Positions 1 to 64,000 of a stretch of 64,000 nucleotides of DNA are shown here, piece after piece. This DNA comes from Clostridia bacterium (GTDB lineage: Bacteria > Bacillota > Clostridia > Oscillospirales > CAG-272). The translations under genes were made by a program, and so were the position numbers. The stretch is taken from NCBI GenBank assembly GCA_017463485.1, contig JAFTPD010000002.1:505-64504 (forward strand), read 5' to 3'. The notes below the pieces were generated by a model. That model had not been told where the DNA came from and ran no database searches. It worked only from the letters and a program-made list of their open reading frames with translations. How positions within the stretch are numbered: the first letter of the stretch is position 1; every line of letters starts with the position of its first letter.

Positions 1-34
1 AGCCCGACGAGCTACCAGGCTGCTCTACTCCGCG
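1..34 (-). tRNA. tRNA-Met, initiator type (5' part only, truncated by window edge)
   Basis: The reverse complement reads CGCGGAGTAGAGCAGCCTGGTAGCTCGTCGGGCT. This matches the acceptor 5' strand, D-arm and G-rich anticodon stem start of bacterial initiator tRNA. The rest lies outside the window. Confidence 0.8.
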
Positions 35-50
35 ATATTTTGTTTTGGTG

Positions 51-139
51 TGGTGCCGGTGACCGGGCTTGAACCGGTACGATACTTTCGTATCACGGGA
101 TTTTAAGTCCCGGGCGTCTGCCAATTCCGCCACACCGGC
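51..139 (-). tRNA. tRNA-Leu (anticodon UAA), class II with long variable arm, CCA encoded
   Basis: The reverse complement is GCCGGTG-TG-GCGGAATTGGCAGACGC-CCGGGA-CTTAAAA-TCCCG-variable arm TGATACGAAAGTATCGTA-ACCGGTTCAAGCCCGGT-CACCGGC-ACCA. The acceptor stem GCCGGTG/CACCGGC pairs perfectly, and the anticodon loop CT-TAA-AA gives anticodon TAA. Confidence 0.9.
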
Positions 140-163
140 AGAATCTCTATCGGCGACTCTATT

Positions 164-192
164 ATTATATCACCCATTTGCCTCTTTGTCAA
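164..192 (-). promoter_or_regulatory. sigma-A type promoter for the tRNA-Leu/tRNA-fMet operon
   Basis: The minus strand reads TTGACA(187-192)-17 nt-TATAAT(164-169) with TGa just upstream of the -10. An A/T-tract (193-230) lies upstream of the -35. Confidence 0.6.
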
Positions 193-245
193 CACTTTTT
201 TTGAAAAAATATTTTATTTACAAAATCGAAATAAATTTTGATCAG

Positions 246-281
246 TAAAAAATGCACCGCGGCTAAATAAGTCGCGGTGCA
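246..281 (-). terminator. intrinsic terminator of the metalloprotease gene
   Basis: Stem TGCACCGCG(253-261)/CGCGGTGCA(273-281), followed on the minus strand by a T-run (plus-strand A-run 246-252). Confidence 0.7.
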
Positions 282-288
282 TAGCATA

Positions 289-2904
289 TTAATTTATCTT
301 TTCAAACGTGATGGTCGCCGTGCTATCGGTCAGTGCATCAACGGTGAAGGTATATCCCAGCGCTTCGCCCGAGTCGTCGGTAACGGAGGGGAGGGTATCT
401 CCTTCGACGTAAGTAAAGTTTCCTGCAGAGGACTTTACGTACTCGATAAGATTATTCGTCGAGCCGTTATCGTCGGAAGCGTCGGTGTTATTATTGTAAA
501 CGTCGTAATAGGTTTCGCCTTCGTAGACCTCGCTATACAGAGTGGAATTCACGTGATAGACCACGATTCCGTCACGAAGGAAATAGCCGCCGCCAATTTC
601 GCTGTTGTTAAGTCCCGTACCCTTATAATACATAATAACGTAGTATTCCTGATAAGCGCCGAGGGTAGGATCCCAGTCGTTGGCGAGGATAATGGTATCG
701 CCGTTCTCCGAGAAGTCCTCAAGCGTCAGCGTTACCGTGCTGTCGGTAACTACGAGGCGGGAGGTGGTTATCCAGCCGTAATTGAACTTGGAATATGCGT
801 TATGGTCGCCGAGCATTGAATCCATAATATCACAGCCGCTGAGCGGTCCTTCGTCGGAGGAGTAAGAGGTGTCGTAGTAATCGTCAGCTCCAAGGATATG
901 ACCGAACTCGTGGATGAAGGTATAGGTGCTCATGTTGTCGTAATTATCGTAGGTCGTGCCGTTTGTTTCGTCGTAGCCCTCGAACATGAACTGATAGGAC
1001 ATCCAGATGTAGTCGTTTGCCGAAACCTCGTCGTGCTCGTAGTAGCAGCCCTCGTCGTCGGTATAGATATTCCAATATCTGTACGCCCAGTTGAAGTTAT
1101 TTTCGTAGTCGATATCAAGCGTGTTGACGAGGACGACGGCGTCGATAATGCCGTTATTGTCGGAGTCAAATTGCTTCAGATCATATATAGTTGCATAGTA
1201 AGCCAGCGCTTCATCCATAATGAGCTGGTCGCCGATAGCAACCTCGCTGCCGTAATAATCCATGGTCGCATTCTTGTAATATTCGCTGTCGTATTGAGGT
1301 CTGAACCATTCGTCCATGACGGTGATATTGAGATTAAGCTGACCGTAGCTTGAAGCGTAATAATAGTGGCTGAGGGAATAGTAATCGGTCGTGCCTGCGT
1401 TGCCGTAGAATATGTCCTTCAGCTTATCAACGGTAAAATTGCTCGAAGCCGCTGTCGCGTCGGAAAATTCCACGGGAATTACCAGCACTCTGGGATTGCC
1501 GACCGTGGGGCATCCGTCAATGTAATATCCTTGCTCCGTAACGTTTTTAGCGTACTGCGCGTCGGTAAAGTCTACATTGTATACGCCGTCTGTTCCCGTG
1601 GGCAGACCCTTGCCGTCATTAGTGAGCAGATCCGTATTTTCGTCGGTGCTGCCGCCCGTGTTATCGTTGGTGGTGTCGCTACTGCTACTGTCATCAGGGT
1701 CGGTGCTGAGGGTGAGGGAATAGACGTAAAGATCAACGACGTAGTAACCCTCGTAATAGTAGAAGCAAACGTCAACGTAAATATCGTCGTTCTTGACGTA
1801 TGCGTACCAGGTATCGCCGTAATCGTCCTCGTAGGTGTCCCAAAGCTCGTATCCGTTCTTATCGAAGGAATCAAGGTACTTGTCGAATTCTGCCTGTGTG
1901 TTATCAAAGGTATAGAAGTTGATTCCATGCTCGTAGTCGTCAACGTCGGTATATCCCTCAACGTAATACTCGTTGTTTGGGATGAAGGGAACTGCTTCAC
2001 CTATATAGGTGATAAAGAGCTGCTTTTCGCTGCTGGTAAAATCGGCATACTTATAAGTGCCGGAGGAGGGCTGATCGCCTCCCGAATCGGGAGTGGGGGT
2101 TTTATTAGAGCCCGTAATAATATCAGCGGTGATAGAGGCAATTCTTATCTGCGCGCCGTCCGCGTCCAGCTTGATCTGCGAGTATCCCGTTGCATCTGCG
2201 GTGTAATCCTTATAGGACGTTACGGTATCGATCTTATCAATGAGCATCCAATTTGAGCCGCCGTTTGAGCCGTAGATCATCAGGGTAGCTGACTTATATC
2301 CCATATTCAGAGTCATCTCGCCAAATGAGTAGCCGTCAGCCGCGCTGAGGATCGCCCAGCCGTCGTTCTGATTGCTGTCGTATATCCTGAGCTGTTCGGT
2401 AAACCAGCAGCCGCTGTTATATGTGGAGAGAGTGATATATTCGTCAAGTGTATACGTGCCGTCTACGTACTGCTGACCGGCAGTATATTCGGAGAAGGTA
2501 TACTCAACGGTGGCTGCCACGGTAGGCTCTGTGACTGCGGGATTGCCCTCGGTCGTGATCGTAACGTCGCCCTCAGTAGTAGCTGTGCCGTCATTCTGTG
2601 TGGTGACCGTAACGTCATCCTCGGTGGTAACTTCGCCGTTGTCCTTGGTAGTGACTTCGCCGTTGTCCTCGGTAGTTGTAACCGCGGTATCGGATTCGGT
2701 ATCTGCCGTGTCCGCAGACGTATCGGATCCTGTTGTTGTTTCCGCCTCGTCTTTGGTTTCCGCTTCTGACTGAACGGTAGTGGTTTCCTCGACTGTCGTG
2801 TCTGTCGTATCAGTGCTGTCTGACGTTCCTCCCGACAAATTGCAGGACACAAGAACGAGAACAGATATCAACAGAACTGAAAGTGAATACAGTATCTTTC
2901 TCAT
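289..2904 (-). CDS. secreted zinc metalloprotease lipoprotein, M6 (immune inhibitor A-like) family
   Basis: An 871-aa ORF starts at ATG 2902-2904 with AAGGAGG 6 nt upstream; the 925-aa track version begins upstream of this RBS. The N-terminus MRKILYSLSVLLISVLVLVSC is a signal peptide with a lipobox Cys. It is followed by a T/D/E-rich linker. The catalytic region carries HExxH (TFIHEFGHILGADDYYD) and the RVLVIPVEFSD block typical of M6 proteases. Confidence 0.75.
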   Translation of the reverse strand: MRKILYSLSVLLISVLVLVSCNLSGGTSDSTDTTDTTVEETTTVQSEAETKDEAETTTGSDTSADTADTESDTAVTTTEDNGEVTTKDNGEVTTEDDVTVTTQNDGTATTEGDVTITTEGNPAVTEPTVAATVEYTFSEYTAGQQYVDGTYTLDEYITLSTYNSGCWFTEQLRIYDSNQNDGWAILSAADGYSFGEMTLNMGYKSATLMIYGSNGGSNWMLIDKIDTVTSYKDYTADATGYSQIKLDADGAQIRIASITADIITGSNKTPTPDSGGDQPSSGTYKYADFTSSEKQLFITYIGEAVPFIPNNEYYVEGYTDVDDYEHGINFYTFDNTQAEFDKYLDSFDKNGYELWDTYEDDYGDTWYAYVKNDDIYVDVCFYYYEGYYVVDLYVYSLTLSTDPDDSSSSDTTNDNTGGSTDENTDLLTNDGKGLPTGTDGVYNVDFTDAQYAKNVTEQGYYIDGCPTVGNPRVLVIPVEFSDATAASSNFTVDKLKDIFYGNAGTTDYYSLSHYYYASSYGQLNLNITVMDEWFRPQYDSEYYKNATMDYYGSEVAIGDQLIMDEALAYYATIYDLKQFDSDNNGIIDAVVLVNTLDIDYENNFNWAYRYWNIYTDDEGCYYEHDEVSANDYIWMSYQFMFEGYDETNGTTYDNYDNMSTYTFIHEFGHILGADDYYDTSYSSDEGPLSGCDIMDSMLGDHNAYSKFNYGWITTSRLVVTDSTVTLTLEDFSENGDTIILANDWDPTLGAYQEYYVIMYYKGTGLNNSEIGGGYFLRDGIVVYHVNSTLYSEVYEGETYYDVYNNNTDASDDNGSTNNLIEYVKSSAGNFTYVEGDTLPSVTDDSGEALGYTFTVDALTDSTATITFEKIN

Positions 2905-2953
2905 ATTAACCTCCTTTGTAGGGTTGCTTGCGCAAAAACTATACTTCAAGCAC

Positions 2954-2982
2954 ATTTTATCACGTTTTTTGACAAAATGCAA
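2954..2982 (-). promoter_or_regulatory. sigma-A type promoter of the metalloprotease gene
   Basis: The minus strand reads TTGCAT(2977-2982)-17 nt-TAAAAT(2954-2959) with TGa extended -10. It sits about 50 nt upstream of the ATG. Confidence 0.5.
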
Positions 2983-3022
2983 CACTAAAATATGAACGAA
3001 GCAAAAAAATATCTGTAAAACT

Positions 3023-3056
3023 AAAAAAAGAGGGAAAAGCCGCAGCTTTTCCCTCT
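3023..3056 (-). terminator. intrinsic terminator after rplL
   Basis: On the minus strand, AGAGGGAAAAGC-TGCG-GCTTTTCCCTCT is followed by TTTTTTT. Confidence 0.85.
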
Positions 3057-3090
3057 GATTATCCAAAGAAATTTGTGGTGTTGACTTAAA

Positions 3091-3474
3091 TTACTTAAGC
3101 TCAACGGTTGCGCCTGCCTCAACGAGAGCAGCCTGAACCTTCTCAGCCTCTTCCTTAGAGATGCCTTCCTTAACAGCCTTGGGGCAACCCTCAACGAGGT
3201 CCTTAGCTTCCTTAAGTCCAAGACCGGTGATCTCACGAACAGCCTTGATAACGCCGAGTTTCTTGTCGCCGAATCCGGTAAGGATAACATCGAACTCAGT
3301 CTTCTCCTCAGCAGCGGGAGCAGCTGCACCGCCTGCAACAGCACCGGCAACAGCAACGGGAGCAGCAGCAGATACGCCGAACTCCTCTTCAACAGCCTTT
3401 ACGAGCTCGTTGAGCTCAAGAATTGTAAGGCCCTTAATCTCTTCAACAAGAGCGGTAATCTTCTCGTTTGCCAT
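3091..3474 (-). CDS. rplL: 50S ribosomal protein L7/L12
   Basis: 127 aa. It has [34 protein letters not shown], an Ala-rich hinge, and a C-terminal domain ...[13 protein letters not shown]...EAGATVELK. Confidence 0.97.
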
Positions 3475-3595
3475 TTCAATATACCTCCTGAAATGTAAAT
3501 GTTTTTTAATTCTGACCGTTAATTGAGCACGGTCTTACTCCGCTATGATTTTAATTCAGGCAGCGTTGCGAGCGTTGACTGAAATCGGGCTCAAA

Positions 3596-4195
3596 TTAAG
3601 CCTCGGGCGCAGCCTCAGCTGCGGGTGCCTCTGCCTCAGCGGCAGGAGCTTCAGCCTCAGCGACGGGTGCTTCAGCGGCAGGAGCCTCCTCTGCGGGAGC
3701 TTCCTCTGCCTTCTCAGCAACAGCCTTGATAGCATAAGCAAATTTGTAGATGGGGGACTGGATGCTTCCGAGGAACTTAGCGACAAGAACTTCCTTAGCA
3801 GGAATGTCTGCAAGCTCCTTAACACCGTTTACATCAAGAACCTCACCGTCAATATAGCCTGCGAGGATCTTGAAGGACTCGATCTTTTCGTCGTATTCCT
3901 TAAGGATCTTTGCAGGAGCGATAGGATCGTTTTCGCTGATAGCGATAGCGGTCATACCAACGAGCTCCTTTTTGAGCTCACCGTAGCCACATTCGTCGCA
4001 AGCGCGGCCTGTAAGGCTGTTTTTAACGACCATGTACTTAACGCCTGCTTCGCGGAGAGCCTTACGCATCTTGGTGTCGTTTTCTACGGTAATACCCTGA
4101 TAGTTAACGATAACGCCGGATGCGGAAGCCTTGATCAGCGCTGCAAGCTCAGCTACAGCTTTCTGCTTCTGTTCCAGAATTGCATTACTTGGCAT
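3596..4195 (-). CDS. rplJ: 50S ribosomal protein L10, with ~40-aa Ala/Glu/Pro-rich C-terminal extension
   Basis: I place the start at ATG 4193-4195 (MPSNAILEQKQKAV...), with GGGAGGTG 9 nt upstream. The track's GTG at 4207 lies inside that RBS. L10 core motifs are present (VIVNYQGITVENDTKMRKALREAGVKYMVVKNSL). The tail is AEKAEEAPAEEAPAAEAPVAEAEAPAAEAEAPAAEAAPEA. Confidence 0.93.
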   Translation of the reverse strand: MPSNAILEQKQKAVAELAALIKASASGVIVNYQGITVENDTKMRKALREAGVKYMVVKNSLTGRACDECGYGELKKELVGMTAIAISENDPIAPAKILKEYDEKIESFKILAGYIDGEVLDVNGVKELADIPAKEVLVAKFLGSIQSPIYKFAYAIKAVAEKAEEAPAEEAPAAEAPVAEAEAPAAEAEAPAAEAAPEA

Positions 4196-4207
4196 TTTGT
4201 TTTTCAC

Positions 4208-4410
4208 CTCCCGGTGTGAAATTTAGTATGCAAAAAAAGAAATCTTTCTCCCGTGGCACAGCACCACACCGAGAAAGATCACGACTGCAAAGCACAAATA
4301 CGCCTTGCAAAAATCTATATGAACTCCTCGGCAGGGAAGCTTGCGCTTTTACGGGAACCTGCTGTCTTTGGATAATCGCTTTATGAGCAGACAAACTCAT
4401 AAAACCACTC
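4208..4410 (-). promoter_or_regulatory. rplJ 5' leader with terminator/attenuator hairpin (L10-leader-like)
   Basis: A ~200-nt untranslated leader lies between the promoter and the rplJ RBS. On the minus strand, ATCTTTCTCGG...CCGGGAGAAAGAT (plus 4242-4279) is followed by TTTCTTTTTTT just upstream of the RBS. This fits the attenuation-type L10 leaders known in Firmicutes. Confidence 0.6.
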
Positions 4411-4414
4411 GTCA

Positions 4415-4443
4415 ATTATACCATGCTTTGGGCATAATGTCAA
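4415..4443 (-). promoter_or_regulatory. sigma-A promoter of rplJ-rplL
   Basis: The minus strand reads TTGACA(4438-4443)-17 nt-TATAAT(4415-4420) with TGg extended -10, a perfect consensus. Confidence 0.75.
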
Positions 4444-4516
4444 GTGGTTTTATGTTGGAATATATTACAAACTATTTTCGGTTTCGACTTGCGTTTATGT
4501 GCAAATTCCACAACCG

Positions 4517-6526
4517 TCAGCCGAGATCCGCGTCCTTTGCGTAGAATTTTCCGTATTTCGTGATAAATTCCTTGCGGGCGGGCAGGTCGTCGCCGAGCAG
4601 TGTGTCAAAAATGCGAGCCGTTTCCTCCGCGTCTGCGGGGGTGACCGCAACAAGACGGCGGGTGGCAGGGTTCATGGTGGTCTTTGCCATCATTGAAGCC
4701 TCGTTCTCACCAAGTCCCTTGGAGCGCTGAATGGTGTATTTCGTGCCCTCGATCTGCTTGAGTATCTCCGCCTTTTCGAACTCGTTGAAGGCGTAGAAGG
4801 TTTCGTTTTTGGTGGTTATCTCAAACAGCGGAGTTTCCGCGATAAACACCTTTTCCTCCTTCAAGAGAGTGGGGAGCAGACGGTAGAACAGAGTAAGCAG
4901 GAGGGTACGGATCTGGAAGCCGTCCTCGTCCGCGTCGGTACAAAGGATTATCTTTGACCAGCGGAGCTGCTCGAGATCGAAGGACGCCATATCGCCCTTG
5001 ACCTTGCCCTTTATCTCAACGCCGCAGCCGATAACGCGAAGCAGGTCGGTGATGATGTCGCTCTTGAAGATTCGCTCGTAGTCAGCTTTAAGACAGTTGA
5101 GCGTCTTACCTCGCACGGGAATGACCGCCTGAAATTCAGCGTTACGAGCCAGCTTTACGGAGGTCAGCGCGGAGTCACCCTCAACTATATAAAGCTCGCG
5201 GAGGGTGGGGTCTTTTGAGCGGCAGTTGACGAACTTTTCAACGCGGTTTGCAATGTCGATAGAGCCCGTCAGCTTCTTTTTCATATTAAGACGGGTAGTT
5301 TCTGCCGATTCGCGGCTACGCTTGTTTACAAGCACCTGATTTGCAAACTGCTCCGCCTCCAAAGGATGCTCAATGAAATACACCTCAAGCTGATTGCGGA
5401 GGAAATCGTTCATTGCCTCGTAGATAAAGGAGTTCGTGATAGCCTTTTTGGTCTGGTTTTCGTAAGACGTGGAGGTAGAGAAGCTGTTGATAACAAGCAC
5501 AAGGCAGTCCGCAATATCGTTGAAGGTAATGCGGTTTTCGTTCTTGGTGTACTTGTTGTTATTCTTCAAATACTTGTCCATGGCGTAGGTGAACGCCAGC
5601 TTTACAGCCTTGTCGGGCGAGCCGCCGTGCTCAAGGTAGCTGGAGTTGTGATAGTATTCTATCATTCTCACGCTGTTGGAAACGCAGAAGGAGAAATCCG
5701 CCTTAAGCTTGTAGGGAGATTTGTCGTCGCGGTCGCGTCCCTGCGTTTCGAGATGCCACAGAACGGGCGTGGTCATGGACTTGTCCTTTACTGCCTCAGC
5801 AACGTAATCCGAAATTCCGTTTGCGTAGGAGAAGGATTGATGTGTAAATTTGTGGTCGGGCTGTTCAATGTAGAGGTCGAAGCGAATACCCGCGTTGACG
5901 ACTGCCTGGCGGTGCAGAATGTCGTTGAAAAACTCGGCGGGAATGGAAATGTCGGTAAATACCTCAATATCGGGACGCCAACGGATGACCGTGCCCGTGC
6001 GTTGAGTTTTCTTTTCAAGCGGAGTTTCGGTCAGCTTGCCGACGGGATTTCCTTTCTTGAACTTCATGGTGCGCTTTACCTGGCCGTCGTAGGAATCGAC
6101 TATCATATATTCGGAGGAATACTGCGTTGCGCACGCGCCCAGACCGTTAAGTCCGAGGGAGAACTCATAGGAGGAGTTGCCGCTGTTGTTGTCGTACTTA
6201 CCGCCCGCGTAAAGCTCGCAGAAGATAAGATCCCAGTTCCAACGCTTTTCCTTTTCATTATATCCAAGCGGGATTCCGCGACCGTGGTCGTCTACCTCGA
6301 TGCTCTTATCCAAAAAATAAGTAACCTTGATAACCGAGCCGTGTCCCTCGCGCGCCTCGTCAACCGAGTTTGAAAGTATTTCAAAGAAGGAATGCTCACA
6401 GCCGTCAAGACCGTCAGAGCCGAAAATAACGCCCGGGCGTTTTCTTACTCTGTCCGCGCCCTTGAGGGCGGTGATACTGCTGTCGCCGTAGCTTTGAGTT
6501 TTTTTGGCGGGAGTGTTTGTTGCCAT
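4517..6526 (-). CDS. parE: type IIA DNA topoisomerase subunit B (ParE/GyrB family ATPase-Toprim subunit)
   Basis: 669 aa. It has a GHKL ATPase N-terminus (RVRKRPGVIFGSDGLDGCEHSFFEILSNSVDEA), a Toprim motif YIVEGDSALTS, and DADEDGFQIRTLL. The divergent N-terminal block suggests ParE-like rather than canonical GyrB. No A-subunit gene is adjacent. Confidence 0.8.
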   Translation of the reverse strand: MATNTPAKKTQSYGDSSITALKGADRVRKRPGVIFGSDGLDGCEHSFFEILSNSVDEAREGHGSVIKVTYFLDKSIEVDDHGRGIPLGYNEKEKRWNWDLIFCELYAGGKYDNNSGNSSYEFSLGLNGLGACATQYSSEYMIVDSYDGQVKRTMKFKKGNPVGKLTETPLEKKTQRTGTVIRWRPDIEVFTDISIPAEFFNDILHRQAVVNAGIRFDLYIEQPDHKFTHQSFSYANGISDYVAEAVKDKSMTTPVLWHLETQGRDRDDKSPYKLKADFSFCVSNSVRMIEYYHNSSYLEHGGSPDKAVKLAFTYAMDKYLKNNNKYTKNENRITFNDIADCLVLVINSFSTSTSYENQTKKAITNSFIYEAMNDFLRNQLEVYFIEHPLEAEQFANQVLVNKRSRESAETTRLNMKKKLTGSIDIANRVEKFVNCRSKDPTLRELYIVEGDSALTSVKLARNAEFQAVIPVRGKTLNCLKADYERIFKSDIITDLLRVIGCGVEIKGKVKGDMASFDLEQLRWSKIILCTDADEDGFQIRTLLLTLFYRLLPTLLKEEKVFIAETPLFEITTKNETFYAFNEFEKAEILKQIEGTKYTIQRSKGLGENEASMMAKTTMNPATRRLVAVTPADAEETARIFDTLLGDDLPARKEFITKYGKFYAKDADLG

Positions 6527-6669
6527 TATGGATATCCTTTCATATTGTATTCAAAAGGGCGAAAAAACCACATTATCTTGTATCTTGCTACTATTATAGC
6601 ATATAATTTGCAGAATTTAAAGGGATTTTTGAAAAAATTTTTTGAAATTGTAAATTTTGCTGACAGCAC

Positions 6670-6698
6670 TTGCATATTTGAGGGAAATGTACTATAAT
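6670..6698 (+). promoter_or_regulatory. sigma-A promoter upstream of murD
   Basis: TTGCAT(6670-6675)-17 nt-TATAAT(6693-6698), with an A/T-tract (6625-6668) upstream. Confidence 0.55.
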
Positions 6699-6738
6699 AG
6701 TATAGTGACGAAGAATGTCCTAAACGGTATAACGAGAG

Positions 6739-8196
6739 GTGACGGATTTGAACGATATAAAAGTGTCGGACAGAATACGCGGCGCTGATTGCGCGGTGCT
6801 GGGCTACGGAGTTTCCAACAAGCCGCTTGTGGAGTGGCTGATGGCTCACGGCGCGAAAAGCGTGACGGTACGCGACAGACGAAGCGAGGAGGATATGCGC
6901 TCCTCGGGCGACGCAGACAGAATAACCGCCGCAGGTGCTACATATCTGACGGGGGAGGGATACCTTGACGGTATCAAGGCGGACATCATATTCCGCTCAC
7001 CCGGCATACGCCCCGACGCGGGCGGGATCGGCGAAGCGGTAGCGCGGGGGGCGCTTTTGTCCTCCGAGATGGAGCTGTTTTTTGAGCTTTGCCCCTGCGA
7101 GATATTCGCAATTACGGGCTCAGACGGTAAGACCACTACTACTACTGTGACATCGCTTATTTTGGAGGAAGCCTGCCGCCGTCGCGGAGGCAAGGTTTAC
7201 CGAGGCGGAAACATTGGGAATCCGCTGCTTCCCGAGCTTGAAAATATGACCGAGCGGGATATATGCGTCGTGGAGCTGTCCAGCTTCCAGCTTATGACTA
7301 TGCGTAAATCTCCGAGTCGCGCGATAATTACGAATATAACGCCAAATCATCTGAATTGGCACGTGGATATGGACGAGTATATCGCGGCAAAGTGCAACGT
7401 GTGTATGCATCAGCCTATCTCCCACATGGTAGTCAATGCGGAAAATGCGATCACCTTTGAGATAGCGCGCAACAGCGACGTTCCCGTGACTTACTTTTCC
7501 TCCAAGCGCTCCTCCTACGAGGATATCGTCCCCGAATACAAGCAGGGCGGCGGAACGCTTGCCGTGTTTGAGCGTGATGGAATTATTTATATTTCCGACG
7601 GCGAGCAGGAGCGACGGGTGATGCCGACGGAGAGCATCAAATTGCCGGGACGCCACAACGTGGAAAACTATATGGCGGCTGTTGCTATATGCGACGGATA
7701 CGCCGATTTTTCGGAGGCGGAGGAGGTCGCTCGCACCTTCGGCGGCGTGCCTCACCGACTTGAGCTTGTGGATGTGATCGGCGGAGTCAAGTATTATAAC
7801 AGCTCCATTGATTCAAGTCCGACAAGGACTATCGCCGCGCTGAGTGCTATGGATAAGCCCATAATTATATGCGGAGGTCAGGATAAGCACGTGCCGTTTG
7901 ACACGCTTGCCGTGGAGCTTTGCAAAAGCACCAAGGCTGTGGTGCTGACGGGCGAGGCGAGAGGTCAGATACTCGACGCGCTGGAAAAGCTCCCGCTTTA
8001 TTCGGAGGCAAAGCTGCCAACATACGTTGAGCCTGATTTCAAGGCGGCTGTCCTGCTTGCATCCTCGCTTGCTGTGGAGGGGGACACGGTGCTTCTGTCA
8101 CCTGCCTGCACCAGCTTTGACGCTTTCAAAAACTTTGCCGAGCGCGGTGAGTTTTTCAAATCAATAGTAAAGGAAATCAAGAACAAAGAAGGATAA
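6739..8196 (+). CDS. murD: UDP-N-acetylmuramoylalanine--D-glutamate ligase
   Basis: 485 aa with a GTG start after GAGAGG. Mur ligase P-loop ITGSDGKTTTT, DICVVELSSFQL, and C-terminal domain GVPHRLE...YYNSSIDSSP. Confidence 0.9.
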   Translation: MTDLNDIKVSDRIRGADCAVLGYGVSNKPLVEWLMAHGAKSVTVRDRRSEEDMRSSGDADRITAAGATYLTGEGYLDGIKADIIFRSPGIRPDAGGIGEAVARGALLSSEMELFFELCPCEIFAITGSDGKTTTTTVTSLILEEACRRRGGKVYRGGNIGNPLLPELENMTERDICVVELSSFQLMTMRKSPSRAIITNITPNHLNWHVDMDEYIAAKCNVCMHQPISHMVVNAENAITFEIARNSDVPVTYFSSKRSSYEDIVPEYKQGGGTLAVFERDGIIYISDGEQERRVMPTESIKLPGRHNVENYMAAVAICDGYADFSEAEEVARTFGGVPHRLELVDVIGGVKYYNSSIDSSPTRTIAALSAMDKPIIICGGQDKHVPFDTLAVELCKSTKAVVLTGEARGQILDALEKLPLYSEAKLPTYVEPDFKAAVLLASSLAVEGDTVLLSPACTSFDAFKNFAERGEFFKSIVKEIKNKEG

Positions 8197-8200
8197 AGAT

Positions 8201-9244
8201 ATGGAACTGAAAGAACTTATGATGGCGCTGCCCGCACTCATGTCGGTCAGCGGCTATGAGAAGGCTTCTGACAAAGAGCTGTACGAGCTTGTGGGCGAGC
8301 ATTTTGACGAGTGCTTTACCGACGCCTTGAACAATCACTTTTTCGTGAAAAGGTCGGGCAAGGAGAACGCTCCCAAAATTCTTATCGACACCCACTACGA
8401 TGAGATAGGAATGATAGTCACTCGTATCAGCGACGACGGATTTGTGTCAGTCGCGCCTATCGGCGGAGTTGACACCCGCATTTTGCAGGCGGGCGAGGTC
8501 ATTATCTACGGCAAGGAGAAGGTGTACGGCGTTATCGGCTCAACTCCTCCTCATCTTGCACAGCCGGGTGACGCGGATAAGCTGAAATCCATGGAGGAGC
8601 TTTATATCGACACGGGAATACCCGGAGATGAGCTTTGCGAGATAGTCAGACTCGGCTCTCCCGTTGGATTTAAGCCTGTCTACACCGAGCTTCTCAATGA
8701 CCGTATATGCGGCAAGAGCTTTGACGATAAGGCTTGCGCGGCGTCTGTGCTTTACGCGGTCATGAATACTCCCCGCGAGGAGCTTGCGGGCGACGTTTGC
8801 GTTATGCTGTCCTCTCAGGAGGAGGTAGGACTTCGCGGCGCGCGCGTCGGCGGCTTCGGAATATATCCCGACTATGCGCTCGTGCTTGACGTGACCTTCG
8901 CATATACCCCCGATACCGAGATTCGCAAGGACGTCTGCCTTGAAAGCGGAGTTTGCATTACTCTGTCTCCCATAACCGACAGACGGCTCACCCGCATGGC
9001 AATAGATATGTGCCGTGAAAAGGAGATAAAATACACGCTTGAAGCCGCTCCCAAGGGCACGGGAACTAACGCAAACGTAATGGGAATCACCCGCGAGGGA
9101 ATACCCACAGCGCTTGCAAGCATGCCTATCAAGAGCATGCACTCGCCCTCCGAGCTTTTGTCAATGGCGGACGCGCAGTCGCTCGCCGACTTTACGGTGG
9201 GCTTCATAACCTCAACGGAGATTGCGGAGGTGTTTGGAAAATGA
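8201..9244 (+). CDS. M42 family (TET/FrvX/CelM-like) metallo-aminopeptidase, paralog 1
   Basis: 347 aa. M42 ligand blocks are present: THYDEIGMIV, FDDKACAAS, SSQEEVGLRGA, LVLDVT, KSMHSPSE. Confidence 0.85.
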   Translation: MELKELMMALPALMSVSGYEKASDKELYELVGEHFDECFTDALNNHFFVKRSGKENAPKILIDTHYDEIGMIVTRISDDGFVSVAPIGGVDTRILQAGEVIIYGKEKVYGVIGSTPPHLAQPGDADKLKSMEELYIDTGIPGDELCEIVRLGSPVGFKPVYTELLNDRICGKSFDDKACAASVLYAVMNTPREELAGDVCVMLSSQEEVGLRGARVGGFGIYPDYALVLDVTFAYTPDTEIRKDVCLESGVCITLSPITDRRLTRMAIDMCREKEIKYTLEAAPKGTGTNANVMGITREGIPTALASMPIKSMHSPSELLSMADAQSLADFTVGFITSTEIAEVFGK

Positions 9245-10341
9245 TGTATAACGGAAAAGAACTTATAAAAGAGCTGTCGCTTGCCTTCGGACCTTCGGGC
9301 TGTGAGGACGGGGTAAGAGAGCTTATCAAATCACAGATAGATGGCGTGTGCGACGAGATGTACTGTGACCGCGCGGGTAACCTTATCGCAGTCGTTCACG
9401 GTCAGGGAATTGATTACGACCTTGCCGTAAATTCGCCCGACAGACGCCCCGATAGAGTGATGATATGCGCTCACATGGATGAGGTCGGATTTATGATTAC
9501 CGACGTCACCGACGCGGGATATCTAAAGTTTGGCACGGTTGGAGGAATCGACCCTCGCGTGCTTTGCGGCAGACCCGTTTGCGTGGGTGATGAAAATTCC
9601 CGCGTGTCAGGCGTTATTGCCTCCAAAGCGATACACCTGCAAAGCAGGGAGGAGCGCGGAAAGTCCACGCCCATCAATAAAATGTATATCGACATTGGCG
9701 CAAAGGACGGCGAGGACGCGAGAAAATATGCCGATATCGGATCCTTCGGTACATTCGTGTCGGATTTTGTCAGCTTCGGTAAGGACGGAAAATATATGAA
9801 GGGAAAGGCGCTTGACGACAGATGCGGATGCGCTCTTATGATAGAGCTTATGCGCGCCATCAAGGACAAGCCCTTTGACAGAAGCTTTGACTTGTATTTC
9901 GCATTTACAAGATGCGAGGAGATAGGCGTTTCGGGCGCTACTGTGGCGGCAAATTCCATTCAGCCCTCAACTGCCATTATCCTTGAATCCACCGCAGTCG
10001 CGGATATCGCGGGCGTTGATAAGTCGCGCCGCGTGGCAGAGCTTGGCGAGGGCGGCGCTATCTCGCTTGCGGACCGCTCTACCATATACGACATGGCTAT
10101 CGTTAATTTTGCGCTTGGCGTCGCTGAAAAATACGGCATCAAGTGTCAGGTCAAGAAATACGTGTCGGGCGGAAACGACGCGGGCAACGTTCAGCGTTGC
10201 GGTGTGGGTGTCACACCTCTTGCGCTTTCAATGCCTACGAGATATCTGCACAGCGCGTCAAACGTGTCCTGCTACGACGATTATGTTGCTATGCGCGAGC
10301 TTGTTGAGGCAATGCTCCGCGACTGGCGATTCTATAAATAA
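9241..10341 (+). CDS. M42 family metallo-aminopeptidase, paralog 2
   Basis: 366 aa. Its ATG overlaps the stop of paralog 1 (ATGA), and GGAGGTG lies upstream. Blocks: AHMDEVGFMI, LDDRCGCAL, TRCEEIGVSGA, IILEST (Glu where the other two have Asp), RYLHSASN. Confidence 0.85.
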   Translation: MMYNGKELIKELSLAFGPSGCEDGVRELIKSQIDGVCDEMYCDRAGNLIAVVHGQGIDYDLAVNSPDRRPDRVMICAHMDEVGFMITDVTDAGYLKFGTVGGIDPRVLCGRPVCVGDENSRVSGVIASKAIHLQSREERGKSTPINKMYIDIGAKDGEDARKYADIGSFGTFVSDFVSFGKDGKYMKGKALDDRCGCALMIELMRAIKDKPFDRSFDLYFAFTRCEEIGVSGATVAANSIQPSTAIILESTAVADIAGVDKSRRVAELGEGGAISLADRSTIYDMAIVNFALGVAEKYGIKCQVKKYVSGGNDAGNVQRCGVGVTPLALSMPTRYLHSASNVSCYDDYVAMRELVEAMLRDWRFYK

Positions 10342-10366
10342 TTACACCGAAAGGAAGTAAAATAAA

Positions 10367-11371
10367 ATGTTGAATACAATCAAAACTCTCACCGCCGTCC
10401 GCGCTATATCGGGACGTGAAAAGGCGGTTTCGGACAAGCTTCTCAAGCTTATAGCACCCCACGTGGATAACGTCCGTTCCGACGCAATGGGCTCGCTTAT
10501 CGCCTTCAAAAAGGGAACGGGCAAGGACGGCGAGCGCAAGTCGCGCATGCTGTGCGCTCACATGGACGAGATCGGCTTTCTCGTTACCTTCATTGATGAT
10601 AACGGCTATCTCCGCATCGCTCCCATCGGAGGCATAAACTTCGTTGCAGCGACATATTCGCTCGTGGAATTTGCTAATGGTACCAAAGGTATTCTCGTTC
10701 CCGAGAGCGGAACTGCTCCCGCTGATCTCCGCGCCGAAAAGTTTTATATCGATATCGGCGCAAAGGACAAAAAGGAAGCGGAAAAGAAGGTAAAGATAGG
10801 CGACTATTGCGCCGTTGAGGGTAGAGTAGAGCGACTTGCAGGCAAGAGAATTGCGGGCAGACCGCTTGACGACAGGATCGGCTGTGCTATGCTCATAAAA
10901 ATTGCGGAAGCCCTCAAGGAAGCTCCTTGTGAGGACGACGTTTATTTCGTATTCTCCGTGCAGGAGGAGGTAGGTATTCGCGGCGCACGCACTGCGGCTT
11001 ACGGTATCGACCCCGACAGCGCACTCTGCTTTGACATTACAGGCACGGGCGACGCTATCGGATCGAAGCCTATGGCTTGCTCCGTCGGTGGCGGCGCGGC
11101 TATCAAGATAAAGGACGCATCTGTAATTTGCGACGTTGAGATAACCGAGCAGCTCATCAGCCTTGCAAAGGAGAAGGGAATTAAGTATCAGTGCGAGATA
11201 TTGCTCCATGGCGGTACGGATACCGCATCCATTCAGGCAAGCCGCGCAGGTGTACGCGCGGGAGCTATCTCCGTTCCCACACGCTACATCCATTCGGGCT
11301 TTGAAATGCTGGATCTGAACGACGTTCAGGCGGGCATCTCACTCACTCTCGCTTGGCTTGGCGCAAAATAA
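10367..11371 (+). CDS. M42 family metallo-aminopeptidase, paralog 3
   Basis: 334 aa. Blocks: AHMDEIGFLV, LDDRIGCAM, SVQEEVGIRGA, LCFDIT, RYIHSGFE. Confidence 0.85.
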   Translation: MLNTIKTLTAVRAISGREKAVSDKLLKLIAPHVDNVRSDAMGSLIAFKKGTGKDGERKSRMLCAHMDEIGFLVTFIDDNGYLRIAPIGGINFVAATYSLVEFANGTKGILVPESGTAPADLRAEKFYIDIGAKDKKEAEKKVKIGDYCAVEGRVERLAGKRIAGRPLDDRIGCAMLIKIAEALKEAPCEDDVYFVFSVQEEVGIRGARTAAYGIDPDSALCFDITGTGDAIGSKPMACSVGGGAAIKIKDASVICDVEITEQLISLAKEKGIKYQCEILLHGGTDTASIQASRAGVRAGAISVPTRYIHSGFEMLDLNDVQAGISLTLAWLGAK

Positions 11372-11389
11372 TCGTTTCGGAGCAGACAG

Positions 11390-12646
11390 ATGGTTTTTTC
11401 GGATAAAACACTTGCACTTGTAAAGGAGGCAGAGGCGGCTCTCGCTTCGCATTTTGAAAGAATAGACGCCACCTCCTTTGCTAATACTTCAAAAATTATG
11501 GACGCCTTCCGCGAGTTCCGCGTTGCCGATACCATGTTCGGCTCGACCAGCGGTTACGGCTATGACGATAAGGGAAGGGACACGCTTGACCTTATCTGGG
11601 CGCGCGTTATGGATGCGGAGGCGGCGATAGTCCGTCACCAGATAGTCAGCGGCACCCACGCGCTTGCTATCGGACTTTTCGGACTTTTGCGTCCGGGTGA
11701 CGTTATGCTGTCCGTCGCAGGCAAGCCCTACGATACCTTGGAAGAGGTTATCGGTATTTCGGGAAAGGCTGGGGACGGCTCTCTCCGCGACTTCGGCGTG
11801 GACTACGATATGGTAGAGCTTAACGCCGACGGTAGCTTTAAATTCGACGAGATAAGCGCGAAAATAAAGGCATACGGCGCGAGGCTCAAAATGGTTTTTG
11901 TTCAGCGCTCCAAGGGTTATCTTAATCGCAAGACCTTGTCGGTAGACGAGATTGGCGAGCTTGTGCGGTTCGTCAAGAGCGTATCTCCGAATACTTACGT
12001 GGTGGTGGATAACTGCTACGGCGAGTTCGTTGAGGACAAAGAGCCTACCGCTGTCGGAGCTGACCTCGTGATCGGCTCGCTGATCAAAAATCCGGGTGGC
12101 GGAATGGCTGAAAACGGCGGCTATCTTGCGGGGACGGCGAAGGCTGTCGAGCTTGCGTCCTACCGCTTGACATCTGTCGGTGTCGGCGGTGAGGTAGGTG
12201 CTACTCTCGGACAAAATAAGAATATGTATAAAGGACTTTTCTACGCTCCACACACCGTAGCTCAGGCACTCAAAACCGCGCACCTTGCGGCGTATATCTT
12301 TGCGAAAATGGGATATACCGTTGAGCCCGCGTGGGACGAGGAAAGACACGATATTATTCAAAGCGTTATAACCAACTCGCCCGAATTGCTGTGCGCGTTC
12401 TGTCGCGGAATTCAGGCGGGCTCGCCTGTGGATTCGCACGTTACCCCCGAGCCGTGGGCTATGCCCGGGTATTCGGACGAGGTGATCATGGCGGCGGGAA
12501 CGTTTGTGCAGGGCGCGTCTATTGAGCTGTCGGCAGACGGACCCCTGCGTCCTCCTTACACCGTTTATTTCCAAGGCGGACTTACTTATGAAAGCGGCAA
12601 GATCGGCATTATGTCAGCCGCGGAGTCAGTGGAGAAGGTAAGATAA
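11390..12646 (+). CDS. PLP-dependent YnbB / 'aluminium resistance protein' family (Met gamma-lyase-like)
   Basis: 418 aa. It has GSTSGYGYDDKGRDTLDLIWARVMDAEAAIVRHQIVSGTHAL and SLIKNPGGG, characteristic of the YnbB family. Confidence 0.75.
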   Translation: MVFSDKTLALVKEAEAALASHFERIDATSFANTSKIMDAFREFRVADTMFGSTSGYGYDDKGRDTLDLIWARVMDAEAAIVRHQIVSGTHALAIGLFGLLRPGDVMLSVAGKPYDTLEEVIGISGKAGDGSLRDFGVDYDMVELNADGSFKFDEISAKIKAYGARLKMVFVQRSKGYLNRKTLSVDEIGELVRFVKSVSPNTYVVVDNCYGEFVEDKEPTAVGADLVIGSLIKNPGGGMAENGGYLAGTAKAVELASYRLTSVGVGGEVGATLGQNKNMYKGLFYAPHTVAQALKTAHLAAYIFAKMGYTVEPAWDEERHDIIQSVITNSPELLCAFCRGIQAGSPVDSHVTPEPWAMPGYSDEVIMAAGTFVQGASIELSADGPLRPPYTVYFQGGLTYESGKIGIMSAAESVEKVR

Positions 12647-12667
12647 CCATACCGAAAGGATAGAAAA

Positions 12668-13729
12668 ATGAAACTTACAAAATATATTCGGCTTCGCGTG
12701 ATATCCCTAACACTTGTAGCGATATTTGCGTTGTCGGCTCTTGCGGGCTGCTCGGGTGTCAGCGAAATTCCCGAGGGCTTTCAGTACGCTACCTGTAACG
12801 GGGAATATTTCCGTCTGTTCGTGCCTACGCAGTGGACGGTGAATACCGTCAGCGGCGTGTCGGGCGCATACGTTTCCCAGAATACGGGTAATACTGTCAC
12901 CATGCGCGAGGTCAGCTTTACTCCCCTAGAAGCTCAAAGCGGAGAGGACAAAAAGCCCTTCGATTATTTCGTGGAGGCTCACCGCGCCGATATTGAAACT
13001 CTGCGGGACTTTGAAAAAGTATCCGAGGCTAACACCACCATGAGCGGCTACCGCGCGTGGGAGATAGTTTATACCGCCAAGGTTAGCGAGAAAACGCATA
13101 AATTCCGTCAGGTGCTTTCAAAGGCAAACGACAGATATTTTATCTTTACGTATTCCGCTTTGGAGAACTACTACGACGCAGTCGTAGAGGACGTTGATGA
13201 GATACTCGCCGAAATACTTTTCTACAACACCCCCTACAACGGCGGAGAGCATAAAAAAATACCCACCGACGTTGATATTCCCGAGGGTATGAAGCTTGTG
13301 TCGGACGACACTGTGGCGTTCAGATTTTTCGCGCCCGACGACTGGACAGTCGACGAGAAAAACGAGAGCTGTGTGGTATATTTTTCCGAGAGTGACCGCT
13401 CCAATGTGAGCATTTTGCCGTATATGCCCGCCGACGACCAGACCACGGTGGAGCAGTATTGGAAGGACACCGAGCTTTATTATAAAAACAATCTCGTGTC
13501 CTACAAGCTCATTTCCACCAATACCAAGGCGACCCTGGGCGGACAGGACGCTGTTGAGTACGTGTATACCTATTCCGTGGGCGGAGTGAATTATAAGGCC
13601 ATGCAGACGGTAACGGTTTACTCCACCATGATATACAGCATGACGTACACGGCAGTTGCCGAGAATTACGACGCTCACCTTGATGACGTCGCGCTTATGG
13701 GCGAGAAGCTGACCTTCCGCCATCCGTGA
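12668..13729 (+). CDS. hypothetical lipoprotein with internally duplicated ~165-aa domain
   Basis: 353 aa. The signal peptide ends in the lipobox LSALAGC. The two halves share IPEG..., FR(L/F)F(V/A)P..WTV. Confidence 0.6.
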   Translation: MKLTKYIRLRVISLTLVAIFALSALAGCSGVSEIPEGFQYATCNGEYFRLFVPTQWTVNTVSGVSGAYVSQNTGNTVTMREVSFTPLEAQSGEDKKPFDYFVEAHRADIETLRDFEKVSEANTTMSGYRAWEIVYTAKVSEKTHKFRQVLSKANDRYFIFTYSALENYYDAVVEDVDEILAEILFYNTPYNGGEHKKIPTDVDIPEGMKLVSDDTVAFRFFAPDDWTVDEKNESCVVYFSESDRSNVSILPYMPADDQTTVEQYWKDTELYYKNNLVSYKLISTNTKATLGGQDAVEYVYTYSVGGVNYKAMQTVTVYSTMIYSMTYTAVAENYDAHLDDVALMGEKLTFRHP

Positions 13730-13730
13730 C

Positions 13731-14915
13731 ATGACTGATATGCAAAAGACGAATATGATATATCTTGACAACAGTGCGACGACCCCGCTGTGCGAGGACG
13801 CGCGCCGCGAGATGCTGGCAGCCATGGAATGCTTCGGCAATCCGTCCTCCCTCCACAGTGTAGGGTACGAAGCGCATAAACTCCTTGATGCGGCAAGAAA
13901 AAGCGTTGCCACGTCTATGGGACTTCGCTCGTATAAAAATGAGCAGATAGTGTTTACCTCCTGCGGAAGCGAGGCGGCGTCGCTTGCTATATTCGGCAGT
14001 GTTTTTGCAAAGGCGCGCAAGGTGGGACAGCGAATACTCACCACCGACTGCGAGCATCCCGCCGTGGAGATGGCAATGAAGAGGCTGGAGGCTCACGGCT
14101 TTGAGGTGATGCGTATACCCACGAAGGGCGGTGTGCTTGACCTTGACGTGCTTAAAAATGCCCTCGACAAGCCGATACAGCTTGCCTCGTTTATGATGGT
14201 AAATAACGAAACGGGCGCACGGTTTGAGGTGGAAAAGGCGTTTGCACTGGTGAAGGAAAAATATCCCGACGCGACCACTCATACCGACGCAGTGCAGGGA
14301 TTTTTGAAGGAAAGCTTCAATATTTCACAGCTCGGCGCAGATATGGTGTCCGTCAGCGCACACAAGATACACGGACCGAAGGGCGTTGGTGCGCTGTACG
14401 TTTCCCCCGACGTGATAAAAAAGCGCAATCTTGTTCCGTTCCTTGTAGGAGGCGGACAGGAAGGCGGCTTGCGCTCGGGAACTGAAAATATGATAGGCAT
14501 CTGCGGCTTTGGCGCGGCGGCGGAGGAGGGAATTGCCACCCTTGCGTCCGACCTTGAACACATGCGCACCCTGCGCGATGCGGCTGCACAAAAGCTCTCG
14601 GATATGGGACTTAAAATAAACCTACCGCAGGGCAGGAGAGCCCCACATATCCTCAGCGTGACCTTGCCGAATATCAAGTCCGAAACCATGCTGCATTTTC
14701 TGTCGTCGGTCGGCGTTTGCGTGTCAAGCGGCTCGGCTTGCTCGTCACATTCAAAGACGCAAAGTCAGTCCCTGCTTGCATTCGGACTTACCCCTGCCGA
14801 GGCGGACTCAACTATTCGTATAAGCTTTTCGCGCTTCAACACCGCAGAGGACGTAGATTCCCTTGTCGCGGCTGTCGAGCGTGGACTTATGATGCTTGTG
14901 CGCATAAAGAGATAA
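13731..14915 (+). CDS. cysteine desulfurase (NifS/IscS family)
   Basis: 394 aa. IYLDNSATTP, PLP-lysine block SVSAHKIHGPKGVGALYV, and active-site Cys loop SSGSACSS. Confidence 0.88.
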   Translation: MTDMQKTNMIYLDNSATTPLCEDARREMLAAMECFGNPSSLHSVGYEAHKLLDAARKSVATSMGLRSYKNEQIVFTSCGSEAASLAIFGSVFAKARKVGQRILTTDCEHPAVEMAMKRLEAHGFEVMRIPTKGGVLDLDVLKNALDKPIQLASFMMVNNETGARFEVEKAFALVKEKYPDATTHTDAVQGFLKESFNISQLGADMVSVSAHKIHGPKGVGALYVSPDVIKKRNLVPFLVGGGQEGGLRSGTENMIGICGFGAAAEEGIATLASDLEHMRTLRDAAAQKLSDMGLKINLPQGRRAPHILSVTLPNIKSETMLHFLSSVGVCVSSGSACSSHSKTQSQSLLAFGLTPAEADSTIRISFSRFNTAEDVDSLVAAVERGLMMLVRIKR

Positions 14916-14928
14916 TAACAAATGAAGA

Positions 14929-14958
14929 AAACCGCTCTGTGTTTTACAGAGCGGTTTT
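14929..14958. terminator. bidirectional intrinsic terminator between the nifS-like gene and rpmB
   Basis: AAACCGCTCTGT-GTTTT-ACAGAGCGGTTT, flanked by an A-run and a T-run between convergent genes. Confidence 0.8.
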
Positions 14959-14986
14959 CTATTGTCCGTTTAAACGGTAAACACCA

Positions 14987-15172
14987 TTAAGCGCGGGTTA
15001 CCTTTCCGGAACGAAGGCAACGGGAGCAGACTGCAACAGTCTTGGGCGTGCCGTCAACGATAGCCTTTACCTTGCGGATGTTGGGCTTCCAAGTGCGGTT
15101 GGTCTTACGTACGGAGTGAGAAACGTTGTGGCCGTAAACAACACCCTTGCCGCATACACTACATTTTGCCAT
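14987..15172 (-). CDS. rpmB: 50S ribosomal protein L28
   Basis: MAKCSVCGKGVVYGHNVSHSVRKTNRTWKPNIRKVK... The ATG is at 15170-15172, 6 nt after AAGGAGGTG. The track's GTG start lies within that RBS. Confidence 0.93.
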   Translation of the reverse strand: MAKCSVCGKGVVYGHNVSHSVRKTNRTWKPNIRKVKAIVDGTPKTVAVCSRCLRSGKVTRA

Positions 15173-15248
15173 TTTTGACACCTCCTTATAAGTGTTTGGG
15201 GGTATATCATAAGCGGATATACCGTCAAGTCACAAGTCAACATTCTGT

Positions 15249-15277
15249 ATTATACCACAAACAAAACCGAATTGCAA
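15249..15277 (-). promoter_or_regulatory. sigma-A promoter of rpmB
   Basis: The minus strand reads TTGCAA(15272-15277)-17 nt-TATAAT(15249-15254) with TGg extended -10. Confidence 0.65.
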
Positions 15278-15360
15278 TAGGTTTTTTGAAAAAAATTCAA
15301 AGATTTTTTCGCTGTGAATAAACCAAGTGCAAAAAAATAAAAAAAATTTCAAAAAAGCTA

Positions 15361-15389
15361 TTGACAAAGGGAGTTCGGTATGGTATAAT
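15361..15389 (+). promoter_or_regulatory. sigma-A promoter of infC-rpmI-rplT
   Basis: TTGACA(15361-15366)-17 nt-TATAAT(15384-15389) with TGg extended -10. It is preceded by long A-tracts (15325-15358). Confidence 0.75.
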
Positions 15390-15563
15390 CAAACGGTAAA
15401 TGAAGTGAAGCCGCCCGGTTTCCACCGTTCCGCCTAAAGTGCGCGCACGGTTAATAGCGTCCCTGCCGCAGTGTGGGGAATTGTCCGCGCAGAGCTTTGC
15501 GCGTGAGCGTGTGTACCGGGGTATTTACTTCGGTACGATTTTTGTTTTAGGAGGTGCATACCT
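15390..15563 (+). promoter_or_regulatory. infC operon leader with attenuator hairpin (L20-leader-like)
   Basis: A ~170-nt structured leader with several GC-rich hairpins (for example CGCGCA-GAGCTT-TGCGCG). GTACCGGG...TTCGGTAC (15513-15536) is followed by GATTTTTGTTTT right before the RBS. This fits the L20-responsive attenuators known in Firmicutes. Confidence 0.55.
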
Positions 15564-16094
15564 ATCGGCACTAATGCAAAGGACACTCTCGTCAACGAGG
15601 ATATCGACGCCCGCGAGGTGAGAGTAGTTAACGCACAAGGAGAGCCCCTTGGCATCATGAGCTCCAAGGAGGCACTCAAGATCGCTTACGACAGTGATCT
15701 TGACCTGGTTATGATCGCACCGCAGGCGCAGCCGCCCGTGTGCAAGGTCATGGACTACGGTAAATATTGCTTTGAAAAGCAAAAGCGCGAGAAGGAAGCA
15801 AAGAAGAAGCAGCAGACCGTTGAGGTCAAGGAGATTCAGCTTTCTTACCGCATTGACACTCACGATTACGAAACCAAGAAGAATCAGGCGCGCAAGTTCC
15901 TCACGTCGGGCAACAAGGTGCGCGTGGTTATGAAGTTCCGCGGCCGTGAGATGGGACACATGTCTATGGGACGTGAGCTTTTGGATAAGTTCATAGCCGA
16001 CACTCAGGACGTGGGCAGCTGTGACAAGAAGCCCGCGCTTGACGGACGTATCATCAGCATGGTAATAAGTCCTCTTGCAAATAAAAAGCAGTAA
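15564..16094 (+). CDS. infC: translation initiation factor IF-3 (non-canonical ATC or ATA start)
   Basis: The conserved N-terminal block VNEDIDAREVRVV lies upstream of the first GTG (15618). There is no ATG, GTG or TTG in frame between the upstream stop TGA (15504-15506) and 15618. ATC at 15564 sits 7 nt after GGAGGTG; ATA at 15558 is the alternative. The rest matches IF-3 (DLVMIAPQAQPPVCKVMDYGKY...). Confidence 0.85.
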   Translation: MGTNAKDTLVNEDIDAREVRVVNAQGEPLGIMSSKEALKIAYDSDLDLVMIAPQAQPPVCKVMDYGKYCFEKQKREKEAKKKQQTVEVKEIQLSYRIDTHDYETKKNQARKFLTSGNKVRVVMKFRGREMGHMSMGRELLDKFIADTQDVGSCDKKPALDGRIISMVISPLANKKQ

Positions 16095-16228
16095 TCGGTA
16101 ATCGGTCACGTGCCGCTGTGCTGATAATACCCGCATGCGGGTAGGTACGGACTTCCGTGTAAAAATCACCGAGGTTTAATCAAGACTTTTACTAAAAAGC
16201 AAAATAAGACGAAAGAAGGATTATTGAA

Positions 16229-16423
16229 ATGGGAAAGGTTAAGACACATCGCGCTTCTGCCAAGAGATTCTCTCTGACAGGAACAGGAAAAGTAAAGATG
16301 AATCACTGCCATCATCGCCACAATCTGGGTAAGAAGACCGCAAAGAGAAAGAGAGATCTTCGTTCTTCTGCGATCATGAGCGAGAGCATGGCAAGAAACG
16401 TAAGAACAATGATTCTTAAATGA
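16229..16423 (+). CDS. rpmI: 50S ribosomal protein L35
   Basis: 64 aa: MGKVKTHRASAKRFSLTGTGKVK... Confidence 0.95.
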   Translation: MGKVKTHRASAKRFSLTGTGKVKMNHCHHRHNLGKKTAKRKRDLRSSAIMSESMARNVRTMILK

Positions 16424-16461
16424 TTTGTCGAACTGATAGGACTTAAAGGAGGATTTGAAAA

Positions 16462-16815
16462 ATGGCAAGAATCAAGGGCGCTATGATGACGCGCAAGAGA
16501 AGAAATAAGATGCTCAAGGCCGCTAAGGGCTATTGGGGAAGCAAGTCTAAGCATTTCAAGATGGCTAAGCAGGCGGTAATGAAGAGCGGTAACTACGCTT
16601 TCACCGGCCGTAAGCTCAAGAAGAGAGATTTCCGCCGTCTGTGGATCACCCGTATTTCTGCAGGCTGCAAGGCAAACGGTATGAACTACTCTACCTTTAT
16701 GAACGGTCTGAAGAAGGCAGGCGTTACTCTCAACCGCAAGATGCTCTCTGAGATCGCAATCGCAGACAAAGAGGCGTTTACTGCTCTGTGCGAGCAGGCA
16801 AAGGCTGCTCTTTAA
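16462..16815 (+). CDS. rplT: 50S ribosomal protein L20
   Basis: 117 aa: [39 protein letters not shown]... Confidence 0.96.
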
Positions 16816-16828
16816 TGCGCCGATAGAT

Positions 16829-16857
16829 AAAAACCCGCTAAGTAAGGCGGGTTTTTG
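16829..16857 (+). terminator. intrinsic terminator after rplT
   Basis: AAACCCGC-loop-GCGGGTTT followed by TTTG. Confidence 0.8.
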
Positions 16858-16902
16858 TCATATTTTTATGAAGATGAAACTGCACCGAAAGGAGGAGATC
16901 TT

Positions 16903-17739
16903 GTGATTTTTAGCGGCGAGATTATTGCTTCAAGACAGAATAAAAATATCGTCAGACTTATGAAGCTGTCGGACAGACGTGCAAGAGAGGCGGAGCGGGT
17001 TTTCCGCTTTGACGGCGTAAAGCTCTTGTGCGAGGCGATAAAGGCGGGACTCACTTTGGATACCGTTTTTGTCAAGGCGTCGGCGGCGGATAAGCTTTGC
17101 GAGTCCATGAGCCGACTGTACGGCTACGGCTTTGAGGACGTAAAATGCCGCCTGCTTTTGGTGTCGGACGAGCTTTTTGATAAAATTTCGGAGGAAAATT
17201 CGCCCGAAGGCATAATAACTGTCGCAGAATATATTGACAAATTTCATAAAAGTTATATAATAAAGGAAGGGAATATTCCGGACGTGTCGGTGGGCGGCGT
17301 TCTTTTGCTGGAATCGGTGCGCGATCCGCAGAACGTCGGAGCGGTCATCCGCAGTGCCGCCGCGCTTGGAATCGGTTGCCTTGCTATGTCGGAGGACTGC
17401 GCGGATATCTACAATCCACGTACCGTCCGCGCGGCAATGGGTACGCTGTTTATTCAGCCTATCGTAAGAGTGAGCAGCCTTCCCGAGTACGTGCGCGCGC
17501 TCCGAAGTGCGGGACGCAAGGTGTACGCCGCCGCGCTTGATCCGTCGGCGGTTGCCCTCGGCTCGTTTGAGCTGGAAAAGGGCGCTTGCGTTGCCGTGGG
17601 CAACGAGGGGCACGGATTGTCGCAGGAGCTTATAGACGCTTGCGACGCAAAGCTGTATATTCCCATGCGAGAGGGCGCGGAATCGCTCAATGCGGCGGTT
17701 GCATCTGCGCTTATAATGTGGGAGATGGATAGGCTTTAA
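16903..17739 (+). CDS. TrmH/SpoU family RNA 2'-O-methyltransferase (RlmB-like)
   Basis: LLLESVRDPQNVGAVIRSAAALG, VGNEGHGLS and SLNAAVASAL motifs. I place the start at GTG 16903, 5 nt after GGAGGAG. The ATG at 16855 overlaps the rplT terminator. Confidence 0.8.
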   Translation: MIFSGEIIASRQNKNIVRLMKLSDRRAREAERVFRFDGVKLLCEAIKAGLTLDTVFVKASAADKLCESMSRLYGYGFEDVKCRLLLVSDELFDKISEENSPEGIITVAEYIDKFHKSYIIKEGNIPDVSVGGVLLLESVRDPQNVGAVIRSAAALGIGCLAMSEDCADIYNPRTVRAAMGTLFIQPIVRVSSLPEYVRALRSAGRKVYAAALDPSAVALGSFELEKGACVAVGNEGHGLSQELIDACDAKLYIPMREGAESLNAAVASALIMWEMDRL

Positions 17740-17762
17740 GAATTTTCGGAGGTATTTTTACT

Positions 17763-19043
17763 GTGAAGGACAGGCTTTTTCAGATATGGTTTTCGCTTCG
17801 TTGCGGAATTGCAAACAGGGAGTTCCAACAGCTTCTCGCAAGGTACGGCTCGCCCTACGCGATATTTGAGGCGGACGAGGAGGAGCTCGAAAGATTTCCC
17901 TGCTCTGACAAACTCAAAAACGCTTTGGCGAATAAGGAGCTTGACGAGAGCTATCGAATTCTCAGCTATTGTGAGCATAATCATATCGGACTTGTATTCT
18001 GGACGGACAGGGAATATCCTTCAAGCCTGAAAGTGCTTCGCGACCCACCCGTTTTGCTTTACTACAAGGGCGAGCTTCCCGATTTTGACTCGCATTTGTG
18101 CATCAGTGTGGTCGGTACTCGTAAAATGAGCGAATACGGCAAGCGTATGGCGTATAAAATAGGCTATGAGCTGGGCGCGGTCAAGGCTGTGGTCGTTTCG
18201 GGCATGGCGCTGGGAAACGACAGCGTTGCGGCGGCGGGAGCTTTGGCGGCAGGCGGTAAGACCGTCGCGGTCTTCGGCTCGGGCGTTGACGTTGTTTATC
18301 CTCCGGTGCATAAGAGATTTATGGATGAGATCCTTTTTCGTGGCGGAGCGGTAGTCAGTGAATATGCACCCGGTACTGAGCCCCTGGGGTGGAATTTTCC
18401 TGTGCGAAACCGCATAATCAGCGGACTCGGTCAGGGAACTGTGGTAATCGAAGCGGATATGCGGTCAGGCGCGCTCATCACGGCAAAAACGGCGCTGCTT
18501 CAAGGCAAGGACTTGTACGCTGTGCCGGGTAACGTAGGAGATGAAAACACGTCGGGTACAAATCAGCTTATCCACGACGGTGCGATAGTAACGCTCGGCG
18601 GCAGGGATATCCTCGAAAACTACGAATTTCTGTATAGAAATACGCTTGACATGGCAAGACTCGGCAAGGCGGAAAAGAATTCGGGCCATGACGACGCATT
18701 CCTTGACAAGCTCGGCGTATATAGCCGCGTGATAAAGAGATTCGTTCCAGCGGAGAAGCCGAGCGAGCCAATAGCTCCAAAGCAAAAAACACAGTCTGAA
18801 AAGCCGAAGGCACAGACTGTCAAGCGTGAGGCGGCAGTAGGGGACGACTCCGAAAAAATTCTGCTGACCTTGACCGAAAAGCAAAGAAACATATTTTCGG
18901 CGTTGCCTCTTGACAGAGCAGTGCCGGTGGATCATATCACCCGCGAGGGCTTTGCGCTCTCCGACGTGATAGCGGCAATGACCATCCTTGAGATCAAAGG
19001 ACTCGTCGTGTCACTGCCGGGCGGACTTTATTCACGCAAGTGA
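17763..19043 (+). CDS. dprA: DNA processing protein DprA (Smf)
   Basis: 426 aa with a GTG start after GGAGGT. Rossmann-like block VVSGMALGNDSVAAAGALAAGGKTVAVFGSGVDVVYP, and the expected position before topA. Confidence 0.88.
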   Translation: MKDRLFQIWFSLRCGIANREFQQLLARYGSPYAIFEADEEELERFPCSDKLKNALANKELDESYRILSYCEHNHIGLVFWTDREYPSSLKVLRDPPVLLYYKGELPDFDSHLCISVVGTRKMSEYGKRMAYKIGYELGAVKAVVVSGMALGNDSVAAAGALAAGGKTVAVFGSGVDVVYPPVHKRFMDEILFRGGAVVSEYAPGTEPLGWNFPVRNRIISGLGQGTVVIEADMRSGALITAKTALLQGKDLYAVPGNVGDENTSGTNQLIHDGAIVTLGGRDILENYEFLYRNTLDMARLGKAEKNSGHDDAFLDKLGVYSRVIKRFVPAEKPSEPIAPKQKTQSEKPKAQTVKREAAVGDDSEKILLTLTEKQRNIFSALPLDRAVPVDHITREGFALSDVIAAMTILEIKGLVVSLPGGLYSRK

Positions 19044-19083
19044 TCGCCCAAAACTAAAACCGTTGAAAGGAAAAGTCATATCG

Positions 19084-21366
19084 ATGGCAATACTCGTTAT
19101 TCTGGAGTCACCCTCCAAGGCAAATACCGTCAAGGGCTACCTCGGCTCAAACTATAAGGTCATGGCGTCCGTAGGACACGTGCGCGACCTGCCGAAAAGC
19201 ACCCTCGGCGTTGACATTGAAAATAATTTTGAAGCTCACTATATAAATATCCGCGGTAAGGGCGACCTTATCAAGGACCTCCGACGCGAGGCGAAGGCGG
19301 CATCCAAGGTCTACCTTGCAACCGACCCTGACCGCGAGGGAGAGGCTATTTCGTGGCATCTCGCGGCGGCTTTGGATATTCCCGTGGAAAACGTACAGCG
19401 CGTTACCTTCAACGAGGTCACAAAGAACGTGGTAAAGGCTTCCATCAAGCAGCCCCGCGGACTTGACATGAACCTTGTAAACGCACAGCAGACAAGAAGA
19501 ATTCTTGACAGAATAGTAGGCTATAAGCTTTCTCCCTTCCTTTGGAAGACGGTAAAGAGCGGTCTTTCCGCAGGCCGCGTTCAGTCTGTGGCGACCAAGA
19601 TAGTCGTTGACAGAGAAAACGAGATCCGCGCCTTCAATCCTCAGGAATACTGGACAGTTGACGCAACTCTTATCACCGACGAGCAAAAGAGCTTCACCGC
19701 AAGATTTTACGGTGATGCGAGCGGAAAGATAAAGCTGAAAACGGGCGAGGACGCACAGCGTATCGTTGACGCCGTCACGGGCAGACAGTTTGAGGTTGCG
19801 TCCGTTAAGCGCAGCACCAAGAAAAAGCACCCCGCACCGCCCTTTACCACCTCCACCCTTCAGCAGGAGGGCTCACGTAAGCTCGGCTTCCAGTCACAGC
19901 GAATCATGCGCGTGGCGCAGGAGCTTTATGAAGGTGTAAACGTAGGAGCTGAATTCGGCGGACTCCAAGGTCTTATCACTTACATGCGTACCGACTCCGT
20001 CCGCGTGTCTGCGGATGCTCAGGCGGCGGCGCGTGAGCTTATAATATCCAAGTACGGCGAGAAATACTATCCCGCTACCGCAAGAAACTATAAGACCAAG
20101 GCAGGCGCACAGGACGCGCACGAGGCTATCCGTCCCGCAAAGGTGGAGCTGGAGCCGTCTATGATCCGCCGCGCACTGACCCCCGATCAGTATAAGCTGT
20201 ATAAGCTTATCTGGGAAAGATTCGTGGCAAGCCAGATGGAGTCTGCGGATCTTGCAACCCTCACCCTTGATTTCGATTGTCGCGGTTACATTTTCCGCAC
20301 AAGCGGATATACTGTGACATTCCCCGGATACATGGCTGTCTACGAGGAGTCGGTTGACGAATCCAAGCGTTCTCCCGCTGACGAGCCGGAGGAGCAGAGA
20401 GATCTGCGCGTGCCTCCGCTTAATAAGGGCGATATGCTGGATTCGGGCGATATTATCCCAACTCAGCACTTTACCGAGCCGCCTCCAAGATATACCGAGG
20501 CGTCGCTTACCAAATATCTTGAGGAGAAGGGAATCGGACGTCCGAGTACATTTGCGACTATCATCACCACCATTATTTCGCGCGGTTACGTTAAGCGCGA
20601 GGGTAAGTCGCTTGCTCCCACCGAGCTTGGCGAGGTGACCACCAAGATAATGGCGGAGCAGTTTGAAACTATCGTTGACGAAAAGTTCACGGCAAAGATG
20701 GAGCGCGAGCTTGATGATATCGAAAGCGGTAAGAAGGATATGCAGGACGTGCTTGCAACCTTCTGGAAGGGCTTTGAAAAGCAGCTTGGTCGCGCGCAGG
20801 AGAATATGGCGAATACCACCATCACCGTTCCTGTCGAGAAGACCGATTTTATCTGCGATAAGTGCGGCAGCACTATGATAATCAAAAACGGACGCTTTGG
20901 CAAATTTGCCGCATGTCCCAATTATCCGCAGTGTAAGAATACCCGCCCGCTGACAGAGTCGAAGCCTCAACCTAAGGCTGTGGAACCGACGGTGGATATG
21001 CCCGAGGGCATGAAATGCGAGAAGTGCGGCGCGGATATGGTACTCCGTAGCGGACGTTACGGCAGCTTCTATGCTTGCTCGCGCTATCCCGAATGTAAGT
21101 TCATCAAGCAGAAGCATAAGGAGATAGGCGTACCTTGTCCAAAGTGCGGCTCTGCTATCGTAGTAAAAACAGGACGCAATAAAACGGTGTTCTACAGCTG
21201 TGAAAAATATCCCGAGTGCGATTTCTCCTCATGGGATATTCCCACCGCAGAAAAATGCCCGAAATGCGGAAAAATGCTCTTCCGCAAGAAGGGAAAGGCA
21301 CTGCTCGTTTGCCACGATACGGCATGCGGCTACTCTGCTCCCGACGAGCGCGAGCAGGATAAATAA
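19084..21366 (+). CDS. topA: DNA topoisomerase I (type IA) with four C-terminal zinc ribbons
   Basis: The start is ATG 19084 (MAILVILESPSKANTVKGYLG). Toprim DPDREGEAISWH is present, with the active-site region around YMRTDS. The C-terminus carries CDKCGS..CPNYPQC, CEKCGA..CSRYPEC, CPKCGS..CEKYPEC and CPKCGK motifs. Confidence 0.95.
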   Translation: MAILVILESPSKANTVKGYLGSNYKVMASVGHVRDLPKSTLGVDIENNFEAHYINIRGKGDLIKDLRREAKAASKVYLATDPDREGEAISWHLAAALDIPVENVQRVTFNEVTKNVVKASIKQPRGLDMNLVNAQQTRRILDRIVGYKLSPFLWKTVKSGLSAGRVQSVATKIVVDRENEIRAFNPQEYWTVDATLITDEQKSFTARFYGDASGKIKLKTGEDAQRIVDAVTGRQFEVASVKRSTKKKHPAPPFTTSTLQQEGSRKLGFQSQRIMRVAQELYEGVNVGAEFGGLQGLITYMRTDSVRVSADAQAAARELIISKYGEKYYPATARNYKTKAGAQDAHEAIRPAKVELEPSMIRRALTPDQYKLYKLIWERFVASQMESADLATLTLDFDCRGYIFRTSGYTVTFPGYMAVYEESVDESKRSPADEPEEQRDLRVPPLNKGDMLDSGDIIPTQHFTEPPPRYTEASLTKYLEEKGIGRPSTFATIITTIISRGYVKREGKSLAPTELGEVTTKIMAEQFETIVDEKFTAKMERELDDIESGKKDMQDVLATFWKGFEKQLGRAQENMANTTITVPVEKTDFICDKCGSTMIIKNGRFGKFAACPNYPQCKNTRPLTESKPQPKAVEPTVDMPEGMKCEKCGADMVLRSGRYGSFYACSRYPECKFIKQKHKEIGVPCPKCGSAIVVKTGRNKTVFYSCEKYPECDFSSWDIPTAEKCPKCGKMLFRKKGKALLVCHDTACGYSAPDEREQDK

Positions 21367-21387
21367 GCAAAAACGAAAGAATAGATT

Positions 21388-22728
21388 ATGGCAACAGTAA
21401 ACATCTTCGGCGCAGGACTTGCAGGCTGCGAGGCGGCGTGGGTGGCGGCGAATATGGGTGTGGGCGTGCGGCTGTACGAAATGAAGCCGCAGAAATTCAC
21501 ACCCGCCCACCACGATCCGAATTTTGCGGAGCTTGTATGCTCGAATTCTCTGCGCTCCGACCGTGTGACCGTGGCGTCGGGATTGCTAAAAAGTGAGCTT
21601 GAACGCTTCGGTTCGCTTATCATGGAAGCCGCTCGCGCAACTCAGGTCGCGGCGGGCTCGGCTCTTGCGGTCGACCGTGAAAAATTTTCCGCGTATATCA
21701 CGGAAAAGATAAAAAATCACCCCCATATTAGTGTAATTGAGGAGGAGGTCACGTCTATTCCCGACGAGGGAATTACCGTTGTTGCAACGGGACCGCTTAC
21801 CTCCGACGCTATGGCGGAATATATCAGGGGCGAGCTTGGTATCGGCGGACTTCATTTCTTTGATGCGGTCGCGCCTATCGTGGATGCGGAAAGCATCAAC
21901 TACGACGTTGCGTATTTCGCCTCCCGATACGATAAGGGAGATGCGGATTATATCAACTGTCCTATGGACAGGGAGCAGTACGACGCGTTCTATAACGCGC
22001 TGGTTACCGCCGAGGAAGCACAGCTCAAGGAATTCGACAAGGATTTCCAAAAGGAGCTGAAGGTCTTTGAGGGCTGTATGCCCGTTGAGGTAATGGCAAA
22101 GCGCGGCTACGACACCTTGCGTTACGGTCCCTTAAAGCCCGTAGGACTTGTGGACAAGCGCACAGGTAAGGAAGCCTTTGCGGTAGTTCAGCTTCGCCGT
22201 GAGAACGAGGAGGGAACTATGTATAACCTCGTCGGATTTCAGACGCATCTGACCTTCCCCGAGCAAAAGCGTGTGTTCTCCATGATACCGGGACTTGAAA
22301 ACGCGCAGTTTCTGCGCTACGGCGTGATGCACAGAAACACCTATCTGCCGTCGCCCGAGTTGTTGGATGCGGATTATTCAATGCGAACACGCCCGAATTT
22401 GTTCTTCGCGGGACAGATGACGGGAGTTGAGGGTTATATCGAGTCAACTGGCTCGGGCTACGTTGCGGGACTTAATGCTGCCCGTCGCGCGCTCGGACTT
22501 GATAAGATAATTTTCCCCGTGACGACAATGATAGGCGCTATGGCGCACTATATCAGCCACGGCGGAGTGGGGGATTTCGTCCCCATGAACGCAAATTTCG
22601 GTATCGTTCCTCCTCTTGAATTCAGAGTAAAGGGCGGAAAGGTGGCAAGATACGAGGTGGTCGCACAGCGTGCCGCCGACGAGCTTACGAAATTTGCACA
22701 GTCCGTAGGACTCGAGCTTGTGAGGTAA
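21388..22728 (+). CDS. trmFO: methylenetetrahydrofolate--tRNA-(uracil-5-)-methyltransferase TrmFO
   Basis: 446 aa. FAD-binding VNIFGAGLAGCEAAW and AELVCSNSLRS, in the conserved position after topA. Confidence 0.92.
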   Translation: MATVNIFGAGLAGCEAAWVAANMGVGVRLYEMKPQKFTPAHHDPNFAELVCSNSLRSDRVTVASGLLKSELERFGSLIMEAARATQVAAGSALAVDREKFSAYITEKIKNHPHISVIEEEVTSIPDEGITVVATGPLTSDAMAEYIRGELGIGGLHFFDAVAPIVDAESINYDVAYFASRYDKGDADYINCPMDREQYDAFYNALVTAEEAQLKEFDKDFQKELKVFEGCMPVEVMAKRGYDTLRYGPLKPVGLVDKRTGKEAFAVVQLRRENEEGTMYNLVGFQTHLTFPEQKRVFSMIPGLENAQFLRYGVMHRNTYLPSPELLDADYSMRTRPNLFFAGQMTGVEGYIESTGSGYVAGLNAARRALGLDKIIFPVTTMIGAMAHYISHGGVGDFVPMNANFGIVPPLEFRVKGGKVARYEVVAQRAADELTKFAQSVGLELVR

Positions 22729-22731
22729 AGC

Positions 22732-23742
22732 ATGAAAATTATAATAGATTGCATGGGCGGTGACAACGCCCCCGCCGAAATGCTTAAAGGAGCGGTTGCG
22801 GCGAAGGGAGAGCTTGGCGGCGAATATATCCTTGTGGGACATAAGGAAAAGCTGTCCGCCTGCGCCGCAGAGCTGGGACTCTCGCTTGACGGCTTTGAGA
22901 TCCTTCACGCGGAGGACGTCGTTACTATGGAGGACGACGCTATGGCGGCTGCCAAGACCAAAAAGGATTCGTCTATGGCGGTGGGATTACGTGCGCTTGC
23001 AGAAGGCGCGGGGGATGCTATCGTCAGCTGTGGAAACACGGGTGCACTGTTCTCGGGCGCTACGCTGATCGTCAAGCGCGCCAAGGGAATTCACCGCGCG
23101 GCAATAGCCACTGTGCTTCCTTACGACCCGCCCGTTCTGCTCTTGGATTCGGGGGCTAACGTGGTAGTCACCACGGAGCATCTCGTGGAATTCGCCGTAA
23201 TGGGCGCGAGCTACTATTCCAAGCTGTTCGGCGTGGAAGATCCTAAAGTCGGACTCCTCTCCAACGGCACGGAAGAAACCAAGGGTACGCCGCTTTGCCG
23301 CGAGGCTTATGAAAGGCTTACCGAGGCAAAGGAAACCATGGGAGTTAATTTTGTCGGTAACGTGGAGGCGGGAGCTGTACCGTTTGGCGCGTGTCACGTG
23401 GTGGTCACCGACGGATTTACGGGTAACATTCTGCTCAAAACCGTTGAGGGCGCAGGAAAATTGGTAATGGGACGTCTCAAGGGAATGTTTTATTCCTCGG
23501 CTCTCACAAAGCTCGCCGCGCTCATAATGAAAAAGCATCTTGCGGGCTTTAAGCATTCGTTTGACGCGACCGAGCACGGCGGAAGCCCCATTCTCGGTAT
23601 TTCAAAGCCGGTGATAAAGGCGCACGGCTCGTCTAACGCAAAGGCGTTCAAGAATGCTATCAGACAAGCCAAAACATACGCCGAGTCGGGCGCTATCGAT
23701 CATATAAGTCAGGTCATGCAGTCAAAGGAAGGTCAGCTTTGA
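22732..23742 (+). CDS. plsX: phosphate acyltransferase PlsX
   Basis: 336 aa: MKIIIDCMGGDNAP..., VSCGNTGAL, and TDGFTGNILLKT. Confidence 0.93.
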   Translation: MKIIIDCMGGDNAPAEMLKGAVAAKGELGGEYILVGHKEKLSACAAELGLSLDGFEILHAEDVVTMEDDAMAAAKTKKDSSMAVGLRALAEGAGDAIVSCGNTGALFSGATLIVKRAKGIHRAAIATVLPYDPPVLLLDSGANVVVTTEHLVEFAVMGASYYSKLFGVEDPKVGLLSNGTEETKGTPLCREAYERLTEAKETMGVNFVGNVEAGAVPFGACHVVVTDGFTGNILLKTVEGAGKLVMGRLKGMFYSSALTKLAALIMKKHLAGFKHSFDATEHGGSPILGISKPVIKAHGSSNAKAFKNAIRQAKTYAESGAIDHISQVMQSKEGQL

Positions 23743-23781
23743 TCTGAATTTTGAATTTTTCCCGAAAGGAGGAGTGTTGAG

Positions 23782-24510
23782 ATGAGTTGTACGGGAAAGG
23801 AATATATAAATACAGCGGCGCTTGAAGCCCGTATAGGTCACCGCTTTTCGCGCCGTGAGCTGCTTGTGCGTGCGCTGACTCACTCGTCCTATTCCAACGA
23901 ATCGGGAGAGCGCAACCATCATCTGCTGTGCAACGAGCGGCTGGAGTTTTTGGGCGACTCGGTGTTGTCAGTAGTCGTCAGCGAGTATCTTTTCGGTAAA
24001 TACCCCGACAGAACGGAGGGAGAGCTGACAAAGATACGAAGCGAGGTAGTCTGCACCAAGGCGCTTGCAACCTACGCTCGCGAATTGGAGCTTGGAAAAT
24101 ACCTGCTGCTCGGTATCGGCGAAGCGCGAAACGGCGGAAGTGATAACGAAAATATACTTGAGGATGCGTTTGAGGCGTTGCTCGCGGCATTGTACCTCGA
24201 TTGTGGAGATAACGGCAAAAACACCGTGTCGGCATTGGTAATTCCGTTTGTGGAGCGGTATATTGCGGCTATGGAAGAGCGCGGAGGCGACGGAGATTAT
24301 AAGACACCCCTCCAGCAGCTCGTACAGCAATCGGGCAGTGATATCCTCGAATACGTGCTGGTAGGCGAGAGCGGCCCTGACCACATGAAGACCTTTGAGG
24401 TGGAGGCGCGGCTGAATTCCAACGTGCTGGGACGCGGCACGGGTCGCTCCAAGCGAAAGGCGGAGCAGGCGGCGGCAAAGGCGGCGCTGGAGCTTTTCGG
24501 AGTTAAATAA
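23782..24510 (+). CDS. rnc: ribonuclease III
   Basis: 242 aa. RNase III signature NERLEFLGDSVL and a C-terminal dsRBD (GPDHMKTFEV...GRSKRKAEQAAA). Confidence 0.94.
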   Translation: MSCTGKEYINTAALEARIGHRFSRRELLVRALTHSSYSNESGERNHHLLCNERLEFLGDSVLSVVVSEYLFGKYPDRTEGELTKIRSEVVCTKALATYARELELGKYLLLGIGEARNGGSDNENILEDAFEALLAALYLDCGDNGKNTVSALVIPFVERYIAAMEERGGDGDYKTPLQQLVQQSGSDILEYVLVGESGPDHMKTFEVEARLNSNVLGRGTGRSKRKAEQAAAKAALELFGVK

Positions 24511-24555
24511 TAAGCGAATATCACAAATCTCGATTTTTTGAAAAGGAGAGAGCAA

Positions 24556-27500
24556 GTGTACTTAAAATCAATAGAAATGCAAGGCTTCAAGTCCTTTCCC
24601 GACAGGACGAAGCTGGTTTTTGACAAGCGGGATGCCGCTGGAGAGGACGGAGCGGGTGTTACCGTAATCGTCGGACCTAACGGAAGCGGAAAGTCCAATG
24701 TTGCTGACGCTATGCGCTGGGTGCTTGGAGAAATATCCTCCAAAACTCTGCGCGGAAGCAAGATGGAGGACGTTATCTTCGGCGGTGCGGACAGCCGCCG
24801 TCCTATGGGCTTTGCGGAGGTTTCGGTCACCTTTGATAACACGTCAGGGCAGGGACGCCTTGACTGTCCTTACGACGAGGTCATTGTAACTCGCCGTTAT
24901 TTCCGCGCGGGTGAGAGTGAGTATCTCATCAACCGCAAGCCCGTAAGACTTCGTGATATCTACGAGCTGTTCCTTAACACAGGTATTGGACGTGACGGAT
25001 ATTCCATTATCGGACAAGGAAAAATCGCAGAGATCATATCGCAAAAGAGCGACGAGCGCCGCAGTATTTTTGAGGACGCATCAGGTATTGCAAAGTATAG
25101 AGTCAAGAAAAACGAGGCAACGCGCAAGCTGGATGCCACCGAGGCGAATATGACGCGAATCCGCGACATTTTTCTTGAGGTCGAGGCGCAGGTCGGACCT
25201 CTGGAGAGAGAATCCGAGAAGGCAAAGCGTGCACTGGTTCTGCTCGACAGCAAAAAGCGTGCGGATATCAGTCTTTGGCTGTACGACACCGAGAAGCTGA
25301 AGACCAATATCGACTCTGCGGAGGAGATACGCGCGCACGCATCCTTCGACCTTTCGCAGGCAGATGACGAGCTGCAGTCGCTTGACGTGCAGAATAAGCG
25401 TCTTATGGAAATTTCCCAGAACAGCAAGCAGGCTTCTGCTGAGCTGCTGGATGAGATAAGCGGACTTACCGAGGTCATTCATAAGCTGGACAGCACCTTT
25501 AAGGTGACGGAAAACAATATCGCGCATACCAAGGAGCTGATCGAGTCGGCATCCGAAAACAAGCAGGCGCTTTTGCGTCAGCGTGACGGAGAGATGGCAC
25601 AGCTCAAAGCGCACAAGGAGCGCATAGCACAGCTTGAGGACTCTGTGAAGGAGGAGCGCACGGCGTTTGATTCAAATGCTCGCGAGATAGTTGAGCTTCA
25701 GGAAAAGGTCAGCACGCTTGATACGGATATTGCTTTGATATCAAAGGATATTTCGGATAGCGAGAGCGAGGCTGTGGATATGGCTGTGCGCGTTTCCGTG
25801 TTGGAAAATGCAAGGGATTCGGGCAACGACCGTAACAGCGGCATCATCAGTGAGATGGAGCAGTACGAGAGCGTTTCACGCGACCTTGAAGGAAAGTGCG
25901 CCGAGCAGCAAAAAAAGGTGGATAAGTATAACGCAACCTTTGAGGAAGCGCAGGCGAAATTCGAGGAATGCGACAAGCGACTTTCCGAGCTTAACGGTCA
26001 GTACGGCGAGATGTACGAGCGCATGACGGGCGAAAAGCTCCGCCGCGATTCCATAGCGCAGAGAATTGCCACCTACAAATCTATGGAGGAGCATTTCGAG
26101 GGCTACGCCGCAAGCGTGCGTTACGTTATGAAGCAGTACGCCGAGGGGAATATCCGCGACTTCCACGGAAATTCCTGCGGTAAGATATACGGACCTCTCT
26201 CCAAGGTGATTTCCGTTGATACTCCTTATATTACGGCTATCGAAACGGCTCTTGGTGCGAACCTTCAGAATATCGTTGTCGAGGACGAGGCTACCGCAAA
26301 GTCGGCTATGTATTGCCTCAAACGCGGCGAGGCGGGAAGGGCAACCTTCTTCCCCCTGACCTCCATGCGTCCGTCAAGCCAGACCGACGAGATGCGTCAG
26401 GCGGCGGGATACGAGGGATATGTCGCCTTAGCGGACACACTCGTTTCCTACGACGCGAAATTTACAAACGTAATTTCGTCCTTGCTTGGACGAACCGTGG
26501 TCTTTGACAATATCGACAACGCCACCAAAATGGCAAAGTCGCTTAAATTCCGCGTCCGCGTGGTAACGCTTGACGGTCAGCAGATAAACGTCGGCGGTTC
26601 CTTCACGGGTGGTTCTGCAGCGCAGAAAAACGGCGCTTTGAGCCGCGCGGGTGAGGTCAAGCGCATGACAGAGGAGCTTGCTTCGCTTGAAGAAAAGCTG
26701 AAAACGCAGGAGAGCGAGCTTGCTGCTGTCAAGTCACAGATCGCTAAGGCTGACAACGAGAGAATGTCTTGCGAGGACAAGAGGGAGCTGTCGCGCGTGC
26801 TTCGCGCATCCGAGCAGTCCCAGCTTGATCAGCTCCAGGCAAAGCTTGACGCAAATAATACGTTGCTTTCGCGTATGCGCGAGGACTGCGAGCAGATACT
26901 TAAAATGAGCGAGCAGTACGAGGAGGATATGAAAACTCTGCGCGCCGACGAAAAAGCGTTGCGTGAGAAGATCGAACAGCTTCGCGAGCTTAAAATGGAA
27001 AAGGCGGAAGCCAAGGGCGACGCGGAGGATAGCGTCGACAGACTCGAATCCGAGCAGACTCGTCTGTTCATCAAGATGAGCGAGATAAATAAGGACATTG
27101 AAACCGAGGAGACCCTGATCCGCGTGTGCGAGGAAAGAATAGCAATTTGTGATGCGGATATCTCTGCCGCAGACGAGCGCACCGAGGCGCACACGCAGAG
27201 AATAAGCGACTACGAGGTGGCGCAGACAGAAAACCGCAAGCAGGCGGACGCTAACCGAAAAGTGCTTGATGAGCTTACCAAAAAACGCGCCGTCGCAGAG
27301 CAGAACAGCGCAGAATTTGAAGAAAAGCTGGCGGCTCTGTCCGAAAAGCTTCGCGCAAAGATGTCCGAAAAGGAAAACATCTTCCGCGAGTTTACAACGG
27401 CAGATGCCAAGCTCAATACGCTCAAAGCTGATATGGATAAGCTGTCAAGCAAGCTGTGGGACGACTATGAGATAACCCGCGCAGAGGCGCTTGGACTCGG

Positions 27501-28215
27501 CTATCCTCCCGTGACTCGCGAGAATCGCTCCGAGATGACGGCACTCCAGACAGAATGTCGCAATAAGCTCCGCGCTATCGGTCACTTTGACCCCGACGCG
27601 GTTGGAAAGTATAAGGAAGTCAAGGAAAGATATGAGTACATGAAGGCGCAGATCGACGACCTTGAAAAGTCGCGCGAGGAGCTGACGGGTATTATTTCAA
27701 GCCTTGAAGCCGAGATGAAGGTGGCGTTTGTTGAAGCGTTCAACGCTATCAACGAGAATTTTGCCGTTACCTTTGCCGAGCTGTTCGGCGGTGGCGTTGC
27801 AGAGCTTTCGCTCAGCGATCCTGAAAACGTGCTGGAAAGCGGCATTGAGATAAAGGCGGCGCCTCCCGGTAAGATCATCAAGAGCCTGATGCAGCTTTCG
27901 GGCGGCGAGCAGGCGTTTGTCGGAGTTGCACTGTTCTTTGCTATCCTTAAGGTCAATCCCACGCCCTTCTGTATTCTCGACGAGATCGAGGCGGCGCTGG
28001 ACGAGGTTAACGTTGAGCGACTTGCACAGTACATAAAGCGTTATACCGACGACACGCAGTTCATAATGATCACCCACCGTCGCGGAACTATGGCGGCGGC
28101 AAGCACACTTTACGGCGTAACCATGCCCGAGCGCGGAATTTCCAAGGTCCTCACTCTGGATGTCGCCGATATTTCCAAGAACAAGGAGCAGGATTGGGAT
28201 GGGATTTTTAGCTAA
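24556..28215 (+). CDS. smc: chromosome partition protein Smc
   Basis: The GTG at 24556 is 5 nt after AAAGGAGAG. N-terminal Walker A GPNGSGKSNVADAMRWVLGE, long coiled coils, a hinge, the signature LSGGEQAFVGVAL, and Walker B FCILDEIEAALD. Confidence 0.95.
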   Translation: MYLKSIEMQGFKSFPDRTKLVFDKRDAAGEDGAGVTVIVGPNGSGKSNVADAMRWVLGEISSKTLRGSKMEDVIFGGADSRRPMGFAEVSVTFDNTSGQGRLDCPYDEVIVTRRYFRAGESEYLINRKPVRLRDIYELFLNTGIGRDGYSIIGQGKIAEIISQKSDERRSIFEDASGIAKYRVKKNEATRKLDATEANMTRIRDIFLEVEAQVGPLERESEKAKRALVLLDSKKRADISLWLYDTEKLKTNIDSAEEIRAHASFDLSQADDELQSLDVQNKRLMEISQNSKQASAELLDEISGLTEVIHKLDSTFKVTENNIAHTKELIESASENKQALLRQRDGEMAQLKAHKERIAQLEDSVKEERTAFDSNAREIVELQEKVSTLDTDIALISKDISDSESEAVDMAVRVSVLENARDSGNDRNSGIISEMEQYESVSRDLEGKCAEQQKKVDKYNATFEEAQAKFEECDKRLSELNGQYGEMYERMTGEKLRRDSIAQRIATYKSMEEHFEGYAASVRYVMKQYAEGNIRDFHGNSCGKIYGPLSKVISVDTPYITAIETALGANLQNIVVEDEATAKSAMYCLKRGEAGRATFFPLTSMRPSSQTDEMRQAAGYEGYVALADTLVSYDAKFTNVISSLLGRTVVFDNIDNATKMAKSLKFRVRVVTLDGQQINVGGSFTGGSAAQKNGALSRAGEVKRMTEELASLEEKLKTQESELAAVKSQIAKADNERMSCEDKRELSRVLRASEQSQLDQLQAKLDANNTLLSRMREDCEQILKMSEQYEEDMKTLRADEKALREKIEQLRELKMEKAEAKGDAEDSVDRLESEQTRLFIKMSEINKDIETEETLIRVCEERIAICDADISAADERTEAHTQRISDYEVAQTENRKQADANRKVLDELTKKRAVAEQNSAEFEEKLAALSEKLRAKMSEKENIFREFTTADAKLNTLKADMDKLSSKLWDDYEITRAEALGLGYPPVTRENRSEMTALQTECRNKLRAIGHFDPDAVGKYKEVKERYEYMKAQIDDLEKSREELTGIISSLEAEMKVAFVEAFNAINENFAVTFAELFGGGVAELSLSDPENVLESGIEIKAAPPGKIIKSLMQLSGGEQAFVGVALFFAILKVNPTPFCILDEIEAALDEVNVERLAQYIKRYTDDTQFIMITHRRGTMAAASTLYGVTMPERGISKVLTLDVADISKNKEQDWDGIFS

Positions 28216-29278
28216 AATGTTCGATAAGAACAAGAAAAGCGGACAGGATGAGTCCGTTGATACAAAGGCTGTTGACATCACAGACGAGGCGCAGGAGGAA
28301 ACTGCCGAAGCCGAGAAAACCGTTGATACAGCAGCTAAAGTGGCAGAAGCCGAGGAGGACACCACCACAAAGCAGTCCTTTTGGAAGCGACTGCGCGGTG
28401 GACTCTCCAAAACAAAAAATGCATTACTCGGATCTGTCGACGAAATGCTCAAAGCATTCGTCAAGGTAGACGAGGATATGCTGGAGGAGCTGGAGGAGAT
28501 ACTCATTTCGGCAGACGTTGGAATGGCGGCTACCGAGGCAATTATCGAGGAGCTTCGCGACAGAATCAAGGACGGCAGACTCAAGGAAAAGGAGCAGGTC
28601 ATGGACGCGCTCCGCGAGATACTGACCGAAATGATAGGCGAGAGTCAGCCGCTCACGCTTGATACAAAGCCCTCCGTAATACTGGTTATCGGAGTCAACG
28701 GCGCGGGTAAGACCACCTCTATCGGTAAGATATCGAAACGTCTTAAGCTGCAAGGAAAATCCGTCGTCGTTGCGGCGGCTGATACCTTCCGTGCCGCGGC
28801 TATCGACCAGCTTGGCGTGTGGTGCGAGCGCGCGGACGTTGATATGATCAAGCAGAGCGAGGGAAGCGACCCCGCGGCTGTAGTGTTTGACGCTATCGCG
28901 GCTGTAAAGAAAAAGGGCGCTGATGTGCTTATCATTGACACTGCGGGTCGACTTCAGAACAAGAAAAATCTGATGAACGAGCTTGCAAAGATCGACCGCG
29001 TTATCGACCGCGAGCTGCCGGGCGCATCAAGGGAGACCTTGCTTGTGCTTGACGCTACCACAGGTCAGAATGCGGTATCTCAGGCGAAGGAATTCAGCAA
29101 CGCCGCAAATATCACGGGTATCACTCTCAACAAGCTGGACGGTACTGCAAAGGGAGGAATAGTCATATCCATCAAGAAGGAATTGGGTATTCCCGTCAAG
29201 TTCGTGGGCGTCGGTGAGAAGATAGACGATATGCAGGAATTTGATGCGGCTGATTTCGTCAGCGCTTTGTTTGAATAA
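28199..29278 (+). CDS. ftsY: signal recognition particle receptor FtsY
   Basis: ATG 28199 (MGFLAKMF...) overlaps the smc 3' end. Acidic N-terminal region, and an NG domain with GVNGAGKTTSIGK, DTAGRL and LNKLDGTAKGG. Confidence 0.93.
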   Translation: MGFLAKMFDKNKKSGQDESVDTKAVDITDEAQEETAEAEKTVDTAAKVAEAEEDTTTKQSFWKRLRGGLSKTKNALLGSVDEMLKAFVKVDEDMLEELEEILISADVGMAATEAIIEELRDRIKDGRLKEKEQVMDALREILTEMIGESQPLTLDTKPSVILVIGVNGAGKTTSIGKISKRLKLQGKSVVVAAADTFRAAAIDQLGVWCERADVDMIKQSEGSDPAAVVFDAIAAVKKKGADVLIIDTAGRLQNKKNLMNELAKIDRVIDRELPGASRETLLVLDATTGQNAVSQAKEFSNAANITGITLNKLDGTAKGGIVISIKKELGIPVKFVGVGEKIDDMQEFDAADFVSALFE

Positions 29279-29289
29279 GGATCTATGCT

Positions 29290-29916
29290 ATGGAAATAGT
29301 ACTTGCATCCAAAAACCCCAAGAAAATTAAAGAGCTTCAAGCAATTCTGTCAAAGGATATACCGAGCATCAATATCCGCTCGCTCGCCGACGTGGGAGTC
29401 GAGGGAGATATCGTTGAGGATGGCAAGACCTTTGAGGAAAACGCGCTCATCAAGGCTCGCACTGCGTATAGGGCGGCGGGCGGCATGTATATCGGTATCG
29501 GTGACGATTCGGGACTGTGCGTTGATGCGCTTGACGGCGCGCCGGGTGTTTACTCCGCAAGATTTGCGGGCGGACACGGTGACGACGAGGCGAATAACAG
29601 ATTTTTGCTTGAAAAGCTGAAACGTACTCCCGACGGCAATATGGGCGCGCAATTCGTGTCCACGATAGCTTGCGTTTATACCGATAAGAACGGCAACGAG
29701 GCGAGCTTTACGGTACGCGGCGAGGTAGAGGGAAAAATAATCCGCGAAGCGAGAGGGGATGGGGGCTTCGGCTACGATCCTTACTTCTATTATCCGCCTC
29801 TTAACAAGACCTTTTCCGAGCTTTCGGCAGAGGAAAAGAATCTTATAAGCCACAGAGCGCGGGCAATTTGCGCGCTCAACGAAAAGCTGAAGGAGCTTGA
29901 TATCGGTGATATTTAA
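29290..29916 (+). CDS. rdgB: non-canonical purine NTP pyrophosphatase (RdgB/HAM1 family)
   Basis: 208 aa: LASKNPKKIKE, DDSGLCVDALDGAPGVYSARF, FGYDPYF and ISHRARA. Confidence 0.9.
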   Translation: MEIVLASKNPKKIKELQAILSKDIPSINIRSLADVGVEGDIVEDGKTFEENALIKARTAYRAAGGMYIGIGDDSGLCVDALDGAPGVYSARFAGGHGDDEANNRFLLEKLKRTPDGNMGAQFVSTIACVYTDKNGNEASFTVRGEVEGKIIREARGDGGFGYDPYFYYPPLNKTFSELSAEEKNLISHRARAICALNEKLKELDIGDI

Positions 29917-29937
29917 GCTCACATCAATGGAGTTACT

Positions 29938-30270
29938 ATGAATATATACGGAAAAGAATACCCCACACCCACTCCCATAACGTCAGCACAGAGAGCGTAT
30001 CTTCGCTCTATTGCGGCAGACGTGCCTACCATTATGCAGATAGGCAAGGGAGGAATCACGGAAAACCTGATGCGTACAGTGTCGGACGCACTTGAAGCAC
30101 GCGAGCTTGTAAAAATGTCGGTGCTTGAAAACTGCGAATATACCGCAAGAGAGGCGGCTGAAGCACTTGCCGAGTCGCTTGGTGCGCTCGTCGTGTCGGT
30201 TATCGGCAGAAAAATAATACTTTTCCGCCGTTCCACAAACAAGAAAAATCGAATTGAATTGCCACGCTGA
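29938..30270 (+). CDS. yhbY: ribosome assembly RNA-binding protein YhbY (CRM domain)
   Basis: 110 aa: LTSAQRAYLRS-type block, MQIGKGGITENL, ELVKMSVL. It occupies the conserved position before nadD. Confidence 0.85.
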   Translation: MNIYGKEYPTPTPITSAQRAYLRSIAADVPTIMQIGKGGITENLMRTVSDALEARELVKMSVLENCEYTAREAAEALAESLGALVVSVIGRKIILFRRSTNKKNRIELPR

Positions 30271-30280
30271 CGGTGAAAAT

Positions 30281-30898
30281 ATGAGAATAGGTATTTACGG
30301 CGGGACTTTTTCCCCCGTTCATAACGGTCATATATCTGCCGCCCGCGCGTTTATGGAGCAAATGTGGCTGGACGTGCTGTACGTCATTCCCACAGGTGTG
30401 TCCCCCCATAAGCAAATGGACGGAGAGGTAACGTCTGCCGACAGACTCCAGATGTGCCGCCTTGCCTTTGAAGGTGAGGGCGGAATTGACGGAGTTATCG
30501 TCAGCGATATGGAGATCAAGCGGGAGGGAAAAAGCTATACCGTGGAAACCCTCAGACAGCTTTACCGCGAAGGGGACAGACTGTTTTTCCTCTGCGGAAC
30601 GGATATGCTGCTCACGCTTGACAAATGGCGCGAGCCCGAGGAGATATTCAGGCTTTGCTATCCCGTGTACGTCCGCCGCGAAAGTGACGGCGAGCTTGAT
30701 GCAGTGATAGTCGAAAAGCTCAAAGAATATAAGGAAAAATACGGTAAGAACGTAATGCGGGTGGTAACTGAGCCCGTGGAGATCTCGTCAAGCGAGATAC
30801 GAAACATGACGAGCCGAGGCGAGGATATATCCAACCTCGTGCCTACTGCCGTCGCAGATTATATCAAGTCAAAGGGACTGTACCAAAATGTCAAATAA
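30281..30898 (+). CDS. nadD: nicotinate-nucleotide adenylyltransferase
   Basis: The start is ATG 30281 (MRIGIYGGTFSPVHNGH...). The ISSSEIR motif lies near the C-terminus. Confidence 0.9.
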   Translation: MRIGIYGGTFSPVHNGHISAARAFMEQMWLDVLYVIPTGVSPHKQMDGEVTSADRLQMCRLAFEGEGGIDGVIVSDMEIKREGKSYTVETLRQLYREGDRLFFLCGTDMLLTLDKWREPEEIFRLCYPVYVRRESDGELDAVIVEKLKEYKEKYGKNVMRVVTEPVEISSSEIRNMTSRGEDISNLVPTAVADYIKSKGLYQNVK

Positions 30899-31529
30899 AT
30901 GGACTGAAAAACAAATAGCAGACCTGCGTGCCGAGGTGCAAAAAGGTATGTCGCAAAAGAGATTTTTGCACACGCTCGCGGTTGAAGAAATGACGGATAG
31001 GCTTGCGCGCCTTTTTGGTTGCGAGCGTCGGGAGGAGATGTGCGTCGCTGCTATCCTGCACGATATAACCAAGGAATGCTCGGTTGATGAGCATATCGCA
31101 CTGTGCCAAAAATACGGCATACCCGACGGCGAGCATTTGCGTCTTGCGCCAAAGACCTTTCACGCGCAGACCGCCGCCGCCCTCATAGCCGATAAATATC
31201 CCGAATTTGCCGACGAAACGGTAGTGAATTGCGTAAGATGGCACACAACGGGGCATGCGGGCATGACGCTGGAGGAGCACCTTGTTTATCTTGCGGATTA
31301 TATTGATATGACAAGACTTTTCCCCGACTGTGTAAGGCTGCGCAACTACTTTTTTGATGCAGAGCCGCAGAAAATGGATGAGGACGAGCGTATGCTTCAT
31401 CTGTATAAAACTCTGCTTATGTCTTACGATATGACTATACGCGCGCTGGTCGACGACGGCGCAATAATCAGCGCGGATACCGTTATCGCGCGAAACGAGA
31501 TAGCGGCTACCTTGCGCAAAATGCAATGA
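30888..31529 (+). CDS. yqeK: HD-domain bis(5'-nucleosyl)-tetraphosphatase YqeK
   Basis: 213 aa: RFLHTLAVEEM...AAILHDITKE, WHTTG. It overlaps the nadD stop, in the conserved nadD-yqeK-rsfS order. Confidence 0.85.
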   Translation: MSNKWTEKQIADLRAEVQKGMSQKRFLHTLAVEEMTDRLARLFGCERREEMCVAAILHDITKECSVDEHIALCQKYGIPDGEHLRLAPKTFHAQTAAALIADKYPEFADETVVNCVRWHTTGHAGMTLEEHLVYLADYIDMTRLFPDCVRLRNYFFDAEPQKMDEDERMLHLYKTLLMSYDMTIRALVDDGAIISADTVIARNEIAATLRKMQ

Positions 31530-31546
31530 TAGGAAAGGAAATAATT

Positions 31547-31930
31547 ATGGACGAAATGAATAATAACCCTATGACGGGCGTGGAGCTGCCCGCTCCGCTG
31601 ACGGATGCAACTCCAGAGGAGCTTGCGAATGCTGTCGCAGAGTTTCTTGATAATAAAAGGGGAAGGGATGTAAAGGTAATTCCCATGGCGGGCAAGACGG
31701 ATATTTGCGAATTTATGGTGCTTGCCACCGCGACCTCCTCTACTCACGTTCAGGCACTTGGTGGTGAGGTGGAGTATCAGATGGAAAGACGAATGGTAAG
31801 CCCTCTCCATGTTGAGGGAAGAGATAACAAGACCTGGATTGTTCTTGATTATAGCCACGTAATGGTGCATATTTTTACGCAAGAAACACGCGAATTTTAT
31901 AATCTTGACAAGCTTTACGGCAGCGATTGA
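31547..31930 (+). CDS. rsfS: ribosome silencing factor RsfS
   Basis: DICEFMVLATATSSTHVQAL...WIVLDYSHVMVHIF..TREFYNLDKLY. The ATG at 31547 follows AGGAAAGGA; an upstream ATG at 31526 is also possible. Confidence 0.88.
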   Translation: MDEMNNNPMTGVELPAPLTDATPEELANAVAEFLDNKRGRDVKVIPMAGKTDICEFMVLATATSSTHVQALGGEVEYQMERRMVSPLHVEGRDNKTWIVLDYSHVMVHIFTQETREFYNLDKLYGSD

Positions 31931-31934
31931 TATA

Positions 31935-31979
31935 AAGTCCCGATTAACGTCGGATACGGCGCTAATCGGGACTTTTTTG
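31935..31979 (+). terminator. intrinsic terminator after rsfS
   Basis: 12-bp stem AAGTCCCGATTA/TAATCGGGACTT followed by TTTTT. Confidence 0.85.
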
Positions 31980-32073
31980 TTGCTGATTTTTGATGAAAAA
32001 TAGGTTAAATTATGAAAAAAATCAATCTGTACAAAAAATATTAAAAAAAATTCAAATTTTTTTCAAAAAACCC

Positions 32074-32102
32074 TTTACAATTTGATAATGGTGTGATATA
32101 AT
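32074..32102 (+). promoter_or_regulatory. sigma-A promoter upstream of the response-regulator gene
   Basis: TTTACA(32074-32079)-17 nt-TATAAT(32097-32102) with TGa extended -10. It is preceded by an A/T-tract (32030-32073) and leaves a ~220-nt AT-rich 5' UTR. Confidence 0.55.
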
Positions 32103-32323
32103 GGCTTTGCTAAAAATCTAACCGTGCGAAAGATTATGATTTTTTTCGTCAGATTTTAAATGTGAAGATTTGGAATATTTTTATTCAAATTATTTTTAAA
32201 ATATTCATTTACGCTTCACATAATGACCGCATTAGTATAGTAGTATAATAGAGAAAAGTCATATTTTGCCGAGTTTTTGCCGTTATCGCGCGGAATAAGA
32301 AAAAGATCAGGAGGCCCAATATA

Positions 32324-33016
32324 ATGATGGATACAAAGATCCTTGTTGTAGACGACGATCCCAATATCAGCGACCTGTTGAAAATTTATTTTGAAAATGA
32401 AGGATATGAGGTAAAGGTAGCATCCGACGGTGCGGAGAGCGTTAATTACTTCAAAATGTACGAGCCCGATCTTGTGCTGCTTGACATTATGCTCCCCAAA
32501 AAGGACGGCTGGCAGGTATGCCGCGAGATCCGCGAAATTTCCTCGAAGCCCATTATCATGATCTCCGCCAAGGGCGAGGTGTTCGATAAGGTTCTCGGAC
32601 TTGAGCTGGGTGCTGACGACTACGTGGTAAAGCCCTTTGATATCAAGGAGCTTTCGGCTCGTGTGAAGGCTGTTCTTCGCCGTTGCCAAATGCACACAAA
32701 CCAGAATGACGACGAGGTTATCAAATTTGATAATATCGAGATCAGCAAGCAGAAGTATGAATTGAAGCTTGGCGGTAAGTCCATTGATATTCCGCCCAAA
32801 GAGCTTGAGCTGCTCTACTTCCTTGCTTCCAATTATAACCGCGTGTTCACCCGCGATCAGCTTCTTGATAAGGTATGGGGCTTTGATTATCTGGGTGACT
32901 CCAGAACGGTTGACGTCCACGTTAAGCGCCTTAGAGAAAAGCTGGAGGGCGTTTCGGACAAGTGGGTACTTAAGACCGTATGGGGTGTAGGCTATAAATT
33001 TGAGCTTTTAAGCTGA
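32324..33016 (+). CDS. OmpR/PhoB-family response regulator (WalR-like), no adjacent histidine kinase
   Basis: 230 aa. Receiver domain KILVVDDDPNISDLL...LVLLDIMLPKKDG...ISAKG, and a winged-helix domain ...TRDQLLDKVWGFDY..DSRTVDVHVKRLREKL....VWGVGYKF. Confidence 0.88.
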   Translation: MMDTKILVVDDDPNISDLLKIYFENEGYEVKVASDGAESVNYFKMYEPDLVLLDIMLPKKDGWQVCREIREISSKPIIMISAKGEVFDKVLGLELGADDYVVKPFDIKELSARVKAVLRRCQMHTNQNDDEVIKFDNIEISKQKYELKLGGKSIDIPPKELELLYFLASNYNRVFTRDQLLDKVWGFDYLGDSRTVDVHVKRLREKLEGVSDKWVLKTVWGVGYKFELLS

Positions 33017-33029
33017 CGCGATCATATCC

Positions 33030-33086
33030 AAAACGGCTGACAACATACGGCAAACAGCTTTTTTCGCCGTGGGATCAGCCGTTTTT
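33030..33086 (+). terminator. terminator-like long hairpin after the response regulator
   Basis: AAAACGGCTGA (33030-33040) pairs with TCAGCCGTTTT (33075-85) around an inner structured loop, followed by a T-run. Confidence 0.55.
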
Positions 33087-33166
33087 GATTTAATTTTGCA
33101 TATACTGAAAAAACGTAAGCCCGCAAGGCAAGAATAACCATTGGCATAACCCCGAAAGGAGAAAAA

Positions 33167-34600
33167 ATGGACGACAATTCTTTGAACAACGAAATGGAAA
33201 ATGAAATAGAAAAGGAAGCCGAGACCGTATGCAATGCGGAGGATCAAGCGAGCGAGAGCCTTGACGAAACCGTTGATACAGCTGAAAATACGGCAGGGGG
33301 CGCAGACGAAAATACAGACCAAAGCGCGGACGAAAATGCCGATGTCAAGGCGGAAGAGAATAACTCAACCCCGTATTCCTTGAATCTCGGCGGCTCTGAA
33401 TTTTCAGCTCCCGATTATGATAAAAAGCAGAACAAGAAAAAGACGGCTCTCATTATCGCGGTAACTGCCGTATACGCTCTTGCTATGGGAGTAGTTATCG
33501 GAATACTGCTTTCCTTCCTCTACTCGGGCGGCAAAACGGCGAATTATAATCCCGTGGGCGTCAGCACCGAGGTGTCGGATGAGGCAAGGGAGGACGCGGC
33601 GGCTCTCAGCGGTATCGCCAAGGCAAAGGAGAGCGTCGTTGTGATAACGACCACCACGATCGACGCTAAAGGTACGGCAACGGGAATAGTTCTGACCGAG
33701 AACGGATATATCCTTACCAATCATCACGCTATCGACGGCGCTTTGTCTATCACGGTTACGTTTGCCGACGGTATAAGCACGTCCGCAACTCTCCGCGGCT
33801 CGTCGGAGGCGGATGACCTTGCAGTGATAAAGGTTGAAAGAGAAGGACTTATCCCCGCTGAATTCGCATCTACCTCAACCTGCTACGTGGGACAGGATAT
33901 TTACGTTATCGGCACACCCGTCAGCACGGATTACCGCTGGACGACCACCAAGGGAATAATCTCTTACGTGGACAGGGAAATCAAGATATACAACGATTCG
34001 GGAACGCTTCAGAAAAAGCTGAAGCTCTTGCAGACCGACGCCATGCTCAATCCGGGTAACTCTGGCGGTCCTATGATAAATACAGACGGACAGGTGCTTG
34101 GAATTATCAATATGAAGCTGGCGGGCGACATCGAGGGTATTGGCTTTGCCATTCCGTCTGACGGCGCTATCGAGATAGCCAACGCCATCATGAAGGATGG
34201 GCATGCGGACAGCGTGGATTCCACCATTTCCTCCAAGCGCCCGATTCTCGGAATCGTCGGCGTGTATATTCAGGAAGGACTTTACTACGTCAATATCGAG
34301 CAGGACGGACAGACCTATATCCGAGTGGCGAGCGCCGAGGAAAAGCGTACTATGAAGGATAAGCTTATTTATTCCGAGTATTCGGGACTGTACGTTAATT
34401 CCGTTACCGAAAATACAGGAGCATACGGTAAGCTGCAAAAGGGTGACGTTATAGTCGAGGTCGAGGGCGAGGAGGTCACCAGCCGCTCGCAGTTCTCCTC
34501 GGTGCTTGACGATATGAGCGTGGGAGACACGGTAGAGATCAAATTCCGTCGCGACGGCGCACTTTGCTTGGCAGAGATCGAGCTGACGGCTGAGGAATAA
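33167..34600 (+). CDS. membrane-anchored HtrA/DegP-family serine protease with C-terminal PDZ domain
   Basis: 477 aa. Acidic N-terminal tail and one TM segment (ALIIAVTAVYALAMGVVIGILLSFLY). Catalytic triad contexts LTNHHAI, DDLAVIKV and NPGNSGGPMIN. The PDZ-like C-terminus contains LQKGDVIVEVEG. Confidence 0.88.
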   Translation: MDDNSLNNEMENEIEKEAETVCNAEDQASESLDETVDTAENTAGGADENTDQSADENADVKAEENNSTPYSLNLGGSEFSAPDYDKKQNKKKTALIIAVTAVYALAMGVVIGILLSFLYSGGKTANYNPVGVSTEVSDEAREDAAALSGIAKAKESVVVITTTTIDAKGTATGIVLTENGYILTNHHAIDGALSITVTFADGISTSATLRGSSEADDLAVIKVEREGLIPAEFASTSTCYVGQDIYVIGTPVSTDYRWTTTKGIISYVDREIKIYNDSGTLQKKLKLLQTDAMLNPGNSGGPMINTDGQVLGIINMKLAGDIEGIGFAIPSDGAIEIANAIMKDGHADSVDSTISSKRPILGIVGVYIQEGLYYVNIEQDGQTYIRVASAEEKRTMKDKLIYSEYSGLYVNSVTENTGAYGKLQKGDVIVEVEGEEVTSRSQFSSVLDDMSVGDTVEIKFRRDGALCLAEIELTAEE

Positions 34601-34605
34601 AAGCA

Positions 34606-34658
34606 AAGCACTTATGACGACGAAGAAATTCGTTTTGCCATAAGTGCTTTTCCTTTTT
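34606..34658. terminator. bidirectional terminator between htrA-like gene and mnmA
   Basis: AAGCACTTATG...CATAAGTGCTT with an inner ACGAA/TTCGT stem, followed by TTCCTTTTT. Confidence 0.75.
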
Positions 34659-34661
34659 GTG

Positions 34662-35699
34662 TTAAACTATGATTCCTCCGCCGATAACGGTGTCGCCGTC
34701 GTAAAATACTGCCGACTGACCGCGCGCAGGTGCGCGTTGCGGCTCGTCGAAAATGACGGTAGCTGTATCCTTGTCGGTCTGAATGATAGTTGCCGTCGCG
34801 GCTTTGTGCGCGTAGCGGATCTTTACCTCGGCGCGGATATCGCCGTCGAGTCTGTCGCAGGCGATAAGGTTGAGGGTGTTCAGCTCTACTTTCTTTGTGA
34901 AGAGAGAATCGTTGTCGGATAAGACTATTCTGCCCGTTGCCGCGTCCTTTTCCTTGACGAACATAGGCTGACCGAAGGAGATGCCGAGTCCTTTTCGCTG
35001 ACCCACGGTATAGTGAATGATACCCTTGTGTCTGCCGAGAATATTACCGTCAGTATCGATAAAATCTCCCAACGTTGGTGCTTTGCCCGTGCGACGCTGA
35101 ATGAATCCCGCGTAGTCTCCGTCGCGCACGAAGCAGATATCCTGACTGTCGCTCTTGTGCGCAGTTACAAAGCCGCGCTCAGCGGCAAGCTCGCGTATTT
35201 CGGATTTTGAAAATCTGCCGAGAGGGAACACCGTTTTTGAAAGCTGATGCTGGGACAGCATCCACAAAACGTAGCTTTGATCCTTGGAGGCATCAGCCGC
35301 GCGCCGCAAGAGATATCTGTCGCCGCACCGCTCAACTTGTGCGTAGTGACCGGTAGCGATTTTGTCAGCACCCTCGGTGATGGCACGGTCAAGAAGCGCG
35401 CCGAATTTGAGATATTTATTGCACACGATACACGGATTCGGAGTGCCGCCGTCCTGATAGACGGCAATGAAATTATCTATGACACACCTTGTAAATTCAT
35501 CACGCATATCGTAAACGGAATGGTTGATTCCAAGCTGATGGCACAGCGCGGCGGCGTCACGGATATCCGCATCGGCAGTCGAGTCGTCAAGTAGGCGCAT
35601 AGTCACGCCCGAAACATCCGAGCCGCCTTCAAGCAAAAGCCATGCAACGGCAGAGCTGTCAATGCCCCCGCTCATGGCGGCAAAAATTTTTGTTTTCAT
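34662..35699 (-). CDS. mnmA: tRNA 2-thiouridine(34) synthase MnmA
   Basis: 345 aa. PP-loop AAMSGGIDSS, NPCIVCN, and KDQSYVLW. Confidence 0.93.
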   Translation of the reverse strand: MKTKIFAAMSGGIDSSAVAWLLLEGGSDVSGVTMRLLDDSTADADIRDAAALCHQLGINHSVYDMRDEFTRCVIDNFIAVYQDGGTPNPCIVCNKYLKFGALLDRAITEGADKIATGHYAQVERCGDRYLLRRAADASKDQSYVLWMLSQHQLSKTVFPLGRFSKSEIRELAAERGFVTAHKSDSQDICFVRDGDYAGFIQRRTGKAPTLGDFIDTDGNILGRHKGIIHYTVGQRKGLGISFGQPMFVKEKDAATGRIVLSDNDSLFTKKVELNTLNLIACDRLDGDIRAEVKIRYAHKAATATIIQTDKDTATVIFDEPQRAPARGQSAVFYDGDTVIGGGIIV

Positions 35700-35719
35700 A
35701 AATTCCTCGTATTTTGAAT

Positions 35720-36232
35720 TTAAAGCTGTCCCTCGCCCCAGACGAAGGAGGTCAGCTCGCCCGATTGGCGCAAGCCTTCAAACCCGTGCTGACGAAGCAC
35801 CTCGTAGACCGCGATAGCGACCGAATTTGAAAGATTTAGCGAGCGCAAGCGGTCAAGCATGGGTATGCGCACGCACTTGTCGGGATTTGCAAAAAGCAGG
35901 TCCTCGGGAAGTCCGCGAGTTTCCTTGCCGAACATAAGAAATACGTTATCCCCGTATTTTACGTCACTGTAAAGATTTTGCGCCTTGGTGCTGAAAAAAT
36001 ACAACTCGGCGTTGGGATTTTTACTGAAAAAATCGTCAAGCCCGTCGTAGAAGTGAACGTCCAGCTTGTCCCAGTAGTCAAGCCCCGCGCGGCGCATACG
36101 TCTGTCGTCAATAGTAAAGCCGAGAGGGCGAATGAGGTGCAGGGAAGCGCCCGTCGCGGCGCAGGTGCGGGCGATATTTCCCGTGTTCTGCGGGATCTCG
36201 GGCTCGCAGAGAACGATATTTATATGAGGCAT
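35720..36232 (-). CDS. trmL: tRNA (cytidine/uridine(34)-2'-O)-methyltransferase TrmL (SpoU family)
   Basis: 170 aa: NIVLCEPEIPQNTGNIARTCAATG, FGKETRGLP, and SLNLSNSVAIAVYE. Confidence 0.88.
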   Translation of the reverse strand: MPHINIVLCEPEIPQNTGNIARTCAATGASLHLIRPLGFTIDDRRMRRAGLDYWDKLDVHFYDGLDDFFSKNPNAELYFFSTKAQNLYSDVKYGDNVFLMFGKETRGLPEDLLFANPDKCVRIPMLDRLRSLNLSNSVAIAVYEVLRQHGFEGLRQSGELTSFVWGEGQL

Positions 36233-36420
36233 ATTTATCTCCTGTCAATAGCTTTTACGCAATAATTTTACCACAAAGCCGAGAAAGTTGCAAGTATTAT
36301 CTGAAAATTTACAAAAATATATATAATATTCTTGAGATTTATGTTATAATAAGATATTAGTTTGCAGACAGTGAATATTGAATTGACATAAAAACCTGTA
36401 CGGAAAGGAATTTATCCATT

Positions 36421-39186
36421 ATGGGACTTCTTACAAAGATCTTTGGAAGCTACTCTGACCACCAGATCAAAAAGCTGGAGAAGATTGCGAATATGATCGA
36501 GGCGCTGGCGGACGAATACCGCGCGCTTAGCGACGAGGAGCTGAAAAATAAGACGGCTGAATTCAAAGCGAGATACGCTGAGGGCGAGGAGCTTGATTCG
36601 CTGCTGCCCGAGGCATTTGCAACCGTCCGCGAGGCAGACGAGCGCGTGCTTGGCAAGCGTCCGTTCCACGTTCAGCTTATCGGTGGTATCATTCTGCATC
36701 AAGGCAGAATTGCCGAAATGAAAACGGGTGAGGGTAAAACTCTGGTTGCTACCATGCCCGCATACCTCAACGCGCTGACGGGACGTGGCGTGCATATCGT
36801 TACCGTCAATGACTACCTCGCTCGCCGTGACTCGGAGGAAATGGGTAAGGTATACGGCTTCCTCGGACTTACCACGGGACTTACAGTTCACGGCATGTCG
36901 TCTGAGGCAAAGCGCGCGGCTTACGCGGCGGATATTACCTACGGCACCAACAACGAGTTCGGTTTTGACTACCTGCGCGACAACATGGTGGTTTACAAGG
37001 ACAGAATGGTACAGCGCGGACATGTTTTCGCTATCGTTGACGAGGTGGACTCCATTCTTATCGACGAGGCGCGTACACCGCTTATCATTTCAGGTGAGGG
37101 TGACAAGCCCACCGATATGTACGAGCGCGCCGACAAATTCGTGCGCTCGCTGCGCAAGTTCGTCATCAAGGAGATAGACAACAAGCAGAGTCAGGACGAT
37201 ATCGACGCCGATTATATCGTGGACGAAAAGGCAAACAACGCCGTCATTACACCCTCGGGCGTGCAGAAGGCGGAAAGATTTTTCGGCGTGGAGAACTATA
37301 CCGAGCCGGAGAATGCAACGCTTGCTCATTACGTCAATCAGGCACTCAAGGCGCATGGCTGTATGAAGCTGGACGTGGACTACGTGGTGAACGAAAACGG
37401 CGTTATGATCGTTGATGCATTTACGGGACGAATCATGCCCGGCAGACGCTACTCCGACGGACTGCATCAGGCAATCGAAGCCAAAGAGGGCGTGGTTATC
37501 CAAAAGGAAAACAAGACGCTCGCGACTATCACCTTCCAGAACTATTTCCGTATGTTCGAAAAGCTTTCGGGTATGACGGGTACTGCGCTGACGGAGGAGA
37601 GCGAGTTTGGCGAGATCTACGACCTTGACGTTATTGAGGTTCCCACCAACCGTCCTATGATAAGAGCCGACCATGACGACGTGGTATATAAGAGCCTTGA
37701 AGCAAAATACCGCGCTATCGTGCGACAGGTAAAGGAATGTCACGAAAAGGGACAGCCCGTGCTTGTGGGTACGGTGTCTATTGATAAATCCGAATACCTT
37801 TCCGCAAGACTTAAGAGAGAGGGAATACCGCATACCGTCCTCAATGCAAAATTCCATCAGAAGGAGGCGGAGATAGTCGCGCAGGCAGGTAAGCTCGGAG
37901 CTGTTACTATCTCTACCAACATGGCGGGACGAGGAACGGACATCATGCTTGGCGGTAACGCCGAATATATGGCAAAGGCGGCGTTGCGCGCGGCGGGAGT
38001 CGAGGAGGAGCTTATCGTTCAGGCGACGGGAAGCGCGGATACCGACGACGTATCTATTCTCGGAGTCAGAGCGCAGTATAAGGAGCTTTACGCAAAATAT
38101 AAAGAGGAGATCGCACCCGAAGCCGAGGCTGTACGCGCGGCGGGCGGACTCTTTATCCTTGGTACGGAAAGACACGAAAGCCGTCGTATCGACAATCAGC
38201 TTCGCGGACGCTCGGGACGTCAGGGCGACCCGGGTGAATCGAGATTTTTCCTTTCTCTTGAGGACGACCTGCTCCGCCTGTTCGGTATGAATACCGAGCG
38301 TATCGTCGCTATGACCGAGCGACTTGGAATGGACGATAATACTCCCCTTGAGGCGCGTATGCTGTCGGGTACTATCGAGAGCGCACAGCGCCGTATTGAG
38401 GAGCAGAACTTCAAGCGCAGAAAGTACGTCCTCTCTTATGACGACGTAATGAATCAGCAGAGAAGCCTTATCTACTCACAGCGAAAAGAGGTGCTGGACG
38501 ATAAGGATATGACGGATAAGATAGTCAATATGATCCGCGGCACTATTGAGGAAACGGTCATGACGTTTACGTCGGCAGAATCCGCCGCCGATTGGGATTT
38601 TGCGGGACTTCGCGCAAGCTTTATGGGCTACCTTACCGCAGAGGGGGATTTCAGATACACCGACGATGAGCTGAAAAAGCTTGACCGAGATGATATTCTC
38701 GATATGCTGAACACACGTGCGGACGCGACACTCAAGCAGAAGGAGGAGTTGTTCGGCGCGGAGAATTTCCGCGAGGTGGAGAGAGCTATACTTCTGCGCA
38801 ACGTAGACAGCGCGTGGATGGAGCATATCGACGCTATGGACGACCTCAAGAGCAATATCGGACTTCAGGCTTACGCCAACCGCGACCCCGTTGTGGAATA
38901 CAGAATGGCGGGTGCGGATATGTTTGACGCTATGATCGCCGAAATACGCGATAAGACCGTGCGCGCAATTATGACGGTGATCCCCAAGCCTCAGGGACAG
39001 ATAACCCGCGTTCAGGTGGCAAAGCCGCTTACCGAGGGCTTTGAGGGCGACGGAAAGAAGAGCGTCAAGAAGGTATCTGTTGAAAAGAGGGAAGCGCCGA
39101 AGGTGGGAAGAAACGATCCTTGCCCCTGCGGCTCGGGCAAAAAGTATAAAAACTGTTGCGGATCAAACGCAAACCGCGTTCAGTAA
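36421..39186 (+). CDS. secA: preprotein translocase ATPase SecA
   Basis: 921 aa: MKTGEGKTLVATMPAYLNAL, IVDEVDSILIDEARTPLIISG, TNMAGRGTDI, RGRSGRQGDPG, and the C-terminal zinc finger CPCGSGKKYKNCCG. Confidence 0.97.
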   Translation: MGLLTKIFGSYSDHQIKKLEKIANMIEALADEYRALSDEELKNKTAEFKARYAEGEELDSLLPEAFATVREADERVLGKRPFHVQLIGGIILHQGRIAEMKTGEGKTLVATMPAYLNALTGRGVHIVTVNDYLARRDSEEMGKVYGFLGLTTGLTVHGMSSEAKRAAYAADITYGTNNEFGFDYLRDNMVVYKDRMVQRGHVFAIVDEVDSILIDEARTPLIISGEGDKPTDMYERADKFVRSLRKFVIKEIDNKQSQDDIDADYIVDEKANNAVITPSGVQKAERFFGVENYTEPENATLAHYVNQALKAHGCMKLDVDYVVNENGVMIVDAFTGRIMPGRRYSDGLHQAIEAKEGVVIQKENKTLATITFQNYFRMFEKLSGMTGTALTEESEFGEIYDLDVIEVPTNRPMIRADHDDVVYKSLEAKYRAIVRQVKECHEKGQPVLVGTVSIDKSEYLSARLKREGIPHTVLNAKFHQKEAEIVAQAGKLGAVTISTNMAGRGTDIMLGGNAEYMAKAALRAAGVEEELIVQATGSADTDDVSILGVRAQYKELYAKYKEEIAPEAEAVRAAGGLFILGTERHESRRIDNQLRGRSGRQGDPGESRFFLSLEDDLLRLFGMNTERIVAMTERLGMDDNTPLEARMLSGTIESAQRRIEEQNFKRRKYVLSYDDVMNQQRSLIYSQRKEVLDDKDMTDKIVNMIRGTIEETVMTFTSAESAADWDFAGLRASFMGYLTAEGDFRYTDDELKKLDRDDILDMLNTRADATLKQKEELFGAENFREVERAILLRNVDSAWMEHIDAMDDLKSNIGLQAYANRDPVVEYRMAGADMFDAMIAEIRDKTVRAIMTVIPKPQGQITRVQVAKPLTEGFEGDGKKSVKKVSVEKREAPKVGRNDPCPCGSGKKYKNCCGSNANRVQ

Positions 39187-39205
39187 ATTCAAGGAGATTT
39201 AAATT

Positions 39206-39928
39206 ATGGGCTTTGGCTTGCTCTTGTGCGGATATTTCGTGCTGTTTATGATGTCCTTCGGAATGGGGGAATACAGCTTTGCCGCACTGCTGATAGGAGG
39301 ATTCATATCCTTTAACGCCACCGTGAAGCTGAAAGACTACTGTCCGAGCTTTACGTGGACGGCTGTGATGTCTGCGCTCTATTTTCTGTTCGGTCTTTGG
39401 GGTGCGGTATCCTTTGTCAACGATATGCTCCTCCTTGACCTGCCCATTTTCGGCGGCGTGGCGAAGTCGGCGGCTGACTACGTAAAGTTTGGACTTGAGC
39501 TTGCGTATCACCTCTGCATGCTGTATTCCGTATTTGAGCTGTCAGGTCAGCTTGGAGTGAAGAAAATACGCAGCCGCGCGCTGTTTGAAATGATATTTAT
39601 GTCGGCACTCGGCGTATTTCAGCTTTTGATCTACGCCATTCCGTCCCTTGCAAACGTGGAAAATCAAATGCCGACGAAATTCCTTATCCTCTTTACGCTG
39701 GTAGCGTATATCATCAATCTTTTCGTTCTGTACTCCTGCTATAACAACATCTGCCCCGAGGGGGAGGAGATGGGCAAGGAGCGCAAGCCGTCAAGATTTA
39801 AGTTTATCAACAATATCCGCGAAAAGATGGAGGAAAAAGAGGCTCGCGCCGTGCGCGAATCTCTTGAATACATAAAAGAAAAGCAAGAGAAGAAAAACAA
39901 GAAAAGGGAACAGCGACGCCGTCGCTGA
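39206..39928 (+). CDS. hypothetical polytopic membrane protein with Lys/Glu/Arg-rich C-terminal tail
   Basis: 240 aa with AGGAG 9 nt upstream. About 6 hydrophobic segments, then the tail KERKPSRFKFINNIREKMEEKEARAVRESLEYIKEKQEKKNKKREQRRRR. It shares an N-terminal module with the next gene. Confidence 0.6.
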   Translation: MGFGLLLCGYFVLFMMSFGMGEYSFAALLIGGFISFNATVKLKDYCPSFTWTAVMSALYFLFGLWGAVSFVNDMLLLDLPIFGGVAKSAADYVKFGLELAYHLCMLYSVFELSGQLGVKKIRSRALFEMIFMSALGVFQLLIYAIPSLANVENQMPTKFLILFTLVAYIINLFVLYSCYNNICPEGEEMGKERKPSRFKFINNIREKMEEKEARAVRESLEYIKEKQEKKNKKREQRRRR

Positions 39929-39957
39929 TCAAAAACCGAAAAACGGAGGTGAAAAGC

Positions 39958-41349
39958 GTGAAGGGCAAAAAATATCTCGGGATCGGCTATATTCTTGCGG
40001 GTGCAGTTTTTCTCTGCAATCCCATGATAAGCGTTTTTGATATCCTGCCCGACTTTATCGGATATCTGCTCGTCCTGCGCGGAATTTACGCGCTGGCGGA
40101 CATAAATCTTTATCTTGCCGACGCGCGCAAGCAGGTAAAATACCTTGCCGTCAGCTCGCTTGTAAGAGCGCTTTCCATTCTGTTCATTTTCGGAATTGCC
40201 GAGCCGCGCGAGCAGTCCACTCTGCTTGTGCTTGCGGCGTTTGCACTGGGTGTTATCGATTGTATACTGCTTATCGGCGCGTGGAAAAATATCTTTGGCG
40301 GACTTACATATCTTGCCACAGGCCACGGCGGAGATGCGGCACTTGCCCCCGCCAAACGGGGAAGCGTTACCGACCGTATGCATAAAAGCACCGTGTTCTC
40401 GCTGATATTCATTCAGGTCATGGCACTTCTTCCCGAATTTGTGTCCTTTACCGACCGTGGAATTTATACCGACCTTGACAACACCGCCCCCGATATATCC
40501 TCATATATCGGACTTTTGCGCGGTACTGCTGTTACAGTCACCCTTGCCGTTGGTATCGTTTGGCTTGTAAAGATGTTCGGATATATAAAGCTTTTGAAGA
40601 AGGACGAGCCGTTTTTCGAAAGTCTTAATTCAAAATACGCCGCCGACGTGCTTGCAAAGCCGCATATTTTCGCGACGCGGGCAATAAGGCGTGGCCTGCT
40701 TTGTATTTCGGCAGGACTCGTGCTGTGCGTCGATTTTTACGATTCGGGACTGCTCGGCTGTAATATTATCCCTGACGCGCTGTCCGCCGTTCTTCTGGTC
40801 GCGGGAATCTTGCTGATGCGAAAGCAAACGGCGGGATGGCATATACCCACTCTTATCTGCTCGGCTTACGGCTTGTACGAGGTGGCGGTGTGGCTATCGC
40901 AGTATGGATATTTCAAGTCTGCCACGGCTATGGACATATTCAAAAGTCAAACGCTTTACGGAGCGTATTACCGTATGTGCGCTGTCACGTTTGGCGGCGA
41001 GCTGCTTTTCCTTGCGGCACTGCTGTCCGTGATTCTGCTATTGCACAGAGTGATAAAGGCGCATACGGGCGTGCTTGCTATATCGTCAAGCGGCGCTTCT
41101 TACAGCGAGGAGAGAACGAAATTTATACATAGATCGCTTACTCTGCGGTTGGTCGCGGTGGGAGTTGTGGGCATACTTGCGGTGGCGGCGACGGTGACGT
41201 ATTTTATGTCCTTGCCCCACGCATATAACACTCTTTGGGAGGCGTTTTGGATCGTCAATATGCTACTTAGCGCAGTGCTCGCGCTGGTGTTTATCAGCTT
41301 TTCCTCAAATCTTTCGGAGCAGATAGAATATAAATATCAGCTTGTTTGA
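39958..41349 (+). CDS. hypothetical polytopic membrane protein (internally duplicated module)
   Basis: About 463 aa from GTG 39958, 8 nt after GGAGG; the track start at 39949 lies within the RBS. It has 10 or more hydrophobic segments. The module G..LAGAVFLCNP...FDILPDFIGYLLVLRGI recurs as GLLCISAGLVLCVDF...CNIIPDALSAVLLVAGI. Confidence 0.6.
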   Translation: MKGKKYLGIGYILAGAVFLCNPMISVFDILPDFIGYLLVLRGIYALADINLYLADARKQVKYLAVSSLVRALSILFIFGIAEPREQSTLLVLAAFALGVIDCILLIGAWKNIFGGLTYLATGHGGDAALAPAKRGSVTDRMHKSTVFSLIFIQVMALLPEFVSFTDRGIYTDLDNTAPDISSYIGLLRGTAVTVTLAVGIVWLVKMFGYIKLLKKDEPFFESLNSKYAADVLAKPHIFATRAIRRGLLCISAGLVLCVDFYDSGLLGCNIIPDALSAVLLVAGILLMRKQTAGWHIPTLICSAYGLYEVAVWLSQYGYFKSATAMDIFKSQTLYGAYYRMCAVTFGGELLFLAALLSVILLLHRVIKAHTGVLAISSSGASYSEERTKFIHRSLTLRLVAVGVVGILAVAATVTYFMSLPHAYNTLWEAFWIVNMLLSAVLALVFISFSSNLSEQIEYKYQLV

Positions 41350-41424
41350 TGGAACTTGAATAATTTGCCGTGATTTTACCAATACTCCTTTTGCAACCAA
41401 ATTTTATAAAAGGAGCAAAAAATC

Positions 41425-41574
41425 ATGGACAACAACTACAACAACCAGCAGAATCAGAACAAGAACCAGAACCAGAACCAGAACAAAAATCAGAATCAGA
41501 ATCAGAGCAAGAACTCCAAGGATGCAGATACACCCACGAGAAAGCCTCAGGGTGAGTCGAACAAAAATAACTGA
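41425..41574 (+). CDS. small Asn/Gln-rich hydrophilic protein (49 aa), not in ORF track
   Basis: The ATG at 41425 is 9 nt after AGGAG (41411-41415). Translation: MDNNYNNQQNQNKNQNQNQNKNQNQNQSKNSKDADTPTRKPQGESNKNN, with the stop at 41572-41574. The competing 61-aa track ORF (41370, other frame) has no RBS. A hairpin CCCGCACCC...GGGTGCGGG follows. Confidence 0.5.
   Translation: MDNNYNNQQNQNKNQNQNQNKNQNQNQSKNSKDADTPTRKPQGESNKNN
41452..41505 (+). repeat. in-frame hexanucleotide (AAY-CAG)n microsatellite-like tract
   Basis: The tract reads aatcagaac aag (aaccag)x3 aacaaa (aatcag)x3 and encodes (NQ)n. Confidence 0.8.
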
Positions 41575-41649
41575 CAAAATGTCGCTTTCCCGCACCCGAC
41601 TTTGGGTGCGGGGCGGCGGACTCGTATACATACCCGAAAGGAAAACGAC

Positions 41650-44109
41650 ATGCCACAAACACTCGGCGAAAGATATTTAAAAGCAAAAAAAGCCTTGTTC
41701 GACAAGGCTTATTCCAATCTTAACCCCAAGCAGAGGGAAGCGGTGTTTACAATAAACACGCCTCTGCTTATTCTTGCGGGTGCAGGAAGTGGAAAGACAA
41801 CGGTGCTTGTCAAGCGCATAGCCTACATAATCAAATACGGCAACGCATACGCCGCCAACATCATCCCTCGCGGGCTTACCGAGGAGCGTGTTGCGGCACT
41901 TGAAGGCGCGACTTCATTGTCGCGCGGGGAGATTGAGGGTATCCTGCCCGAATTCATCACTGAGTCGTGCCCGCCTTACAATATCCTTGCCATCACCTTT
42001 ACCAATAAAGCGGCGAAGGAGATAAAAACCCGCCTTGCGTCCGAGCTTGGCGACGAGATAATGGCGGCTGATATATGGAGCGGCACGTTCCATTCGGTCT
42101 GCATGCGCATTTTGCGAGTTCACGGAGAGAAGCTGGGCTTTGGCAGGGAATTTACCATTTACGACGCAGACGACACCAAAAAAGCGGTAGCAGCGGCAAT
42201 GAAGCGTTGCAATATCGACGAAAAGCAGTTTCCCGTAAAGAGTATCGTCAATGCTATAAGCCACGCCAAGGACGAGCTGATGACACCTATGGCTTTTGCG
42301 CGAATGGCACAGGGCGACTTCCGACGCGAAAAGATAGCCAAGGTCTACGCCGCGTATCAGGAGGATATGATACGCTCCAACGCCATGGACTTTGACGATA
42401 TTATCGTCAATACCGTGCGCCTGTTTTCGGAGTATCCCGACGTTCTTGCGTACTATCAGAGAAAATTCAAATACGTCTGCGTTGACGAGTATCAGGATAC
42501 CAATATCGCGCAGTTCCGTCTGACCGAGATGCTGGCGGGCGGTCACGATTACATTATGGCGGTGGGCGACGACGACCAGAGTATTTATAAATTCCGCGGT
42601 GCGACGATAGAGAACATTTTGCAGTTCGACAAGGTGTATTCGGACGCCAAGGTCATAAAGTTGGAGCAGAACTACCGCTCTACGCAGACTATTCTGGACG
42701 CGGCAAATAAGGTGATCGCCAACAACGTGGGACGTCGCGGAAAGAATCTATGGACGGATAGCGGCGCTGGCGAGGCTATTACCGTCTGCAAGACGGAGGA
42801 TCAGCTTGGCGAGTCGCGATTTATCGTTGATACGGTTAACTCGCTGATGGCAAGCGGCGGATATACCTACCGCGATTTTGCCGTGCTTTACCGTACCAAT
42901 TCACAGTCGGGAAGCGTGGAGAAGGCATTTGCCAAGGGCGGTGTGCCGTACCGCATGATAGCGGGCACACGCTTCAACGACCGCAAGGAGATACGCGATA
43001 TCGTGGCGTACCTTCAGCTCATAAATAACCGTGCCGATCGCGAGCGGCTGTTGCGTATCATCAACGTCCCTGCGAGAAAAATAGGCGACAAGACCATTGA
43101 GGCGATAAAAATAATTGCCGACGAGATAGGGGAGTCACTCTTTTACGTTATCGACCATGTGGAAAGATATGGCGCGCTCTCCCGCAGTGCCATGACGCTC
43201 CGCGCATTTGCCGACCTCATAAACGAGCTTGCGGAAATGGCAAAAACAGCACCTCTCGGCGACCTGTTTGACGCGCTTGCGGACAAGTCGGGATATATGC
43301 GTATGCTTGAAGAAGGCGGAGAAGCTGAGAAGGAAAGAATAGACAATATTCTCGAATTCAAGTCGGGTATGGTGGAGTATTCCGAGAATACCGACGAGCC
43401 GACACTCACGGGATTCCTTGAGGAAAACGCGCTTGTAGCAGACGTGGATAAATACGACGAGAGTGCAGATGCAGTGGTGCTGATGACGGTACACAGCGCA
43501 AAGGGACTTGAATTTCCCGTAGTATTCATACCCGGTATGGAAGACGGGATTTTCCCCGGTATGCAAAATATCATGGGCGACTCCGAGGATATGGAGGAGG
43601 AGCGCAGGCTTGCCTACGTTGCTCTGACGAGAGCCAAGCGCAAGGTGTATATCATTCATGCAAAATCAAGGCTCTGGTACGGACACACGGTGTATAATCC
43701 GGTGTCGCGCTTTGTCAGTGAGATACCCGAAAAGCTTTGTGACGTAGTGGATAAGACCGCTTCGTCGTGGCGCACGGGCGGTATGTACGGCGGCAGCGGT
43801 ACGTCAGCTCCGCGTACTTATTACAGCGCGGGCAGCGGAATGTCGGCTTATCCTCCCAAAAAGACGGGTGTAGGATACGGCGACAAGATAACTGTCGGAA
43901 AACCGTTGAACGTACCTCCTCAAAATAAGGATGCAAGAGCGCAAATGTTCGCACTCAAAGCGGGCGACAGAGTTTCGCACATCACCTTTGGAGAAGGCGA
44001 GATACTTTCCGCCAAGCGGATGGGGAACGATACTCTCTTTGAGGTAGCGTTTGACCGCGCGGGAACTAAAAAGCTGATGGGAACGTACGCGAAGCTGAAG
44101 AAAATATAA
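41650..44109 (+). CDS. pcrA: ATP-dependent DNA helicase PcrA (UvrD family, SF1)
   Basis: The start is ATG 41650 (MPQTLGERYL...). Motifs: LNPKQREAV, AGAGSGKTTVL, VDEYQDTN, VGDDDQSIYKFRGA, YRS, TVHSAKGLEF, LAYVALTRAK. The C-terminal PcrA tail contains HITFGEGEI. Confidence 0.94.
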   Translation: MPQTLGERYLKAKKALFDKAYSNLNPKQREAVFTINTPLLILAGAGSGKTTVLVKRIAYIIKYGNAYAANIIPRGLTEERVAALEGATSLSRGEIEGILPEFITESCPPYNILAITFTNKAAKEIKTRLASELGDEIMAADIWSGTFHSVCMRILRVHGEKLGFGREFTIYDADDTKKAVAAAMKRCNIDEKQFPVKSIVNAISHAKDELMTPMAFARMAQGDFRREKIAKVYAAYQEDMIRSNAMDFDDIIVNTVRLFSEYPDVLAYYQRKFKYVCVDEYQDTNIAQFRLTEMLAGGHDYIMAVGDDDQSIYKFRGATIENILQFDKVYSDAKVIKLEQNYRSTQTILDAANKVIANNVGRRGKNLWTDSGAGEAITVCKTEDQLGESRFIVDTVNSLMASGGYTYRDFAVLYRTNSQSGSVEKAFAKGGVPYRMIAGTRFNDRKEIRDIVAYLQLINNRADRERLLRIINVPARKIGDKTIEAIKIIADEIGESLFYVIDHVERYGALSRSAMTLRAFADLINELAEMAKTAPLGDLFDALADKSGYMRMLEEGGEAEKERIDNILEFKSGMVEYSENTDEPTLTGFLEENALVADVDKYDESADAVVLMTVHSAKGLEFPVVFIPGMEDGIFPGMQNIMGDSEDMEEERRLAYVALTRAKRKVYIIHAKSRLWYGHTVYNPVSRFVSEIPEKLCDVVDKTASSWRTGGMYGGSGTSAPRTYYSAGSGMSAYPPKKTGVGYGDKITVGKPLNVPPQNKDARAQMFALKAGDRVSHITFGEGEILSAKRMGNDTLFEVAFDRAGTKKLMGTYAKLKKI

Positions 44110-44115
44110 ATTTTA

Positions 44116-44155
44116 TTAAGGGAGAAAACCCACGGTTTTCCCCCTTAATTTTTTT
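44116..44155 (+). terminator. intrinsic terminator of pcrA
   Basis: TTAAGGGAGAAAACC-CAC-GGTTTTCCCCCTTAA followed by TTTTTTT. Confidence 0.85.
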
Positions 44156-44179
44156 GTAAATACCCAAAAAATCTTTTCT

Positions 44180-44375
44180 GCGACCTGTCGGTATAATTTG
44201 TCACAGCGTTTGTGTGATGGCTTTCTGCCCACGAACCAAGCCCAAGGTGGGTGGGATTCCAAAGGGAGGGAGGAATTGAGGAGTGAAATTTCAATTTTGT
44301 AAAAATTGAAATCACGACTCATCCGCCCAACCTTTGGTTACTCTTTGGTTACTTTCTGTTAAGACAGAAAGTAAC
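44180..44375 (+). repeat. direct repeat copy A (~195 bp) containing a 79-nt imperfect hairpin (44259-44337) and tail hairpin H1 (44348-44375)
   Basis: It aligns with 44733-44936. The block 44205-44283 is near-identical to 44759-44838, differing by two substitutions and a 1-nt indel (AACCAAGCCCAAGG vs AATCAAACCCCAAGG). Confidence 0.85.
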
Positions 44376-44385
44376 ATAAATTCCG

Positions 44386-44435
44386 TAATTGTTTTTTATG
44401 TTACTTCTGTATCGACAGAAGTAACCAAGATCGAC
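44386..44435. repeat. left inverted repeat (~50 bp) containing hairpin H2 GTTACTTCTGT-ATCG-ACAGAAGTAAC
   Basis: TAATTGTTTTTTATGTTACTTCTGTATCGACAGAAGTAACCAAGATCGAC is the reverse complement of 44901-44951, with only about 3 differences. Confidence 0.85.
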
Positions 44436-44469
44436 TTAAGAGAGGAAACCCACGGTTTCCTCTCTTAAG
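44435..44469. repeat. perfect 16-bp-stem hairpin, a diverged copy of the pcrA terminator stem-loop without a U-tract
   Basis: CTTAAGAGAGGAAACC-CAC-GGTTTCCTCTCTTAAG resembles TTAAGGGAGAAAACC-CAC-GGTTTTCCCCCTTAA at 44116-44148. The loop context AAACCCACGGTTT is shared, and the stem differences are complementary. Confidence 0.8.
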
Positions 44470-44732
44470 AAACTCACCTTCCTACACGCGCCGCCTTGCC
44501 GCAAGTCTGCGGACAAGGCGTGATTGCGCGCCAAGGTTGCAATACACCCATCTCGCCAAGTTTCCGTCGGAGCGACGGAAACTTGGTCGGTTAGAGTACG
44601 CCTTGCGCAGAAAGTGTTTTTATGGTTATTTAAAAATTGAAAATTAAATTTACAGGGGAAAATTTCAAATCTCTTTCGGCGTTGCTCCCCCGATAAACTA
44701 CCGCTACATCAAGCGTGTCTGATTTCCAATTT

Positions 44733-44936
44733 GCGACCTTTTGGTAATGATTTGTAAGAGCGTTTGTGTGATGGCTTTCTGCCCACGAATCAAACCCCAA
44801 GGTGGGTGGGATTCCAAAGGGAGGGAGGAATTGAGGAGGCAGACCTTAAATTTGAGCTTGCCGAAAATTTGAGGTCAACGACTCATCCTCCCAACCTTTG
44901 GTCGATCTTGGTTACTTCTGTCGATACAGAAGTAAC
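44733..44936 (+). repeat. direct repeat copy B (~204 bp) containing an 88-nt imperfect hairpin (44814-44901) and tail hairpin H3 (44911-44936)
   Basis: See copy A. The basal stem CCAAAGGGAGGGAGGAATTGAGGAG / ACTCATCC(G/T)CCCAACCTTTGG is shared. The apical stem has a different sequence but is still self-complementary. Confidence 0.85.
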
Positions 44937-44951
44937 AGAAAACAACAATTA
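44901..44951. repeat. right inverted repeat (~50 bp) containing hairpin H3
   Basis: It is the reverse complement of 44386-44435. The element core 44388-44949 is flanked by TA on both sides (44386-87 and 44950-51). Confidence 0.85.
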
Positions 44952-44985
44952 TGCTACATTTGTTCACAGAATGTTAATGCTTATA

Positions 44986-44994
44986 TGCTACAAT
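44986..44994 (+). promoter_or_regulatory. extended -10 promoter element (TGcTACAAT) upstream of ogg
   Basis: TGCTACAAT lies about 50 nt upstream of the proposed GTG start. No good -35 is present. Confidence 0.4.
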
Positions 44995-45045
44995 TACGGT
45001 ATACACACGGAGATTAACTCCGAATCTTGGTATGGGGAGAATTCT

Positions 45046-45852
45046 GTGAGCCTTCTTACACTCGAAAATAAAACGCATACGGTCTGCGGTGTGCGGCATT
45101 TCAGTCTTGATAAAATAACCCGAAGCGGACAGGTTTTCCGTTGGTACGAAAAGGAAAACGGAGAGTTTTTGATCTATTCGGGCAAAAGGTGCATCACAGC
45201 AACACAGTGCGGTGATAGCCTTACCGTTTCTGCCGACAGAGATGAATTCGACGGCTATTGGAAGCACTATTTCGCGCTTGACGAGGATTATGACACATAT
45301 TTTGACGGCGTTACGTCGGGAAATGATGCATACGCCGCCGATTGCGCGCACGTGTCCGACGGAATACGCATTCTCAATCAGGACCTTTTTGAAACTATGG
45401 TGTCCTTCGTCATATCGCAAAATAATAATATCCCACGCATCCGCGGATGTATCGAGCGTATCGTCGCTCAAAACGGCGGAGCTTTTCCAACGGCAGACGA
45501 GCTTTTGTCCCTCGACCTATCGGGTTGCGGACTTGGCTATCGCGAAAGTCGAGGATATATGAGAGCGGTGGGCGCGGCTTACAGCCCCGAATTTGAAAGC
45601 TACATACGCTCGCTTGACTACGAGGGAGCAAAAGCGGAGCTGCTCAAAATCAAGGGAATAGGCAATAAGGTTGCCGACTGTATATGCCTTTTCTCCTTGG
45701 GACATAAGGACGCTTTCCCGCGAGATACGCATATCAATGACATAATCGAAAGGGAATACGGCGGAGTCGATCCGTCGGGACGCTGGAATGGGTATGCGGG
45801 TATCGTACAGCAGTGGATATTCTTTGACGAGCTTTTGCGCACGGGACGTTGA
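45046..45852 (+). CDS. ogg: 8-oxoguanine DNA glycosylase / AP lyase (OGG1-type, HhH-GPD family)
   Basis: About 268 aa from GTG 45046, 6 nt after GGGGAG. OGG_N-like N-terminus (FSLDKITRSGQVFRW). HhH-GPD motif LKIKGIGNKVADCICLFSLGHKDAFPRDTHI, with the catalytic Lys and Asp. The upstream part of the 362-aa track ORF runs through repeat copy B and is not credible coding sequence. Confidence 0.8.
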   Translation: MSLLTLENKTHTVCGVRHFSLDKITRSGQVFRWYEKENGEFLIYSGKRCITATQCGDSLTVSADRDEFDGYWKHYFALDEDYDTYFDGVTSGNDAYAADCAHVSDGIRILNQDLFETMVSFVISQNNNIPRIRGCIERIVAQNGGAFPTADELLSLDLSGCGLGYRESRGYMRAVGAAYSPEFESYIRSLDYEGAKAELLKIKGIGNKVADCICLFSLGHKDAFPRDTHINDIIEREYGGVDPSGRWNGYAGIVQQWIFFDELLRTGR

Positions 45853-45939
45853 AATTCACGTTAAAGTAAATAAAAAATTTATCTGTCAGTGAAAAATGTT
45901 GCGCAACCGTCCAAAATGTGAAAAAATGACACTTTCGGC

Positions 45940-45968
45940 TTGATTTCGGCAGCATAGTGTGCTACAAT
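45940..45968 (+). promoter_or_regulatory. sigma-A promoter of the DUF554-like gene
   Basis: TTGATT(45940-45945)-17 nt-TACAAT(45963-45968) with TGc extended -10. Confidence 0.55.
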
Positions 45969-46009
45969 AAATATACTGAACCGCGCAAGCGGCGGAATGG
46001 AGTTTTTGT

Positions 46010-46864
46010 ATGAATTTTTTGTCAATACTGATAGACGTTCTCGCAATAGTCGTCGGCGTTAGCTTCGGTACGATCTGGCGCGGTAAGCTTTCCGTGGCGT
46101 ATCAGCGCGTCGTCCTTGTTGCTTGCGGACTCGTGGCGACTGTCGTGGGTCTGTTCGGAATATACGACAGCCTCTTTATTTTCTCCGAGGAGAAATTTGA
46201 GATCGACGGCTCAATGCTCATAATATTTGCGCTTGTCACGGGTACGGTGCTGGGCGGCGGCTTCGGAGTGTCAAAGCTGTTTGAAACTATTGGCGCACAT
46301 ATTGGAAAGTTGGTTGCCAAGGAAGAGAAAAAGGAGTATTTCCGCGCACAGAGACTCGCTCAGAGCAAAAAATCGAAGGACGGCAAAAAGCATCTTTCCG
46401 ATCTGCCCACCTACGATATTGCTCCCACGCGCTTTGAAAACAGACATGTCGAGGGCTTTGTTGTGTCCGCTATGATACTGACCTTCGGTTTCCTTGCCAT
46501 TACCGCACCGTATGAGTCGGGGGCACGGATATCCGAAATACCGTTTTACTTCAAAGCGGGACTCGGCGCGGTACTTGCCTTCGCGCTTTCCATGGTTTAC
46601 GGCGCGTCGGTTTATTTTGCGGCAATACCCGTGGCACTTTGCGACGTGATCGTCACTATATTCGTGCTGAGCACTGATATTACCGTGGATACGCCCGTGT
46701 GGGACCAGGTCGCGGTCATCAGCTCGGTAATAATGCTTGCGGCGGGCTTGTGCCTTGCCTTCGGTAAGAAATTCAAGGTGGAAAATATGATCCCCGCGAT
46801 CTTTATTCCGCCTATATACTACGGTATTATCGACCTTGCCATGAAAATTGCGGGCGAGGGATAA
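46010..46864 (+). CDS. DUF554-family (YdfK/YqgA-like) membrane protein
   Basis: 284 aa. N-terminus LSILIDVLAIVVGVSFGTIWRGKL....VVLVACGLVATVVGLFGI resembles DUF554 proteins. A charged ~45-aa loop insertion (KEEKKEYFRAQRLAQSKKSKDGKKH...) is present. Confidence 0.55.
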   Translation: MNFLSILIDVLAIVVGVSFGTIWRGKLSVAYQRVVLVACGLVATVVGLFGIYDSLFIFSEEKFEIDGSMLIIFALVTGTVLGGGFGVSKLFETIGAHIGKLVAKEEKKEYFRAQRLAQSKKSKDGKKHLSDLPTYDIAPTRFENRHVEGFVVSAMILTFGFLAITAPYESGARISEIPFYFKAGLGAVLAFALSMVYGASVYFAAIPVALCDVIVTIFVLSTDITVDTPVWDQVAVISSVIMLAAGLCLAFGKKFKVENMIPAIFIPPIYYGIIDLAMKIAGEG

Positions 46865-46899
46865 ATATTTTTTACACAGCGAAAGAGAGGTTTGAAAAA

Positions 46900-48084
46900 A
46901 TGGCAAAGGGGAAGTACAAACAAAAGCGCGAGGAAGAGCAAAATGTGCTTAAAACGCAGAGGAAAAGCGCGGCTTGGGCGACGGTAAAAAAATATCTCAA
47001 CAGATATTTCATCGACGCTATGGGCTCAATGGCACTCGGACTTTTCGCGTCCTTGCTTATCGGAACTATCTTTGATACGGTTGCAAAATATACGGGACTT
47101 GAATTCCTTTCCGTGATCGCAGCCTACGCAAAAAGTGCGACGGGAATGGCTCTCGGCGTTGCAATATCCTACCGCCTCGGCGCGCATCCTCTGGTAATGT
47201 TTTCTTGCGCGGCGGTTGGAGCTATGTCTAACGCTATGGGCGCTATCATGAACGGCGGTGCTATAACCGCGTGGGCAGTTACCGCAGGCACGGGCGAGGG
47301 AATATTTTACAGCGCAGGCCCTGCGGGCGCGTTCTTTGCCGTAATTATTGCAAGCGAGATAGGTATGCTTGTGTCCAAAAAGACCAAGGTGGATATACTT
47401 GTTACCCCCGTAGTTACATTGATAGTCGGCTTTGGTGCTTCATGGCTGCTTTGCCCCCTTGTATCCTACGTAATGTATTATCTCGGTGTGTTCATAGCCA
47501 CTGCCACCACCTTCCAGCCGCTCCTTATGGGTATCGTTATTTCGGTAGTGGTCGGCATAATTCTCACGCTTCCGATATCCAGCGCGGCGATATGCGCTAT
47601 GATATTCTCCGCATCCGCGCTTGAAGCGGCAACCGCCAATGGTACGGCAGAGGGACTTCTGCTTGCAGGCGGTGCGGCAGTAGTCGGATGTTGCGCTCAG
47701 ATGGTAGGCTTTGCGGTAAGCAGCTTCCGTGAAAACAGGTGGGGAGGCATTATATCGCAGGGACTTGGCACGTCAATGCTTCAAATGGGCAATATTTGTC
47801 GCAAGCCGATAATCTGGCTGCCTCCGACACTTGCCTCTGCTATAACGGGACCCATCTCCACAATGGTGTTCAAGATTGAATGTAGTGGCGTTTCCGCAGG
47901 CATGGGAACGTGCGGACTCGTAGGTCCTATCGGCGTTATCTCGCAGATGGAGCATACGCCCACTATGTGGATAGGCGTTCTGCTTTGCTGCCTTGTTCTG
48001 CCCGCTGTGCTGTCGCTTGCGTTCAGCGAGATCATGAGACGGCTTGGCTGGATAAGTCAGGGAGATATGAAGCTTGAAAATTAA
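46900..48084 (+). CDS. PTS EIIC-like membrane protein (PTS_EIIC_2-type), no EIIA/EIIB partner nearby
   Basis: 394 aa and polytopic. YFIDAMGSMALGLFASLLIGTIF and Gly/Ala-rich TM segments resemble the stand-alone 'PTS transporter subunit IIC' family. I assigned this from memory of that family, not from a search. Confidence 0.5.
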   Translation: MAKGKYKQKREEEQNVLKTQRKSAAWATVKKYLNRYFIDAMGSMALGLFASLLIGTIFDTVAKYTGLEFLSVIAAYAKSATGMALGVAISYRLGAHPLVMFSCAAVGAMSNAMGAIMNGGAITAWAVTAGTGEGIFYSAGPAGAFFAVIIASEIGMLVSKKTKVDILVTPVVTLIVGFGASWLLCPLVSYVMYYLGVFIATATTFQPLLMGIVISVVVGIILTLPISSAAICAMIFSASALEAATANGTAEGLLLAGGAAVVGCCAQMVGFAVSSFRENRWGGIISQGLGTSMLQMGNICRKPIIWLPPTLASAITGPISTMVFKIECSGVSAGMGTCGLVGPIGVISQMEHTPTMWIGVLLCCLVLPAVLSLAFSEIMRRLGWISQGDMKLEN

Positions 48085-48242
48085 TAAAGTCGGGGCTGGC
48101 TTAAATGAGCCAGCCCCCTCGAAAATGGCGGCAAGAAACCCTCCATTTTCGAAAACTCGAATGTTTTTGAGAGGTTTTTGTATAAATTTTATATTTTTCA
48201 AGTGTCAAAACGACGAATTTCATTCGTCGAGTTCGATTTCGT

Positions 48243-48277
48243 GGGCTGGGTCACGCAAGTGAGCCAGCCCGATTTTT
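48243..48277 (+). terminator. intrinsic terminator (GNRA-capped hairpin plus T-run)
   Basis: GGGCTGGgTCAC-GCAA-GTGAgCCAGCCC followed by GATTTTT. Confidence 0.7.
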
Positions 48278-48290
48278 AATGCCGTTAGAC

Positions 48291-48319
48291 TTGACAAAAG
48301 GGGACAGATATTGTATAAT
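48291..48319 (+). promoter_or_regulatory. sigma-A promoter of the large surface-protein gene
   Basis: TTGACA(48291-48296)-17 nt-TATAAT(48314-48319). Confidence 0.7.
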
Positions 48320-48352
48320 GTAGAAAAGAATTTATAATGGAGAAATGTTGCT

Positions 48353-51300
48353 ATGCGTATGAGGCTTGAAGGAGGAAGAATACTGTCGCTTATTCTGTGC
48401 CTCCTTATCATATTTTCCTCATTGCCCGCGGCGTCGGCTTCCACGAGTGAAGCGGATGGCGCGGCTGACGTGTTGCATACGGTCTATCCGTCACAGCTCC
48501 TCGAGCAGTTAGCGGGCGAGGTGTCAGATGCGGAGGCTGATTTTGTGGACGGCGAAATGGACGCGGCACTTATCTCCAAATTTACAGTAAAATATAGCGA
48601 AGCGGCGTTGCTCGATGCACTTGACGTGCAGGTTGTTGAGTCGGAAGATAAGATAACCGTCTGTATAACAGCCCCCACGCAAAATCGGAGCGGGCTTTGC
48701 TGGATACCCGTTTCCGCCCGTGTTTCAATAGGAGATACGGAGGTGGAGGTAGCGCTTGACGGAGGTAATGGCGAAGCTGTATTGCCGAAGGCGGCAGATG
48801 CTTTTGCTGTAACCGCGTCTGTTGACTATCAGGCGAAGGTAGCATACACTCGGGAGGATGCAGAGACTCTTGCAAACGCGGCATATAATGCTGGCAAGAC
48901 GGCTGTCGCAGCTCTCGCACAGTACGAGAGCGACCTTGCGGAATATAACGAAAAGCAGGCGGCTTATGAAAAGTATCTCTCGGCGCTTGCGATATACGAG
49001 AGCGAGCTGAAAAAATATAACGCTTACCTTGACGCTGTAAAGCAGTATAACGCTGACTTGAAGGAATATGAATCGTACCTTGCGTCCCTTGAGGTGTATC
49101 AAAAAAAGCTTGCTGAGTATCAGCTTTACCTTTCCGAGTATGACGAATATAAAGCCGCGTACGACGAGTATCTTGATTTTCTTGCAAATCCTGAAAAGTA
49201 CGAAAATGCGTATAGATCCTATCTTGAATATTGCGAAAAGCAAGAATTGATAGCAAAGCAGCTTACAAATCTTGATACCATTTTTGAAAAAGACGTAGTG
49301 GGTAACATACTGTATATTACCCTTATTGAGGACAACGTCGCGGCGGTGATCAAGAATAAAGATGCTCTTGTTTCAACGGGCTGTGATGAGCAGGAGGTAG
49401 ACAATGCCGACCGCGCTACCAAGGCACTGCAAAAGCTGTTTACCGATTATGCCGAGTTGAAAAAAACTCGGGACAAATACGAATACTATATCGCGAATTA
49501 CACTAAAATTCGGGATAACGTGACTCAGTTGTATACAAGTCTTTCAAATCTATATACAAACGACGCGGTTCCGAGTATTCTTGAAGCCAAGGGAAAGCTT
49601 GAAAGATATTGGCAGTTCGTAGGTCAGCTATACGTTCTGCACTGCGCGCTTGACGATAGCGTGTCCTTCAATCCCAACTGGAATATTGCGGGAGGGTATC
49701 CAAAGGAGCTGCTTGACCCTCTGCAAATTCCCGAGGACACTAACTCCGCCGCGCCTCTTGCCGCATTCCCGACCGAAATAAGCGAGGTCAAAAATCCCGC
49801 ACTGATACAAAAGCCCACGCCTCCCACAGAGGTGAAAAAGCCGATAGCTCCGATAACGGTAAATCAGCCTACAAAGCCTACCGAGGTGATAAAGCCAAAT
49901 TACCCAACCGCAGCGGAATATCCGGGAGAGAAGCCAACGAAGCCGATATTTTCTGCGGCAGTGTCGGCTTTTGCGAAAGCCGTGCAAAGCGGAGAATTGA
50001 AAAAAAGAGCTGTGGCGAATGAAGATCTTTCCGTTATCAATACTTGCGTCGAGCGCGCCGTATCACTTGACGGATACGTAGCGGTAGGATTTTATGAAGA
50101 GGGAAGCGCGTCGCTATCCCTTGTCAAGTGCGTAAGAAGCGGAGAGGCTATTGCCCTGCCACAACCGCAAGAAAATATATTCTCGGATAGGGAATATACG
50201 TATACCTTTGATTTTTGGCTGATGCCCGACGGCTCTCGGGCAGATGACGAGATAATTTTTGAAAGCGACACATGCCTTCGCGCGGCATACACGCGCGGAA
50301 CGCGGCAATACACCGTTACTTGGCGAATAGGGGACAAGAGTGTTACCTCATACCACGTATACGGTGAGCAGCCGACCTTTGACGGCGTATTACCTATACC
50401 CCAGAGTGCAGAATTCAATTATTCTTTTACGGGCTGGACACCGTCGCCCGTACCCGTTACGGCTGACGCCGAGTATACCGCACAGTTTACCGCCACGCCC
50501 AAAAAATACACGGTGACGTGGATGGTGGGAGAAAACAGCTATTCGCAAGAATATTTATACGGCGATATGCCGTCGTTTGCGGATACCGACGCGCTTACGG
50601 AGGAAGCCGCAAGGCTGATAAAAGCGTCGGGAGGAAAGTATATCTACCACTTCGTTGGATGGGACAAAAACATAAGTGCCGTGTCCGCAAATATTACGTA
50701 TACTGCAGTGTATGCGTCGGTAGACATAATTCCTGACTTGAATGAGGCTATGGACGTCAGCATTTCTTCCAACAGCTCCACCGTTTATGTCGATATAATA
50801 TCCGATACCGCCGATTTTTCTGCTCAGCTTGATGTTTCCCACGTGCTTGAACAGGCTAAGGGTAAGTCGCTTGTCATTCGCATTGACGGCATTAGTCTTT
50901 GCTTTGCGAGTGCTGACGTTACGAATATCAGACGGGCAGCAGCGAAGTATCTGAAAATCGCATGCGAAAAAAACAGTATTTCCGTTGACGTGCTTACAAT
51001 AGCGGAAATTTCGCTTGGTTCTTACGTCGGCGCGACTGTCACTTTCACGGATGACGGCGCGGCAGGTGAGCCGGTTCTGCTTGGCGACGGCGAGCCGTGT
51101 GAATTTGAATTGACGGACGATAAGGATATCTGCTTTGTGTTGAGGCTGGGTAAGGAATATGAGCTGTACCGCAGATTCAAGATAAGTGTTGACGAGGTGG
51201 ACGGTGGCGAATGTGTCGTTCTGTCCGAGTCCTTTGCTGCCGCAGGGGATAAAATAGAGTTAGAGCTGCTTGCGCGTCGCGGATATTCGATAGGAGCGCT

Positions 51301-51772
51301 TCTTGTCCTCACATCAGATGGCAAGAGCATAACGGTAGAGGTGGCGGACGGTAAATATTACTTTATCATGCCCGAGAGCAACGTTACTGTTACGCCAAGC
51401 TTTGAGAAAATGAAATATACCGTCAAATTTATCAGCGACGGACAGATCATCTACGAGGACGAGTATTTTTACGGTGACACCGTAGCCGTTCCGAAGGATG
51501 TGACAAAGCCCGACGACGGTGAATTCACTTATGCCTTTGCGGGCTGGGATAGTCCCGTGCGTACGGTGGACGGCGACGCAGTGTATACGGCAGTATTTCT
51601 GTCATCACCGATACTCGACAACGACTCCGTACCCGTAGCCACCCTCGGACTTTTGGAAATGGGGCTTATAGCGGGAGCATCTGCCACTGTTTCCGCGGGT
51701 GCTATGCTTTGCGTGTTCTTTATGCGCCGCCGAAAAAATCGGACACAGCGGGTAGGGAATGGCTCAAATTGA
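48353..51772 (+). CDS. large cell-surface protein: signal peptide, Tyr-periodic coiled-coil repeats, Pro-rich linker, Listeria-Bacteroides (Flg_new-type) repeats, C-terminal TM anchor
   Basis: 1139 aa. The signal peptide is ILSLILCLLIIFSSLPAASAS. Six 17-aa repeats occupy aa 192-293. The linker is KPTPPTEVKKPIAPITVNQPTKPTEVIKP. Four Y-x-F-x-G-W type motifs are present (YTFDFW, YSFTGW, YHFVGW, YAFAGW). The C-terminus is LGLLEMGLIAGASATVSAGAMLCVFFMRRRKNR. Confidence 0.75.
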   Translation: MRMRLEGGRILSLILCLLIIFSSLPAASASTSEADGAADVLHTVYPSQLLEQLAGEVSDAEADFVDGEMDAALISKFTVKYSEAALLDALDVQVVESEDKITVCITAPTQNRSGLCWIPVSARVSIGDTEVEVALDGGNGEAVLPKAADAFAVTASVDYQAKVAYTREDAETLANAAYNAGKTAVAALAQYESDLAEYNEKQAAYEKYLSALAIYESELKKYNAYLDAVKQYNADLKEYESYLASLEVYQKKLAEYQLYLSEYDEYKAAYDEYLDFLANPEKYENAYRSYLEYCEKQELIAKQLTNLDTIFEKDVVGNILYITLIEDNVAAVIKNKDALVSTGCDEQEVDNADRATKALQKLFTDYAELKKTRDKYEYYIANYTKIRDNVTQLYTSLSNLYTNDAVPSILEAKGKLERYWQFVGQLYVLHCALDDSVSFNPNWNIAGGYPKELLDPLQIPEDTNSAAPLAAFPTEISEVKNPALIQKPTPPTEVKKPIAPITVNQPTKPTEVIKPNYPTAAEYPGEKPTKPIFSAAVSAFAKAVQSGELKKRAVANEDLSVINTCVERAVSLDGYVAVGFYEEGSASLSLVKCVRSGEAIALPQPQENIFSDREYTYTFDFWLMPDGSRADDEIIFESDTCLRAAYTRGTRQYTVTWRIGDKSVTSYHVYGEQPTFDGVLPIPQSAEFNYSFTGWTPSPVPVTADAEYTAQFTATPKKYTVTWMVGENSYSQEYLYGDMPSFADTDALTEEAARLIKASGGKYIYHFVGWDKNISAVSANITYTAVYASVDIIPDLNEAMDVSISSNSSTVYVDIISDTADFSAQLDVSHVLEQAKGKSLVIRIDGISLCFASADVTNIRRAAAKYLKIACEKNSISVDVLTIAEISLGSYVGATVTFTDDGAAGEPVLLGDGEPCEFELTDDKDICFVLRLGKEYELYRRFKISVDEVDGGECVVLSESFAAAGDKIELELLARRGYSIGALLVLTSDGKSITVEVADGKYYFIMPESNVTVTPSFEKMKYTVKFISDGQIIYEDEYFYGDTVAVPKDVTKPDDGEFTYAFAGWDSPVRTVDGDAVYTAVFLSSPILDNDSVPVATLGLLEMGLIAGASATVSAGAMLCVFFMRRRKNRTQRVGNGSN
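48926..49231 (+). repeat. six tandem 51-nt (17-aa) degenerate repeats, pattern L-x5-Y-x6-Y-x2-Y
   Basis: The units are ESDLAEYNEKQAAYEKY, LSALAIYESELKKYNAY, LDAVKQYNADLKEYESY, LASLEVYQKKLAEYQLY, LSEYDEYKAAYDEYLDF and LANPEKYENAYRSYLEY. Confidence 0.85.
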
Positions 51773-51793
51773 CAAATTATTATTGAAATGCTG

Positions 51794-51822
51794 TTGACAA
51801 AACAGGGTGTTTGGTTTATAAT
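51794..51822 (+). promoter_or_regulatory. sigma-A promoter of the Wzz/BY-kinase gene
   Basis: TTGACA(51794-51799)-17 nt-TATAAT(51817-51822). Confidence 0.7.
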
Positions 51823-51887
51823 AATTACGTAGGCATATTCACGGAAACAGCCGTGATGCCGCGTTATTTGATCGAAAGGATAAGAAA

Positions 51888-53411
51888 ATGAACAATAAGG
51901 AAAACAGACAGGAAGTTGATGTTGGCTTTCTTGCCAAGATATTGAAGGCGAATATCGTTCTTATTTTGGTAGTGGCTGTGATCTGCGCAGCAGGACTTGG
52001 TGCGTTCAGGCACTTTAATACCGTGCCTACCTATACGTCGTCGGTGTCCTTTTTCGTAAACGGTCTGTCCATGAATACGGACGGAACGCAGTTTGTAAAT
52101 CCCGGTAATACCTCGGGCGCGACTACGCTTGCAGAGTCCTTCGAGATAGTTATAACGTCACGCTCTGTGGTAAATAAGGCTCTGGAAGTGCTTCCCGCAG
52201 GAACTAAGTACGACGGTATTACCGTTGACAGCGCACGCAAGCTTATGAGCGCACAACTTGACGTTCAGATCTTGACTGTAAGCGTAACTCATTCCGATCC
52301 CGACGTAGCGTATGAGCTGGCTCATGCTATGGAAAAGGCAGCTCCCCGAGCGCTTGATTCTTACGTAGGACTTTCGGAGGATGCTGACAATACCATAAGT
52401 GTGGTAAAGGTCGTCGAGAACGCCGTCAAGGATACTACTCCCAGCGGCAAGAACACAGTGACCTTTGCGCTTATCGGGTTTATTCTCGGCGCGGCGCTGG
52501 TATATGTTATCGCATTCCTGAAGGCTTTCTTTGACAGAACGATATATACCGAGGAAGAGGTCAAGGATCACTTTGAAATGCCCGTTGTAGGTCAGATACC
52601 CTCGTGGAATCCCGATGGCAAGGTTGTCACCAAAAAGGATCTTAAAAAGGCAAAAGCAGACGTCCTCCGCGACTATACGGGCAGAATGCTGTCGCCGCAG
52701 ACACCTTTTGCGGTGTCCGAGGCGTTCAAGCTTCTCCGTACCAATATGTGCTATACCGCTAACAACGGTGGATCTTGCGCAGTATACGGAATCGTATCCT
52801 CCAACGCGGGCGAAGGAAAGTCCGTGGTTGCGGCGAATACAGCTATTTCATTTGCACAGATGGGCAAGAAGGTATTGCTCGTGGATGCGGACCTTCGCGC
52901 ACCCGTTCAGCGCAAAATATTCAATCTCGACGCAAAGGCTCCCGGACTTTCGGACTATCTTGCAGGTATGGAGAATGACGTGATGATTTCCATCTCGGGA
53001 GTTGAAAACCTTTCGGTTATAACGAGTGGTAGAATTCCGCCCAACCCCGCAGAGCTTTTGGCATCTCCCCGTATGACTCAGCTTGTAGAGAACGCAAAGC
53101 AGAATTACGATATCGTTATTATCGACCTGCCTCCCGTATGTGAGGTTGCTGATGCGGGCGTTATTAGCGGCGTGGTCGACCATTACCTCATGGTAGTGCG
53201 TTCTACGCAGTCGGATATTGGCATGGTTTCCTCTGCGCTCAATATGCTTGCAGGCTTTGACGCATCTGTTGCAGGCTTTGTAATCAACGATCTTAACCTT
53301 AAAGTAAGCGGCTATCGCAAAAAGTCCAAGTACGGTAAGTCTTACAGATACGGCTACGCTTACGGCTACGGTGCGACGAGAGTCAACAGACAAGACGACT
53401 CTCAATCCTAA
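51888..53411 (+). CDS. fused polysaccharide co-polymerase (Wzz/CpsC-like) and bacterial tyrosine autokinase (CpsD/CapB-like)
   Basis: 507 aa. The N-terminal Wzz-type domain has two TM segments (IVLILVVAVICAAGLGAF and FALIGFILGAALVYVIAFL). The kinase domain has Walker A SSNAGEGKS, A' VLLVDADLR and B IVIIDLPP. The C-terminal Tyr cluster is KYGKSYRYGYAYGYG. Confidence 0.85.
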   Translation: MNNKENRQEVDVGFLAKILKANIVLILVVAVICAAGLGAFRHFNTVPTYTSSVSFFVNGLSMNTDGTQFVNPGNTSGATTLAESFEIVITSRSVVNKALEVLPAGTKYDGITVDSARKLMSAQLDVQILTVSVTHSDPDVAYELAHAMEKAAPRALDSYVGLSEDADNTISVVKVVENAVKDTTPSGKNTVTFALIGFILGAALVYVIAFLKAFFDRTIYTEEEVKDHFEMPVVGQIPSWNPDGKVVTKKDLKKAKADVLRDYTGRMLSPQTPFAVSEAFKLLRTNMCYTANNGGSCAVYGIVSSNAGEGKSVVAANTAISFAQMGKKVLLVDADLRAPVQRKIFNLDAKAPGLSDYLAGMENDVMISISGVENLSVITSGRIPPNPAELLASPRMTQLVENAKQNYDIVIIDLPPVCEVADAGVISGVVDHYLMVVRSTQSDIGMVSSALNMLAGFDASVAGFVINDLNLKVSGYRKKSKYGKSYRYGYAYGYGATRVNRQDDSQS

Positions 53412-53437
53412 TCAGACGAGCGAGAGGTGAAGTGAAA

Positions 53438-54169
53438 ATGACTCTTGAAAAAAGAACTGACGCCGTGGCGACGGGCTTTGAGAGAATTGATTTTCACGCT
53501 CATATCATCCCACGGCTCGACCATGGCTCAAATGATTTTAGCCAAGGAAAAAAACAGCTTGCAAGACTTTACAGTGCAGGTGTCGATACGGTATGTGCCA
53601 CATCGCATTTTTATCCCAACGCCGATATTGCAAGCGACTTTCTCGCCAAAAGACAGGAATCTTTTGAGAAGCTGATATGCGAAATGGGGGACACCCCCCG
53701 CCCACGTATCATTCTCGGCGCCGAGGTGCTGATATGCGAGGGACTGGAAAACATGGATGAGCTTAGCTCCTTGTGTTTTGAAGGCACGAATCTGCTACTG
53801 CTTGAGCTTCCGCTTGGAATTTCAAGCGTGAGCGAGGCTATGTATGAAACGGTTTTGGCTATACGCGACAAGGGGATAACTCTCGTGCTTGCTCATGTCG
53901 ACAGATATCCGCCCGAGCTTATCACAGCTTTCCTCGACGCAGGTATATCCGCTCAGATAAACGCAACCTCAATGTTCGGTCTGTTCCGACCCAAGCATAT
54001 TGACGCATGGATCGAGGACGGACGTGTGGTCGCTCTCGGCAGTGACTATCATTTCGGCGCAGATAAAGGCGTTGAGTGCTTTGAAAAGCTGTGCGAGAAG
54101 CGCGCGGACCTGGCGGCAGATATATTCCGTAGGACTCGTGAATTGCTGGGTGACGCCGTCAGGCGTTAA
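53438..54169 (+). CDS. PHP-family protein-tyrosine phosphatase (CpsB/YwqE-like)
   Basis: IDFHAHIIPRLDHGS, CATSHFYP and LAHVDRY motifs. The ATG at 53438 is 8 nt after GAGAGGTG. Confidence 0.82.
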   Translation: MTLEKRTDAVATGFERIDFHAHIIPRLDHGSNDFSQGKKQLARLYSAGVDTVCATSHFYPNADIASDFLAKRQESFEKLICEMGDTPRPRIILGAEVLICEGLENMDELSSLCFEGTNLLLLELPLGISSVSEAMYETVLAIRDKGITLVLAHVDRYPPELITAFLDAGISAQINATSMFGLFRPKHIDAWIEDGRVVALGSDYHFGADKGVECFEKLCEKRADLAADIFRRTRELLGDAVRR

Positions 54170-54183
54170 ATTAAACATTTCAG

Positions 54184-54217
54184 AGAGAGTGTCGTATTTT
54201 TCGGCACTCTCTTTTTG
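54184..54217 (+). terminator. intrinsic terminator after the phosphatase gene
   Basis: AGAGAGTGTCG-loop-CGGCACTCTCT followed by TTTTG. Confidence 0.7.
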
Positions 54218-54271
54218 TATCGAAAGATAGCCTCCAATTCGTAAAAAATCTTAAATATTTACCGATATTTC

Positions 54272-54300
54272 TTGCAATTTTCGCACTTTTCTGTTATACT
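54272..54300 (+). promoter_or_regulatory. sigma-A promoter of the 281-aa membrane protein gene
   Basis: TTGCAA(54272-54277)-17 nt-TATACT(54295-54300) with TGt extended -10. Confidence 0.55.
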
Positions 54301-54338
54301 GTATATGTATAGAAATTTTTGCCCGAAAGGATACGCTT

Positions 54339-55184
54339 ATGCCCGCTTTATTGAATGATACCTCCGCAGAAAAAGTGATGCGCAGATATACTAAAATTGC
54401 GTTTTTTGTGACACTTGTCTGCTTTACTCTGTATTCCTGCGTGATCGTGCCTCTTTATACTCAGATCCACGCTGATATTATGTATAGCGGGGGAATACTG
54501 GATACCGCGCTGTATATTCTGTATAACGCTATAGATCTTATCGTAATGTTCACCGTTTTCCCCGTAACTATCTTTTCGGTGTATTCGCGTGGCGGCAAGG
54601 CAAGCGCAAAGCTTTTTGCAATGTATCCCGTGCTTGTAATATATAAGTACATTCTCAATACCGTGGCGAGCTATATCGCTGACGGAGCGCTTCCCGAATT
54701 CGGCAAGTTTTTGAGCGCAGATCTGCCCCTGATATCAATGCTCGTGCTGGTCGAGGTAGTGCAGTACGCTCTTGTGTGCCTGTTTACCTGCATCATCATT
54801 ACCCGCGCGCGCCGTGTCTTTGATTTCAAGCAGAAGGCGGCAAGCCTAAGCGGCAGACAGTATTCCTTCCGCGACGGCATTTTCCCGATAAAGAAAATTT
54901 TCAATTTCAAAAATCCCGTTCAACGCACCGCCTTCGTAACTGCCGTGATCTTCTTTGCGGTAAGGGCGCTATCAAATCTGACTTATCAGTTCACACTGCT
55001 CGTATATAACGGATTTAACGACGGCTGGTTCGTGCTTGTTACCGACCTGCTCATAGACGTTGGACTCTCGGCTGTTTGCTATCTCGTGTGCCTTATGGTG
55101 CTTCAGAAAATGGATATCTCACAGCTCGAAATTGCCGCTGAGGACGTACAGACCGAGCCGCGCGGCGAGGGGATAGATATCTGA
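54339..55184 (+). CDS. hypothetical integral membrane protein
   Basis: 281 aa with about 6 hydrophobic segments. RBS GAAAGGA. Its stop overlaps the start of the next gene (TGATG). I recognise no motif. Confidence 0.55.
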   Translation: MPALLNDTSAEKVMRRYTKIAFFVTLVCFTLYSCVIVPLYTQIHADIMYSGGILDTALYILYNAIDLIVMFTVFPVTIFSVYSRGGKASAKLFAMYPVLVIYKYILNTVASYIADGALPEFGKFLSADLPLISMLVLVEVVQYALVCLFTCIIITRARRVFDFKQKAASLSGRQYSFRDGIFPIKKIFNFKNPVQRTAFVTAVIFFAVRALSNLTYQFTLLVYNGFNDGWFVLVTDLLIDVGLSAVCYLVCLMVLQKMDISQLEIAAEDVQTEPRGEGIDI

Positions 55185-55906
55185 TGGCAGACTCTATGCG
55201 ACTTGATAAATACATGAGCCTTGCGGGGGTGCTTTCCCGAAGCGATACGGCACGTGCCGTAAGGGCAGGGGATATACTGATCAACGGTGTAGTACCAAAG
55301 CGTGCCGACGAGCGGCTGGATGCTGACACTGACACAGTCACTTACCGCGGTGAGCGGGTGGTCTACCGAGAGTTTACCTACGTTTTGCTGAATAAGCCGC
55401 AGGGCTACGTCAGCGCGACGGAGGACGGCTCGCAGATGACTGTGCTTGAACTGTTGCCCGAGGAGCTTCAGCGTGTCCGCCCACAGCTTTTTCCGTGCGG
55501 ACGGTTGGACAAAAATACCACGGGGCTTATGATACTTACAAACGACGGTCAGCTTTCGCACAAGCTGCTTTCTCCCAAAAGGCATGTGGATAAAACCTAC
55601 CGCTTTGCGGTCAAATTTCCGCTGTCCGACGCTGATGTGACACAGCTTGAGAGCGGCGTGGATATCGGCGGTTACGTCACAGCACCCTGTAATGTCACGC
55701 TCTCGGACGACAAAAACGGCGAGATAACTATTCACGAGGGCAAATATCATCAGATAAAGCTGATGATGGAGGCAGTGCATAACCAAATAGTAGAGCTTGA
55801 AAGAATAAGCTTTGGCAAGATAACTCTGCCTGACGACTTGCCTTGCGGTCAATGTCGCCTGATGTCGGACGGGGAGATAAAGGCTCTTTGCGAGTCGGTA
55901 AACTAA
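55184..55906 (+). CDS. rsuA: pseudouridine synthase, RsuA/RluB family (S4 domain plus catalytic GRLDKNTTG)
   Basis: 240 aa. S4 domain MRLDKYMSLAGVLSRSDTARAVRAGDILING. The catalytic Asp lies in PCGRLDKNTTGLMILTNDG. KYHQIK is also present. Confidence 0.85.
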   Translation: MADSMRLDKYMSLAGVLSRSDTARAVRAGDILINGVVPKRADERLDADTDTVTYRGERVVYREFTYVLLNKPQGYVSATEDGSQMTVLELLPEELQRVRPQLFPCGRLDKNTTGLMILTNDGQLSHKLLSPKRHVDKTYRFAVKFPLSDADVTQLESGVDIGGYVTAPCNVTLSDDKNGEITIHEGKYHQIKLMMEAVHNQIVELERISFGKITLPDDLPCGQCRLMSDGEIKALCESVN

Positions 55907-55961
55907 GTAAAAAATTAACTAATATAAAGGACTTTCCCGTCGGGAAAGTGAGGTACTGAAA

Positions 55962-58109
55962 ATGAACATTATTGAAACTCTTGCAAAAGAACTCGGACTG
56001 AACGTCCCCCAGGTAGAGCGCACCGTTGCTCTTATTGACGAAGGGAACACCATACCCTTTATCGCCCGTTACCGCAAGGAGGTCACGGGATCGCTTGACG
56101 ATAACGTATTGCGTGACCTTGACGAGCGACTCAAGGCGCTCCGTAATCTTGAAAAGCGCCGCGAGGAGGTAAAGGCTCTTATCGACGCGCAGGGTAAGTT
56201 GACGGACGAGCTTGTCGCCGCTATTGATAACGCAAATACCGTGACGGAGGTTGACGATATTTACCGTCCCTACCGTCCTCACCGCAAGACCCGTGCATCT
56301 GTCGCAAGAGAAAAGGGACTTGAGGATCTGGCAATGCTTATCCTTTCTCAGCTTCCCGAATATACCCCCTCCATTGAGGAGCAGGCGGAGGCGTTTGTAA
56401 ACGAGGAGAAGGGAGTTGCGTCGGTAGAGGAGGCGCTTGCGGGTGCGTCCGACATTATCGCCGAGGAGGTGTCGGATAACGCCGAATACCGCAAAAAGCT
56501 GCGCGCGCTGTCCTTTGAGTACGGCTCGCTCGCTACCAAGGCAGCAAAGGAGCAGGACTCCGTGTACTCCATGTATTACGACTATACCGAGGCTATAAAG
56601 AAGATCCCCGGACACCGAATTCTTGCCATCAACCGCGGCGAGAAGGAGGAATTCTTGAAGGTCACGCTGAGTATTCCGCTTGAGATAGTGATAAACTATC
56701 TGTATAACGAGGTCATCACGCTGTCCTCGTCCCCCGCGCGCAAGTACGTCAGCGCGGCTATCGACGACAGCTATAACCGCCTTATCGCACCATCTATCGA
56801 GCGCGAGATACGAAACGATTTGTTTGATACCGCCTGCGACGGTGCAATCAAGGTGTTCTCGGACAACCTCGGACACCTTCTGCTCCAGCCTCCGCTCAAG
56901 GGCAAGACGGTGCTTGGATTTGACCCCGGTTACGCTCACGGCTGTAAGCTCGCAGTTGTTGACAGAACGGGAAAGGTGCTTGATACGGCAGTAATATTCC
57001 CGACTCAAAAGAACAGAATGGAGGATGCCGCAAGAGTTGTTAAAAGACTTATCCGCGTCTACAAGGTCGACGTTGTGGCTATCGGAAACGGCACGGCATC
57101 CAAGGAAAGCGAGATATTTATCGCAAATATTCTCAAAGAGATCCCTGAAAATTGCCGATATATCATAGTCAACGAGGCGGGTGCTTCTATCTACTCCGCG
57201 TCGGCTCTGGCGGCAGAGGAATTCCCCGAGTTTGACGTTATGCAGCGCTCTGCTGTGTCTATTGCAAGACGACTTCAAGACCCGCTTGCCGAGCTTGTCA
57301 AGATTGATCCCAAGGGAATAGGTGTCGGTCAGTATCAGCACGATATGAAGCAGGCTGTGCTTGACGGCGCACTCGGCGCTGTGGTCGAGGATTGCGTTAA
57401 CGCCGTCGGTGTTGATGTAAATACCGCGTCTTACTCGCTGCTCGCGTACATTTCGGGTATCAATACCGCAAGCGCAAAGAATATCGTAAAATACCGCGAG
57501 GAGAACGGCGAATTTACCTCCCGTGCTCAGCTTACCAAAGTGCCGCGTATAGGTGCAAAGGCTTACGAGCAGTGCGCAGGCTTCCTCCGAATCCCTGGCG
57601 GTAAGGAGATACTTGACAACACGGGCATTCACCCCGAGTCATACGCAAGCACCCGCGCTCTCCTTAAAATGTTTGACCTCACCGAGGAGAGCATCGGCAC
57701 GTCCGAGATAGCATCTCTCCGCTCCAAGGTGGCAAAGAAGGGAGCGGCGGCTGTATGCTCCGAGCTTGGAATCGGCGAGCCTACTCTTATGGATATTATC
57801 GCCGAGCTTGAAAAGCCGGGACGTGATATCCGCGATACTTTCCCCGCGCCCATTCTCCGTGATGACGTTATGTCGCTTGAGGATCTGAAGCCGGATATGC
57901 TGCTTGACGGTACGGTACGAAACGTTACCGATTTCGGCGCATTCGTGGATATCGGCGTGCATCAGGACGGACTCGTTCACATTTCACAGATGTGTGACAG
58001 ATACATCAAGCACCCCTCGGAGGCTGTCTCCCTCGGCGACCACGTCAAGGTCAAGGTGCTGTCCGTTGACGTTGCCAAGAAGCGTATATCGCTTACAATG
58101 AAGCTGTAA
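55962..58109 (+). CDS. tex: Tex-like transcription accessory protein (YqgF/HhH/S1 domains)
   Basis: 715 aa: TIPFIARYRKE, YqgF-like LGFDPGYAHGCKLAVVD, HhH region, and C-terminal S1 domain DGTVRNVTDFGAFVDIGVHQDGLVHISQM...KVKVLSVD. Confidence 0.92.
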   Translation: MNIIETLAKELGLNVPQVERTVALIDEGNTIPFIARYRKEVTGSLDDNVLRDLDERLKALRNLEKRREEVKALIDAQGKLTDELVAAIDNANTVTEVDDIYRPYRPHRKTRASVAREKGLEDLAMLILSQLPEYTPSIEEQAEAFVNEEKGVASVEEALAGASDIIAEEVSDNAEYRKKLRALSFEYGSLATKAAKEQDSVYSMYYDYTEAIKKIPGHRILAINRGEKEEFLKVTLSIPLEIVINYLYNEVITLSSSPARKYVSAAIDDSYNRLIAPSIEREIRNDLFDTACDGAIKVFSDNLGHLLLQPPLKGKTVLGFDPGYAHGCKLAVVDRTGKVLDTAVIFPTQKNRMEDAARVVKRLIRVYKVDVVAIGNGTASKESEIFIANILKEIPENCRYIIVNEAGASIYSASALAAEEFPEFDVMQRSAVSIARRLQDPLAELVKIDPKGIGVGQYQHDMKQAVLDGALGAVVEDCVNAVGVDVNTASYSLLAYISGINTASAKNIVKYREENGEFTSRAQLTKVPRIGAKAYEQCAGFLRIPGGKEILDNTGIHPESYASTRALLKMFDLTEESIGTSEIASLRSKVAKKGAAAVCSELGIGEPTLMDIIAELEKPGRDIRDTFPAPILRDDVMSLEDLKPDMLLDGTVRNVTDFGAFVDIGVHQDGLVHISQMCDRYIKHPSEAVSLGDHVKVKVLSVDVAKKRISLTMKL

Positions 58110-58131
58110 TTTATAAATAAAGGAGAACGCT

Positions 58132-59754
58132 ATGAGTAAAAAAGTAAAGGTTATTCTGTCACTCGTGATCTCAACGCTGATACTTGGCGTTGCGTATTAC
58201 GTAGCATTGCCTCCGCTCAATGCGTACAGCGTTGAATTCTGGATATCGCTGATATTCGCTATCGCCGTTTACGGAATCCCGCTGACCGTCATATTGGGCT
58301 CGTCCACCGTGAAGCGCGGACATTTTGAGCTGAAATTCCACCCCGTTATGTGGGTATTGCTGGCGATCCCCGCCGTGGTGATCGTGATAGGCTCTATATT
58401 TTCCTCAACCTTCTTCAACGCGCAGAAATACGCATCGATCGCACAGGTCGAGGAGGCGGTATTTTCCGAGGATATGCCCGAGGTGGATACCGTTACCAAT
58501 ATCTCGCTGATGGATACCACCTCCGCGCAGGTGTTTGGTGAGAGAAAACTGGGTGAGTTGTCTGATGTGGTGTCGCAGTATCAGCTCAGCTACGACTACA
58601 ATCAGATAAATTTCAAGCGCACCCCGAAGAAGATCTCCAATCTTGAATACGCAGACTTTTTCAAGTGGCTCGGCAACCGTGAAAACGGAATACCCGGCTA
58701 TGTTATGGTCGACCCCGTAAGCACGTCCGCGGATTATATCCAGCTTGATAAGCCGCTCAAGTACGTCGACAGCGGATATCTTGGCGACGACCTTATGCGC
58801 AAGCTGAGATTTTCTTATCCTACAAAGATATTTGACACTGTGAACTTTGAGGTGGACGACGAGGGTAATCCTTATTTTATCGTTTCCTGCCTCGCTCCCC
58901 GCGTGTTTATGTTCGGCGGAATGGATGTCCATGAGGTGATAGTTTTCAATCCCTGCGACGGTACGTCAACGCTTTACGACGTTGGTGACGCTCCTGCCTG
59001 GATAGATAACGTATTCTCAGGCTACCTTGCCTGCGAAAAGTACGACTGGAAGGGAACACTTTCGGGAGGATTTTGGAACTCCGTTATCGGAAATAAGGAC
59101 TGCAAGATCACCACGGACGATTTTGGATATATCGTGCTTGAGGACGACGTCTGGTACTTCACGGGCGTTACCTCGGTTACGAGCGACGAGTCCAATATCG
59201 GATTTATCATCAGCAACGCGCGCACGGGAGAGTATAAATACTACACCGTAGCGGGCGCTGAGGAATATTCCGCTATGGGTGCGGCTCAGGGTGAAGTGCA
59301 GGAGAAGGGATATACGGCGTCCTTCCCGTCTCTTATCAACGTGTCGGGTAAGGCAACGTATATCATGATGCTCAAGGATGCAAACGATATCCCGAAGCTG
59401 TACGCGCTGGTAAACGTTGAAAACTACACTATCGTGGCAACAGGCGAAACTCAGACGGAGGCAAAGCGGGCATACGTCAAGCTCTTGGAAGAGAAGGGCG
59501 TTATCAGTGAGGAGGAAACCCCCGAGGATCAAATAAAGAACGCATCTGTCTTGGTTGAGGACGTGCGGCTCGCGGTGATAGGCGGCGAGACTGTGGTCTA
59601 TATCACAGACGAGAACGGTGCGGTCTACAAGGGCTACCTTGAAAAGGACGAGAGTCTTATTCTTATCCGCAAGGGTGATATTATCGACATCAAGTATATT
59701 GAAGCCGAGGGCGCTATTATTGAAATAGATACCTTCCTCGGAATTCAGGAATAA
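58132..59754 (+). CDS. hypothetical membrane protein with large extracytoplasmic domain
   Basis: 540 aa. Three N-terminal TM segments are followed by a ~440-aa soluble region. Strong RBS AAAGGAG. I recognise no family. Confidence 0.55.
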   Translation: MSKKVKVILSLVISTLILGVAYYVALPPLNAYSVEFWISLIFAIAVYGIPLTVILGSSTVKRGHFELKFHPVMWVLLAIPAVVIVIGSIFSSTFFNAQKYASIAQVEEAVFSEDMPEVDTVTNISLMDTTSAQVFGERKLGELSDVVSQYQLSYDYNQINFKRTPKKISNLEYADFFKWLGNRENGIPGYVMVDPVSTSADYIQLDKPLKYVDSGYLGDDLMRKLRFSYPTKIFDTVNFEVDDEGNPYFIVSCLAPRVFMFGGMDVHEVIVFNPCDGTSTLYDVGDAPAWIDNVFSGYLACEKYDWKGTLSGGFWNSVIGNKDCKITTDDFGYIVLEDDVWYFTGVTSVTSDESNIGFIISNARTGEYKYYTVAGAEEYSAMGAAQGEVQEKGYTASFPSLINVSGKATYIMMLKDANDIPKLYALVNVENYTIVATGETQTEAKRAYVKLLEEKGVISEEETPEDQIKNASVLVEDVRLAVIGGETVVYITDENGAVYKGYLEKDESLILIRKGDIIDIKYIEAEGAIIEIDTFLGIQE

Positions 59755-59760
59755 ATGTGA

Positions 59761-59790
59761 GAGGCTGAGCCGTTATTGCGGCTCAGCCTC
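59761..59790. terminator. bidirectional terminator-like hairpin between convergent genes
   Basis: GAGGCTGAGCCG-TTATTG-CGGCTCAGCCTC. It overlaps the stop codon of the minus-strand 45-aa ORF. Confidence 0.6.
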
Positions 59791-59910
59791 TGTCGTTTCG
59801 GGTGCTGAATGAGTGTTTATCCTGCCGTCGTCGGTACAGCATACCAATGTGGCAATATATAAAATAATGAGAAAAAACAAGAGAATATTGACAAACCTTT
59901 TGTGCTTCAT
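59773..59910 (-). CDS. small membrane or lipoprotein-like peptide (45 aa), not in ORF track
   Basis: The ATG at 59908-59910 is 7 nt after GGGGGTGA. Translation: MKHKRFVNILLFFLIILYIATLVCCTDDGRINTHSAPETTEAEPQ. It lies 66 nt downstream of, and co-oriented with, the LytTR gene. Confidence 0.45.
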   Translation of the reverse strand: MKHKRFVNILLFFLIILYIATLVCCTDDGRINTHSAPETTEAEPQ

Positions 59911-59976
59911 ACTACCGTCACCCCCGTGCGCCGTTATGGCAATATATTATATGGAGGGGGCGGCGCAAATATGTGT

Positions 59977-60531
59977 TTATTCGTAACGTATTCGCTTAAC
60001 AGCCGCACGCACCGACGCCGAATAATTTCGGGACAAGGGAAGTACAACTCCGTTTTTGAGCGTAACGGCTTTTGCGCTTATCTCGGCTATCTGACGCAGA
60101 TCTGCGGCATAAGAGCGGTGTATGCGTGCAAGCGTGCCGCCAAGCTTTTCGGAAATAGCGGCAAAGGTGGAGGCGGTAACGATCTCACGCCCGTCGGAAG
60201 TGATGAGAGTTATGTATCTGCCTGACGAGCGGGCGTAGAGGATGCCGTCGGAAGAAACACTGTGCGCATTGCCGTCGATGGAACGCAAGCTTATGTCGGC
60301 ACTCGTCACGTGGGAGTCGCTTGAAATATGCAGATACACAGGCGTATCAAGACTTTTCATATTCCACACGGCGGTGACACGTTGCTTTACGGTCAAGTGG
60401 TTAGTAACGGTTGCCGAAACCACGCTGATATTTTCGTCACTCGCTATTTCACGGCATACTACGTGTATATCCTGCCAGCCGTCAAATCGGCAGTTAAGCA
60501 GCTTTTCGGTGAGTAACAGTACGTTTGACAT
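59977..60531 (-). CDS. LytTR-family DNA-binding protein lacking a receiver domain
   Basis: 184 aa. The C-terminal LytTR domain is ILYARSSGRYITLITSDGREIVTASTFAAISEKLGGTLARIHRSYAADLRQIAEI....LKNGVVLPLSRNY. The N-terminal ~95 aa has no CheY-type acidic pocket. Confidence 0.75.
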   Translation of the reverse strand: MSNVLLLTEKLLNCRFDGWQDIHVVCREIASDENISVVSATVTNHLTVKQRVTAVWNMKSLDTPVYLHISSDSHVTSADISLRSIDGNAHSVSSDGILYARSSGRYITLITSDGREIVTASTFAAISEKLGGTLARIHRSYAADLRQIAEISAKAVTLKNGVVLPLSRNYSASVRAAVKRIRYE

Positions 60532-60538
60532 GAATTCC

Positions 60539-61948
60539 TCAGAAGATTCGTTTTTTTGGACGCTTGCGTCGGGCAGGCTTTTGAGAATTAAATCGCTTGC
60601 CGTTGACCGAAACGCGCCGTATGTAGATTATGATAAGGACTACGAAGCATACAAGCGTTGCCGCGAATGCGCGGCTCTGCAAATACTCGCCAAATCCGTT
60701 CATGAACACCAAAAAGCCGTTCTCGCCGAATTCAGTTCCCGCAACGATACGCGCCGATCCGATAACGCATCCGCCAAATGAAACTGTAACTCTGCCCACA
60801 GCTTCACCTTTGGCTATTGGGGCTGTCAGTGGATCAGAATCGTAATGGCAGGCGGTAGTAAGGCGGCTGACGTCAAGCGCGCGGGGCATATAAGCCAATA
60901 GATCCTCGCCTGCAAGCATCTGGCTCTCACTTTTGCTGATGCCCGTCATGGCGACGGCTTGAGTGTCAAGAAGGTCTCCCGCCACATAGACCCGACGGTA
61001 AGAAAAATTGGAATTTACCCACGACAAAAGGGAATTGGCGTAGCGGTAGGTGTAATTGATGCCCTCCTCGGGAAGCTCCTTACCGCCCATAACAACGCAT
61101 ATATTGGACGCGCCGCCCTTTTCCCAAACGGTAACTGCGCAAAATCCTCCCTCGTCTGTCGCGCCCGCGTTCATACCCTTGCAATAACCGTTGAAATAGC
61201 TTTGATTTGAGCCTGATATGAGCGCGTTTCTACTTGTAAAATAACGCTTTTCGGAAATATTGGTTGCGGGGACGGTGTAATCCTTTGCCGAGCATATCTG
61301 CATGTAAAGCGAGCTTTTGTACGCCTCGCGGGCGAGTATCGCCGTGTCGCGGGCAGAGGTCACCATAGCGTCCTCATGAAGTCCCGTGGGGTTGGTGTAG
61401 TTAGTGGCGTCCATGCCAAATCTCTCGGCAGTCTTGTTCATACGCTCGACGAAAGCGGCGACAGAGCCGTCGCAAATAGTCGCGATAGCCGTTGCGGCGT
61501 CGTTGTAACCGCCGCATATAAAGCCGAACAGCAGATCCTGTATGCGGATCTCCTCGCCCTCTGTCAGCTGCATACTTCTGCCGTAAGAGCCTGCGAGCAT
61601 TGAGGAGGTGACGGTCACGCTCTCTCCAAGACGGCTGCCGAGCAGATCGCAGGCGATAAGTCCCGACATGATCTTAACTGTGGACGCGGGGAAAATTACT
61701 TCCTCAGCGTTCTTTTCGTGAAGCACAAAGGCGTTTTCCACGTTATAAAGATATACCGCTCCTACGTTCTCGTCGGTTGGAGTGGGGGGCAACAGCTCCG
61801 AAAAGCTGCTCATTGCCACCGAATAGGAGTCGTTGACGTGATCGCTCTCGGCGTATACTCCTAAAGTCCCGATAATTATGGCAAACAAAAAAACAATAAC
61901 GGCAAAGATTTTGAATTTGCGTTGATATTTAACTGCCAAGCAAATCAC
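60539..61948 (-). CDS. D-alanyl-D-alanine carboxypeptidase (S11, PBP5/DacB-like) with C-terminal membrane anchor
   Basis: 469 aa. Signal/TM segment FAVIVFLFAIIIGTLGVYA, SxxK motif PASTVKIM, and SxN motif TSRNAL. The C-terminal TM segment is AFAATLVCFVVLIIIYI. The start is uncertain: GTG 61948 is only 2-3 nt after GGAGGA, and TTG at 61939 is the alternative. Confidence 0.8.
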   Translation of the reverse strand: MICLAVKYQRKFKIFAVIVFLFAIIIGTLGVYAESDHVNDSYSVAMSSFSELLPPTPTDENVGAVYLYNVENAFVLHEKNAEEVIFPASTVKIMSGLIACDLLGSRLGESVTVTSSMLAGSYGRSMQLTEGEEIRIQDLLFGFICGGYNDAATAIATICDGSVAAFVERMNKTAERFGMDATNYTNPTGLHEDAMVTSARDTAILAREAYKSSLYMQICSAKDYTVPATNISEKRYFTSRNALISGSNQSYFNGYCKGMNAGATDEGGFCAVTVWEKGGASNICVVMGGKELPEEGINYTYRYANSLLSWVNSNFSYRRVYVAGDLLDTQAVAMTGISKSESQMLAGEDLLAYMPRALDVSRLTTACHYDSDPLTAPIAKGEAVGRVTVSFGGCVIGSARIVAGTEFGENGFLVFMNGFGEYLQSRAFAATLVCFVVLIIIYIRRVSVNGKRFNSQKPARRKRPKKRIF

Positions 61949-61965
61949 CGTCCTCCGTTATTGTT

Positions 61966-62955
61966 TTAAAGGGTACAATTTTTAAAAATTTCCTGCGCAC
62001 GCACAGCGTCGCGTGAAATGGCAAGCTTTAACTCATCTGTATCCGAAAATTTGATCTCGTCACGCAACCGCTCTACAAATTCCACTCTTACCGACTCGCC
62101 GTAAAGATCGCCTGAAAAGCCGATAACGTAGGTCTCGCAGTTGATTCGTCCGTCGCCGTCTACCGTCGGTCGAATTCCCACATTTGAAACTGCGGGGAAG
62201 ACGCCAGCATCCGTGCGGCAAAGCGCGGCATAAACGCCGCACCTCGGTATGACAGCGTCGTCGCGGAAGTTTTGATTGGCGGTAGGGAAGCCGAGCTTGC
62301 GTCCCAATTGCTTTCCGCTGACCACGGGAGCGTCAAGAAAATATCTATATCCCAAAAGGCGATTTGCCGCGTCTACGTTACCTTTTGCGATCAGGGCGCG
62401 AATATTGGTGGAGCTGACGTCAACGCCGCCAAAGGATATTTTCGGAACTACTGTGAGCGTGAAATCCTCACAGTCCGAAAAGTATTCGCCGATAAAAGCG
62501 GGCGTGCCTTTTGCAAATTTGCCAAAGCTGTAATTGTAGCCGCACACAATGCCGCGGCAAGCGCATCCGTCGTATAAAAGGCGGAGAAAATCAGCAGGAG
62601 AAAGCTCGCGCACGTCCTCAAAGTCGCACACAGCGACAAAATCAAGTCCCGCCTCACAGAACATACTCAGCTTGTCCTCAAGAGTGGTGAGGTGAAGCTT
62701 TTTTTGTCCCGCAAACGGAGGAAAATAGTCGCACGAGGGGGCGCGGAATATAAAAGCGCCGCACAGGCACTCGGAGTGAGTATCAGAGCGTCGCTTTTTT
62801 TCGTTTATACCTTCTTCGATCAGCCGCTTGTGAGCGATATGCACACCGTCAAAATTTCCAAGGCAGTAGACGGCGGCTGTCGGCTTGTCCACTTGCGTGA
62901 AGGCGTTGCTTTTCAATCGTACGAAGGAAATTTCGGGAAAGCGTGTATCAGTCAT
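61966..62955 (-). CDS. ribF: bifunctional riboflavin kinase / FAD synthetase
   Basis: The start is ATG 62955 (MTDTRFPE...), overlapping the ireB-like stop by 8 nt. Motifs: LGNFDGVHIAHKRL, LGFPTAN, and C-terminal kinase block YGESVRVEFVERLRDE.KF. Confidence 0.9.
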   Translation of the reverse strand: MTDTRFPEISFVRLKSNAFTQVDKPTAAVYCLGNFDGVHIAHKRLIEEGINEKKRRSDTHSECLCGAFIFRAPSCDYFPPFAGQKKLHLTTLEDKLSMFCEAGLDFVAVCDFEDVRELSPADFLRLLYDGCACRGIVCGYNYSFGKFAKGTPAFIGEYFSDCEDFTLTVVPKISFGGVDVSSTNIRALIAKGNVDAANRLLGYRYFLDAPVVSGKQLGRKLGFPTANQNFRDDAVIPRCGVYAALCRTDAGVFPAVSNVGIRPTVDGDGRINCETYVIGFSGDLYGESVRVEFVERLRDEIKFSDTDELKLAISRDAVRAQEIFKNCTL

Positions 62956-63292
62956 CACCGTGCATTTCCTCACTAAAAAAATCCTCGAGCAGGGCAAAGA
63001 GAAGCTTGTCCCGTCCCGCCTTGCAGGCAAGCGTGCGTGCGTTTTTGTAGTCGGGAATGTAGGTCGGCTCCTCGGTGATCACGAATCCCGAAAGCTGCGC
63101 CACGGGGTCCATACCTTTTTCTGAAATGAGCCTGTAAAGCTCGTGAAGCGTGTCCTTTGGAGTAAGCCCCTCCTCAATTTTGGTCACGGAGGTGTTGCCG
63201 TCCACGTCAGGCACGTCGAGCTGACAGATATCGTTGGGTCTTGCATCATTTGCGTGCAGATTCAGGTAAAGTATCTTGCCGTTTTCCGCCAT
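62948..63292 (-). CDS. ireB: IreB-family (UPF0297/YrzL) regulatory phosphoprotein with extended N-terminus
   Basis: The ATG at 63292 is 5 nt after GGAGG. LHELYRLISEKGMDPVAQLSGFVITEEPTYIPDYKNARTLACKAGRDKLLFALLEDFF aligns with the IreB core (...EKGYNPINQIVGY.LSGDPAYIPR.NDARN.IRK.ERDEI.EELV). Confidence 0.7.
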   Translation of the reverse strand: MAENGKILYLNLHANDARPNDICQLDVPDVDGNTSVTKIEEGLTPKDTLHELYRLISEKGMDPVAQLSGFVITEEPTYIPDYKNARTLACKAGRDKLLFALLEDFFSEEMHGDD

Positions 63293-63486
63293 AACGTCCT
63301 CCGTTTTCAAAATTTTGCCTATTACAAGCAATACATACTACTATTATACATTATTTGTCGAAGCATTTCAAGGGCTGTAAATAATTGTTTACAATTTTTT
63401 GAACATTTGTTTTTGTGGCTTGTAGGCAAAAGGGAGGTCGCACGCGAAAAAATTTTGAAAAAAGTCAAAAAAATTGAAAAAAGGTA

Positions 63487-63515
63487 TTGCAAAATAAAAA
63501 GAAGTGTGGTATAAT
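63487..63515 (+). promoter_or_regulatory. sigma-A promoter of rplS
   Basis: TTGCAA(63487-63492)-17 nt-TATAAT(63510-63515) with TGg extended -10. A-tracts lie at 63440-63486. Confidence 0.7.
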
Positions 63516-63602
63516 ACTCAAGTATGTTGCGGCGTGCCGCAACGACGTTATCACGGGTGGTCCGCTGCATGCTCGCATGAACACCTGATTATTAGGAGGG
63601 TC
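63516..63602 (+). promoter_or_regulatory. rplS 5' leader (L19-leader-like)
   Basis: An ~85-nt UTR with the hairpin GTTGCGGC-GTG-CCGCAAC and a second GC-rich segment before the AGGAGGG RBS. L19 autoregulatory leaders are known upstream of rplS in Firmicutes. Confidence 0.45.
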
Positions 63603-63950
63603 ATGATGGATTTGATCAAGGCTTTTACAAACGAGCAGCTTAAAACTGAAGTTCCCCAGTTCAATATTGGCGACACCGTTCGCGTTGAGAACAAGATCAA
63701 AGAGGGAACAAGAGAGAGAATTCAGATGTTTGAAGGAACCGTTATTGCGAAGCATGGCGGCGGAATCTCCGAGACCTTCACCGTAAGACGTATTACTTAC
63801 GGTTGCGGCGTTGAGAAGACTTTCCCCCTGCATTCCCCCAACGTAGCAGGCATTACTGTTGTTCGTGCGGGTAAGGTTCGCCGTGCGAAGCTGTACTATC
63901 TGCGCGACAGAGTTGGTAAGGCTTCCAAGGTTAAGGCTCAGATGAACTGA
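63603..63950 (+). CDS. rplS: 50S ribosomal protein L19
   Basis: The ATG at 63603 follows [59 protein letters not shown]... Confidence 0.95.
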
Positions 63951-63969
63951 TTTTCATTCTTAAATAAAT

Positions 63970-64000
63970 GCCCATCCGATTATCGGGTGGGCGTTTGTTT
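63970..64000 (+). terminator. intrinsic terminator after rplS
   Basis: GCCCATCCGA-TTA-TCGGGTGGGC (one G-U pair) followed by GTTTGTTT. Confidence 0.75.

Follow-up and report, generated by a model that had tools for sequence, protein, structure and literature searches.

One complete and one shortened copy of a ~560-bp non-coding, hairpin-rich element lie between pcrA and ogg in a Clostridia bacterium

In this genome, pcrA and ogg are separated by a spacer of 936 bp (pcrA stop at 44109, ogg start codon GTG at 45046), which raises the question of what such a gap contains and how it came to lie there. The stretch of 64,000 nucleotides that was analysed as a whole is referred to here as the window. 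A preliminary description had noted a long gene-free spacer without a credible reading frame, and this was borne out, as the longest open reading frame in it has 68 amino acids. It was found that the gap holds one complete and one shortened copy of a non-coding, hairpin-rich element of about 560 bp. To our knowledge, interspersed palindromic repeats, which are well studied in Proteobacteria and in a few pathogens, have hardly been studied in uncultured Oscillospiraceae, a dominant group of gut and rumen communities.

Architecture of the two copies

The direct repeats reported earlier were recovered at a spacing of 554-555 nt (44193-44266 matches 44747-44820, and 44238-44299 matches 44793-44854). 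By blastn, 44179-44380 aligned with 44732-44941 at 81.7% identity over 213 nt (E 1e-44), and a 38-nt core occurred exactly twice in the window against an expectation of 0. As had been described, only two substitutions and a 1-nt indel separate 44205-44283 from 44759-44838. The repeated unit had been given as ~200 bp; its true length is ~560 bp, and it is bounded by inverted repeats.

The full-length unit, copy B, extends from 44386 to 44950 on the + strand, as delimited by blastn, nhmmer and alignment. It showed 79-84% identity over 505-620 nt to family copies at loci L006, L011, L012 and L014 in blastn, and matched the full-element profile with an E value of 1.5e-219 in nhmmer. Its left half consists of a left terminal repeat (an R palindrome followed by CCAAAG), the T' hairpin and two G+C-rich hairpins, C1 and C2, while its right half comprises an A+T-rich stretch with a sigma-70-like motif, a region named S, the long H hairpin and the inverted right terminal repeat.

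The ends of copy B are 47-nt inverted repeats, 44394-44440 on the left and 44896-44942 on the right, which are 94% complementary and can be extended by blastn to 44373-44440 against 44964-44896. Each is centred on a perfect palindrome of 26-28 nt, GTTACTT(T)CTG..CAGAA(A)GTAAC, designated R2 on the left (44400-44425) and R3 on the right (44911-44936). The flanks of the two terminal hairpins are mutual reverse complements, with TGTTTTTTAY on the outer and CCAAAG on the inner side, and the same terminal inverted repeats are present in the copies L006, L011a, L012 and L014. Together with R1, which ends copy A, the spacer contains three such palindromes (44348-75, 44400-25 and 44911-36).

Directly inside the left terminal repeat lies T' (44435-44469), a hairpin with a perfect 16-bp stem that folds at -25.0 kcal/mol (z -7.2) and is found in every full-length copy, with compensatory changes. 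C1 (44487-44530) is a nested hairpin, GCCTTGCCGCA..TGCGGACAAGGC inside CGCGC..GCGCG, kept in all full-length copies (-28.6 kcal/mol, z -3.9), and C2 (44556-44586) has the form CCAAGTTTCCGTCG-GAG-CGACGGAAACTTGG (-25.9 kcal/mol, z -6.1). The eighth pair of C2 reads C-A on the + strand (G-U on the - strand) in three paralogues and is repaired to C-G in L011a. Both intervening hairpins had been called perfect, which was slightly overstated: C2 is indeed perfect over 14 bp, but the GCCTTGCCGCA/TGCGGACAAGGC stem has one bulged A, and the outer ACGCGC/GCGCGC stem is present but imperfect.

In the right half of copy B, a promoter-like motif (TTTCCA, 16 nt, TAATGA; 44723-44750, + strand) precedes S (44759-44813, + strand). 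The -10 hexamer, TATAAT in other copies, is degraded here by an extra A, and the motif was absent from the results of a promoter scan of the window. S is followed on the + strand by the 88-nt H hairpin (44814-44901), which carries a top of type 2 (GGCAGACCTTAAATTTGAGCTTGCCGAAAATTTGAGGTCAAC) and folds at -44.8 kcal/mol (z -7.4). For the whole 851-nt locus, the z score of the fold is -25 on the + strand, against -14 on the - strand.

Copy A (44110-44385, + strand), delimited by the same three methods, is a shortened family member in the order T hairpin, S, H and R1. It lacks the left terminal repeat and a central part of ~234 nt, and nhmmer aligned profile positions 408-621 with 44177-44380 (E 2e-64). 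Copy A is a deletion derivative of the full unit in which T, S, H and R1 are left. Its first feature (44116-44155, + strand) is the T hairpin (44116-44148) followed by TTTTTTT, with its first base 6 nt past the pcrA stop. The segment containing it, 44112-44160, folds at -17.8 kcal/mol (z -4.3). The T hairpin shares 85% identity with the internal T' hairpin at 44436-44468, with compensatory stem changes, and 91-97% with T' of other family copies. By its form it looks like an intrinsic terminator of pcrA, supplied by the element. It was missing from a consensus terminator scan because its stem has one A-C mismatch. The locus would exemplify a repeat insertion that splits a two-gene DNA-repair unit and gives one of the genes a ready-made terminator.

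Further along copy A, only the TATAAT hexamer of the promoter-like motif remains (44192-44197, + strand), the -35 part being absent since the truncation sits just upstream. The S region (44205-44258, + strand), defined by alignment and RNAalifold on 10 copies, is a conserved sequence 5' of H with a short CCCAC/GTGGG stem. The 79-nt H hairpin (44259-44337, + strand) has a top of type 1 (GTGAAATTTCAATTTTGTAAAAATTGAAATCAC) and folds at -37.8 kcal/mol (z -7.3). Both long hairpins fold as had been claimed, and the repeats and hairpins of the locus greatly exceed what chance would give.

At the right end of copy A stands R1 (44348-44375), a 28-nt perfect palindrome GTTACTTTCTGT-TAAG-ACAGAAAGTAAC, which is joined to R2 by a short linker (44376-44399). 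R1, linker and R2 form one REPIN-like hairpin of ~99 nt (44338-44436, -36.3 kcal/mol, z -8.2), and a doublet of this kind with a similar linker was found at the left end of four of the five full-length copies. In the window, R alternates in orientation (R1 forward, R2 reverse, R3 forward), with a short conserved linker between R1 and R2 and a long "cargo" linker between R2 and R3. The three palindromes, the 47-nt inverted repeat, the nature of the T hairpin as a diverged copy of 44436-68 and the alignability of the two H tops had all escaped the preliminary description.

Origin of the spacer, spread of the family and exchange between copies

The 936-bp spacer is read as an insertion because only 14 and 33 nt separate pcrA from ogg in L002 and L003, relatives with an 80% identical Ogg that are too diverged for the junctions to be aligned. 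It probably represents two neighbouring members of a lineage-specific, non-coding, modular and hairpin-rich repeat family. Judged from these comparisons, the insertion would have separated ogg from pcrA, the two genes being adjacent in relatives. The sister genome SIG628, a metagenome-assembled genome with a 92% identical Ogg, has the same composite spacer as the window. The ogg leader (44951-45045, + strand) is outside the repeat family, since the flanks of other copies are unrelated to it. Over 44950-45009 it is 95% identical to SIG628, and a weak similarity to the region upstream of ogg in the more distant L004/L005 was detected by blastn (81% over 37 nt, E 0.12).

When 185,579 species representatives were scanned with a pattern of the H stem, family matches were confined to one genome, SIG628, which holds eight copies on six contigs. 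Matches at L008, L009 and L013 (Lysobacterales, Chloroflexia and Lentimicrobiaceae) were rejected as chance, with no similarity beyond the pattern. Within the 64-kb window, nhmmer found the family at the pcrA-ogg locus only, while SIG628 has copies at at least five other loci. All copies are intergenic, in both orientations, and adjoin housekeeping genes (PFOR, L17, PurH, MetH, MTHFR and PepF); three of them lie between convergent genes that have terminators of their own. Over ~130 kb from the two genomes, R palindromes occur only inside family elements, at an element end. The earlier proposal of an interspersed palindromic element of the ERIC/RUP/Correia kind is upheld by these further loci and by the absence of the element from this locus in relatives. 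An optional module of ~100 nt with three hairpins directly follows the left end in L006, whereas L011b has it in inverted form directly before the right end; L011b is, like copy A of the window, truncated at its 5' side. The copies are 80-88% identical to one another, hence old, and they are few. No pair of copies points to recent movement, an observation that counts against a mobile repeat.

A purely local origin, either as a tandem duplication of a spacer segment or as the relic of a protein-coding gene, could be imagined from the adjacency and direct orientation of the two copies, from minus-strand frames of 126-136 amino acids that are open in three paralogues, and from the GenBank "Ogg" of SIG628, which has 362 amino acids and starts inside the repeat element. 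This origin is hardly credible, given the family copies at five other loci and the indels that disrupt the frames in most copies. The 362-residue protein is an over-extension of ogg from a TTG, as the relatives start at the position equivalent to 45046, and this annotation error is explained by the element. (An exact-sequence look-up of the Ogg of the window returned no database record.) A protein-coding reading was rejected after translation of the minus strand of all copies: a search of 5.8 billion proteins with the 136-residue frame gave two matches only, both at the same loci and neither with a recorded Pfam domain, and no codon periodicity was found in the element. Copies at other loci, no homologues beyond the same loci and no codon periodicity refute a local event as well. 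The element is thus non-coding, as had been argued from the frame-breaking indel, and neither a purely local duplication nor a decayed gene.

The tops of the two H hairpins had been regarded as kept in structure and not in sequence. They do differ with the structure kept, but they are alignable, the differences being compensatory pair changes and a loop indel of 8-9 nt, and they recur: among ten aligned copies, three have type 1, among them copy A of the window and the L006 and L012 copies, and seven have type 2. Between the window and SIG628, the orthologous copy A switches from type 1 to type 2 while its flanks are identical. Comparison of the copies thus shows the two tops to be family-wide alleles that are swapped between copies, and gene conversion between copies would account for the different tops on orthologous copies in two species. 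The G-to-T difference that replaces an A-G mismatch of the stem by an A-T pair in copy B was confirmed: of the ten copies, copy A alone has A-G at alignment columns 112/175.

The orthologous element is 93.5-96% identical between the two species, against 67-74% at four-fold (neutral) sites. The most conserved stretch is T'-C (44350-44650), not S-H. This high conservation counts against a purely selfish, decaying repeat, unless an import of ~1 kb by recombination explains the excess. Were selection the cause, the cargo would represent a novel non-coding element with a function.

Structured RNA, recombination module or mobile repeat

Alternatively, and closer to the structured RNA family that had also been considered earlier, the repeats could be a family of small-RNA genes, in which an own promoter (TTTCCA-16-TATAAT) drives a structured RNA of ~190 nt composed of S and of the H and R hairpins. 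The copies would then be kept for a function of the host or of the element, such as a regulatory or guide-like RNA, and the inverted repeats would merely be a vehicle. Both the sequence and the place of the promoter-like motif are conserved, and the scan detected it in L006 and L012 (10/12), but copy A has no -35 hexamer and copy B a degraded -10 hexamer. The pairing of the H top is kept through two-sided changes at three pairs; however, this covariation comes down to what is essentially a single type-1/type-2 event, and long perfect palindromes can stay symmetric by template switching at the DNA level, without selection on an RNA. The T-G pairs of the S stem pair solely on the + strand, whereas in T, T' and C2 a mismatch that reads C-A on the + strand becomes G-U on the - strand. 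The strand signal is therefore contradictory, and a strand assignment by G-U versus A-C mismatches, with S favouring the + strand and T/T'/C2 the - strand, was dropped. S-H-R is retained by all truncated copies and the orthologue is, in round figures, 94-99% identical against ~70% at neutral sites, but T'-C is the part that is most conserved between species. No copy has a U-tract terminator after R, and there is no Rfam match. At the gathering thresholds of Rfam 15, the whole window gave only a tRNA at 54-139, and for 43900-45200, searched at E values up to 10, only sub-threshold noise of the hairpin type was obtained, the large RNAs ROOL, GOLLD, raiA and HEARO/omega-RNA included. The earlier remark that the element is no named RNA is in line with this. 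Taken together, a small-RNA gene family appears unlikely. It overlaps in part with the explanation by a mobile repeat.

The R palindromes, with arms of 10-11 bp around a 6-bp centre, could also serve a tyrosine recombinase, either Xer-like or an invertase, as core sites. What lies between the inverted sites would then be an invertible promoter switch or a cassette resembling a dif module. R can be read as 11-6-11 or 10-6-10, which is a dif-type geometry. The sites that bound the unit are inverted, with reverse-complementary centres in R2 and R3 of the window (TATCGA and TCGATA), the promoter-like motif lies within the segment, and no target-site duplication was found. In addition, a 3.4-kb gene cassette at L099 is flanked by 68-nt inverted repeats with an R-like palindrome. 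On the other hand, the arms are perfectly symmetric and the centres of the two ends differ in most copies (L006, L014). Several copies have convergent 3' ends on either side, so that a promoter switch would be left without a gene to drive, and a recombinase gene is absent within 10 kb. The orientation was the same in all three orthologous or near-identical pairs (window/SIG628, L146/L012 and L147/L011), so that these three comparisons, which are a weak test, did not show the two orientations expected of an inverton; nor is the expected invertase among the genes within 10 kb. A site-specific recombination module is accordingly considered very improbable.

The element is neither a named RNA nor a dead gene. 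It is more plausibly a non-autonomous mobile repeat resembling BIMEs, REPINs and MITEs, and would add a new family to a well-known kind of bacterial repeat; we regard this as the likely explanation. Such a selfish element would be copied in trans by an enzyme recognising the R hairpins, and its copies would persist where harm is small, past stop codons and between terminators. The lack of a visible target-site duplication would favour an HUH/Y1-type enzyme or a site-specific recombinase rather than a DDE transposase of the cut-and-paste kind: with six definitions of the ends, no direct repeat was found at symmetric offsets, in copies that are few and old and whose ends are fixed to within a few nt. 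A fixed flanking tetranucleotide was not seen either.

No transposase, recombinase or RAYT-like gene was present within 10 kb of the window locus or beside any copy. When an autonomous partner was sought by R-type palindromes at 131 other loci (11 viral and at least 120 metagenome loci), no transposase lay between palindromes, and no transposase, recombinase or RAYT-like gene recurred beside them, among the matches listed. Clustering of the reading frames within 600 nt of such palindromes at 140 loci (L006-L145) yielded only spurious repeat frames and orthologous housekeeping genes as recurrent groups, and loci with two or three palindromes had housekeeping or defence genes and no transposases. 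Viral contigs scanned with the H-stem core and phage and plasmid collections searched by blastn with the spacer gave 0 matches, and the literature, searched by topic as well as by sequence string, yielded no account of such elements.

Likeness to known repeats and a shared terminal hairpin

The arrangement of palindromes and linkers is that of BIMEs and REPINs at a larger size, and the family shares further traits with the REP, BIME and REPIN sequences of Proteobacteria, such as the BIMEs of E. coli. The extragenic palindromes of 26-28 nt, perfect or near-perfect, fall within the ~20-40 nt of that class; the units alternate in orientation with short and long conserved linkers, and inverted doublets fold as one long hairpin. 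They form mosaics with other hairpin motifs, are strictly extragenic, typically past stop codons and between convergent genes, keep their stems by compensatory changes and lack target-site duplications. In Pseudomonas, REPINs are mobilised by RAYT, a Y1 HUH transposase. In contrast to REP/BIME/REPIN elements of 40-150 bp, the long linker of the window family is a conserved cargo of ~455 nt in a unit of ~560 bp. Solo palindromes were not found in ~130 kb, and the copy number is apparently tens at most and not hundreds, the class typically having more than 100 units per genome. The host is a Firmicute (Oscillospiraceae) and not a proteobacterium, and the family has no 5' tetranucleotide of the GT[AG]G type and no sequence similarity to those repeats; no RAYT gene was identified, none being present within 10 kb of the locus.

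Bacterial MITEs, such as Correia/CREE of Neisseria, RUP and BOX of Streptococcus pneumoniae and ERIC of enterobacteria, are likewise non-autonomous, non-coding, dispersed between genes, bounded by terminal inverted repeats and able to form long hairpins. They can carry in promoters or terminators and so rewire neighbouring genes; BOX is, in addition, modular and from a Firmicute. The terminal inverted repeats of the element (47 nt, 94%) exceed the 10-15 bp expected as a minimum, and several dispersed copies per genome are present (eight in SIG628). Its ~560 bp without coding capacity fit the 50-800 bp quoted for prokaryotic MITEs (PMC11602168). Unlike MITEs, it has no detectable target-site duplication (2-10 bp in that class), and each of its terminal repeats forms a perfect hairpin. 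Among the palindrome loci listed, no parent insertion sequence sharing these ends was found; there is no sequence similarity, and Correia, RUP and ERIC (~100-160 bp) are much shorter.

Some features recall the PATEs derived from IS200/IS605 and the omega-RNAs of TnpB/IscB, namely hairpins near an end that are conserved in structure and not in sequence, no target-site duplication, and a structured RNA that would run out via one end of the element. However, the ends here are true inverted repeats, which those of IS200/IS605 are not. Hairpins in direct orientation without terminal inverted repeats and a fixed tetra- or pentanucleotide, as in PATEs, were not seen; tnpA, tnpB and iscB are absent nearby, and Rfam gave no match to HEARO or IS605-orfB families.

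The R palindrome recurs in an intergenic multi-hairpin module of ~165 nt from human-gut Clostridia and prophages, for which no description was found in the literature. This module shares R and its flank with the window family (TCTTTG-GTTACTTTCTG..CAGAAAGTAAC) and has the same layout upstream of R, a G-rich run, a long hairpin, 8-10 nt and R. Its long hairpin has a base of CCA(A/G)AGG...CC(T/C)(T/C)TGG and a variable top of at least three types. Beyond R, homology was not significant, as a covariance model (P1+H) gave a best E value of 2.4 and nhmmer E values above 3 in both directions, and Rfam scans of the module locus L018 and of the L027/L086 elements returned nothing beyond hairpin noise. 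Only a common terminal hairpin and layout are suggested for the module and the window family. In contrast to the latter, the module contains R only once, without an inverted partner, and has an additional hairpin of 7 bp.

It is conceivable, though doubtful, that the R hairpin marks a widespread modular hairpin superfamily of gut and rumen Oscillospirales and their prophages, with a hairpin-recognising enzyme of its own and a cargo under strong purifying selection. Such a superfamily would comprise the units of ~560 bp described here, units of 450-800 bp in other metagenomes and the 165-nt module in operons such as gyrB-gyrA. It would be a Firmicute counterpart of the REPIN-RAYT partnership, and the conserved cargo (T'-C, S-H) would yield a functional structured RNA or single-stranded DNA. 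An architecture of the BIME/REPIN type, a large conserved cargo and a widely shared terminal hairpin would together point to a hairpin-processing enzyme. The repeats may also help to type strains, to connect phages with their hosts and to explain breaks in assemblies.

In phage and plasmid collections, the 165-nt module was found in one unannotated faecal phage record and in 0 plasmids. At its annotated loci it is co-oriented with both flanking genes, in the operon-like pairs gyrB-gyrA, valS-folC and U32 peptidase-rex.

The insertion between pcrA and ogg

The genes pcrA (41602-44109; UvrD-helicase, UvrD_C and PcrA tudor domains) and ogg (45046, a GTG start, to 45852; OGG_N) were found to be separated by a gap of 936 bp, within which the longest ORF is 68 aa. 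The nearest database relative of this uncultured Oscillospiraceae organism is the MAG SIG628 (GCA_015065065.1; Ogg 92% identical), which carries the same composite spacer at this position. Two relatives with 80% identical Ogg keep the gene order with pcrA-ogg gaps of just 14 and 33 nt, and the 936 bp are therefore an insertion. It either dates to the common ancestor of the window organism and SIG628 or reached both lineages.

The two direct repeats of the preliminary description were recovered by blastn (44179-44380 against 44732-44941, 81.7% over 213 nt, E 1e-44) and by a repeat finder, with a spacing of 554-555 nt. Exactly two occurrences of the 38-nt repeat core were counted in 64 kb, where 0 are expected. 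The two substitutions and one 1-nt indel counted there across the first ~80 nt of the repeats were right, and both long hairpins folded as described (79 nt, -37.8 kcal/mol; 88 nt, -44.8 kcal/mol; z about -7.3 each). The whole interval is extremely structured, with z -25 on the + strand and z -14 on the - strand.

Several features had been overlooked. The first is a perfect palindrome, R, of 26-28 nt, GTTACTT(T)CTG-N4/6-CAGAA(A)GTAAC, present as R1 (44348-75), R2 (44400-25) and R3 (44911-36). An inverted repeat of 47 nt (44394-44440 against 44896-44942, 94%) encloses R2 and R3, and R1, a 24-nt linker and R2 together form a single 99-nt hairpin (-36.3 kcal/mol, z -8.2). Immediately past the pcrA stop comes a hairpin, T (44116-48), with seven T behind it. 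T is a copy, now diverged, of the hairpin T' (44436-68) inside the element.

The insertion starts 6 nt past the pcrA stop. Judged from its sequence, the T hairpin (-17.8 kcal/mol, z -4.3) with its T-run looks like the pcrA terminator. The ogg gene, which abuts pcrA in relatives, now lies ~940 bp from it. In SIG628 the GenBank Ogg (L001:10001-11089, equivalent to window 44764-45852) is 362 aa long, with a TTG start within the repeat element. This is probably an over-extended gene call, since relatives and the ribosome-binding site indicate a start at the equivalent of window 45046 (268 aa). Just outside the element, the ogg leader holds a 12-nt direct repeat, TATGCTACA(T/A)TT, at 44950-44961 and 44984-44995 (34 nt apart). 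The leader around it, which shows weak similarity to the sequence upstream of ogg in a more distant relative (L004/L005), may be a promoter or operator region of ogg.

A family of modular dispersed repeats

A single genome per species, for 185,579 species, was scanned for the basal sequence of the long hairpin, CCAAAGGGAG-N45-75-CCCAACCTTTGG. Nine loci were retrieved, six of them on SIG628 contigs; the other three, in unrelated phyla, matched the pattern only and were discarded. The dispersed unit was delimited by blastn, MAFFT and nhmmer as window 44386-44950 (~560 bp). It is matched at 79-84% identity over 505-620 nt on the SIG628 contigs L006, L011 (copy a), L012 and L014, while the L007 copy is cut off where the fetched stretch ends and in L011 copy b the 5' end is missing. 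SIG628 holds at least eight family copies at six loci; blastn and nhmmer detected none in the 64-kb window besides the pcrA-ogg locus. The dispersed copies support the interspersed palindromic element that had been offered as the second of two alternatives; the first, a structured RNA, has a low probability.

The full unit begins with a left terminal repeat (outer TGTTTTTTAY, R palindrome, inner CCAAAG), followed inward by T' and, 3' of it, by two G+C-rich hairpins, C1 and C2. An A+T-rich stretch and the motif TTTCCA-16-TATAAT come next, then a conserved region, S, with a CCCAC/GTGGG stem, the long hairpin H and a right terminal repeat that is the inverse of the left one. Copy B is such a full unit; copy A (44110-44385) consists of T, S, H and R1 and has neither the left end nor the 234-nt centre. 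Four of the five full copies carry a doublet at the left end (R, a conserved ~24-nt linker, inverted R). An optional three-hairpin module of ~100 nt is found in L006 (3528-3633) next to the left end, on its inner side, and in L011 copy b (6887-6990) its reverse complement takes the corresponding place at the right end; given these opposite positions, some members may have longer terminal inverted repeats. The orientation of R alternates along the window locus (R1 forward, R2 reverse, R3 forward), with one short and one long linker between. No R palindrome lies outside a family element in the ~130 kb covered in the two genomes.

Every copy is intergenic, and both orientations are represented. 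The neighbours are housekeeping genes (PFOR, ribosomal protein L17, PurH, MetH, MTHFR, oligopeptidase F and a Wzy-like protein), and three copies sit between convergent genes that each retain their own terminator. No transposase or recombinase was found next to any copy or, at the pcrA-ogg locus, within 10 kb. No consistent target-site duplication was seen among these copies, which are few and old, with ends defined only to a few nt.

Taken together, the locus consists of two neighbouring members of a modular, non-coding dispersed repeat family with hairpin ends, which is new and restricted to this lineage; literature searches turned up no account of such elements. The closest architecture is that of BIMEs/REPINs, in which palindromes likewise alternate, linkers are of two types, doublets form hairpins, positions are extragenic and 3', and the target is not duplicated. 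Unlike REPs, the element showed no high-copy solo palindromes in the ~130 kb covered, and no RAYT was identified. Its size and terminal inverted repeats resemble those of MITEs, but by the criteria quoted in PMC11602168 it differs from them in showing no consistent target-site duplication, and no parent insertion sequence turned up among the R-palindrome loci listed. Since it departs from a defining property of each group, it was assigned to neither. Such an element would probably be mobilised in trans by a hairpin-recognising enzyme.

Sequence exchange, coding capacity and transcription

The tops of the two long hairpins had been taken as unrelated. They are instead two alleles that recur among the aligned copies: type 1 in window copy A, L006 and L012, and type 2 in the seven others. 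Copy A carries type 1 in the window and type 2 in SIG628, with almost identical sequence on either side, so the top has been replaced after the divergence of the two species; gene conversion by another family member is the simplest route.

Comparison of the window with SIG628 gave 67-74% identity at four-fold degenerate sites in five flanking genes and ~70% in two ordinary spacers. The element reaches 93.5% overall, copy B 95.9% and 44350-44650 ~99%. Paralogous copies in one genome are ~80-88% identical across most segments and 64-78% in the terminal repeats. Strong purifying selection on the pcrA-ogg copy is a possible cause of the high identity, as is a recent exchange of ~1 kb between the two lineages by homologous recombination. 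The latter is mildly favoured by the extent of the block of 94-99% identity (~44000-45009; L001 9230-10245 in SIG628), which slightly overshoots the element at both sides.

A protein-coding reading was ruled out. Reading frames are not shared between copies, and the minus-strand ORFs of 126-136 aa open in three paralogues are broken in the others. The 136-aa ORF had just two matches among 5.8 billion proteins, both on contigs that represent the same SIG628 loci, and variable sites showed no three-base periodicity.

The R stems vary in a paired fashion (CTG/CAG, CCG/CGG, TCG/CGA; GTTAC/GTAAC against GCTAC/GTAGC), T and T' differ by compensatory changes in their stems, and three pairs of the H top are altered on both sides between types 1 and 2. 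This is evidence that the hairpins are maintained. It is no proof of an RNA, because symmetry can be restored in long palindromes by DNA-level events, and the changes in the H top amount essentially to a single event. The strand clues are at odds: T-G pairs in S favour the + strand, and C-A mismatches in T, T' and C2 become G-U on the - strand only. The promoter-like motif scores 10/12 and was detected by the scan in the L006 and L012 copies, which would suit a transcribed small RNA. However, copy A has lost the -35 hexamer, the -10 of copy B is degraded to TAATGA, and R is followed by a U-tract terminator in none of the copies. A small RNA is therefore possible but unsupported. Rfam gave no match for the element, the RNA families suggested for comparison included. 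The sole Rfam match at the gathering threshold in the 64-kb window was a tRNA gene at 54-139 (- strand) with a long variable arm and the anticodon loop CUUAAAA.

The R palindrome beyond the family

When R alone was scanned, the matches listed included seven prophage-like IMG/VR contigs and ~25 human-gut and other metagenome contigs, where it lies within a conserved module of ~165 nt (L018:461-665; also L015-L017, L020, L022, L024, L026, L029, L043, L050, L052, L057-L059, L063, L064, L070, L071, L081, L083, L087, L092, L102, L105, L109, L110, L113, L118, L127, L136, L138 and L143). In human-gut Clostridia and prophage-like contigs the module has four helices, with 96.8% of cells paired and eight pairs that change on both sides; no Rfam match was obtained. 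Its flanks vary by locus, and where annotated it lies between co-oriented housekeeping genes (valS-folC, gyrB-gyrA, U32 peptidase-rex). Upstream of R it has the same layout as S-H-R of the window, namely a G-rich run, a long hairpin, TCTTTG and R. The long hairpin has the base CCAGAGG.../...CCTCTGG and at least three interchangeable tops. Beyond R, the best covariance-model E was 2.4 and nhmmer gave E > 3 in both directions. Homology to the window family is thus not statistically demonstrable there, and only a shared terminal hairpin and architecture are claimed.

Non-coding units of 450-800 bp between inverted R-like palindromes were found in other metagenomes (L027:11578-12091, L086:950-1396 and L038:12714-13502). 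They have a CCAAAAA inner flank and a hairpin just inside the left end. Their layout is that of the window element, but their interiors are unrelated to it. In L027 and L086 another hairpin directly precedes the right end (GGGGATTCC-type in L086), and the two share a conserved internal stretch (..TCTGATCTAG..CAACCAACTCCGCCTGCCGGCC..) without an Rfam match. No transposase was found in these palindrome-bounded units or in that of L099. Related palindromes (GTTACTTTTTG.., GGTACTTTTCG.., GTTCTTTTTGC..) are densely packed in the region L038:9850-13600 (assembly ERZ857757) around ordinary genes (RNase HII, UPF0102, M19 dipeptidase), and in this organism the palindrome has the behaviour of a genuine high-copy REP. 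In L099 a 3.4-kb segment (6604-10065) encodes a defence-type AAA_21 ATPase, an RloB-like protein and a DNA-alkylation-repair protein. Inverted repeats of 68 nt, each with an R-like palindrome (GTTACTTTTTG..CAAAAAGTAAC), flank this segment, which may be a gene cassette carried between R-like ends.
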